From Candidatus Peregrinibacteria bacterium (lineage in GTDB: Bacteria > Patescibacteriota > Gracilibacteria > UBA1369), in NCBI GenBank assembly GCA_014729615.1, contig WJJQ01000039.1:1-34597 (forward strand): a stretch of DNA of 34,597 nt. Reading direction: 5' to 3'. The position numbers were made by a program, and so were the translations under genes. How positions within the stretch are numbered: position 1 is the first letter of the stretch; each line of letters opens with the position of its first letter. Positions 1-34,597 of this stretch are shown here, piece after piece. The notes beneath the pieces are model-generated. The model ran no database searches. It was not told where the DNA came from and saw only the letters and a list, made by a program, of their open reading frames with translations.

Positions 1-522
1 CCAGTTATCTTTTTTTCCATATAAATAAATCAATTTCTTTTGACCCGGTTTGGCTTCACTCGCGCGTGTGAAACCCAAACTTTCCCAAACCGCAGCCGCT
101 TCGTCGTCGCGCGGAGCGTCTTCGTCTCCCGCAAAACAACTCACTACAAGTCTTTCCGGATCAATGCCGAGTCCGCCCTCTTCAACAGGTGTAGTTAAAA
201 ATTCATAACTCATTTTTATGGCTTCCTCTTTAAAGTAATCACCAAGTGACCAGTTACCCAACATTTCAAAAAAAGTACAGTGAGTATCATCACCAACTTC
301 ATCGATGTCATCTGTTCGAACACATTTTTGAAAATCCACAAGTCTTTTACCTCTGGGATGGGGCTCCCCTAAAAGATAAGGTACAAGAGGGTGCATCCCC
401 GCCGTGGTAAAAAGTACCGTTGGATCATTTTCCGGTATTAGTGAGGCACTTCCAATTTGTTGATGATTGTGTTTTTTAACGAAAAAATCTATAAATTTTT
501 GTCTTATGTCATTTGCATTCAT
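1..522 (-). CDS. alaS: Alanine--tRNA ligase, N-terminal 174 codons (partial; continues beyond the left edge)
   Basis: Absent from the ORF track because it runs off the edge. The reverse complement of 1..522 reads from ATG (522..520) as [102 protein letters not shown]..., which matches the AlaRS catalytic-core motifs. It stays in frame to position 1. Confidence 0.85.
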
Positions 523-549
523 TTTTCTAAAGTTAATTTTCAGAAATGC

Positions 550-578
550 ATTGTAGCAGTTCTTGAATTTTATGCCAA
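550..578 (-). promoter_or_regulatory. Candidate sigma70-type promoter for alaS (TTGGCA-17-TACAAT)
   Basis: Minus strand: TTGGCA (578..573), 17-nt spacer, TACAAT (555..550), about 28 nt upstream of the alaS ATG. Confidence 0.5.
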
Positions 579-591
579 TTTTTGCGATACT
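563..591 (+). promoter_or_regulatory. Candidate promoter for the 624..2504 gene (TTGAAT-17-GATACT), overlapping the divergent alaS promoter
   Basis: Plus strand: TTGAAT (563..568), 17-nt spacer, GATACT (586..591). Confidence 0.35.
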
Positions 592-623
592 CAATATACA
601 TTTTTCCCTGTAAATAAATATAA

Positions 624-2504
624 ATGGCAAAGAAAAAGAAAAAGACCGTATCATCCACCAAAAAAAAGCAAACACAAAAAGTGGATGCGGATAAAAAAAC
701 TACTTCCGGTAAAAGTAAAAAAGGCACAAAAAAGTCAGCTGCAAAGCCAAAAACCACGACGAAAAAAAATACTGCCAAGCAAAAAAAAGTAAAAGTTACG
801 GCTCCAAAGCCGGAAGTAAAACAGCCTGAACAAAGGAAAGAGGTTTCAGACGCTAAAACGCAACGCGCAACCGGATTGGTTTTAATAATAGCGGGCGCTT
901 TATTATTGGCTTTTGTCGCGTACAATTTAATCAGTCAATTTTTGGGACCCAAAGACTTAAGCAGAGTACTGCCTGCTTCAAATACCATAGGATACATTGA
1001 GGTACTAACTAATCCCAATAATATACAGGTCAAGCAAAGTGTGGATAACATGCAAAATTATAAGGTGTTAATTGATGAAGTTCTAAAATCATATGAGAAT
1101 CAATATGGTATTGATTTTGACGACGATATTGGCAGTTGGATGGGCAGAAAAGCGGGGCTGGCCATTTTAAGGACAACGGGTGAAGAACCCAAGCTTGAAC
1201 CGATTTTGCTCGCGGAGGTGATTGATAAGGAAAAAGCTGTAAACTTTGTGCAAAAATTAGCTTTGAATTTAAGTGAAAAAGAAGTTGAAACAAAAGAATT
1301 CGGCAATGCGGAAATTTATTCTATTCACTCTGATGATACTTTCCAATTTGCTTTTCAGTATGGATTCATGATTGCGGGAAAAAATAAGTCTGTGGAAAAT
1401 TATATTATTTCAGTTGAAGAAGATTCAAAATTATTAAAACATGATGATGATTTCGCCAAAGTTAATAACAATATCAGCCAGGCGGGTGTTATGCGCGGAT
1501 ACCTCAATATTGAAAAATTACTGGGGGCTTTGGCTGAGGACGATAGCTTTATGGCGACAAGAGGAAGGCAATTAAGCGCATTGGAACCGTTTGTGGGCGT
1601 TTATCAAAGTACGGGCTTTAATCTAGTGGCTGAGAAAGGATCATTTTTGGCTCAGGAATATACAAGCCTGGACAAAGATAAAATGGATGGCAACGCATTT
1701 TTGACGTTTGATCGAAAATATCGTGGTAAATTACTTGGTTTTGCGAACAATGATCCGGTTTTTTACTTTGGAGGACACAATTTGGCCAATGAATATTCAA
1801 GAATGAAAAAAGTTTTCAGCAGTTCGACAAAAACACCCGAAACCTTTTTTCAAAGCCTGATTGATGATCAGGTAAACAAATATCTTGGAGAAAATATTTC
1901 AGTGGAAAAAGACTTGTTAAGACTGTTTCGCGGTGAATATTTGCTAACTGTGGAAAACAATTTTGAAGAACCCATTGTTACATTTATTCTGGAATTGGAA
2001 AATCCTTCAACCGATATCAACGCGTTTGAAGATTTGGTTGCGAAATTTGTTGATGCTAGCGGTTTCTTCTCGCCGGAAATTGTTACATTTGAATTGCCTG
2101 ACGGTACAATTGGAAAAGAAGTGGTGGCGAGCCCTGAGACCATTGAAAAGTCCACAAAAGTTTTTAATCAAAAAGAAATCAACTCATTGAAAATTGGAGA
2201 CACAGGTACGTTCGTTTATTACTCATACATAGATAATGTAGTGGCGGTTTCCAACAGCGAGGAAGCTATTCGCATTGCCATTAACAGAAGCGACAGTAAT
2301 TTTAAAACCGGTTTAACATCCACTAAAAAATATGAAAACGAAATCATACCTTTGATAAAAAATGCGGACCAGGTCTTTCAACTGAAGCCCGGCGCGCTTG
2401 GCACGTACATTGATTTACCTTTAAATCCTATAAACAGTGTGACTGCTTCAAAAAATTATTTTGATGACGGTATTTCAACGATTTATTCGATTGATGTCAT
2501 TTAA
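624..2504 (+). CDS. Membrane-anchored hypothetical protein with a Lys-rich N-terminal tail, one TM helix and a large extracytoplasmic domain (possibly DUF3352-like)
   Basis: 626-aa ORF. The first ~80 aa are K/T/A-rich ([19 protein letters not shown]...). A TM segment [20 protein letters not shown] follows, then ~520 aa of non-repetitive sequence. The DUF3352 assignment is from memory of that family's organisation only. Confidence 0.7.
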
Positions 2505-2513
2505 GCAATAAAT

Positions 2514-4697
2514 GTGAAAAAAATTTTTCGCGACATCGAACAAAAAGATGAACAAATAATATCCCTAAAAAAAGACGAAAATAAATCTAAGCCGAAAGGG
2601 GGTCTGGTTTTGGATTGCTCAAAAAAACCTGGCAGAGGCAAAATTGGAAATGAAAAGAGTGCGTCAAAAATTAAGGATATCAGTAATTCAAAAGAAGACG
2701 ACGACGTTCTTTTTTTGCAAATAGGATCCGAAAAACAAAACAAAAATAAGGGCATATACGAGTCTATTAAAATCGCTGCGATTGGAATAGTAATTTTATT
2801 TTTGATAAATATTGTGAATGTTTATAACAACGGCTTAAACCTGGGTAATTCGATAGTAGCTTCCGCAGTGAACGGATATGAAACTTTGTTAAACGCGGGA
2901 GGTCAGGCGGAAGGTTATGATTTTAATGCGGCAGAGGTTACATTCACGAAGGCGAAAAAAAGCTTTGATGAAGCATTGAATAGTTTGTCTTTGCTTTCAA
3001 ATGGCCAGAATAGTTTATATGCGCATGGCATAACTTTTTCAACTGTTGAGTCTATTCTCAACGCGGCAAAAGAAATTTCGAACGCGGGCGAAAATTTCAG
3101 TAGGGGGATAGCCAATTTACAAGTTCTGCCCTCGCTTTTTATAGCTGAAAATATGCCGCAAAAAATTGGACTGAATAATGTGGAACGACCATCTTTAACT
3201 GAAAGAATTAAAGATGATTTTGAATATATTGAGCTGGCGATAAACAATTTGTCGAATGCGGAACTGGAATTGAATAAGGTAAATGATTTTATTTTACCGG
3301 GGCAATTGCGGGAAAAAATGGTATTAGCCAGAGAAAAAATCGAGGAATTAAATGATCTGCTTTTTGAAACCAGGCAAAAATTTCCGGCAGTTCTGGACTT
3401 ATTGGGTGATAGATACCCCCACAGGTATTTGGTGTTATTACAAAATGACACGGAAGCAAGACCAACCGGCGGTTTTATAGGTAGTTATATTATTCTTGAT
3501 ATCAACGACGGATACATTACAAAAATGGATTTCCATGACATTTATGAGTTGGACAATCAATTGAAAGAAAACATAGAACCTCCTCTGGATATATCATTAA
3601 TAACAGACAAATGGAGAATGAGGGACTCGAATTATTCGCCTGACTTCGCGATTTCGGCGGAAAAAAGCGCATGGTTTTTACAAAAGCAGGGTGGTCCGAG
3701 CGTGGATAGTATAATTGCCGTTAATTTAAGTTTTATTACAGATTTGTTGGCTCTTGGTGGACCGATGAAAATTGAAGGGTTGGAAGCGGATTTGACTGCC
3801 GAAAATTTTCAATTGGTTATTTCATACATAGTTGAGTCAAAATTGGAGGGAGATGAAAATCCAAAGCAAGTTCTATCCGATATTATCCCTAATTTTTTCA
3901 ATAGTATTCTTGCTGAAGTGGATTTGGGAGATTTTATGCAGACTACTTTGCAGGGTATTAATCAGAAAAAAGTTATGTTTTATTCCAGAAAAGAGGGTGT
4001 ACAGCAACTTTTCGAGGATCTTGATTTGACGCCTCATGTAAGAAGCTTGAATGAAAAAGAGGATTACTTGAATGTAATTGTTACATCTATTGGAGGGAAT
4101 AAAAGCGATAAGTTCATTAATCAAAATGTTTCTCATAGTACCTTTGTTCAAAAAAACGGGGCCATAATTGATGAAGTTACAATCGAAAGAAAACATAATT
4201 GGACCGAAAAGGATCTTGAAAAATGGCGTGAAATTTTATCTGAATTTGGTTTTAACCTGAACGACGGCACGATTATCGACATTTTGGGGCGGGGAAGAAA
4301 TAAAGCCTTTGTAAAAATATTTGTACCTGCGGGTTCAGAAATAATCGAGGTAAAAGGAATTGAAGAAGACATGGTAATCAGCACGCATGACGAAGAATTG
4401 AATAAGCATTATTTCATGTTTGTAACAGAGGTTGAAAACGGAAAATATGATACGGTGTCAATTAAATATAAATTACCTTTTAAACTTTCAATTAATCCAG
4501 CGGATTCATATAAGCTTTTTGTACAGAAACAGCCCTCGGTTAATGCCACATTTTTTAATAAAACCATGCTTTTCGAGCCGGGACTTGAAGGTTTAAAAAC
4601 CTATCCGGAAATGTTTAGTCCCCATAGCGACCTTAGTCTCAAGTACAGTGCCCCTCTAAAAAGAGATATTTACCTTTCTACTCTTGTGTCCAATTAA
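2514..4697 (+). CDS. DUF4012-domain membrane-anchored protein
   Basis: 727-aa ORF with a GTG start. It has an N-terminal TM helix (IKIAAIGIVILFLINIVNVY) and the block YLVLLQNDTEARPTGGFIGSYIILDINDGYI typical of DUF4012 proteins. Confidence 0.75.
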   Translation: MKKIFRDIEQKDEQIISLKKDENKSKPKGGLVLDCSKKPGRGKIGNEKSASKIKDISNSKEDDDVLFLQIGSEKQNKNKGIYESIKIAAIGIVILFLINIVNVYNNGLNLGNSIVASAVNGYETLLNAGGQAEGYDFNAAEVTFTKAKKSFDEALNSLSLLSNGQNSLYAHGITFSTVESILNAAKEISNAGENFSRGIANLQVLPSLFIAENMPQKIGLNNVERPSLTERIKDDFEYIELAINNLSNAELELNKVNDFILPGQLREKMVLAREKIEELNDLLFETRQKFPAVLDLLGDRYPHRYLVLLQNDTEARPTGGFIGSYIILDINDGYITKMDFHDIYELDNQLKENIEPPLDISLITDKWRMRDSNYSPDFAISAEKSAWFLQKQGGPSVDSIIAVNLSFITDLLALGGPMKIEGLEADLTAENFQLVISYIVESKLEGDENPKQVLSDIIPNFFNSILAEVDLGDFMQTTLQGINQKKVMFYSRKEGVQQLFEDLDLTPHVRSLNEKEDYLNVIVTSIGGNKSDKFINQNVSHSTFVQKNGAIIDEVTIERKHNWTEKDLEKWREILSEFGFNLNDGTIIDILGRGRNKAFVKIFVPAGSEIIEVKGIEEDMVISTHDEELNKHYFMFVTEVENGKYDTVSIKYKLPFKLSINPADSYKLFVQKQPSVNATFFNKTMLFEPGLEGLKTYPEMFSPHSDLSLKYSAPLKRDIYLSTLVSN

Positions 4698-6489
4698 AAT
4701 TCTTTCTTTGGAAATATTTTTCCAGTTGATCAAAAGTGATTTTAAACATTGTTGGCCTTCCATGCGGGCAACTATAAGGTAGTTCCAGTTTAAAAAGATC
4801 TTTAATAAGAGCTTCTTGTTCCGTTCTGCTTATTTTGTCACCAAATTTGATTGCGCTTCTACAGGCCGCGTAGGTTAATGCTTTTTCTTTTCTGCGGGTA
4901 AAATCACCCTTAACGGCATTATCAGCCAGATCGTCCAAAAGACTTATCATTGTTGATTCGACATCTTGTTTTACCATGTAATTTGGAACTGCAAAAATAC
5001 TGAAAGTATTGCCACCAAAATTTTCAATTTCAAAGCCAAGATTAGCTATGAGTTCACTATTTTGCGCTAGTATATTTTGCTGTTCCGGAGACAAGTCAAA
5101 CTGAATCGGCGCAAGCAAAGGCTGTGAAATAATGGCTTTTCGCTCAAATTCATCGACAAGTTTTTTATATTGTATGCGCTCATGTGCGGCATGCTGATCG
5201 ATTATCAACAATTCTTTGCCTTTTTGAACCAGAATATACGAATCATCCATTTGTCCTATTATTGTCACATCGGCATTATCACTGTTCAATTGATAGAATT
5301 CAGCTGTTTTTTCAGGGACTTCATAATCTTTTGATGTAGGTGTATTTTCAATTTCATTATTGTCATTTAAATTTGCCGCAACGGGCTTTGTCATTTCGAT
5401 TGTAAAACTCATTGCCTGATCAACTGTCGCTTTATCTTCAACCTTCAAAGGTTGGTGAGTTCGCGTGGAAGCTGAGTCAATTTGCATTTCCGGCATCAGT
5501 ACATTTTTTTCCAGTGACGCGCTACAGGCATTAATGAATATTTTAAAGATTTCTTTTTCATTTTTGAATCTTACTTCCGTCTTTCGAGGATGAACATTAA
5601 CATCGACCAACTCGGGTGAAATGTTCAAAAACAATACAAATACAGGATGTTTTTCTTTGGGGATTAATGAATAAAAACTTTGCTTAACGGCAAAAGAAAG
5701 TACATGTGATTTTACTTCCCGTCCATTTACAAAAATGCGTTGTCCTTTACGATTTGAGCGCGCGGCAAACGGTTTTCCAACATATCCTTCCAGTTTTATT
5801 TCACTATGACCATAAAAAACGGGAATCAACGAGTCAGCATATTGCCTGCCCAATAAGTCTTTTATTCGGATTAGTTGACTGTTTGTGGCGTTTAAATCAA
5901 AAACGATTTTGTCATCTTTTATCAATTTGAAAGACACGTTTGGATTAGCTAAAGCAATACCTGTTGCGACATCCAATATTTGGCCATATTCGGTGGAGTC
6001 ATTTTTCAAATATTTCTTTCGCGCCGGCACATTAAAAAAAAGCTCGGAAACTTCTATTGAAGTACCCGTTGAACATCCGCAATTTTCAACATTAATATTT
6101 TTTCCATCCTCAATTTTCACCAGAGTACCGGCTATATCTGCAGTTGTTTTAGTGCGCAACTGAACTTTCGATACAGAGGCTATACTTGCAATAGCCTCCC
6201 CTCTAAAACCAAGTGTATGTATATTAAAAAGGTCATCGGTTGTATAAATTTTGCTGGTTGCGTGTCTTTCAAAAGCAAGCTTTGCATCATCCGCAGACAT
6301 TCCATGTCCGTCATCGGTAATTTTAATTTTATCCAGTCCACTATTTGCTATTTCAATTACAATTTTTTTAGCGCCCGCATCCAATGCGTTTTCAACCAAT
6401 TCTTTTACCACCGATGCGGGCCTTTCAACTACCTCGCCGGCAGCAATCTGGTTAATTAAATTTTCCGGTAAAATTTTTATTCTATTCAT
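4678..6489 (-). CDS. mutL: DNA mismatch repair protein MutL
   Basis: N-terminus is IKILPENLINQIAAGEVVERPASVVKELVENALDAGAKKIVIEI (GHKL ATPase). C-terminus has CPHGRPT. It overlaps the mutS stop by 8 nt. Confidence 0.95.
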   Translation of the reverse strand: MNRIKILPENLINQIAAGEVVERPASVVKELVENALDAGAKKIVIEIANSGLDKIKITDDGHGMSADDAKLAFERHATSKIYTTDDLFNIHTLGFRGEAIASIASVSKVQLRTKTTADIAGTLVKIEDGKNINVENCGCSTGTSIEVSELFFNVPARKKYLKNDSTEYGQILDVATGIALANPNVSFKLIKDDKIVFDLNATNSQLIRIKDLLGRQYADSLIPVFYGHSEIKLEGYVGKPFAARSNRKGQRIFVNGREVKSHVLSFAVKQSFYSLIPKEKHPVFVLFLNISPELVDVNVHPRKTEVRFKNEKEIFKIFINACSASLEKNVLMPEMQIDSASTRTHQPLKVEDKATVDQAMSFTIEMTKPVAANLNDNNEIENTPTSKDYEVPEKTAEFYQLNSDNADVTIIGQMDDSYILVQKGKELLIIDQHAAHERIQYKKLVDEFERKAIISQPLLAPIQFDLSPEQQNILAQNSELIANLGFEIENFGGNTFSIFAVPNYMVKQDVESTMISLLDDLADNAVKGDFTRRKEKALTYAACRSAIKFGDKISRTEQEALIKDLFKLELPYSCPHGRPTMFKITFDQLEKYFQRKNFNWTQE

Positions 6490-8983
6490 TTAAATTCAGT
6501 TTAATTTCTTCCAGTTTGTTTAGCGCCTGCAAAGGAGTTAAATTGTTTAAATCCATTGCTTTTAGTTTTGCAACAGCCTCTGCTTCAATCGGATTATGCT
6601 GTCTTTCAAAAATATTAACTTGTTCCTCGGACACTCTTTGACTTAGTTCTTTTTGTATTCCTTTTTCAAGAGTACCAACTTCAAGATCGTGTAGAATTTG
6701 CTTGGCGCGTTCAATGGTCTTACCGGGAAGACCCGCTAGTTTGGCCACTTCAATTCCATAGCTTTTGTCTATTCCTCCTTTCAATAATTTATAAAGAAAA
6801 ATAACACCCTTATCGTTTTCGGTAACGGCCACGGAATAGTTTTCAGCGTTGGATAATTTATCGGCCAATGGAATCAGTTCATGATAATGTGTAGCGAATA
6901 AAGACTTGGCTAAAATATCATCATGAATATATTCCAAAATTGACCAGGCAATACTCATACCGTCATATGTAGACGTGCCGCGCCCGATTTCATCCAAAAT
7001 TATTAAACTGTTTTCAGTGGCGTTTTTTAAAATGTTTGAAGCTTCCTCCATTTCAACCATAAAAGTGCTTTGCCCTTTTACCAAATTATCCGAAGCTCCG
7101 ACTCTGGTGAATATTCTGTCGGCAATACCCAGTTCCGCTGTTTTGGCCGGAACTAAAGATCCAATTTGAGCCATTAATACAATTAAAGCCACTTGTCTCA
7201 AGTATGTAGATTTTCCACCCATATTTGGGCCGGTAATTAATTTTATTCGTTCCTCATTTTGTATTAAAAAAGTGTCATTTGGCACAAAATTTTCCGCGTT
7301 ACTGACTTTTTCAATAACGGGATGGCGACCCTCATATATTATAATATTGTTTCCTTCGGTAATTTCCGGTTTTACATAACCGTTGCTTTTAGCAACATGT
7401 GTGAAACTCATCAATACATCTAAAAGTGCAATGGCTTTTGCGTTTGTTTTAATTAATTCAATATTCTCAAGCACAAAACTTCGTAGTTCATTGAAAATTT
7501 TCTGTTCAAGTGCGATTATTTTTTCTTCGGCATGTAAAACTTTTTCTTCAAATTCTTTTAATTCCGGAGTAATGAATCTTTCCGCATTAACAAGAGTTTG
7601 TTTTCTTATGTAAGTATTGGGAACTTTATCCAGTTGACCTTTTGAAATTTCTATATAGTAACCAAATACTTTATTGTATCTAATTTTCAAATTGTGGATT
7701 CCGGTTAGTTTAGACTCTTCATTTTGCAAATTCTGTATGAAGGTTTTTCCTTCTCTCGCAATTTTTTTAAGCTCATCAAGTTCATTGTTATAACCATCCG
7801 CAACAATGTTTCCATCTGTTAAACTTAATGGTGGATCTTCCACAATCGCATGATCGATAAGGTCAACCAGTGTTTGGCAAGGATCAAGTTCTGCGTGAAT
7901 TTTTTTTATAAGAACGGATTGTAACGTATTCAATAAAATTTTAATTTGCGGGACTTTGAATAGTGAATTTTTCAAGCCGACCAGATCACGTGCGTTACCT
8001 TTGCCCAGGCTTAATTTGCCAAGTAGTCTTTCCAAATCCATTATGCCTTCGAGTTCATCTTTAAGACGGTCAAAACTTTCTTCTTGGACTATTAAGTCTT
8101 GGACTGCGTCATGCCTTGCAACAATTATACTTTTATCTGTTAAAGGATGAGTTATGAAATACCTCATCAAACGACCGCCCATTGAAGTTTTGGTTTTATC
8201 AAGAACCCACAGTAATGACCCTTCTTTTTTGCCTTCTCTTAAGGTTTCCGTTAGCTCAAGATTTTTTAAAGTAGCCTCATCCAAATGCATAATTTTGTTC
8301 ATGTTCAAATTTTTGCATTCGGATAAATGCGCGATATTTTCATTTTTTTGGGTTTCTTTAAGGTATGACGATAATAAATTGATTGCTGTTTTTTCTTCGG
8401 TTTTTAAAGTAAACAAATAAATATGTGGAAAATTATCAGCAATCAAATTTACGAACCCTTCTGCGAATAATTCAGGATCATAAATGATTTCAGATGGATT
8501 AATCCTTTGTATTTCTGCCAGAACAGTGGAAAAATCCGAAAAATTTTCCGCAAAAAATTCACCTGTTAAAATGTCCGCAAATGCAATCTGAAAACCATTT
8601 TCATTAGTAATTGCCATGGCGTAATTATTGCTTTTTTCATCGAGTACTTTTTCGTCTAAAGTTGTACCGGGCGTCACGATTCTCACAACATCGCGCTTAA
8701 CTATTCCCGGTTCGTTTGGATCGGATAATTGTTCGCAAATGGCAACTTTTTTCCCGAGCTTTGTTAATTTGGCAATATATTGTTCAGCCGCATGATAGGG
8801 AACACCGCACATTGGCACACGATTTTCATCTTTACCTCGACCCGTAAGTGTAAGCCCCAGTAATTTTGACGTTTCAATAGCATCTTCAAAGAAAAGTTCA
8901 TAAAAATCTCCCAAGCGAAAAAAAAGAAGACAATCCCGGTATTTTTCTTTCAACTCCAGATACTGTTTCATCATCGGCGTCAT
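6482..8983 (-). CDS. mutS: DNA mismatch repair protein MutS
   Basis: MTPMMKQYLELKEKYRDCLLFFRLGDFYELFFEDA at the N-terminus; Walker A GPNMGGKST; STFMVEMEE and ILDEIGRGTSTYDG motifs. Confidence 0.95.
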   Translation of the reverse strand: MTPMMKQYLELKEKYRDCLLFFRLGDFYELFFEDAIETSKLLGLTLTGRGKDENRVPMCGVPYHAAEQYIAKLTKLGKKVAICEQLSDPNEPGIVKRDVVRIVTPGTTLDEKVLDEKSNNYAMAITNENGFQIAFADILTGEFFAENFSDFSTVLAEIQRINPSEIIYDPELFAEGFVNLIADNFPHIYLFTLKTEEKTAINLLSSYLKETQKNENIAHLSECKNLNMNKIMHLDEATLKNLELTETLREGKKEGSLLWVLDKTKTSMGGRLMRYFITHPLTDKSIIVARHDAVQDLIVQEESFDRLKDELEGIMDLERLLGKLSLGKGNARDLVGLKNSLFKVPQIKILLNTLQSVLIKKIHAELDPCQTLVDLIDHAIVEDPPLSLTDGNIVADGYNNELDELKKIAREGKTFIQNLQNEESKLTGIHNLKIRYNKVFGYYIEISKGQLDKVPNTYIRKQTLVNAERFITPELKEFEEKVLHAEEKIIALEQKIFNELRSFVLENIELIKTNAKAIALLDVLMSFTHVAKSNGYVKPEITEGNNIIIYEGRHPVIEKVSNAENFVPNDTFLIQNEERIKLITGPNMGGKSTYLRQVALIVLMAQIGSLVPAKTAELGIADRIFTRVGASDNLVKGQSTFMVEMEEASNILKNATENSLIILDEIGRGTSTYDGMSIAWSILEYIHDDILAKSLFATHYHELIPLADKLSNAENYSVAVTENDKGVIFLYKLLKGGIDKSYGIEVAKLAGLPGKTIERAKQILHDLEVGTLEKGIQKELSQRVSEEQVNIFERQHNPIEAEAVAKLKAMDLNNLTPLQALNKLEEIKLNLNE

Positions 8984-9307
8984 CTACATATTGATTAAAG
9001 GATAAACATCAATCGCGGGTTCTTCATAAGGATGTGCCTTTGTTACATCTACAATGACTTGTTTATATATTTCTGCGGGGCAGACGGTTTCAATTCTTTC
9101 CTCTATAACTTCTTCTATTTTATTTTGATTGCCGATAAATGGGTTACTGCCTTCCAGAGGTGTAAAACGTCCGGTACCCCGCATAGAAAATGAGCATTCT
9201 GAATAGTTTCCCATTTTTCCCGCGCCCGCTTTAGCCAAAGCATTACGAATAGATTCTGCGAATTCAACAGGTACATAAACAACAATTTTTACATATTTAA
9301 ACTCCAT
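8984..9307 (-). CDS. Small PII/CutA-like alpha-beta protein (stand-alone NIF3-insert / COG3323-like)
   Basis: 107-aa ORF: KIVVYVPVEFAESIRNALAKAGAGKMGNYSECSFSMRGTGRFTPLEGSNPFIGNQNKIEEVIEERIE. Its stop directly abuts the mutS ATG. The family call is from remembered sequence pattern. Confidence 0.5.
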   Translation of the reverse strand: MEFKYVKIVVYVPVEFAESIRNALAKAGAGKMGNYSECSFSMRGTGRFTPLEGSNPFIGNQNKIEEVIEERIETVCPAEIYKQVIVDVTKAHPYEEPAIDVYPLINM

Positions 9308-9331
9308 AATAATATTTAATCAAGCGCATGC

Positions 9332-9360
9332 ATGATAATAATTGATTAATCAAAATTCAA
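9332..9360 (-). promoter_or_regulatory. Candidate internal promoter (TTGAAT-17-TATCAT) ahead of the 8984 gene, mutS and mutL
   Basis: Minus strand: TTGAAT (9360..9355), 17-nt spacer containing the 12-bp palindrome TTGATTAATCAA (9342..9353), TATCAT (9337..9332). Confidence 0.35.
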
Positions 9361-9369
9361 TTATCCTTT

Positions 9370-10650
9370 TTAAGCTTTGCTTGACAGCGTTTCTAATGCT
9401 GTTTCAATCTTTGTCCGTGTATTTTTTAAAAGCCGCAAAGTGGGAAAATTTTTCAGTACATCAACGAGCCCATCCTTTGAAAAACGGGCTAAAGCATTCG
9501 GTATTCTGTTGATATTTGCATATATTTTTTCCAATTCCAGCAATATTTCATATTCTACAATCTCCTCATTCGTCGCGGGTTTAACTTTAAGCTTTTCACC
9601 GACTTCTATGGAACGACCCGCTCGTTTTGAAAGTATTTCTCCCAAATGGCCTTGTACAGCAGCCAAATAAAGTGTCTTTTTTGCTCCATTACATATTAGT
9701 TTTTTACTGCCATTTGCGGCAACAATGGCACCTTTCTCACCGGTGAAAGCGTCAGTTTTTTTGGCTATGGCCAGCAACTTGTCATTTTTATCGCTTATTG
9801 CAAGGCGGGATCCTTGCGAAAATAATTCCTGGTCAAGCTCTAGTCTTATATTTTGATAATTGGGTTCTATATCTGTAATAGTTCCTTCAGGGATTTTCAA
9901 TGCCGGGATTTCATTTGGGTCAAATTCATCTCCGAAGCTTTTTATAGTTATAAAAGGATTATACGTTTTTGCATTAATTATTGCGGACGCAGCCGGCGCG
10001 AATCGTCTTAAACCATCAAAAACATCGGCCTTTTCATTTTCTACAAAACCAAGTTCCTTCAATTTTTCGATGTCAATTTCCACAGCGTGTTCAATATGTC
10101 CGCGATTATGAAATTCGCCGACTCTTACATAACTTCGTGCCGGGCCAATAATAACGGTTCCGTCACTATATTGAACATAGCATCTTTTATCTGCCACATT
10201 TTGGCCTTTTTCGTCATTTTGGCCCACGTGGGGGTCAACAGTTATAACAAATACTGAACCGGCGGGGAAATTTACATGATCGCCCAAACACGCGGCAAGA
10301 TGATGAGCGGCCGATATTTCATTATAAGGTTTGACACTGTTAATTTCCGATAATGAAATTTTATCCTGTGGGCCTTCAGAAGAATCAATATAGCCGGGAG
10401 AATGTCTTAAGACGGCATTTCTTTGTTGAATATTGGCAAGATCATCCAGGTCGCTTATTAACACAACCGGTACACGGACTCTACCGTTATCATCCGAATC
10501 TGTTCTGTTTTTCGCCAAGTGTTGTTTTAATACATCAAAGCCGTATTTAGGATTTTCAATTGGTGCGTTTAAACTCAAGTTCCATGCGTTTTGATCGAAT
10601 TTTTCCAGTGCTTCAGATGGTGATTGAATGTGATTAAGTGAATTTGACAT
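9370..10650 (-). CDS. Divergent SAM hydroxide adenosyltransferase (DUF62 / SAM_HAT)-like protein with N- and C-terminal extensions
   Basis: 426-aa ORF. Its blocks are colinear with the family signatures: VVLISDLDD (vs TDFG), VFVITVDPHVGQ (vs IDPGVG), VIIGPARSY (vs VxPDNG), DVFDGLRRFAPAAS (vs FHGRDIFAP), GTITDIEPNYQNIRLEL (vs IDxFGNxxxN) and LYLAAVQGHLGEILSKRAGRSIEVGEKLKV (vs LEIAVNxGSAAxxL). Several canonical catalytic residues are substituted. Confidence 0.45.
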   Translation of the reverse strand: MSNSLNHIQSPSEALEKFDQNAWNLSLNAPIENPKYGFDVLKQHLAKNRTDSDDNGRVRVPVVLISDLDDLANIQQRNAVLRHSPGYIDSSEGPQDKISLSEINSVKPYNEISAAHHLAACLGDHVNFPAGSVFVITVDPHVGQNDEKGQNVADKRCYVQYSDGTVIIGPARSYVRVGEFHNRGHIEHAVEIDIEKLKELGFVENEKADVFDGLRRFAPAASAIINAKTYNPFITIKSFGDEFDPNEIPALKIPEGTITDIEPNYQNIRLELDQELFSQGSRLAISDKNDKLLAIAKKTDAFTGEKGAIVAANGSKKLICNGAKKTLYLAAVQGHLGEILSKRAGRSIEVGEKLKVKPATNEEIVEYEILLELEKIYANINRIPNALARFSKDGLVDVLKNFPTLRLLKNTRTKIETALETLSSKA

Positions 10651-10674
10651 AGTATTTTTGTTAAAAAAGTATAT

Positions 10675-10699
10675 AAAAAAACTCCGCTTTTATGCGAAG
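10675..10699 (-). terminator. Candidate attenuator terminator: 6-bp stem plus U7
   Basis: Minus-strand RNA: CUUCGC (10699..10694), loop AUAAAA, GCGGAG (10687..10682), then UUUUUUU (10681..10675). It lies 24 nt before the ATG at 10650. Confidence 0.5.
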
Positions 10700-10746
10700 G
10701 TGGTAAAATTTATCTATATTTGCATTAACCTAACCTTCGCATAAAA
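10688..10746 (-). promoter_or_regulatory. Perfect 14-bp hairpin (candidate antiterminator) competing with the terminator
   Basis: UUUUAUGCGAAGGU (10746..10733) pairs with ACCUUCGCAUAAAA (10701..10688), with a 31-nt loop. The 3' arm contains the 5' arm of the terminator stem. The 5' arm lies inside the leader ORF. Confidence 0.5.
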
Positions 10747-10814
10747 AACATCATGGGCATCATCATGTCCATCATGTTTTTTGCGGCGATTTGTAAGGCC
10801 AATGTTATTTTCAT
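10725..10814 (-). CDS. Candidate Met-rich leader peptide MKITLALQIAAKNMMDMMMPMMFFMRRLG (or a 16-aa version from ATG 10775)
   Basis: Hand translation of the minus strand. ATG 10814 and ATG 10775 are in frame and the stop TAA is at 10727..10725. There are 8 ATG codons within 12 consecutive codons. The ORF is too short for the ORF track. Confidence 0.45.
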   Translation of the reverse strand: MKITLALQIAAKNMMDMMMPMMFFMRRLG

Positions 10815-10824
10815 ATGCACCCGC

Positions 10825-10852
10825 ATTATATTTTTTAGGTAGACATTGTCAA
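10825..10852 (-). promoter_or_regulatory. Consensus sigma70-type promoter (TTGACA-16-TATAAT) driving the leader and the 9370..10650 gene
   Basis: Minus strand: TTGACA (10852..10847), 16-nt spacer, TATAAT (10830..10825). The first ATG of the leader ORF begins 11 nt after the -10 hexamer. Confidence 0.65.
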
Positions 10853-10900
10853 GATTTTCGATAATTGAAAAAAACCGGGAATTAATATAGTATTGGCATC

Positions 10901-12784
10901 ATGATTAAGCGAATATTTAGCATAAACACAATCTATTTCTTAATACTGTTTACTCCGTTGATAGTTAATCCTTTCGGGATGAAGCCATTTTCCATTTCCA
11001 AGTTTGCTTTTTTTATAGTTTTGACTTCAATTGTCGCGCTTATTTTTTTTCTTAAGGAAAAAAATATAAAGTATAACAAATGGATAATGATTATTCTTGG
11101 ATCATGGATGTTGTCACTGATTTTATCCACAATTTTTTCCGTAAGTCCCATTGAAAGCTTTTTTGGTTTATATGAAAGGCAACAGGGTTTGCTTGCGTAT
11201 TTGTTTTACAGTCTTTTCTTTATTGTTTCGCTTCAAATATTGGCTAATAAAAAAGTTCAAAAAACCGCTTTCAAAATAATAATTTCAATTGGCGTTATTT
11301 TATCGATTCACGCGATTTTACAGCAATTTGACCTTGATCCAATAGGATTGGGAAATTTGGATCAGTCAAGTGGCCGTAGTATCGCACTTTTGGGTCAAGC
11401 CAATGTACTTGGGAAATGGTTAATTTTACCGCTAATTGCAAATATTTATTATTTCTTTTCATCTTCATCGAAATTAAAAATATTATTCGCCATCACTTCT
11501 TTGTTAACGTTAGCCGGACTTTATACAACTTTAAACAGAGCGACCTTTATGGCTCTTGCACTGGTTTTTGTGTTGGCTATTATTTATAAATATGCGAAAA
11601 AAATTAACTGGAAAATTATCATCCCGATAGTATTGGTGGCCATTCTGGCGGGATCGGCAATTTTGTTTACCGGAAACCTTAGATCTATTAGCACCAGGTC
11701 TATTTTGTGGGAAAAATCCGTTCAATTGGTTCAGGAAAACCCTTTGCTAGGAAGCGGGCCGGAAACCTTTTATCATACTTATCAAACGGTACTTGATCCG
11801 GACATATACAATTATGAGACCATGTTTAATATACCCGACAGGGTACACAGTCAGCCTTTGCAAATTTTATTGGATCAGGGGGTTTTTGGTTTTGCATTTT
11901 ATGCAATTTTAATCGGATTTTTAATTTATGTTTTTATAACGAAAAAGGCTAATACCGATGAATCAAAGATTGCTTTATTTTCTCTTATAGCAATTCATGT
12001 TAGTTTGCTCTTTAGCTTTTCTTTAACTTCTCAATGGATTTTAACATTTTTGCTTGTTGCGGTATTAACTCTTAATACATGCGAATTCAAAAGATTTCAG
12101 CTGGATAAATTAAATAGGTTTTTCACCATTTTTCTTTCAGCCATTACGCTATTATTTGCAATTTTCTATGCTTCATCATTAATACAGTCTAATATTCTGT
12201 TGAGTAAAGGTATAGATTATTTCTTTCAGGATTATCAAAAGGCAATAGTTACGTTTGATGAGGCGGTTGAAAGTGCTCCATATTTCCGCCTGCCTTATTA
12301 CACATCTATTCATTTTTTATCTTTGCCTGAAAAATTGCGTGAATTTCCAAGTTCGGCCGTAATTTTGGACAGGCAATTAAACGCTTTGGGGCAAATTATT
12401 AATTACAGTTACCATTACGACCTTTCGTCCGCAAAGGTTGAACTAGCAAAGAACAACTACGAGCAGGCAAAAATTCACTTTGAAAACGCCGTAAAAAAGG
12501 CTCCAAATTTTCCTGTGGTTTATTCAGATTATGGAAATGCTGCTTTTAATTATAAGGATTATGATATGGCTATAAAAAGTTATGAAAAAATGTTGGAACT
12601 TGCACCGGACTATTGGGTAAATGAAAACGAATATGAGGGGCCCGCAATAAGAGATTACAGCGAAAAAAACCGAATATTCAGAAAAACCCATTATTTGTTT
12701 TATGACGCGATGACTAATCTGGTAAACAGTTATCTTGAAACGGGACAAATGGAAAAAGCGCGGGTTTTAAAAAATATGTTTTAA
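10901..12784 (+). CDS. O-antigen ligase/polymerase (Wzy_C)-like polytopic membrane protein with C-terminal TPR repeats
   Basis: 627 aa with about 11 TM helices. LNRATFMALALVFVL and GSGPETF blocks are typical of the O-antigen ligase family. The C-terminal part (YEQAKIHFENAVKKAPNFPVVYSDYGNAAFNYKDYDMAIKSYEKMLELAPDY) is TPR-like. Confidence 0.8.
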   Translation: MIKRIFSINTIYFLILFTPLIVNPFGMKPFSISKFAFFIVLTSIVALIFFLKEKNIKYNKWIMIILGSWMLSLILSTIFSVSPIESFFGLYERQQGLLAYLFYSLFFIVSLQILANKKVQKTAFKIIISIGVILSIHAILQQFDLDPIGLGNLDQSSGRSIALLGQANVLGKWLILPLIANIYYFFSSSSKLKILFAITSLLTLAGLYTTLNRATFMALALVFVLAIIYKYAKKINWKIIIPIVLVAILAGSAILFTGNLRSISTRSILWEKSVQLVQENPLLGSGPETFYHTYQTVLDPDIYNYETMFNIPDRVHSQPLQILLDQGVFGFAFYAILIGFLIYVFITKKANTDESKIALFSLIAIHVSLLFSFSLTSQWILTFLLVAVLTLNTCEFKRFQLDKLNRFFTIFLSAITLLFAIFYASSLIQSNILLSKGIDYFFQDYQKAIVTFDEAVESAPYFRLPYYTSIHFLSLPEKLREFPSSAVILDRQLNALGQIINYSYHYDLSSAKVELAKNNYEQAKIHFENAVKKAPNFPVVYSDYGNAAFNYKDYDMAIKSYEKMLELAPDYWVNENEYEGPAIRDYSEKNRIFRKTHYLFYDAMTNLVNSYLETGQMEKARVLKNMF

Positions 12785-12813
12785 AAAAGGGGGCCGCATA
12801 AGCGGCCCCCTTT
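12785..12813. terminator. Bidirectional intrinsic terminator between convergent genes
   Basis: AAAAAA-GGGGGCCGC-ATAA-GCGGCCCCC-TTT. It is a 9-bp GC stem (12789..12797 / 12802..12810) flanked by an A-run and a T-run. Confidence 0.85.
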
Positions 12814-12833
12814 CAAATACCCTTAATCCCTTT

Positions 12834-14933
12834 TTATTGTTGAGACAGATAATTGTAAACCATTTGTGACGCTTCACCTCTTGAAGCTGAGTCTCCGGGT
12901 CTACAATTTGCGGAATTAATAATTCCGTTTTCTTTGGCCACTTGAAAATATGGTGCAAACCATGCTCTTTCAAATTCATTCACATAAGGACAAGTTGATT
13001 CCTGAACATCAATTTCATCACCTTCATTATAAAGTCCGCTTGCAAGTACAGTCATTTTAACAAGTGCAGCTCTTGTAACATTATTGTTTGGTCTGAAATC
13101 ACCTGTTGCGTATCCTTCAACCGCGTTTACAGCAGCTAAAGACTCAATGAAGTCATATGACCATCTTGAAACGGGAACATCTGGGAATGTAGGTCCATTA
13201 GTTGTATCAATGGCAATATTAAATCCATTAACAAGAATTTTAGAGGCCTGTTCCCGAGTAACTGTGTCGTTTGGGCCAAAATAACCTGTAAGGTTTCCGT
13301 TGGAATATCTGTAACCTTCAATTACACCCAAAGCACTCAAATATTCAACAGCATCAAAGAATCCATTAGTAACCGGAACATCAATGAATGTAGCCTTAAC
13401 AGCCGGTTCACCGATTTGAGGCGTATTCATAATATCAGCATGTAATTCTCTACACATTTCAACAATCCAATAATCAGATTTGCTTACCTCCGGTGTAAAT
13501 GTGCCTTCATCATAATGATCTTTATAAACCTGACAAGCGTTTGCCGATGGTTCGAATGACCAAATTGAATTGTGGAATTGATAACAAGCGGCAGCATTAT
13601 CAAGATTTCCGTTTGCTGTTACTGTGCCTTCTGATTCCTGAACCGCCATTCTTTGACAAAGCGCTTCATCTACAGTTGGAAGGTTCATTAAGTCTGCATG
13701 GTATTCGCGGCATAATTCTACTCTCCAATGGTCGTTTTGACTTACCGCAGGAGTAAAAGTTCCTTCATTATAATGAGATTGATATGTCTTACATTCCTGG
13801 AATGTTGGAACAGTATTCCAAATTTCACGATAATCTTTTTCACATTGAGCCGCTTCCTCTTGGTTTCCATTACTTGTAATGACACCCTGCGCTCTTTGTA
13901 TTGCCATTCTTTCGCATAAATATTCATTTACAATCATTTCCGGAGTACCTGTCATCTCTTTATTCCACACTTCTGGGAAGGTGAATTCGCAAATGCCTGC
14001 AGCATATTGATATCCATTTGCCGTTAAAGTGCTCTGATCGTAGTATGTTCTTGTCTGTTCACAAACAGATTCAGATGGCCAAAAACTATTTGGATAGATT
14101 GTATTACATTGTTTAGTTTTGGTTAAGTCGCCATTTAGAGTAGCAGTCAAAACATCCTGTTTAAGCCAACTTTGCATTGTTTGACATTCGTTCCAGGAAA
14201 TTTCCGTACCCCATTCGATTGGATAATTATATGAACAAGCACCGGCGTAAATGTCATAACCGTTAGCGGTTAATGTGCCTTGATCTCTATATTGTGCTGC
14301 TTGGATACATATATTTCTATCAACGGTGATAATCTTACCCAAAGTTGCATAAATCTCTGGGAATTCCTCTTCACAGTAGCGTATAACTTTTTCAACAGTA
14401 TAAGGAGAACTTTGCACACCTTGATTAACAAGTGAAATAGCAAAATTACAACCGTTCTCACTTAAGACAAAATTTGAACCCGGAGAATAAACCGCGTTGG
14501 GTCCTGTTTTATATTTAAAATATGTATATCCTGTCCATGCACTTATCGTTCCATCAGCATCAATAGCCCTGGCTCTTACTCTGAACTCATTATCACCCGA
14601 CAACGGTGGAGAATTAAAGAATTCCGATTCGGAAATAAATGAAATCGGATTGGCCCACTTTTGCTCAAGCGTACTGCACCAGTCGCAAGTAATTTCAAAT
14701 TCATATGAAGTCGCGCCATCAACGGGAGTGACTTCAATAGGAGCAGTTCTAGGATAATTGGTAAGTACCGCGTTATTACCCGGGTAATACAAATAGGGCG
14801 TAGATAAATTAGGATTTATATTACCTTGAAATACATCTGCATTTGGAGTTAGAAATGTTGCTGCAGCCACAACACCGACGGCAAGAACCGCCAAAAGGCC
14901 GTATAAAAGCCTGTTTTGCTTTTTGTTTTGCAT
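12834..14933 (-). CDS. Secreted/anchored surface protein: signal/TM segment, FN3-like domain, four Cys-rich repeats and three C-terminal SLH domains
   Basis: 699 aa. N-terminal hydrophobic LLYGLLAVLAVGVVAAATF; TSYEFEI...EFRVRARAIDADGTISAWT (FN3-like). The C-terminus has three F-x-D-V...W...I..L...G...GY....F.P...VTR..A blocks (aa ~515-699), the S-layer-homology pattern. Confidence 0.8.
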   Translation of the reverse strand: MQNKKQNRLLYGLLAVLAVGVVAAATFLTPNADVFQGNINPNLSTPYLYYPGNNAVLTNYPRTAPIEVTPVDGATSYEFEITCDWCSTLEQKWANPISFISESEFFNSPPLSGDNEFRVRARAIDADGTISAWTGYTYFKYKTGPNAVYSPGSNFVLSENGCNFAISLVNQGVQSSPYTVEKVIRYCEEEFPEIYATLGKIITVDRNICIQAAQYRDQGTLTANGYDIYAGACSYNYPIEWGTEISWNECQTMQSWLKQDVLTATLNGDLTKTKQCNTIYPNSFWPSESVCEQTRTYYDQSTLTANGYQYAAGICEFTFPEVWNKEMTGTPEMIVNEYLCERMAIQRAQGVITSNGNQEEAAQCEKDYREIWNTVPTFQECKTYQSHYNEGTFTPAVSQNDHWRVELCREYHADLMNLPTVDEALCQRMAVQESEGTVTANGNLDNAAACYQFHNSIWSFEPSANACQVYKDHYDEGTFTPEVSKSDYWIVEMCRELHADIMNTPQIGEPAVKATFIDVPVTNGFFDAVEYLSALGVIEGYRYSNGNLTGYFGPNDTVTREQASKILVNGFNIAIDTTNGPTFPDVPVSRWSYDFIESLAAVNAVEGYATGDFRPNNNVTRAALVKMTVLASGLYNEGDEIDVQESTCPYVNEFERAWFAPYFQVAKENGIINSANCRPGDSASRGEASQMVYNYLSQQ
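13425..14312 (-). repeat. In-frame Cys-rich protein repeats inside the SLH protein
   Basis: aa 339-417 (LCERMAIQRAQGVITSNGNQEEAAQCEKDYREIWNTVPTFQECKTYQSHYNEGTFTPAVSQNDHWRVELCREYHADLMN) and aa 425-503 (LCQRMAVQESEGTVTANGNLDNAAACYQFHNSIWSFEPSANACQVYKDHYDEGTFTPEVSKSDYWIVEMCRELHADIMN) are clear tandem copies. Two shorter degenerate copies of the C-x7-QGTLTANGY-x5-C-x6-W core start at aa 208 and aa 290. Confidence 0.65.
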
Positions 14934-14978
14934 TTTTGGGAGTTAAAAAATATGAAATAAAAAATTACAAATCATCAC

Positions 14979-15007
14979 ATTATAGCATTAAAATGAAATT
15001 TATTCAA
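14979..15007 (-). promoter_or_regulatory. Promoter of the SLH-protein gene (TTGAAT-17-TATAAT)
   Basis: Minus strand: TTGAAT (15007..15002), 17-nt spacer, TATAAT (14984..14979), about 45 nt upstream of ATG 14933. Confidence 0.6.
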
Positions 15008-15015
15008 TCATGCCT

Positions 15016-15044
15016 TTGACAAAAAGTATGAAAAAATATAGATT
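15016..15044 (+). promoter_or_regulatory. Candidate promoter of the 15073 gene (TTGACA-17-TAGATT)
   Basis: Plus strand: TTGACA (15016..15021), 17-nt spacer, TAGATT (15039..15044). Confidence 0.4.
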
Positions 15045-15072
15045 TTTTCCTTAACATTTAATCACCGAAAAA

Positions 15073-15579
15073 ATGGAAGCAATAAAAAATGCTGATCATG
15101 AGAAACTTTTAGCGGCAATTGAACTGGAAAGTGAGGAAACAATTCGGCAAGCTCATACAAGAAAAATGAACAGGGACCTCATAGAAAGCAGGTTTTACAC
15201 TTCTTTGCTCAGAATGGAGTTCGAAAATGTACTGGCAATATTTCTTCCAAACAAGACCGACATCGACGATTTCGACTTGCAAAATGCTTTATTAAGTCTG
15301 AGAGGCGTTTTTTACAGCTTCATACACCTTGTTAAATTCAATAAAGGCGAAATTACAGAAGAAAGCATGGGTAGTCATGCAAATGAAATGCAACAATTGG
15401 GTTGGATTATAGAAGTGGAACAGGGAGTATATGCAATTAGTACCGAAGCTGAAAACCTTGTAAAACTCTACTATGAAATCAAAGATGAAAATGATCTAAG
15501 CATAGATATTGAAACCAAATTAGAGGAAACAAAAGACAGAGTTTCAATCGTAATGGGTGAACCACTTGAAACAGCATAA
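15073..15579 (+). CDS. Hypothetical acidic cytoplasmic protein
   Basis: 168-aa ORF with no competing ORF on either strand and a plausible upstream promoter. I recognise no motif. Confidence 0.6.
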   Translation: MEAIKNADHEKLLAAIELESEETIRQAHTRKMNRDLIESRFYTSLLRMEFENVLAIFLPNKTDIDDFDLQNALLSLRGVFYSFIHLVKFNKGEITEESMGSHANEMQQLGWIIEVEQGVYAISTEAENLVKLYYEIKDENDLSIDIETKLEETKDRVSIVMGEPLETA

Positions 15580-15601
15580 TCCACAACAATAAACCATGCT
15601 A

Positions 15602-15811
15602 TTATTTAAAGCCGGGTATAGGTTTAACCTTGTAAACGAAGGGTTTTGACGTAAATTTGGCCGCCTCTTTACTTTCTGCGGGTCTTTTTTGTCCATCCAT
15701 GGAAATAATTTTTTTCATAAGGATGTTTGGTTGAGAAATTTTCCGTTTTGGCAGTGGCATTGGGTCGAACAAACGACTGTTGATATCCGGTGAAAAGATT
15801 CTGATTTGCAT
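15602..15811 (-). CDS. Small basic hypothetical ORF downstream of lexA (uncertain)
   Basis: 69-aa ORF, K/P-rich, with no TM segment and no recognisable motif. Support is ORF length and co-orientation with lexA only. Confidence 0.3.
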   Translation of the reverse strand: MQIRIFSPDINSRLFDPMPLPKRKISQPNILMKKIISMDGQKRPAESKEAAKFTSKPFVYKVKPIPGFK

Positions 15812-15896
15812 AATATATTAAGTTAATAATAAAAAAATTTTTTAGTTAAAATAAGCAATCGGCAAAGCGATTTTGAAACAGATAATCTTAGTTTAA

Positions 15897-16517
15897 TTAT
15901 CTATACTGTCGAATTAATCCGGTAACCACACCCTGCACGCAAAGTGAACCATCAGGATAAATATTGTCATAATTTGGATTTTCCGGTTTCAAATAAACAT
16001 TTCCGGTAGCATCCTTCATATATGTTTTTACCGTATTTTGATTATCGACAAGACCTACAACAACGTCTCCGACTCGCGGCTCAAGTGATCCGCAAACAAC
16101 CAAAACATCACCTTCATATATACCCACATCAATCATACTGTCCCCGGTAACCCGCAACAAATATGAATTTTTAAAATTATGCACTATATCGTCACCAACT
16201 TTCATCCAGCTTTCAATGTATTCCTCGGTGAGAATGGGACCGCCGGCAGGTACCATCCCAAGCAGAGGCAGCTTTTTTTCGCTACTCTCAAGCCTTTCCT
16301 TAACACTGGAAAGAAGCTTGATACCGCGAGGAGTATCATCTTTCATAATATACCCCTTTTCTTCAAGCGCTTTTATGTGTTTCAAAATACTATTATCCGA
16401 ACTTACCCCGAAAAATTCACGCATTTCACGTATTGTAGGAGAAGAGCCATGTTCTATTTGATAATCCTCTATAAATCTGAGGACGGCTTCCTGTTTTTCG
16501 GTAAGTATTTCAGACAT
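15897..16517 (-). CDS. lexA: LexA repressor (S24 self-cleaving)
   Basis: wHTH N-terminus (LTEKQEAVLRFIEDYQIEHGSSPTIREMREFFGVSSDNSILKHIKALEEKGYI); cleavage-site region LLGMVPAGGP; catalytic Ser in RVTGDSMIDVGI and Lys in NTVKTY. Confidence 0.92.
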   Translation of the reverse strand: MSEILTEKQEAVLRFIEDYQIEHGSSPTIREMREFFGVSSDNSILKHIKALEEKGYIMKDDTPRGIKLLSSVKERLESSEKKLPLLGMVPAGGPILTEEYIESWMKVGDDIVHNFKNSYLLRVTGDSMIDVGIYEGDVLVVCGSLEPRVGDVVVGLVDNQNTVKTYMKDATGNVYLKPENPNYDNIYPDGSLCVQGVVTGLIRQYR

Positions 16518-16528
16518 AATTTTATTTA

Positions 16529-16540
16529 GAAACTATGTTC
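16529..16540 (-). promoter_or_regulatory. Candidate LexA (SOS) box of the GAAC-N4-GTTC type, with one mismatch
   Basis: The minus strand reads GAACATAGTTTC immediately after the -10 hexamer of the lexA promoter, so it overlaps the expected transcription start. Confidence 0.45.
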
Positions 16541-16569
16541 ATTATAGGTGAGTGTACACTCACCGTCAA
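16541..16569 (-). promoter_or_regulatory. lexA promoter (TTGACG-17-TATAAT)
   Basis: Minus strand: TTGACG (16569..16564), 17-nt spacer, TATAAT (16546..16541), 24 nt upstream of ATG 16517. Confidence 0.7.
16547..16564. promoter_or_regulatory. Perfect 18-bp palindrome GGTGAGTGTACACTCACC filling the lexA promoter spacer (operator candidate)
   Basis: The reverse complement is identical. It spans exactly the -35/-10 spacer plus the last base of the -35 hexamer. Confidence 0.4.
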
Positions 16570-16614
16570 TACTTTTTTAAAAGATTTAAAAAAATGACTA
16601 AAATAAAAGGAAAA

Positions 16615-17142
16615 TTAAGCTTCAAATTCAAAAATGCTACGATGTTTGAATCCAAATAATCTTAAATAAGCAGATAAAACCGGTAAATCTATTTTTTTGT
16701 TATATTTTCTTACATTTGAATTATAATCATCGGTCAAAGCTTCAATTTCTCTGTTAATTTTTTTAAACTGACTTTGTATTGATAAAAAACCAACACTTTT
16801 TTGAATTGATTCTGACTGACCGCAATACTCCCATAATTGATGTAAAAGATTGCTGATTTTCAAATCGGCATGAACTTTTTTTGGTATATCATCAAGAATT
16901 GACCAAGAAAGTCGTCTACTTTCAATTACTTCCTTAAATAATTTATTATTAACCACTCCTTTTTTTTTCATTATTTCAATCAAAGAAGGAATTTTATCAA
17001 GTCTTATATTTAACTTTTCCAAAAGGGAAAACCATTCAAGATTAAGATCATTTCTGTACCCTCTAAATTGAACGAATATGAAAGTGCCGACTAAAAGTAG
17101 CGACAATAAAACCAAAGAAACGATCAATAATAATGTGTCCAT
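16615..17142 (-). CDS. lemA: LemA family protein
   Basis: N-terminal TM helix. LNLEWFSLLEKLNIRLDKIPSLIEIMKK matches the AW..I...L.RR.DLIPNLVE block. DDYNSNVRKYNKKIDLPVLSAYLRLFGFKHRSIFE matches the YN..V..YN..I..FP...A...GF block. Confidence 0.75.
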   Translation of the reverse strand: MDTLLLIVSLVLLSLLLVGTFIFVQFRGYRNDLNLEWFSLLEKLNIRLDKIPSLIEIMKKKGVVNNKLFKEVIESRRLSWSILDDIPKKVHADLKISNLLHQLWEYCGQSESIQKSVGFLSIQSQFKKINREIEALTDDYNSNVRKYNKKIDLPVLSAYLRLFGFKHRSIFEFEA

Positions 17143-17177
17143 AATTTTTTTTATTTTCTTAAATTATACCATAAAAA

Positions 17178-17888
17178 TTAATTTCTCCACTCACCATTTT
17201 GAACCGTTGATGTAAAACTGTTTTCCTCAACCACTTCGCCCGCCGTGGTTTTCTTTACATTTTTATGCTTTCTTTCAGCCATTTCACGGTTTGCTTTAAC
17301 GTCGTACAATTTGTGTTCTTCTGCGTAAGAAACTGTTTTAACTTCACGTTCCTCCTTTGTTTTTTCATCAAAGGCCTCATTCCTTACTCTGTTTACAAGT
17401 CTAAAATGAAAATCAGGATTTGGTACATTATGAATAGTTATTAAATCAGGGCCAAAAGCGTTAAAAATAAGTTCTCCATAGCCGAGAATGTTTTTGAAAA
17501 GACCGACCTGTTGCTTTTGTATATCCTGAATCCTTTTCATGTAAACGGATTCGTGATCATTTGTCAGATAAAGTGTTCTGTGAATATCGATAACTCTATG
17601 ATTGGTAATGATTACATAAGTAATATAAAACTCAAACAATCGCATAAAATAGTTATGCGTCATTACAGCGGTACCGGTGAGTGTTAAAAGAAAAAGTATC
17701 TGAAACAATGTCTCCTCAAGAGTAAACTGAGGTAGTTGCACAGCCGCGTATGTGGCCAAACTCAGAATTGCAATGAACAGAACAAATGAAAATGTTGGAC
17801 CCATGAGTGTAATCCAGTGTTTTCTAAAAAAATCGATCACTTCCTCGTCATTCATTTGGCCTTTAAAATGTTTATCCTTATTATTCAT
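17178..17888 (-). CDS. Membrane protein with YdbT/bacterial-PH (bPH_2)-like organisation
   Basis: 236 aa. FKGQMNDEEVIDFFRKHWITLMGP is followed by two TM helices and a soluble domain. The family call is tentative. Confidence 0.4.
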   Translation of the reverse strand: MNNKDKHFKGQMNDEEVIDFFRKHWITLMGPTFSFVLFIAILSLATYAAVQLPQFTLEETLFQILFLLTLTGTAVMTHNYFMRLFEFYITYVIITNHRVIDIHRTLYLTNDHESVYMKRIQDIQKQQVGLFKNILGYGELIFNAFGPDLITIHNVPNPDFHFRLVNRVRNEAFDEKTKEEREVKTVSYAEEHKLYDVKANREMAERKHKNVKKTTAGEVVEENSFTSTVQNGEWRN

Positions 17889-18118
17889 GAGTTTAATAAT
17901 GCTAAAGCTATAAAGATTGATCCGATCGTATACACTCCCATTGCGAAAATATAAAGAATAATCACATGTTTCAAATGCATTTTTCCAAACAAAAGAGTAT
18001 ATTTATGTTCTTTAAGACTATATTTTTTAACACTTATATGTAATCTCCATAAGTTTAATCCAGCAAAGATTGCGGAAATCAAAAGTACGGTAGCTATAAT
18101 TATCCAAAAAATTGTCAT
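17885..18118 (-). CDS. Small two-TM membrane protein, hypothetical
   Basis: 77-aa ORF with two hydrophobic helices and 4-nt overlaps with both neighbouring genes, a translationally coupled operon layout. Confidence 0.55.
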   Translation of the reverse strand: MTIFWIIIATVLLISAIFAGLNLWRLHISVKKYSLKEHKYTLLFGKMHLKHVIILYIFAMGVYTIGSIFIALALLNS

Positions 18119-19245
18119 GCGGTTTTCTTATAAATCTCGATCGTTTCTTTTGCGGCTTTATTCCATGAATACGGGCAAATATAATCTTTACATTTTTGTT
18201 TTAGATTTTTGTTTGTTACTATTTCTATCATTGCCTTGGCTATGTTTTTCTCGTCGTTGGGTGATGCGTATATCGCGTATTGATCAATCACTTCGTGATG
18301 AACGGGGATATCTGAGGTGGCAACCGGTATTTGTCTGCAAGCGGCCTCTATTAGTGGTAGATTGAATCCTTCTTTTAAGGAAAAATTAACCAATCCCAGT
18401 GCGCCTTCATATATGTTGGACAAGTCATTTTCTTCTACAAAGCCTAATTGAATCACCTGTCCGGTACCTTCTTGCAATTCTAACGTACGCCTTTTTTTAG
18501 AATCTGTCAAATCATCATAACTTTTATACAAATTCGTATTTAATGATTTGCCACCCACAATAACCAGATTCACATCGAAATTGTCCGCCACCTCATTATT
18601 AAATGCTGAAACCATCCTTTCAACATTTTTTCGCGCATCAAAGCCGCCAACATAGAGAAGATATTTTTTTTTCAAAATCGGGAACTTCTTAATCGTGCTT
18701 TCAAATGGCACATCATTTGTTATAAAGGGAGCATTGTAGACGACATTAATTTTCTCATCTGGTACTTTACAGACCATACATATTTCTTTTTTTGATTCAT
18801 TGCTTACCGTGATAATTTTTTTTGCCTTTCTTACGGCTTTTTTTGCTTTATTATTATAAATTTGGCTTAACAATGATTTTGAATAATTTTTTTCGGTCCA
18901 TGGGATTGTGTCATGAACGGTGACTATTTCCGGGATGCTTGTTTTACCCCATTTATTTGCGGGATAGGGGATATGTATTAAATCGGCATTTACCTTTTTG
19001 AACAATTTTGGAAGCTGAACTTGCTCCCAATAAGTTTTCTTCAAACCGCCCAGAATCAGGGGTTTTTCACTCAATTCAATTATTTCGATATTTTCGGGAA
19101 ATTTCATTTGCACAGTGGCGGGCACCGCAATTTTAAATTTTATTTCGGGATTGTTATGAGCCATTTCAGAAAAAAGATATCGTGTATATTTACCGATACC
19201 CGTAAATGGTTTTGTTAAAAATCGTCCATTTACACCTACAATCAT
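18115..19245 (-). CDS. Glycosyltransferase family 4 (GT-B, group 1)
   Basis: MIVGVNGRFLTKPFTGIGKYTRYL N-terminus and the C-terminal E-x7-E-like region (FSLKEGFNLPLIEAACRQIPVATSDIPVHHEV). Confidence 0.85.
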   Translation of the reverse strand: MIVGVNGRFLTKPFTGIGKYTRYLFSEMAHNNPEIKFKIAVPATVQMKFPENIEIIELSEKPLILGGLKKTYWEQVQLPKLFKKVNADLIHIPYPANKWGKTSIPEIVTVHDTIPWTEKNYSKSLLSQIYNNKAKKAVRKAKKIITVSNESKKEICMVCKVPDEKINVVYNAPFITNDVPFESTIKKFPILKKKYLLYVGGFDARKNVERMVSAFNNEVADNFDVNLVIVGGKSLNTNLYKSYDDLTDSKKRRTLELQEGTGQVIQLGFVEENDLSNIYEGALGLVNFSLKEGFNLPLIEAACRQIPVATSDIPVHHEVIDQYAIYASPNDEKNIAKAMIEIVTNKNLKQKCKDYICPYSWNKAAKETIEIYKKTA

Positions 19246-20324
19246 AGATTTTTTAATATATTAATTATGCTTTTAACAGCATTTTGTTTTTTATTTGATT
19301 TCTTTTTTTGTTTTAAAAGTTCTTCACATTTTTGCAAAAATTTAACAAGATCAAATTCATCTTCCTCCATTACAAACCCATTGTATTCATTTGCGAAAGC
19401 CAATGCATTATCTATTTGGTCTCCTCTACTCACCTTTTTACTGAGAGGGATTAAAATTGCAGGCTTATCTACTGCCATAATTTCCGCAAGGCTCATTGCG
19501 CCCGCGCGGGAAATTATTAAATCACAAGCCGCGTACAAATGTGCAAGTTCTTCTTTTACAAAGTCATAAGATATATAATTTTTTGCCAGATGTTTGTCTT
19601 CTGAGCCAAGAATTACCTCAATTTCTTTCCTATTTTTACTTTTGTCTTTACCGCAAATGTGAATGATTTCATATTTACTGAGCAACAAATCCAGATTATC
19701 CCAAATGATATCGTTTATGAATCCCGCTCCCTGACTTCCGCCCATAGCCAGCAACACTGGTTTGTTTCCGGTCAGATCAGTAATTTGCAGTCCTTTTTTT
19801 TTGTTACCGTTTGTTATTATTTTTCGCACGGGATTACCGACTACCTCGACATCTTTTTTAAAAAAGTCAGCACTTTCTTTGTAAGCCACCAAGATTTTCG
19901 ATGCGAATCTGGCACATATTCTATTTGCCAATCCCGGTACTAAATCAGACTCATGCAAAACTATTTTTTTACCAAGTACCTTGGCGGCCAAAACAACCGG
20001 AACACTTACGAATCCGCCTTTGGCAAAAACAACGTCGGTTTTAAATTTGTTTATAAAAAAGAGAGATTGAATGAAGCCAAGAAAAATAAAAATTGGATCA
20101 ATAAAATTTTTAAGCGAAAAATACCTTCTTAATTTTCCGCAAAAAATAGACTTAAATGGAATATTATTTTCCGCAGACATGACCTTTTCCATCGATTTGC
20201 GACCACCGATGTACAAAAATTTAATATCATTGTGAGACCTAAACTCTTCGATAAGGGCCAAGTTGGGCATTATATGACCTCCTGTTCCCCCGCCGGTTAG
20301 TATTAGGCGTATTTGTGTTTGCAT
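19242..20324 (-). CDS. murG: UDP-N-acetylglucosamine--N-acetylmuramyl-(pentapeptide) pyrophosphoryl-undecaprenol GlcNAc transferase MurG
   Basis: MQTQIRLILTGGGTGGHIMPNLAL G-loop; GGSQGA; SRAGAMSLAEI. I start it at ATG 20324, the last Met before the G-loop, rather than the track start at 20357. Confidence 0.9.
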   Translation of the reverse strand: MQTQIRLILTGGGTGGHIMPNLALIEEFRSHNDIKFLYIGGRKSMEKVMSAENNIPFKSIFCGKLRRYFSLKNFIDPIFIFLGFIQSLFFINKFKTDVVFAKGGFVSVPVVLAAKVLGKKIVLHESDLVPGLANRICARFASKILVAYKESADFFKKDVEVVGNPVRKIITNGNKKKGLQITDLTGNKPVLLAMGGSQGAGFINDIIWDNLDLLLSKYEIIHICGKDKSKNRKEIEVILGSEDKHLAKNYISYDFVKEELAHLYAACDLIISRAGAMSLAEIMAVDKPAILIPLSKKVSRGDQIDNALAFANEYNGFVMEEDEFDLVKFLQKCEELLKQKKKSNKKQNAVKSIINILKNL

Positions 20325-21444
20325 ATTTTGAGATTTGTAAGAGCACGCCGACTCCAATTAATGTTGCGACCAGTGACGATCCTCCATAACTTACAAAAGG
20401 CAAGGTTAAGCCCGTTACGGGCAATAGGCCAATATTAATGGAGATATTCATGAAAGCCTGAATGACAATCCATGACGTTATACCCGAGGCTGTGAGTTGT
20501 GAAAATCGGTCCGGTGCGTTAGCCGATATAGTATACCCCCTATAACCGATAAGTGAATAAACAAGCACCACTACGAATATTCTTAAAAAGCCCAATTCTT
20601 CTGCGGATGCCGCGAAAATAAAATCATCCGACGCCTGGGGCAGCCAAAATGATTTTTGCACTCCCTGTGTCAAGCCCTTACCCCAAAAACCACCGGTACC
20701 AACGGCAATATTGGCTTGTTCGGTTTGCCAGCAATAATCCTCTCTACAGTTTTCGTTTTGGTTCATGAAAGCCTGAAAACGCTCATTTACACGGTCCACT
20801 CCCGTTATTAATACCATTGCGATTAATCCCGCGAAAAGAGCCCCCAACGCAATATGACTGAATTTTGCCCCGGCCACGAAGTACATGACAACCGCGATTC
20901 CCGCAATTACCAAAGTACTACCCAAATCGGGCTGTAATACGATCGGTAAAAGTATTATTCCCGTGACAATACAGAATGGTAAAAAGCCGTTTTGCAAGGT
21001 GCCGATTTCTTTGTTTTTCTTTTCAAACCAATAGGCCAGATAAAAAATTAAAGCCAGTTTTGCAAATTCAGTCGGTTGTAATGATGTATTAAAAATCACA
21101 ATCCAGCTTTTGGCGAAAGTTGTAAACTGCGAACCGATAATAAGTACCAAAAATAACAAAACAAGCGTTGCTCCAAAAATAAATACGGCTGATTTTTTCC
21201 AGAAACGATAGGCAATTTTACTCACCACCAACATGGCGAAAATACCTATCAACATTCTGATCAAATGATTTTTAAACAGGTAATAGCAGTCCACTCCGTT
21301 GTCGCCGCAGTTCGGGTAAAGTATGTCCGGCGCCGTTAATTGAATAGATTTCGGAACTCCGATACTCGTTATCATTATTAGTCCAAAAAGCAGTAGGCCG
21401 ATAACAAGAAATAAAAGTGTTTTGTCAGCCTGTAATTTTCGCAT
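20239..21444 (-). CDS. ftsW: SEDS-family peptidoglycan glycosyltransferase (FtsW/RodA)
   Basis: About 10 TM helices. LQPTEFAKLALIFYLA, PDLGSTLV, LPQASDDFIFAASAEELG and LPFVSYGGSSL motifs. It lies immediately upstream of murG. Confidence 0.9.
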   Translation of the reverse strand: MRKLQADKTLLFLVIGLLLFGLIMITSIGVPKSIQLTAPDILYPNCGDNGVDCYYLFKNHLIRMLIGIFAMLVVSKIAYRFWKKSAVFIFGATLVLLFLVLIIGSQFTTFAKSWIVIFNTSLQPTEFAKLALIFYLAYWFEKKNKEIGTLQNGFLPFCIVTGIILLPIVLQPDLGSTLVIAGIAVVMYFVAGAKFSHIALGALFAGLIAMVLITGVDRVNERFQAFMNQNENCREDYCWQTEQANIAVGTGGFWGKGLTQGVQKSFWLPQASDDFIFAASAEELGFLRIFVVVLVYSLIGYRGYTISANAPDRFSQLTASGITSWIVIQAFMNISINIGLLPVTGLTLPFVSYGGSSLVATLIGVGVLLQISKYANTNTPNTNRRGNRRSYNAQLGPYRRV

Positions 21445-21470
21445 AGAATAGTACTGTAAAAAGCTTAGCT

Positions 21471-21499
21471 ATACTAACAGCCGCTTGGGTCAAAATCAA
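21471..21499 (-). promoter_or_regulatory. Candidate ftsW operon promoter (TTGATT-17-TAGTAT)
   Basis: Minus strand: TTGATT (21499..21494), 17-nt spacer, TAGTAT (21476..21471). Confidence 0.45.
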
Positions 21500-21522
21500 T
21501 CATTAAAAGCCGTTTATCACAC

Positions 21523-21972
21523 ATGAAAAAACACTTTGCAATAACTGTTCCGCTAACACTTTCATTTTTCATTTTCGATCAATTTACAAAGTGGATCGCG
21601 GCTAACAGTTTTCGAAATCCTTTGGAAATATTTTCGTTTTTCAGACTCATTTATAGGGAAAATACCGGAATTGCATGGAGTTTGCCCGTTCCTTCCGCTT
21701 TTTTAATTCCGCTTGTAATTGCAATAATTGTTATGATCATCCATTTCGCGTATAAAAATCTGGATTTTCGCCAAAACATGTCATCCATAGTGCTTTCTTT
21801 AATTCTTGGCGGAGCAATCGGCAATCTTTACGATCGTATTACTTTGGGGTACGTAATAGATTTTATTTCGGTGGGTTCTTGGCCCGTTTTTAATCTGGCG
21901 GATACTTTTTTGGTTGTGGGGATCTTCCTTCTTATCGCGTTTTATGGTAAAATAAAAAAAGTTTCAAAATAA
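21523..21972 (+). CDS. lspA: Lipoprotein signal peptidase (signal peptidase II)
   Basis: DQFTKW, NTGIAWS, GGAIGNLYDRI, GYVIDFI and FNLAD motifs. Confidence 0.9.
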   Translation: MKKHFAITVPLTLSFFIFDQFTKWIAANSFRNPLEIFSFFRLIYRENTGIAWSLPVPSAFLIPLVIAIIVMIIHFAYKNLDFRQNMSSIVLSLILGGAIGNLYDRITLGYVIDFISVGSWPVFNLADTFLVVGIFLLIAFYGKIKKVSK

Positions 21973-21981
21973 AAATTAAAC

Positions 21982-22812
21982 ATGGAGGATCAGTCATACA
22001 ACATGAATAATAATCAAACTTCAACTGAAGGCGATATTTCGTTTGGCCCCCGGAATTTGAGTTTTCTGCAGCTTGTGTTAAAAACTTTTGCCGGATTGGG
22101 TGGAGGTTTGGCCGGCGCTGCCATTATGGTTTTAATTTTTATTGGTGCTTCATCGATTTTGGGCCCGGTTTTGGAACCAATTTTGCAAAATGGAACAGAA
22201 GGAGAAGTGGATTTTATTTTCGTGGTCGTTATTATGGTCATGGTGTTAATGACATCAATAGTTTCAAGTATGTTGTCAACGTTGCTTTTGGCTTTCACTG
22301 AAAGAGAAAGGTATACGCGTATTACAACTACAATGATGCAGGTATTTCTTATTAACTTGGTAATTTTTCTTTTTGTATTACCGATTTACCTTACCGTAAC
22401 ATCGGTGGGCTATGATTTAATGGGCTATGCGGCGGGCCTGCAAATCATTGTGGGAGCCTTGGCCAGCGCGCTTATTCTGGAACTAATTCATGATTATAAA
22501 TATTCACTGCTTGCGGTTTACAGCACGGTACTGGCCATTTTAGTGGGAACCGGGGCAAATTATCTGATTTATTACATTAGTGGGAATGCAACAATACTCT
22601 TGTTTACGGCCATTCCAATTATTTGGCTTCTAATAGGTTTCTTCCAGGCAATTGTCGCCATGTTTTATTACTGGGTTTGGCAAACCTGGGGTTCAGATTT
22701 TTTGGCAAGCGAAATGTCTTATGGAAACGATTACGGTGAAATGCCGGAGCCGGAACCCGAGGAATTGTTGCCGCCTGATGAAGAAGGAAGAGATTTCCTG
22801 AGCAATGGTTAA
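21982..22812 (+). CDS. Polytopic membrane protein, hypothetical
   Basis: 276 aa with about 6 TM helices and an acidic C-terminal tail (PEPEPEELLPPDEEGRD). I recognise no family. Confidence 0.65.
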   Translation: MEDQSYNMNNNQTSTEGDISFGPRNLSFLQLVLKTFAGLGGGLAGAAIMVLIFIGASSILGPVLEPILQNGTEGEVDFIFVVVIMVMVLMTSIVSSMLSTLLLAFTERERYTRITTTMMQVFLINLVIFLFVLPIYLTVTSVGYDLMGYAAGLQIIVGALASALILELIHDYKYSLLAVYSTVLAILVGTGANYLIYYISGNATILLFTAIPIIWLLIGFFQAIVAMFYYWVWQTWGSDFLASEMSYGNDYGEMPEPEPEELLPPDEEGRDFLSNG

Positions 22813-23618
22813 TTATTTAAGCTCGTTAAAAGAGCTTCTTCCATTTTTTCGGTACGCGGTTTTTTCCCAAACCATATTTCAAATTGTTTTTCACCTTGAT
22901 AAAGCAGCATCTTATATCCGGGGACAATTCTGCATTCAGCTCTTTTGGCTTCTCTGACAAGTTTAGTTTCAATGGGATTGTAAACTATGTCCATAACTAT
23001 CATACCTTTTTTAAAGTAATCGGGGTCCACCAGTGAAGCGTTTATGTTCGGATACATTCCAACAGAAGTAGTTTGAATTAAAACATGTGCGGGATATTTA
23101 AAAATATTAGACAAAGTGTCGGCCTGGCAGCCTAGTTTGTCGGCCAAAGCCTGGGCTCGTTCTAGCGTCCGGTTTAAAATTGCCACTCTGGCTCCCGATT
23201 GCACGCAGCCATATGCTACGGCCGCGGCGGCTCCACCCGCTCCCAGTATTACAACAAATTTCCCTTCACAATCCTTTCCTACAAATTCCATTGCGCGAGT
23301 TGCGCCAATCCAATCTGTATTGTAGCCCTTAAGTTTACCATTTACATTATGCACAGTATTTACAGCCCCAATAGCGGCTGCATGTTTATCAATCGAGTCC
23401 AGAAAAGGAATAATTTTTTCCTTGTGAGGAATAGTAACGGAAAGCCCTTTAATGGGAATATCGTTTACATCTTTTTTTATAAAATTTTCCAGTTCTTCCG
23501 GAGCTATTTGAAAAAGTCTATACTCATCATCCATATTGTATTCATAAAATGCCGCCTCAAACATTTGAGGCGACATAGAATGTTTAATTGGATACCCTAC
23601 AACTCCGTATAAACTCAT
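22809..23618 (-). CDS. aroE: Shikimate dehydrogenase
   Basis: YGVVGYPIKHSMSPQM, GLSVTIPHKE, NTDWIG and ILGAGGAAAAV (NADP fold). Confidence 0.9.
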   Translation of the reverse strand: MSLYGVVGYPIKHSMSPQMFEAAFYEYNMDDEYRLFQIAPEELENFIKKDVNDIPIKGLSVTIPHKEKIIPFLDSIDKHAAAIGAVNTVHNVNGKLKGYNTDWIGATRAMEFVGKDCEGKFVVILGAGGAAAAVAYGCVQSGARVAILNRTLERAQALADKLGCQADTLSNIFKYPAHVLIQTTSVGMYPNINASLVDPDYFKKGMIVMDIVYNPIETKLVREAKRAECRIVPGYKMLLYQGEKQFEIWFGKKPRTEKMEEALLTSLNN

Positions 23619-24422
23619 TTAAGCTTTTTTATTTAACGCTTTTGTTTCCACTCCCGTTTTTTCACCCCATTGTTCAACAGCTCTCAATATTTCAATCGGC
23701 ATCATCCAGATTGTTGTATTTGATTGATCCGATGAAAGGTCATTAACTGATTGTAATGTTCTTAAATGTAAAGCTCCGGTCGCGGATGAAAGCATGTTAG
23801 CCGCTTTAACCATGTTTTCAGCAGCCATAACTTCACCTTCCGCCTTAATAACCACGGCTCTTCTTTCACGTTCAGCTTCGGCTTCTTTTGCGATTGTACG
23901 TTTAAGGTCTTGCGGTATTACAATATCTTTTAAATCAAGGTTTTCCACTTTAATTCCCCATGGATCAGTTGCTTTATCAACCACTTCCTGAATACCCTGT
24001 GAAATTTCCGCTCTGTTCTTTAACAATTCATCCAATGTCACGCGCCCGATGGCGTTACGCATTGTAACCTGAGCCAACTGACTGATGGCATAATAAAAGT
24101 TTTCCACTTCAAGAACGGCTTTTTCAGCGGCAACAATTTTATAATATATAACCGCGTTAATCCCCACCGGAATATTATCTTTGGTAATTGCTTCTTGTTC
24201 AGGCACGTCAACCGTTTTTGTTCTAATATCGACTTTTCGCATTATCTGAAGAACGGGGATAATGATTCTCCATCCCGGTGCTTTGGTATTCGTATATTTA
24301 CCCAACGTAAATGTAACTCCGCGTTCGTATTGATTTACTTGTCTGATTATAGCAAGCAGAATAACAACAGCCACAATAAGAATAGGTCCGCTGAAAATGG
24401 TAAATAAGATTGTTTCTCCCAT
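23619..24422 (-). CDS. SPFH/band-7 (stomatin/slipin-like) membrane protein
   Basis: N-terminal TM helix, then VNQYERGVTFTLGKY...VDIRTKTVDVPEQEAITKDNIPVGINAVIYYKI and a coiled-coil AKEAEAERERRA. Confidence 0.9.
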   Translation of the reverse strand: MGETILFTIFSGPILIVAVVILLAIIRQVNQYERGVTFTLGKYTNTKAPGWRIIIPVLQIMRKVDIRTKTVDVPEQEAITKDNIPVGINAVIYYKIVAAEKAVLEVENFYYAISQLAQVTMRNAIGRVTLDELLKNRAEISQGIQEVVDKATDPWGIKVENLDLKDIVIPQDLKRTIAKEAEAERERRAVVIKAEGEVMAAENMVKAANMLSSATGALHLRTLQSVNDLSSDQSNTTIWMMPIEILRAVEQWGEKTGVETKALNKKA

Positions 24423-24492
24423 CTTTGATTGAGTTAATAATAAATGAAAACTAAAGCCATTTTAGATGGCTTTTGAAACACAATCAAGAAAG

Positions 24493-24521
24493 TTGTTAAA
24501 TTAGTAAAAATTTGGTATAAT
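24493..24521 (+). promoter_or_regulatory. Promoter of the MscS-family gene (TTGTTA-17-TATAAT, with TGG just upstream of the -10)
   Basis: Plus strand: TTGTTA (24493..24498), 17-nt spacer, TATAAT (24516..24521), 22 nt before ATG 24544. Confidence 0.6.
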
Positions 24522-24543
24522 AATAGGATATTTATAGACAAAA

Positions 24544-25842
24544 ATGATTAACTCAATCCTTGGCATTCAAACCGCTTTGGCGCAAACAGGTACAACAGCC
24601 GGTAATATAGCTAATGATACTCAAGATCAAATATCCGACATGGTAGCTAGTTTCATAACCAGAATACCATTATTTTTAACAGCGTTAATAATTGCTGTTG
24701 TTTCTTATATAGTCGCCAGGATTGTTAAAAGTGCCGTTGAAAACAGACTCGCGGCACAGGGTTTTGAAGAGGAGCATAAAGGTATTACAAGTTTATCGGG
24801 ACGACTGGCTAACATTGGTGTATTGACACTTGGAATAACAATAGCATTAAGAATTGCGGGAATAGACATTACATCGATAATTGCGGCAGGTGCTTTTGCA
24901 ATTGGATTCGCGCTCAAAGATATTCTTATGAATTTTATTGCGGGAGCAATGATTCTTATTTCAAAACATTACACCATAGGAGATGTGATAGACGTTAATG
25001 GAACAAAAGGTACAATAGAAGAAATACAAACTCGAGCAACCATATTGAAGGGGTTTGATGGAACACGTATTGTGGTTCCGAATTCAGTCCTCTTTAAAAA
25101 CAAAGTTATTAGTTTTACCAGTAACCCGTTCAGAAAATTTCAAGTGGATATTGGCCTGCCCTACGGAATAGATTTGCAAAAAGCCATGGATATAATGAAA
25201 GAGCAGGTTCAAAAAACCCGGAAAGTATTGGTTGAGCCCAAGCCGAGTATTTGGTTGGTAGAGTGGGGAGATTATTCAATAAACTTTAAAATAAATGCCT
25301 GGGTTGAATCACGAGCCGGCTGGATTGGAGTTAGAACCCGTTTAATTAAAAATATTGATAATGCTCTAAAAGAGGAAGGCATTGAAATACCATTTCCGAT
25401 TACTTCAATTGATTTGATAAACAATAAGGAAGAAAATAAACAGGAAAAAGCGGTTAAAAAAGCAATGGAAGAAAAAAGCTCCACTACAGATCAGTCAAAT
25501 GAAGAAGATGAAACTGAAGCCAAAGATATGGGTATAGCGCCTACGCCTGAACAAGTTTCAGCACCCGAATGGCTTAAATCAGCTGCGGCAAATGCATCGA
25601 AAGAGCCGCAACTACCAACGGACCCGAAAGATGAAATTCCGGGATTACAGGCCTTACCTGAAGCAACCGATTCCGGACAAAACCAAAATGAAACCCCCGT
25701 ACCCGGGATAGAGCCTGTGCAACCGACTCAACCCGTACAGCAACAACCCGTACAGCAACAACCGCAGGTGCAACCTATGCAACCCGTGCGGCAAGAAGAG
25801 CCCGTCACACCGCCCCCGGTTACATATCCAAACAATCAATAA
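24544..25842 (+). CDS. mscS: Mechanosensitive ion channel (MscS family) with a P/Q-rich C-terminal tail
   Basis: ALKDILMNFIAGAMILISKHYTIGDVIDVNGTKGTIEEIQTRATILKGFDGTRIVVPNSVLF matches the MscS TM3 and beta-domain signature. The last ~110 aa are low-complexity P/Q/E-rich. Confidence 0.88.
   Translation: MINSILGIQTALAQTGTTAGNIANDTQDQISDMVASFITRIPLFLTALIIAVVSYIVARIVKSAVENRLAAQGFEEEHKGITSLSGRLANIGVLTLGITIALRIAGIDITSIIAAGAFAIGFALKDILMNFIAGAMILISKHYTIGDVIDVNGTKGTIEEIQTRATILKGFDGTRIVVPNSVLFKNKVISFTSNPFRKFQVDIGLPYGIDLQKAMDIMKEQVQKTRKVLVEPKPSIWLVEWGDYSINFKINAWVESRAGWIGVRTRLIKNIDNALKEEGIEIPFPITSIDLINNKEENKQEKAVKKAMEEKSSTTDQSNEEDETEAKDMGIAPTPEQVSAPEWLKSAAANASKEPQLPTDPKDEIPGLQALPEATDSGQNQNETPVPGIEPVQPTQPVQQQPVQQQPQVQPMQPVRQEEPVTPPPVTYPNNQ
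25729..25758 (+). repeat. Perfect 15-nt tandem duplication CAACCCGTACAGCAA x2 inside the P/Q-rich tail
   Basis: 25729..25743 equals 25744..25758. A degenerate third unit follows and encodes the QPVQQ repeats. Confidence 0.6.
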
Positions 25843-25866
25843 AAAAAACCTCCACCTGAGTGGAGG
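25841..25866 (-). terminator. Intrinsic terminator oriented for a minus-strand transcript
   Basis: The minus RNA reads CCUCCAC-UCAG-GUGGAGG followed by U8 (25848..25841). On the plus strand the hairpin is followed by GUAAAAAUCC, which lacks a U-tract. Confidence 0.6.
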
Positions 25867-25884
25867 GTAAAAATCCTGATTCTA

Positions 25885-25935
25885 TCAGCAGAAGATAAAA
25901 AGTATATTTTAGAACTGCTGAGAATTTTTGTTTTT
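25885..25935 (+). terminator. Possible plus-strand terminator for the MscS gene
   Basis: TCAGCAG (25885..25891) pairs with CTGCTGA (25915..25921) around a 23-nt AT-rich loop, then GAATTTTTGTTTTT. The long loop makes it weak. Confidence 0.3.
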
Positions 25936-26286
25936 GGATTTGTTTTGGTTTTTGTAAACTGTTGACTAGTCAGTTTTTATTTTTTTCTACCTCGTTTTGG
26001 CGAGTTGTTTCCAGTCCTGCCACGGACCGTCTGTTTAGTGTATCTTAACCACCGGTTGGTGAAGAAAAAATACCAGACAGCGGTAGGGTTGGCCCGGTTA
26101 GTCAAGGGGGACCATCACAAAGTAGAGAGAACGAAACAGATAAAGGAAGTTTATATGCTTCGCACTCTCTGCTATAGTATTAAACGAATCCTGGTCTAAT
26201 TTTCAATGGTCTGCTGATGCCTCTACAGAAAATTGGTTCTTGGAGGGCATGATCTCAATAACAATCAAAAATCAGCGTTTCATTAC

Positions 26287-26315
26287 ATTGTATCAAAACT
26301 GTAATAAGAAGTCAA
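26287..26315 (-). promoter_or_regulatory. Promoter of the candidate ncRNA (TTGACT-17-TACAAT)
   Basis: Minus strand: TTGACT (26315..26310), 17-nt spacer, TACAAT (26292..26287). The predicted start is near 26280. Confidence 0.55.
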
Positions 26316-26325
26316 ACATACTGTA

Positions 26326-27102
26326 ATGGACAAACACAAGAAAATATTGCAAAACATATTACAGTCAAAAAAGCAAATAATAGAAAAAATGCATATAAAA
26401 GCCATAAAATCTAAAACCATTACACCGCAAGATGATATTATTACATCTTTGTTGGGCACATTACACCGGCATAAAATACCTGAAAAAACAGTGATTATAA
26501 TAGCATCTAAAGTAGTGGCAATTACAGAGGGGCAAACGTGTAATGTTACAGGTAATGAAGACCTTGAAAAACTTGTTAAGAAAGAGGCTGATCAGTACTT
26601 TAAAGGGTCTCCGGTGCCGCTGTCTGTTAAAAACGGAATATTCACACCCTGGAGTGGAATCGATGCCTCGAACGCCGGTAATAACAAAGTAATAAAATGG
26701 CCGGCTGATTCTTCCAAAACCGCGTATGAAATTTGGAAAGCGGTCAAAAAAGCTAAAAATATTAAAAAAATTGGTGTAATTATTGCCGATTCTTTTTGCG
26801 TGCCTCTTCGAAAGGGTACAATTTCAATCGCAATCGGTTATGCCGGATTTGAACCGATTAAAAATTATAAAGGTAAAAAAGACATTTTTAAGCGGACACT
26901 GAATTACAGCCGTCAGAATATGGCAGATATGATTGCAAGCGCCGCCACTTTGGAAATGGGAGAGGGGAGTGAAAAAAAGCCATTTGTTTTGGTTTCAGGC
27001 CTTGATATTAAATTTACAAATAAAAAATCGGACATTCATGACTTGATTCTTAGGCCGGAAGAATGTTTATATAAACCCATATTAAAAAAAATTAATGTTT
27101 AG
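26326..27102 (+). CDS. CofE-like (F420-0:gamma-glutamyl ligase family) protein
   Basis: VIIIASKVVAITEG, GIDASNAG, VIIADSFCVPLRKGTISIAIGYAGF and ADMIASAATLEMGEGSEKKPFVLVSG follow the CofE-fold pattern. The true start may be ATG 26389 (MHIKAIKSKTI...). It overlaps purN by 8 nt. Confidence 0.6.
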   Translation: MDKHKKILQNILQSKKQIIEKMHIKAIKSKTITPQDDIITSLLGTLHRHKIPEKTVIIIASKVVAITEGQTCNVTGNEDLEKLVKKEADQYFKGSPVPLSVKNGIFTPWSGIDASNAGNNKVIKWPADSSKTAYEIWKAVKKAKNIKKIGVIIADSFCVPLRKGTISIAIGYAGFEPIKNYKGKKDIFKRTLNYSRQNMADMIASAATLEMGEGSEKKPFVLVSGLDIKFTNKKSDIHDLILRPEECLYKPILKKINV

Positions 27103-27694
27103 ATTAGGAGTACTTGCGTCAACCAGGGGAACAGATTTACAGGCAATTATTGATGAAATAAATGCCGGCGAAATGCCCGGAATTGAAATAGCAATAGTTG
27201 TGAGTAATAAAAAGAATGCATATGTGTTGGAAAGGGCTAAAGAACACAATATTGAGGCCATTCATCTAGATCCGAAAAATCGATCCAAAGAAGAATACGA
27301 CCAAAAACTGGTTAAAATTTTTAGGGAAAAAAATGTGGATTTGGTTTGTTTAATCGGTTACATGAAAATATTGACTCCCGTTTTTGTAAACGCGTTCAAA
27401 AATAAAATTATCAACGTTCATCCCGCTTTAATGCCCAAATATTCGGGGCCGGGGTTTTTTGGAGCGAATGTACATGAACAGGTTTTAAAAAATAAAGAAT
27501 CCGAAACGGGGGCCACGATTCATATCGTAGATGAAGGAGTTGATACCGGCCCCATTTTAATGCAAAAAAGCGTAACCGTTGATAAAAACGACAATGCTGA
27601 ATCCCTAAAAAACAAAGTTCAGGCCCTTGAGAAAGAAATGTATCCCGAAGTAATCAGAATGTTTAAGTCCGGTAAAAATCCTGATCAAAATTAG
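27095..27694 (+). CDS. purN: Phosphoribosylglycinamide formyltransferase
   Basis: LGVLASTRGTDLQAIID, LVCLIGYMKIL, NVHPALMPKYSGPG and TGATIHIVDEGVDTGPIL. Confidence 0.9.
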   Translation: MFRLGVLASTRGTDLQAIIDEINAGEMPGIEIAIVVSNKKNAYVLERAKEHNIEAIHLDPKNRSKEEYDQKLVKIFREKNVDLVCLIGYMKILTPVFVNAFKNKIINVHPALMPKYSGPGFFGANVHEQVLKNKESETGATIHIVDEGVDTGPILMQKSVTVDKNDNAESLKNKVQALEKEMYPEVIRMFKSGKNPDQN

Positions 27695-28307
27695 ATAAAT
27701 ATATCCAGCCTCCAAAGTCACTGTTTTCAACGTAAAGGTCAAATTCAGTTTGTCGGCATATAGCTGTAGGATTTCCGGCACGACTTATTAAATATATCTC
27801 ATTTGGGCTAATTTTTTTATTGTTTTTCTTCCTTTCATCTAAAAAATCTGTGAGATATTTTGATATCTTTGACCTTAAATCATTGACCTTTTGCTGGTCA
27901 GCATAGCCCAATTCAGAATACAAGTCTCCTTCAACGCCCTCATCATGCTGTAAATAAAAATTTGCCATAAATTCGCCCCAAGCCGGAATTATCCTGAAAT
28001 GCTTGAATAATTCATCATCAGCATTACGCAGAGCATCATGTAATGAATCAAAATCCTCATTTTTACGTATTTTACCGGTGCTTTTATCTATAACCAGTTC
28101 TCCCGTTTTAGGATTAAAAATTTGTATTGAATAGCTGATCCCACCATTGCTTAAGCGAAACACCTTGCTTAATAATTCTCCTTTTAAGTCAAATCTCTGC
28201 CACTCATAAGAATTACCACTTTTTTCCACGCTCCATTTTGAGGCTTTTTTAGTGGTTCTTTCCTTCGAACGCAATTTTTTCGCATCGGGATTTTTCATAG
28301 CCGCCAC
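27663..28307 (-). CDS. Hypothetical protein with a basic N-terminus
   Basis: 214-aa ORF with a GTG start at 28307; an alternative ATG is at 28298. It is the last gene of the minus-strand operon and overlaps the purN 3' end by 32 nt. I recognise no motif. Confidence 0.6.
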   Translation of the reverse strand: MAAMKNPDAKKLRSKERTTKKASKWSVEKSGNSYEWQRFDLKGELLSKVFRLSNGGISYSIQIFNPKTGELVIDKSTGKIRKNEDFDSLHDALRNADDELFKHFRIIPAWGEFMANFYLQHDEGVEGDLYSELGYADQQKVNDLRSKISKYLTDFLDERKKNNKKISPNEIYLISRAGNPTAICRQTEFDLYVENSDFGGWIYLSNFDQDFYRT

Positions 28308-28320
28308 AATATATACATTG

Positions 28321-29136
28321 TCAGCTTTTTTTCAATCCTTTTTTTGACCACTTTAAATAATATTTTAACGCGCTAATTACATGATTCCAGAAGACCGCTT
28401 TAAAAAGCAGTGTGCGGAATTTTCCCTGACTTAATCTTTTTTGATAATGCTCAACAACAACTTTAGGATAATAGACCACTTTCTTATCAAGCAAACTGAT
28501 TTCTCTGCATAAATCAAAGTCTTCCATAAATAAAAAATACCTTTTATCAAATCCACCAACCCTGTCCCAAACCTTTTTTGGAATCATCATGGCGGCCCCT
28601 GTAATTAAGTCCACTTCTTGTATTTTATTATGATCAAAGTCAGCCATTAAATATTTGTTTACCCTTTTTTTGAAAAAAGGTAGTTTTCCCAAAAATGAGC
28701 GGTTTAAAACAAGATCCCAAAAACTCATCAACCGTCGGCACGATTCCTGAATTTTACCACTTGAATACCGCAGTTGCGGCCCCAATAAACCGATTTCTTT
28801 ATGCTTTTCCAAATAATCCACCATTTTCTTTAAACTGTTTTCTTTAACGGTTACGTCCGGATTATGAATAAAAATATAGTCGCCTTTTGCAATTCGTGCG
28901 CCCAAATTATTTCCTTTACCAAAGCCAATATTATTAGGTGATTTAATCAAAGTAATTCGCTTTTCTTTTTTTGCCATGTTTAGAAAATCCAAGCTTTCCA
29001 AGTCTGTGGAGGCATTATCGACCACTATTATTTCAAAAGGAAAATTTGTTTTTGATTTTTCCAGAGCTTCAATTGCCAGTTTGGGAAAATACTTGTGATT
29101 GTAGTTAACGATTATTACGGAAACTTTAGGTTTCAT
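28321..29136 (-). CDS. Glycosyltransferase family 2
   Basis: VSVIIVNYN...IIVVDNASTD N-terminus and FMEDFDLCRE (ED-x-DLC) motif. Confidence 0.85.
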   Translation of the reverse strand: MKPKVSVIIVNYNHKYFPKLAIEALEKSKTNFPFEIIVVDNASTDLESLDFLNMAKKEKRITLIKSPNNIGFGKGNNLGARIAKGDYIFIHNPDVTVKENSLKKMVDYLEKHKEIGLLGPQLRYSSGKIQESCRRLMSFWDLVLNRSFLGKLPFFKKRVNKYLMADFDHNKIQEVDLITGAAMMIPKKVWDRVGGFDKRYFLFMEDFDLCREISLLDKKVVYYPKVVVEHYQKRLSQGKFRTLLFKAVFWNHVISALKYYLKWSKKGLKKS

Positions 29137-29145
29137 ACCTTTTTC

Positions 29146-30456
29146 TTATGCGATTTTTTTCTTTAACTCATCTCTATAAACTTTTGAAATATCAAGCCTG
29201 TTTTCATATTCTTTTAATTGCCAGGAGCCGGTTATAAATTTTCCATCATCAACATCTTTTTCAACAACAATTCCCGCTCCAATACAGCAATTATTACCGA
29301 TTTTGATTCCCGGCATGAAACTGGTATTCACACCGGAACGGACATTATTACCTGTAATAAGTCCAAATTTATTTCTGCCACTGCTTATTCTTTGTTCCCG
29401 GATTGTAACCTCGATGTCTTTTTCATCGAAGCGCAGATTTCCGGTTACAGTACCTGAACCGAACGAAACATTATTTCCTATAATACTGTCTCCGACATAA
29501 TTTGTGTGTGTCCAGACATCATTTCCAAAATAAGACCTTGCAACTTCAGTACCAAAGCCAACAACACACTTTTTACCCACACATGAATTTCGAACCAGAC
29601 CATTGGTTGCAACAATACTTCCATCACCAATATATGTCGGGCCGTTAACCATCGCGTTGTCCAACACTTTCACCCCCTTGCCCAAATACACATTACCCTT
29701 GATAATTGCGGAATCGGCAATTTCTGCGTCTTCACTATGTATACCTTCCAATTTAGATAAGAAAAAATCCATAACATCCAACACATGCCAGGGATACTTG
29801 ATCGGCTGCCAAAAACCGTCATAAGGAACTGCCTTGATTTTCATGCCATCTTTAATCATTTTATCGACGGCAACTTCGTATTTATCGTCAGAATCGGTTT
29901 TTGCATTACGTATATAGCTTGCTAAAGTATTTCCATCTTCAAAATAGTGAATTACAATATTAACCATATCGCTGGGCTCGTTTCCTTCACCCGGTTTTTC
30001 CATAATTCCGGTGATAAAATTATTTTCATCTGTACTTAAGTACCCGCCCGGAAAATATTTAGACACTTTTTTCCCTACAATCGCTCCGTCAAGGTCGTCA
30101 GAAATACTGGCGGCCATTAGTTTAAAAGCGTCTTTTTCCACCACATCGTTCGAACTTACTATAATCAGCGATTCGTTTTGTGTTATTTCCAAAGCAGACA
30201 AAACACCTCCTGCTTGACCGGCATTTAGATCGGTTTGTTCTACAAGGTGAATTTTATAAGGTAAAGGATCACAAACTTTTTCAATTTTATCCAGATTATG
30301 CTTACCCCCAACTATTATAAAATCATTAAACCCGCTTTCCGCCAAAGTTTCCAGCTGATGCTGAAGCAGCGACTTCCCCATAAATTCCAGAAAAATCTTA
30401 TCTTCAATGGGTTTCAGGCGTTTACTTCTTCCGGCGGCAAGTAATACGACTTTCAT
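29146..30456 (-). CDS. Sugar-1-phosphate nucleotidyltransferase fused to a left-handed beta-helix acyltransferase domain (archaeal-type GlmU-like)
   Basis: N-terminal VVLLAAGRSKRLKP nucleotidyltransferase loop. The C-terminal ~170 aa have hexapeptide-repeat character (IGDGSIV..., IGNNVSFGSG..., IGNNCCIGAG...). Confidence 0.8.
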   Translation of the reverse strand: MKVVLLAAGRSKRLKPIEDKIFLEFMGKSLLQHQLETLAESGFNDFIIVGGKHNLDKIEKVCDPLPYKIHLVEQTDLNAGQAGGVLSALEITQNESLIIVSSNDVVEKDAFKLMAASISDDLDGAIVGKKVSKYFPGGYLSTDENNFITGIMEKPGEGNEPSDMVNIVIHYFEDGNTLASYIRNAKTDSDDKYEVAVDKMIKDGMKIKAVPYDGFWQPIKYPWHVLDVMDFFLSKLEGIHSEDAEIADSAIIKGNVYLGKGVKVLDNAMVNGPTYIGDGSIVATNGLVRNSCVGKKCVVGFGTEVARSYFGNDVWTHTNYVGDSIIGNNVSFGSGTVTGNLRFDEKDIEVTIREQRISSGRNKFGLITGNNVRSGVNTSFMPGIKIGNNCCIGAGIVVEKDVDDGKFITGSWQLKEYENRLDISKVYRDELKKKIA

Positions 30457-31631
30457 CAGGTAACTAATAATTCAAGTAAATTTTTCTTTTTGGCTTGCGC
30501 AATTTCCATGGCGATCCTTTCTCCGTAACTTATGCTGTTGCCATATAAATATCCGCTATAAGGAGTAAATCTGGTTCCGGGAGACCCGGGAATACGCATA
30601 CTGACGTCAAAAATTACTATTTCTTCATGACCGTCTTCGGTAATTACGGCACCTTGTAAAGCAAACGGGCCAATAATACCCGGCGGATTTTCTTCCCGCG
30701 TTAGTTTAAGAAAAGCTTCGCCGGCTTTAAATGCTTTTTCAAGAATTGATTCTTTTACGGTACATGTCATATGCCCGTTTTCAATCATTCTTGGCTTCAT
30801 ATATTTCAATACTTCAATTTGCTCAGGCGCGGTTAGGCGTAATATGCCATCAAGATTTGTTTGTCGTCTTATATCTGTTCCCATTAATTCCAATTCTTCA
30901 CTTACAGGTGAATAAAAATAATTAAAATTAACGTGGGCTCCAACTACAAACTCTTCTATAACGGCTCGATCCAACCCTTCCTGGTTGATTATACCCGCTT
31001 CTATTAATTCTTTGGATTTTGTGTAATAATCTTCCGGTGTTGCCGCCACAAAAAAAGCTCGTTCATAAGTTCTGGCAACTTCATTGACTTTCACAAGCAC
31101 CATTCGGTCAATTTCTTCCGGATTATTGTAGATTTTAGGAAATCTGATTCCTGCTTGCTCCAAAAGATAATATTGGTTTTTTTCAACATCTCTTTCTTCA
31201 AGTTTTAACATATTTCGCGTTCCGAAAATTGGCACTTTAAAGTCACTTTCAACCTTCGCGAAATCGCAATATACCCAAAAATACCTGTTATGCACAAAAA
31301 TAGTATTATGTTTTCGCAGTTTTTCCTGAATATCTTCATTCACAATATCACCAAAATTATCAACCAGAATAATGTCGTCAATGCAACCTTTTACCGATTT
31401 CCACGTTTCAGGTTGATCGGGATGAACGTCAATATCCGCCCTTGTTTTAAAATATTTCTTATAAGTGTGTTCTCTGCCTTTTTGGCAAACGGCAAGCGTT
31501 TTAAAACCCAATTTTTTGGCTCCGTGGCATACATCGAGAGCGCTATGACCACCCAAAACTCCGATAGTAATTTTATCGGGATCATAACCGTTTAAAGTTT
31601 CCAGTATTAACTGATGAGAAATTGCAGACAT
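30456..31631 (-). CDS. purP: PurP-family ATP-grasp (5-formaminoimidazole-4-carboxamide ribonucleotide synthetase-like), paralogue 2
   Basis: ITIGVLGGHSALDVCHGAKKLGFKTLAVCQKGRE...YKKYF is the archaeal PurP (DUF1246 plus DUF1297) N-terminal signature. I start it at ATG 31631 (MSAISHQ...), which removes the 35-nt overlap produced by the track start. Confidence 0.8.
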   Translation of the reverse strand: MSAISHQLILETLNGYDPDKITIGVLGGHSALDVCHGAKKLGFKTLAVCQKGREHTYKKYFKTRADIDVHPDQPETWKSVKGCIDDIILVDNFGDIVNEDIQEKLRKHNTIFVHNRYFWVYCDFAKVESDFKVPIFGTRNMLKLEERDVEKNQYYLLEQAGIRFPKIYNNPEEIDRMVLVKVNEVARTYERAFFVAATPEDYYTKSKELIEAGIINQEGLDRAVIEEFVVGAHVNFNYFYSPVSEELELMGTDIRRQTNLDGILRLTAPEQIEVLKYMKPRMIENGHMTCTVKESILEKAFKAGEAFLKLTREENPPGIIGPFALQGAVITEDGHEEIVIFDVSMRIPGSPGTRFTPYSGYLYGNSISYGERIAMEIAQAKKKNLLELLVT

Positions 31632-31644
31632 AATGTAAAAATAG

Positions 31645-32691
31645 TTAACCGAGTATTTCTTCCAACCTTCCGGATTCAATCGCCGTCTTTATATCTCTGG
31701 CGATTCTTCTGCCCGTGCTCATAGGTTCATTATATTTCAACCAAGTATAAGGCGAGCCATGAACGTAGGGGTTGGTACCGGCAACTATTCTAGCGGAGAT
31801 TTCAAAAACATTAAACCTTAGTTCCGGATCAATGATTGCTTCAAGGCAAAAAGGTCCGTATAGTCCTTTTTCTAGTGTTGAGTTTGTTTTTTCACAATGC
31901 AACTTTTTTGATTCTTCAACGACTCTTTCACCCATTTTAAAAATATCGGCTAAAACAGACTCCCTTATCACCAATGGAATGTTTCCGGTAATTGTATAGC
32001 TGGTTCTGATACCGACATCTAATTGATCTTTGGAGGCAATACGTCCGATTGAATCAGCATTCGATTCATAACGTTTATCGAAACTCATGATTTCCAGCTC
32101 ACCCGTTAAAGGGGATTTAAAGAAATGCGTATACATGGGAACTCCAACAATATATTCCTGAATCACATAGCCTTTTTCATTGGGATATTCCTTAATTCTT
32201 TCATAAAATTCGGCCGGATTATTAGCGATAAAGTAGCCCATTCCACCTTTAGCACCGTGAAATTTTACAATCACCGCTCTATCAATATCATCAGGCGATT
32301 TAAAAATTTGTGGTAAACGCAAACCCGCCGCTTTAAGCCATTCCCTTTCTTTGGTTCTGTCAGACTCCCATTCCAGTATCCCCTTGGTCCCATAATGCAT
32401 AACCTTAATATCCATTACCTTTTCCCAGCCCAAATAGCTTACAAAGGATCCATGCGGGATCATAATCGCATTTCTTTTTACCAATTCATCTTCAATTTCA
32501 AAAAAATCACTGAATTTATCAACGAAAAGAAATTCATCCGCCACATTATAATTTTTATAAATACCCTCACGACCTTTTTCACAAATGCAAATCGTTTTAA
32601 AGCCTTCATCTTTCGCCCCTTTTAAAATCTGTAAAGCCGTGTGGCTTCCAAGTGTCGTAATTGCATAATCTTTTATATCTGTACCGAGCAT
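31645..32691 (-). CDS. purP: PurP-family ATP-grasp (5-formaminoimidazole-4-carboxamide ribonucleotide synthetase), paralogue 1
   Basis: ITTLGSHTALQILKGAKDEGFKTICICEKGREGIYKNY...MIPHGSFVSYLG closely follows the archaeal PurP pattern. At 348 aa it is the typical length. Confidence 0.85.
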   Translation of the reverse strand: MLGTDIKDYAITTLGSHTALQILKGAKDEGFKTICICEKGREGIYKNYNVADEFLFVDKFSDFFEIEDELVKRNAIMIPHGSFVSYLGWEKVMDIKVMHYGTKGILEWESDRTKEREWLKAAGLRLPQIFKSPDDIDRAVIVKFHGAKGGMGYFIANNPAEFYERIKEYPNEKGYVIQEYIVGVPMYTHFFKSPLTGELEIMSFDKRYESNADSIGRIASKDQLDVGIRTSYTITGNIPLVIRESVLADIFKMGERVVEESKKLHCEKTNSTLEKGLYGPFCLEAIIDPELRFNVFEISARIVAGTNPYVHGSPYTWLKYNEPMSTGRRIARDIKTAIESGRLEEILG

Positions 32692-32713
32692 AAACGATTT
32701 GTTGATATTTTTA

Positions 32714-32744
32714 TAAATTAAAACATGAACGAAAAATTTCGTCC
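32714..32744 (-). terminator. Possible (partial) terminator between uppP and purP
   Basis: The minus RNA reads GGACGAA-AUUU-UUCGUUC (7 bp including one G-U) followed by AUGUUUUAAUUUAU. It lies 8 nt after the uppP stop. Confidence 0.35.
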
Positions 32745-32751
32745 ATACTTT

Positions 32752-33549
32752 TTAAATTACAATTAATAGCACCACACCTATCAGATATAAATAAATTGAG
32801 AAGTAAATCAAAGAATTGCTCTTTAAAAAGCGCATCAAAAAGGCAACTGAAATGTATCCCGCAAGAAATGAGCTCACAACTCCCGTTATGACAAGACTGG
32901 TATCAGGTAATAAAAAATCTCCACCCACGACTTTTATAACAGATAAAAGAGTGGCGGCTGTAATTGCTATAGCGCCAAGAAGAAAAGAAAATCTGGCAGC
33001 TTCATCGCGTTTCATTCCAAACATCACACCCGTGGCAATCGTGGAACCGGACCTGGAAACTCCCGGGATCAAGGCAACAGCCTGGGCCACGCCTATCCAC
33101 AACGCTTTTAACCAAGACATTTTACCGCTGTTTACTTTTTTTCCGATCTGTTCGGACAAAATAAAGAATGTGGCCAATACCAAGAGTACAATGGCCACTG
33201 TTTGTGCGCTTCTAAAGGTTGCAGATATCCATTCATTTAGTAAAAGGCCCGCGAATATTGCCGGAATTGTACCGACAACCAACATAAAAATGTATTTTTT
33301 GTCTTTTTGATCGGCTTTTTTAATAAACATTCTAAAAAAAGCAAGAATAAGTCGCTCAAAATCCTTCCGGAAATAAACAAAAATTGCCAATAAAGTGCCA
33401 AAATGTACGGCAATATCAAACACCTGCAGGCTTTCCACCGGTAATTCCATCAACTGTTCGGCGATTACCAAATGACCCGATGAAGAAATAGGAAGGAATT
33501 CAGTAATCCCTTGCAATACGCCTAAAAATAATGCTTCTAAAACAGACAT
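32752..33549 (-). CDS. uppP: Undecaprenyl-diphosphate phosphatase
   Basis: LGVLQGITEFLPISSSGHL and PGVSRSGSTI motifs; about 8 TM helices. Confidence 0.92.
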   Translation of the reverse strand: MSVLEALFLGVLQGITEFLPISSSGHLVIAEQLMELPVESLQVFDIAVHFGTLLAIFVYFRKDFERLILAFFRMFIKKADQKDKKYIFMLVVGTIPAIFAGLLLNEWISATFRSAQTVAIVLLVLATFFILSEQIGKKVNSGKMSWLKALWIGVAQAVALIPGVSRSGSTIATGVMFGMKRDEAARFSFLLGAIAITAATLLSVIKVVGGDFLLPDTSLVITGVVSSFLAGYISVAFLMRFLKSNSLIYFSIYLYLIGVVLLIVI

Positions 33550-33568
33550 GCACTAAAAATACACTATT

Positions 33569-34096
33569 TTATTCTTTTGGACTATTTAATTCTTCAATTT
33601 TGCCCGCCCCGTTTCCATTATCGGCGCTTGTTTGCTCATTGCAATCTTTTACAAGAACAGCGACACCCATGCCAACCAGCAAAGAAATTACGGCAATGTC
33701 ATATATGCGGGATTTTAGGTTATTTGGCTTATATTTCTGTGAAGGGAACAATTGAGCTAATTGCTCTCTTCTTCTATAAAAAACATCTTTATTATTGCCC
33801 CGATAAAGTTTTTGTATGTTTTTTGGCAACTCATTATACACGATTTCATCATCACGCGGATCCGTCATGATTATGAACCACTTATGCCAAAAATTTTCCG
33901 TTTCCGCTTCAAAATATTCGTTTTCCAAACGCTGTAAATGGGATTCGTCGCTACAACATTCATGTTGATTCCTTTCGGTATTGTCTCCTTCCGGATGGTT
34001 AATAATATTCATTTCGAAAATTAAATTTATAATATTATAAAGCCACACAAAACAAAAAAAGTCAATATTTTGTTGATTAAGTCGCCTGTTTTTCAT
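33569..34096 (-). CDS. Hypothetical protein with a C-terminal TM anchor
   Basis: 175-aa ORF. Its ATG forms an ATGA overlap with the stop of the upstream HNH frame. It has a single TM helix (IYDIAVISLLVGMGVAVLV) near the C-terminus. Confidence 0.5.
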   Translation of the reverse strand: MKNRRLNQQNIDFFCFVWLYNIINLIFEMNIINHPEGDNTERNQHECCSDESHLQRLENEYFEAETENFWHKWFIIMTDPRDDEIVYNELPKNIQKLYRGNNKDVFYRRREQLAQLFPSQKYKPNNLKSRIYDIAVISLLVGMGVAVLVKDCNEQTSADNGNGAGKIEELNSPKE

Positions 34097-34449
34097 AGTC
34101 TCCTGTGCATCATCACCTTCTCATCGGTAAGATGTTCAATGTCGTGATGTGCTTTGCAAAGCGGTACCATAAATTTAGGGCTGTGGATTTTGCCTACCGC
34201 ACGCCTTAATGTATGGTGAATGTTTGTTGCTCTTTGTTGGCAGCCGGGCACCGCGCATTTTTAGCCGTATTTGTAGTTAATTGCGCGTTTGATTTTGACG
34301 GGAATATAGCTTGATTTGGCCGGTGCTTCAAGCTGGTTGTTTTGCTCTATTTGCTTGTCACGTTGATTAAGCATGTTACGTAACATTTCATTCACATCTA
34401 TTCCCTCTTCATGTAATTGTTGTAATTTTTGTTTAATGTCTTCGGCCAT
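34093..34449 (-). pseudogene. HNH endonuclease interrupted by an in-frame TAA
   Basis: The track ORF (...IPVKIKRAINYKYG, stop TAA at 34263..34261) continues in the same frame as KCAVPGCQQRATNIHHTLRRAVGKIHSPKFMVPLCKAHHDIEHLTDEKVMMHRRL (stop TGA 34095..34093). That gives C-x2-C...HH...C-x2-HH-x3-H, a complete HNH zinc-finger core split from its N-terminal part. Confidence 0.6.
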
Positions 34450-34527
34450 TTCAAATCGTTGCACGTGTTAAATATAGTCGGGTTGTTAATATTTTCTGAA
34501 TAGAAAATGAAACAATCCAGAAAGCAA

Positions 34528-34577
34528 GAAACCTTGTGTAAAATGAAGTTTGCAACAACATCATTTAACAAGGTTTC
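34528..34577. repeat. 10-bp inverted repeat GAAACCTTGT / ACAAGGTTTC with a 30-nt spacer
   Basis: 34528..34537 and 34568..34577 are perfect reverse complements. They lie upstream of the HNH frame at the window edge. Confidence 0.3.
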
Positions 34578-34597
34578 AATGCATAAGAATGCTAGAC

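Follow-up and report, generated by a model that had tools for sequence, protein, structure and literature searches.

A predicted methionine-codon leader-peptide attenuator upstream of a SAM-cleaving-enzyme homologue in Candidatus Peregrinibacteria

Leader-peptide attenuation has been a textbook mode of regulation for about 50 years, with leaders that sense Trp, His, Leu, Thr, Ile/Val, Phe and, in part, Cys, and for control by Met the mechanisms invoked so far are SAM riboswitches, T-boxes and MetJ/MetR. The locus studied here raises the question of whether a translating ribosome might also be used to sense Met. It lies on the minus strand of a 34.6-kb contig (the window) from Candidatus Peregrinibacteria, an uncultivated lineage of the Candidate Phyla Radiation (CPR), where an earlier note on the DNA had suggested ribosome-mediated attenuation governed by Met codons and had remarked that its author knew of no described system of this kind. 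Our search of the full-text literature and of comparative attenuator surveys likewise found no description of a Met-codon leader-peptide attenuator. Rfam 15 covariance models gave no match in the window (only chance-level matches in 10500..11000) and nothing in the leaders of eight orthologous loci.

The window leader and the gene that follows it

The element opens with a -35 hexamer TTGACA (10852..10847) and a -10 hexamer TATAAT (10830..10825) separated by a 16-nt spacer, the sole 12/12 promoter match within 9000..13000 of the window. Judged from promoter geometry, transcription would start near 10818, about 7 nt past the -10 hexamer, and a start at that position would give a near-leaderless mRNA with a 5' UTR of about 4 nt. 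The leader ORF (10814..10725; MKITLALQIAAKNMMDMMMPMMFFMRRLG, 29 codons plus UAA) begins with an ATG at the 11th nucleotide after the -10 hexamer and contains 8 AUG within 12 consecutive codons, of which seven fall in the nine codons of a cluster reading MMDMMMPMM (10775..10749), the proposed regulatory (sensing) codons, and the eighth is at 10742..10740. Neither strand of the window holds a second cluster of at least four Met in seven codons; the expectation from shuffling is 0.115 such clusters per window. Another in-frame ATG is present at 10826; it overlaps the -10 hexamer and would therefore lie upstream of any transcript from the 10852..10825 promoter.

Minimum-free-energy folds of the leader place four complementary regions around these codons. 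Region 1 (10804..10786) pairs with 10740..10723 to give a 1:2 (anti-anti-terminator) helix that encloses the Met cluster. Region 2 (10746..10723), which contains the leader stop codon UAA (10727..10725), supplies the 3' arm of that helix and is also the 5' arm of the anti-terminator, whose 3' arm is region 3 (10709..10688). The core of the anti-terminator is a perfect 14-bp helix between 10746..10733 and 10701..10688, and its folding energy of -19.4 kcal/mol compares with -6.6 +/- 2.4 in shuffled sequences (z = -5.3). Within region 3, CUUCGC (10699..10694) can alternatively pair across the loop AUAAAA with GCGGAG of region 4 (10687..10682), forming a 6-bp terminator hairpin with one G-U pair and a dG of -6.8 kcal/mol, the weakest of the family. 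Only 24 nt separate the U7 tract of this intrinsic terminator (10681..10675) from the gene ATG at 10650, too few to hold a separate promoter. The whole leader folds at -43.2 kcal/mol, compared with -25.8 +/- 3.3 for shuffles (z = -5.3). All of the features that the earlier note had described in 10675-10852 (the consensus promoter, the ORF from 10814 with its Met codons, the 14-bp hairpin holding the UAA, and the alternative stem with its U7 tract) were recovered at the same positions. It had missed region 1, and the presence of this arm gives the window element the full 1:2, 2:3 and 3:4 layout.

The Met codons themselves form a further hairpin, A6-CAUGAUGG...CCAUGAUG-U6 (10782..10743), that had also gone unnoticed. 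It was not seen in the folded leaders of other lineages, appears to be specific to the window and may, speculatively, act as a pause element.

The gene downstream (9370..10650, minus strand) encodes a 426-aa protein that we place, as a divergent member, in the SAM hydrolase/chlorinase/fluorinase fold family (PF01887). It matches Pfam SAM_HAT_N at E 5e-7 (30.0 bits, against a gathering score of 26.3), the PF01887 assignment is precomputed for 12 proteins of its subfamily, and its profile matches PH0463. With an AF2 model (pLDDT 73) as query against the PDB, Foldseek returned nine significant matches, all of them PF01887 family members (E 2e-14 to 3e-10, TM 0.70-0.78 normalised to target). By the Pfam and Foldseek results the predicted structure is the two-domain PF01887 fold, as in PH0463, MJ1651, TM 2zbu, SalL and FlA, to which sequence identity is only 13-17%. 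Relative to the DUF62, SalL and FlA enzymes, the protein adds about 55 aa at the N terminus (low confidence) and a helical segment of about 65 aa at the C terminus. The subfamily is small and isolated: it comprises nine clusters at 50% identity, beyond which E values fall from 1e-87 to 1e-12. NCBIfam has no match for the enzyme, nor for a 107-aa ORF.

The active site is conserved in part. The VDPxVG motif, including its Asp, and a downstream Arg are kept as in DUF62 enzymes, and in a profile alignment D139 and R156 fall on Asp68 and Arg75 of PH0463. Asp-Arg-His is reported to be the water-activating triad of PH0463-type hydroxide adenosyltransferases (Deng et al. 2009). The third member of that triad is changed here: His127 of PH0463 aligns with D212, an Asp that is invariant in the subfamily (FHGRD to FDGLR). 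The likeness to SAM hydroxide adenosyltransferases that had been claimed for the gene therefore stands at the level of the fold (Pfam, profile and Foldseek) and fails at the triad His. We assign the protein the family fold; its cleavage of SAM is a prediction, and its nucleophile and chemistry may not be those of PH0463.

The composition of the product bears on its possible regulation. Its 425 residues after the initiator contain no internal Met (P = 2.3e-4 against the window background), and the products of the subfamily are Met-free or Met-poor, except for three leader-bearing members that are not Met-poor; a Met-free or Met-poor product is what one expects of a protein made during Met shortage. 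To our knowledge, all characterised PF01887 enzymes attack C5' of SAM and release L-methionine, so induction of such an enzyme under a shortage of Met-tRNA would reclaim Met. CPR bacteria are generally not expected to make Met, which fits a reclaiming role.

Conservation of the layout among relatives

To follow the element across its subfamily, we assembled 14 further loci besides the window. Scans for subfamily loci gave one from genome contigs and three from metagenome contigs; a word-indexed search, repeated with alignment, returned an identical set of 12 proteins; and an exhaustive HMMER search added five more representatives, two of which were traced to contigs, together with two other new subfamily proteins. 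A Met-cluster ORF, an anti-terminator and a terminator are present at 13 of the 14 other loci. The earlier note had asked, as a check, whether orthologous regions keep the AUG run and the two stems, and at these 13 loci they do. By sequence these loci provide eight further distinct leaders, or nine with the window, and three of them (L013, L016 and L017) were retrieved only after the prediction had been made. The exception is the most divergent member of the subfamily, L015, at whose locus no leader was found.

The spacing of the parts is kept along with the parts themselves. Every one of the nine leaders has a sigma-70 promoter, scored as a -35/-10 pair, whose distance to the downstream leader AUG is 7-23 nt. 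The leader ORF stops at, or within a few nucleotides of, an end of region 2, which is the 3' end in eight cases and the 5' end only in L009. Terminators of -6.8 to -17.8 kcal/mol with runs of U5-U8 occur in all leaders, and the U-run is followed by the gene AUG after 20-36 nt (100 nt in L009), a proximity that makes the gene dependent on read-through.

Region 3 differs in sequence between lineages (CUUCGC, GCCUUCGC, CUCCGC, CCCGCC, CUCCGCU, UCCCCGG, CCCCCCGC, UCCCCGC and CUCCGCC) and both of its partners, region 2 and region 4, change along with it so that the pairing is kept. Against shuffled sequences the anti-terminators score z = -1.8 to -6.0 (Fisher p ~6e-15). For the 1:2 helix, comparison of the duplex with shuffles gave p = 0.0085 in the window and a Fisher p of 6e-6 over nine leaders; four leaders (the window, L001, L004, L013) show it clearly and two (L007, L017) marginally, and in the other three (L008, L009, L016) it does not reach significance and region 2 is instead overlapped by small local hairpins.

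Whole-leader MAFFT alignments were rejected for counting pairs, as they left the divergent stems out of register, and a covariance model was used instead. The model (80 positions) was seeded from one clade and iterated once: before iteration it reached only L013 and the window, and after it L008, L017, L004 and L016 were added, making six leaders beyond the original seed. It never recovered L007 or L009, which were judged by per-sequence folding. In the model-fitted alignment 89.8% of cells are standard pairs, against 76.2 in shuffles (0/500) and 36-54% in slid registers, and 7 of 16 pairs show changes on both sides (compensatory changes) in an alignment that is itself fitted to the structure; RNAalifold returned the same helix core. 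The terminator helix was left out of this count, since its loops vary in length and region 4 is misaligned, and its conservation is judged from the per-leader folds and sequence. The model found no confident extra copy within about 135 kb, and no second Met-cluster leader was present within the roughly 150 kb of sequence examined, hence there is no sign yet of a regulon.

We also folded the leaders with the footprint of a ribosome masked. In equilibrium folding, a ribosome at the stop codon left the terminator in 11/11 leaders, and one at the early Met codons left the anti-terminator in 9/11. The equilibrium folds of L001 and L013 keep the terminator even with a stalled ribosome, so that for these two the attenuator model needs kinetic, co-transcriptional folding; we assume that the failure comes from very strong terminators combined with the order of folding.

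A proposed Met-tRNA sensor and competing accounts

The comparative data (13 of 14 loci, the helices and the masking results) support the attenuator first proposed in the earlier note. We consider it likely, from the sequence comparisons, that the element is a ribosome-mediated leader-peptide transcription attenuator with AUG as its regulatory codon, which would sense charged elongator Met-tRNA and control read-through into the SAM-cleaving-enzyme homologue. In the proposed mechanism, whose architecture is read directly from the DNA and whose dynamics we infer, a ribosome would load on the nearly leaderless AUG at 10814. With no ribosome, region 2 would be held in helix 1:2 and unavailable; with unimpeded translation, it would be covered by the ribosome reaching the UAA that lies within it. 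In either case region 3 would pair with region 4, and RNA polymerase would terminate at U7. When Met-tRNA is scarce, the ribosome would stall on the early AUG codons of the cluster, opening helix 1:2 and halting 10-30 nt short of region 2, which would then pair with region 3 as soon as this is made. The resulting 14-bp anti-terminator (about -19 kcal/mol) would exclude the 6-bp terminator and let the polymerase read into the gene. Shortage of Met-tRNA would in this way induce the enzyme and reclaim Met from SAM, possibly from its inactive (R,S) epimer.

Several points count against this model. A shortage of Met could also limit charging of the initiator tRNA, leaving fewer ribosomes to load on the leader, and transcription-translation coupling is not known from CPR bacteria. 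The weak terminator of the window, the lack of support for helix 1:2 in L008, L009 and L016, the missing leader at L015, the equilibrium folds of L001 and L013, the three leader-bearing members that are not Met-poor, the structure-fitted alignment behind the covariation count and the altered triad are to be set on the same side.

The Met clusters are MMMxMMM and variants of it, with a peak of 3-7 Met per 8-codon stretch depending on the leader (for example MQISFAKSVQTQMMMSMMMM..., MNTYKSQSMMMQMMM..., MSSMMMPLM... and ...AIMFMMMRPPGR), and, apart from the CG-rich core of the stems, they are the only primary sequence common to all leaders. Outside the cluster the peptides have no clear similarity and are not clearly alignable. 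Between lineages the peptides and stems change; what persists is limited to the Met cluster, the reading frame and the pairings that exclude one another.

The same RNA switch could work with the opposite physiological sign if high levels of free Met or SAM caused a poly-Met nascent chain to arrest the ribosome, in the manner of TnaC or SpeFL; excess would then give the anti-terminator, and induction of an enzyme that degrades SAM would serve homeostasis. In favour of this, the regulated enzyme would break SAM down, substrates often induce the genes for their own catabolism, and the RNA architecture would fit any cause of stalling at the Met cluster. Arrest peptides, however, need a conserved amino-acid sequence, whereas the only common feature here is a Met run within peptides of 16 to 66 residues; repetition of a single codon classically points to starvation sensing, and a Met-free product fits shortage of Met and not excess. 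We regard such ligand-dependent arrest as very improbable.

We are just as sceptical of an untranslated role for the AUG repeats, as a binding motif either for a protein (TRAP-like) or for the anticodon of tRNA-Met (T-box-like), with an ORF that is incidental. Triplet repeats beside an anti-terminator do look like the site in the Bacillus trp leader at which TRAP binds GAG/UAG repeats, and AUG is complementary to a CAU anticodon. The reading frame argues otherwise. The leader ORFs run from 16 to 66 codons across loci with their start AUG in frame with the Met cluster, and a promoter-proximal, in-frame AUG open through to the cluster occurs in 9/9 leaders (over 56 codons in L009), compared with 0.3-10% of shuffles per leader (Fisher p 7e-6). 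Insertions and deletions within the cluster are whole ATG codons; this and the frame test support translation of the leader. The stop codon, moreover, keeps a fixed place relative to region 2, and there is no match to T-box or any other Rfam family.

A switch blind to the identity of the amino acid, whether a general translation-rate sensor of the ermC class that any slowdown would induce or a partial terminator acting constitutively, would share the geometry of the switch, which responds to any suitably placed stall; it would leave unexplained why the stall site is a run of Met codons in every lineage, why the target belongs to a Met-releasing enzyme family and why the product avoids Met, and we find it slightly less credible again. 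The least credible account takes the product of the small ORF to be a micropeptide rich in Met with a function of its own, for instance Cu(I) binding, and the hairpins to be its terminator plus incidental structure: this alternative, raised in the earlier note from the resemblance of MxMM and MMxMM to Cu(I)-binding Met motifs, finds no support in peptides that have no clear similarity outside the Met run and span a four-fold range of length (16 to 66 residues), nor does it explain the conserved competing helices, the downstream gene without space for its own promoter, or the fact that the element keeps the same gene and orientation while other neighbours change (MutS/MutL downstream at some loci; ComEC, acetyltransferase, S51 peptidase or TilS-like genes upstream at others).

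Relation to known leaders and significance

In its plan the predicted Met attenuator is close to trpL, hisL, leuL, thrL, ilvL and pheL (Rfam Trp_leader, His_leader etc.), whose short promoter-proximal ORFs likewise repeat the codons of a single amino acid. Both the enterobacterial attenuators and the window element have regions 1-4 with alternative 1:2, 2:3 and 3:4 helices, an intrinsic terminator just before the gene, and a stop codon at which a terminating ribosome would prevent the anti-terminator from forming. The window element differs in its regulatory codon (AUG), in its CPR host, in a target that is a SAM-cleaving enzyme homologue instead of a biosynthetic operon, and in a predicted mRNA with a short 5' leader or none, in which no Shine-Dalgarno sequence is apparent. 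Its Met codons lie in the loop of helix 1:2, whereas the regulatory codons of the classical attenuators are inside region 1.

Outside Proteobacteria, the nearest parallels are the leader ORFs of actinobacteria, which are also short, sometimes leaderless, and sense a single amino acid, albeit a different one; in mycobacteria these include leaderless polycysteine sORFs. The actinobacterial cys and cbs leaders are short ORFs with Cys runs (Seliverstov 2005, PMC1262725) that have no recognisable terminator and are proposed to act through Rho (PMC1262725), in contrast to the complete and conserved hairpin switch of the leaders described here. An anti-terminator and terminator pair does accompany the LVVI uORF of M. 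tuberculosis ilvB1 (PMC13236596). SAM riboswitches (SAM-I to SAM-VI) and Met T-boxes also control Met and SAM genes through cis-acting RNA, often by a choice between terminator and anti-terminator. In those RNAs a conserved aptamer or Stem I contacts SAM or uncharged tRNA directly; the window leader has no such structure, and its proposed sensor is the translating ribosome.

A Met-codon attenuator of the predicted kind would fill an unoccupied slot among the amino acids sensed by leader peptides, and would imply that the need for Met in initiation does not stop such a design from evolving. It would also amount to translation-coupled control of transcription on leaderless mRNAs in CPR bacteria, in which gene regulation is almost unexplored. 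On balance, we favour the view that this is the first Met-specific amino-acid-sensing leader-peptide attenuator and the first ribosome-mediated attenuator to be recognised in the CPR, with a DUF62-type enzyme, itself a Met-free protein, serving for the emergency recovery of Met from SAM under Met-tRNA shortage in an expected Met auxotroph. The role of the SAM hydrolases (DUF62) is disputed: repair of (R,S)-SAM has been proposed (bioRxiv 10.1101/2025.08.29.672840), and their function is held to be unknown elsewhere (PMC12120602). Control by a predicted sensor of Met starvation, taken with a Met-free protein, points to Met recovery as that role. The 80-position covariance model and the Met-run signature together provide a means to search CPR genomes for a Met regulon.

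Anatomy of the leader in the window

The promoter, leader ORF, anti-terminator and terminator that the earlier note had described at 10675..10852 on the minus strand are all present exactly as claimed. The promoter, TTGACA-16-TATAAT (10852..10825), is the sole 12/12 promoter match between 9000 and 13000 of the window, and the leader ORF (MKITLALQIAAKNMMDMMMPMMFFMRRLG; AUG 10814 to UAA 10727..10725), whose AUG is the 11th nucleotide past the -10 hexamer, carries eight AUG in 12 consecutive codons. Across both strands of the window, no other stretch has at least four Met in seven codons; shuffling gives an expectation of 0.115 such clusters per window. Sequence and folding place a perfect 14-bp anti-terminator helix at 10746..10733 with 10701..10688, and its 3′ arm is re-used by a 6-bp terminator hairpin (10699..10694 with 10687..10682) that is followed by U7, 24 nt before the gene's AUG. 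The leader as a whole is far more stable than its shuffles (z = -5.3).

Folding also revealed two minus-strand elements that had been overlooked. The first is a region 1 arm (10804..10786 with 10740..10723) that completes a layout of anti-anti-terminator (1:2), anti-terminator (2:3) and terminator (3:4) helices, in which the Met cluster forms the loop of 1:2. The second, confined to the window, is an A6...U6 hairpin of the Met codons themselves (10782..10743; palindrome A6-CAUGAUGG...CCAUGAUG-U6), which could be a pause hairpin. This palindrome is terminator-like on the plus strand (10753..10772), but no gene of that strand ends at this point. The 250-nt gap is a divergent promoter region, flanked on the plus strand by a Wzy_C/TPR gene, and so has no need of a terminator for a converging gene. 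The finding is real, fuller than first perceived and conserved across the subfamily of the regulated protein.

Conservation and probable translation of the leader

Among 14 further loci encoding subfamily members, 13 have a four-element leader directly upstream of the gene and on the same strand, and the AUG run and both stems recur in these orthologous regions, a point on which the earlier note had let its reading depend. Each leader comprises a sigma-70-like promoter, an AUG 7–23 nt past the -10 hexamer, a 16–66-codon ORF with a Met cluster, and a G+C-rich hairpin with U5–U8 that ends 20–36 nt before the gene (100 nt in locus L009). Three loci (L013, L016, and L017) were retrieved after the prediction was made, and it held in each. 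Nine leaders, including that of the window, are distinct in sequence; the other peptides read MQISFAKSVQTQMMMSMMM(M)LSxRRFEFAA (the L001 clade, a group of related leaders), MNTYKSQSMMMQMMMFRPAERLIGIQ (L004), MNKTFSHNMMMNMMMPMRRMHVCVR (L017), MKNFLPTTGAANVTSSMMMAMMMLSRRRLVLA (L013), MKSQVINSSARVQNSSMNMMAMMMRFWRG (L016), MSLRQFTTTMSMSMPWRGIHLM (L007), MSSMMMPLMRSYLSVS (L008) and, in L009, 66 residues ending in ...AIMFMMMRPPGR.

The only member lacking a Met leader is the most divergent, L015 (AMFJ01011165), whose gene (about 2821–3917) abuts an upstream Asp/Glu-racemase-like gene with zero gap. Long frames at this locus are open only with TGA as sense (e.g., a 1116-codon frame with two in-frame TGA), and UGA probably encodes an amino acid in this genome, which is probably that of a Gracilibacteria- or Absconditabacteria-like relative. 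Outside L015, gene neighbors vary by lineage while the leader stays with the gene, and the leader therefore belongs to the regulated gene.

In all nine leaders the promoter-proximal AUG is in frame with, and open to, the cluster (shuffles 0.3–10% per leader; Fisher p 7e-6; an open stretch of 56 codons is counted in L009), and differences in cluster length within the L001 clade are whole ATG codons. The AUG repeats might be read instead as TRAP-like or T-box-like; however, the frame test, the whole-codon length differences and the fixed stop-codon position speak against this. No Rfam family matched the window or the orthologous leaders.

Alternative helices and the proposed mechanism

In every leader the terminator 5′ arm (region 3) is also complementary to region 2, and the two helices are mutually exclusive. 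Region 2 begins 0–10 nt past the main Met cluster. In 8/9 leaders no more than a few nucleotides separate the stop codon from the region 2 3′ end; L009 instead has it at the 5′ end of the arm, an arrangement shared with Escherichia coli trpL. Region 3 (CUUCGC, GCCUUCGC, CUCCGC, CCCGCC, CUCCGCU, UCCCCGG, CCCCCCGC, UCCCCGC, or CUCCGCC) changes between lineages and is tracked by both pairing partners, and the outer portions of the anti-terminator show no sequence relationship between lineages yet stay complementary. Before region 4 is made, the anti-terminator state has a dG of -16 to -28 kcal/mol (terminators, -7 to -18), and with region 3 held fixed it exceeds shuffles at z = -1.8 to -6.0 (Fisher p 6e-15). 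Most lineages also have a significant 1:2 helix (Fisher p 6e-6); in L008, L009, and L016, small local hairpins take its place.

A covariance model seeded with the L001 clade recovered the L013 and window elements in its first round and, after one iteration, those of L008, L017, L004, and L016, all at the expected position; it found no further confident copies in about 135 kb. Standard pairs fill 89.8% of cells in the model alignment (76.2 ± 2.0 shuffled, 0/500; slid registers, 36–54%) and 7/16 pairs change on both sides (3.3 expected, 0/500), counts that lean to structure because the alignment is structure-fitted, a bias of which the per-sequence shuffle tests are free. RNAalifold returned the same helix core.

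We modeled a ribosome by deleting its footprint, taken as the mRNA from 15 nt before to 12 nt after the first A-site nucleotide, and refolding the remainder. Masking at the stop codon gave the terminator in 11/11 leaders, and masking at early Met codons gave the anti-terminator in 9/11; the two failures, L001 and L013, have very strong terminators, and folding order would therefore have to decide. Because the space before the gene cannot accommodate a separate promoter, its expression depends on read-through. We infer the dynamics and Met response as follows: when Met-tRNA is plentiful, the ribosome would reach the stop codon and mask region 2, the terminator would form and the gene would be off; when Met-tRNA is scarce, the ribosome would stall in the cluster, regions 2 and 3 would pair, polymerase would read through and the gene would be on. 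The best-supported mechanism is classical attenuation in which AUG serves as the regulatory codon, and conservation, helix shuffle tests and ribosome masking sustain the Met-sensing attenuator first proposed from the window alone; that the element is ribosome-mediated and Met-codon-dependent we regard as likely.

The element would work like trpL, hisL, leuL, and pheL, with every sequence-level hallmark of that class except a universal 1:2 helix, but it differs in sensing Met, in targeting a putative SAM-cleaving enzyme instead of a biosynthetic operon, and in its CPR host and leaderless or short-leader mRNA. Neither a Met-codon leader attenuator nor a CPR leader-peptide attenuator was found in the full-text literature, where subscription journals are incompletely covered and absence is no proof; both are absent from comparative surveys (PMC2965389, PMC1262725). 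A Met-starvation switch before a SAM-hydrolase-like gene would be a new kind of evidence on the role of such genes.

The regulated protein and its genomic surroundings

The resemblance to SAM hydroxide adenosyltransferase reported earlier is borne out as fold. The 426-aa product (MBD3328009.1, from a Candidatus Peregrinibacteria MAG) exceeds the Pfam SAM_HAT_N threshold only slightly; the subfamily profile matches PH0463 and TM 2zbu, and the significant PDB neighbors of the AlphaFold model (pLDDT 73) are exclusively SAM hydrolases, chlorinases, and fluorinases, over both domains (target-normalised TM 0.70–0.78). Searched exhaustively with HMMER, 1.84 billion representatives yielded nine clusters at E < 1e-87 and no further match before about 1e-12; the subfamily is small and isolated. 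Of the PH0463 triad Asp68-Arg75-His127, Asp and Arg are retained and His is replaced by an invariant Asp (D212 in the window's product), FHGRD becoming FDGLR. An N-terminal extension of ~55 aa (low confidence) and a helical C-terminal one of ~65 aa have no counterpart in solved DUF62 structures. There is no doubt about the fold, but the exact reaction chemistry is uncertain. To our knowledge, every characterized enzyme with this fold liberates L-methionine from SAM. As physiological output we slightly favor Met recovery from SAM, which is plausible but held with lower confidence because the activity is a prediction and the triad His is Asp.

None of the 425 internal residues of the product is Met (window background 1.95%; P = 2.3e-4), and 16/20 subfamily members have 0–3 internal Met, although three leader-bearing members have 5–6; the next two downstream genes are not depleted (107-aa ORF, 2.8%; MutS, 1.9%). 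Avoidance of the limiting amino acid would be expected of a protein needed during Met shortage, independently supporting a Met switch. Ordinary DUF62-type proteins (P0023–P0086, generic PF01887 relatives) are Met-poor too (1.07% internal Met; 9/64 with none), and Met avoidance may therefore be a whole-family trait extending beyond the attenuator-controlled subfamily.

Downstream of the gene in the window lie the 107-aa ORF, mutS, and mutL; no terminator is predicted 3′ of the enzyme gene, and weak promoter-like sites occur at 9360..9309. A conserved feature flanked by the SAM_HAT-like gene and mutS (also L002 4319–4642; L013 1566–1892), the ORF (8984..9307, minus strand) has no Pfam or NCBIfam match and is a stand-alone NIF3-family insert (PII-like) domain (PDB 2gx8 residues 162–262, E 9e-33). 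In the window and the L001 clade, synteny also places a LexA gene a few kilobases from this cluster (window 15897..16517, minus strand; L001 61–684; L002 860–1483; L010 132–755), and DNA-repair gene synteny is conserved around the regulated gene.
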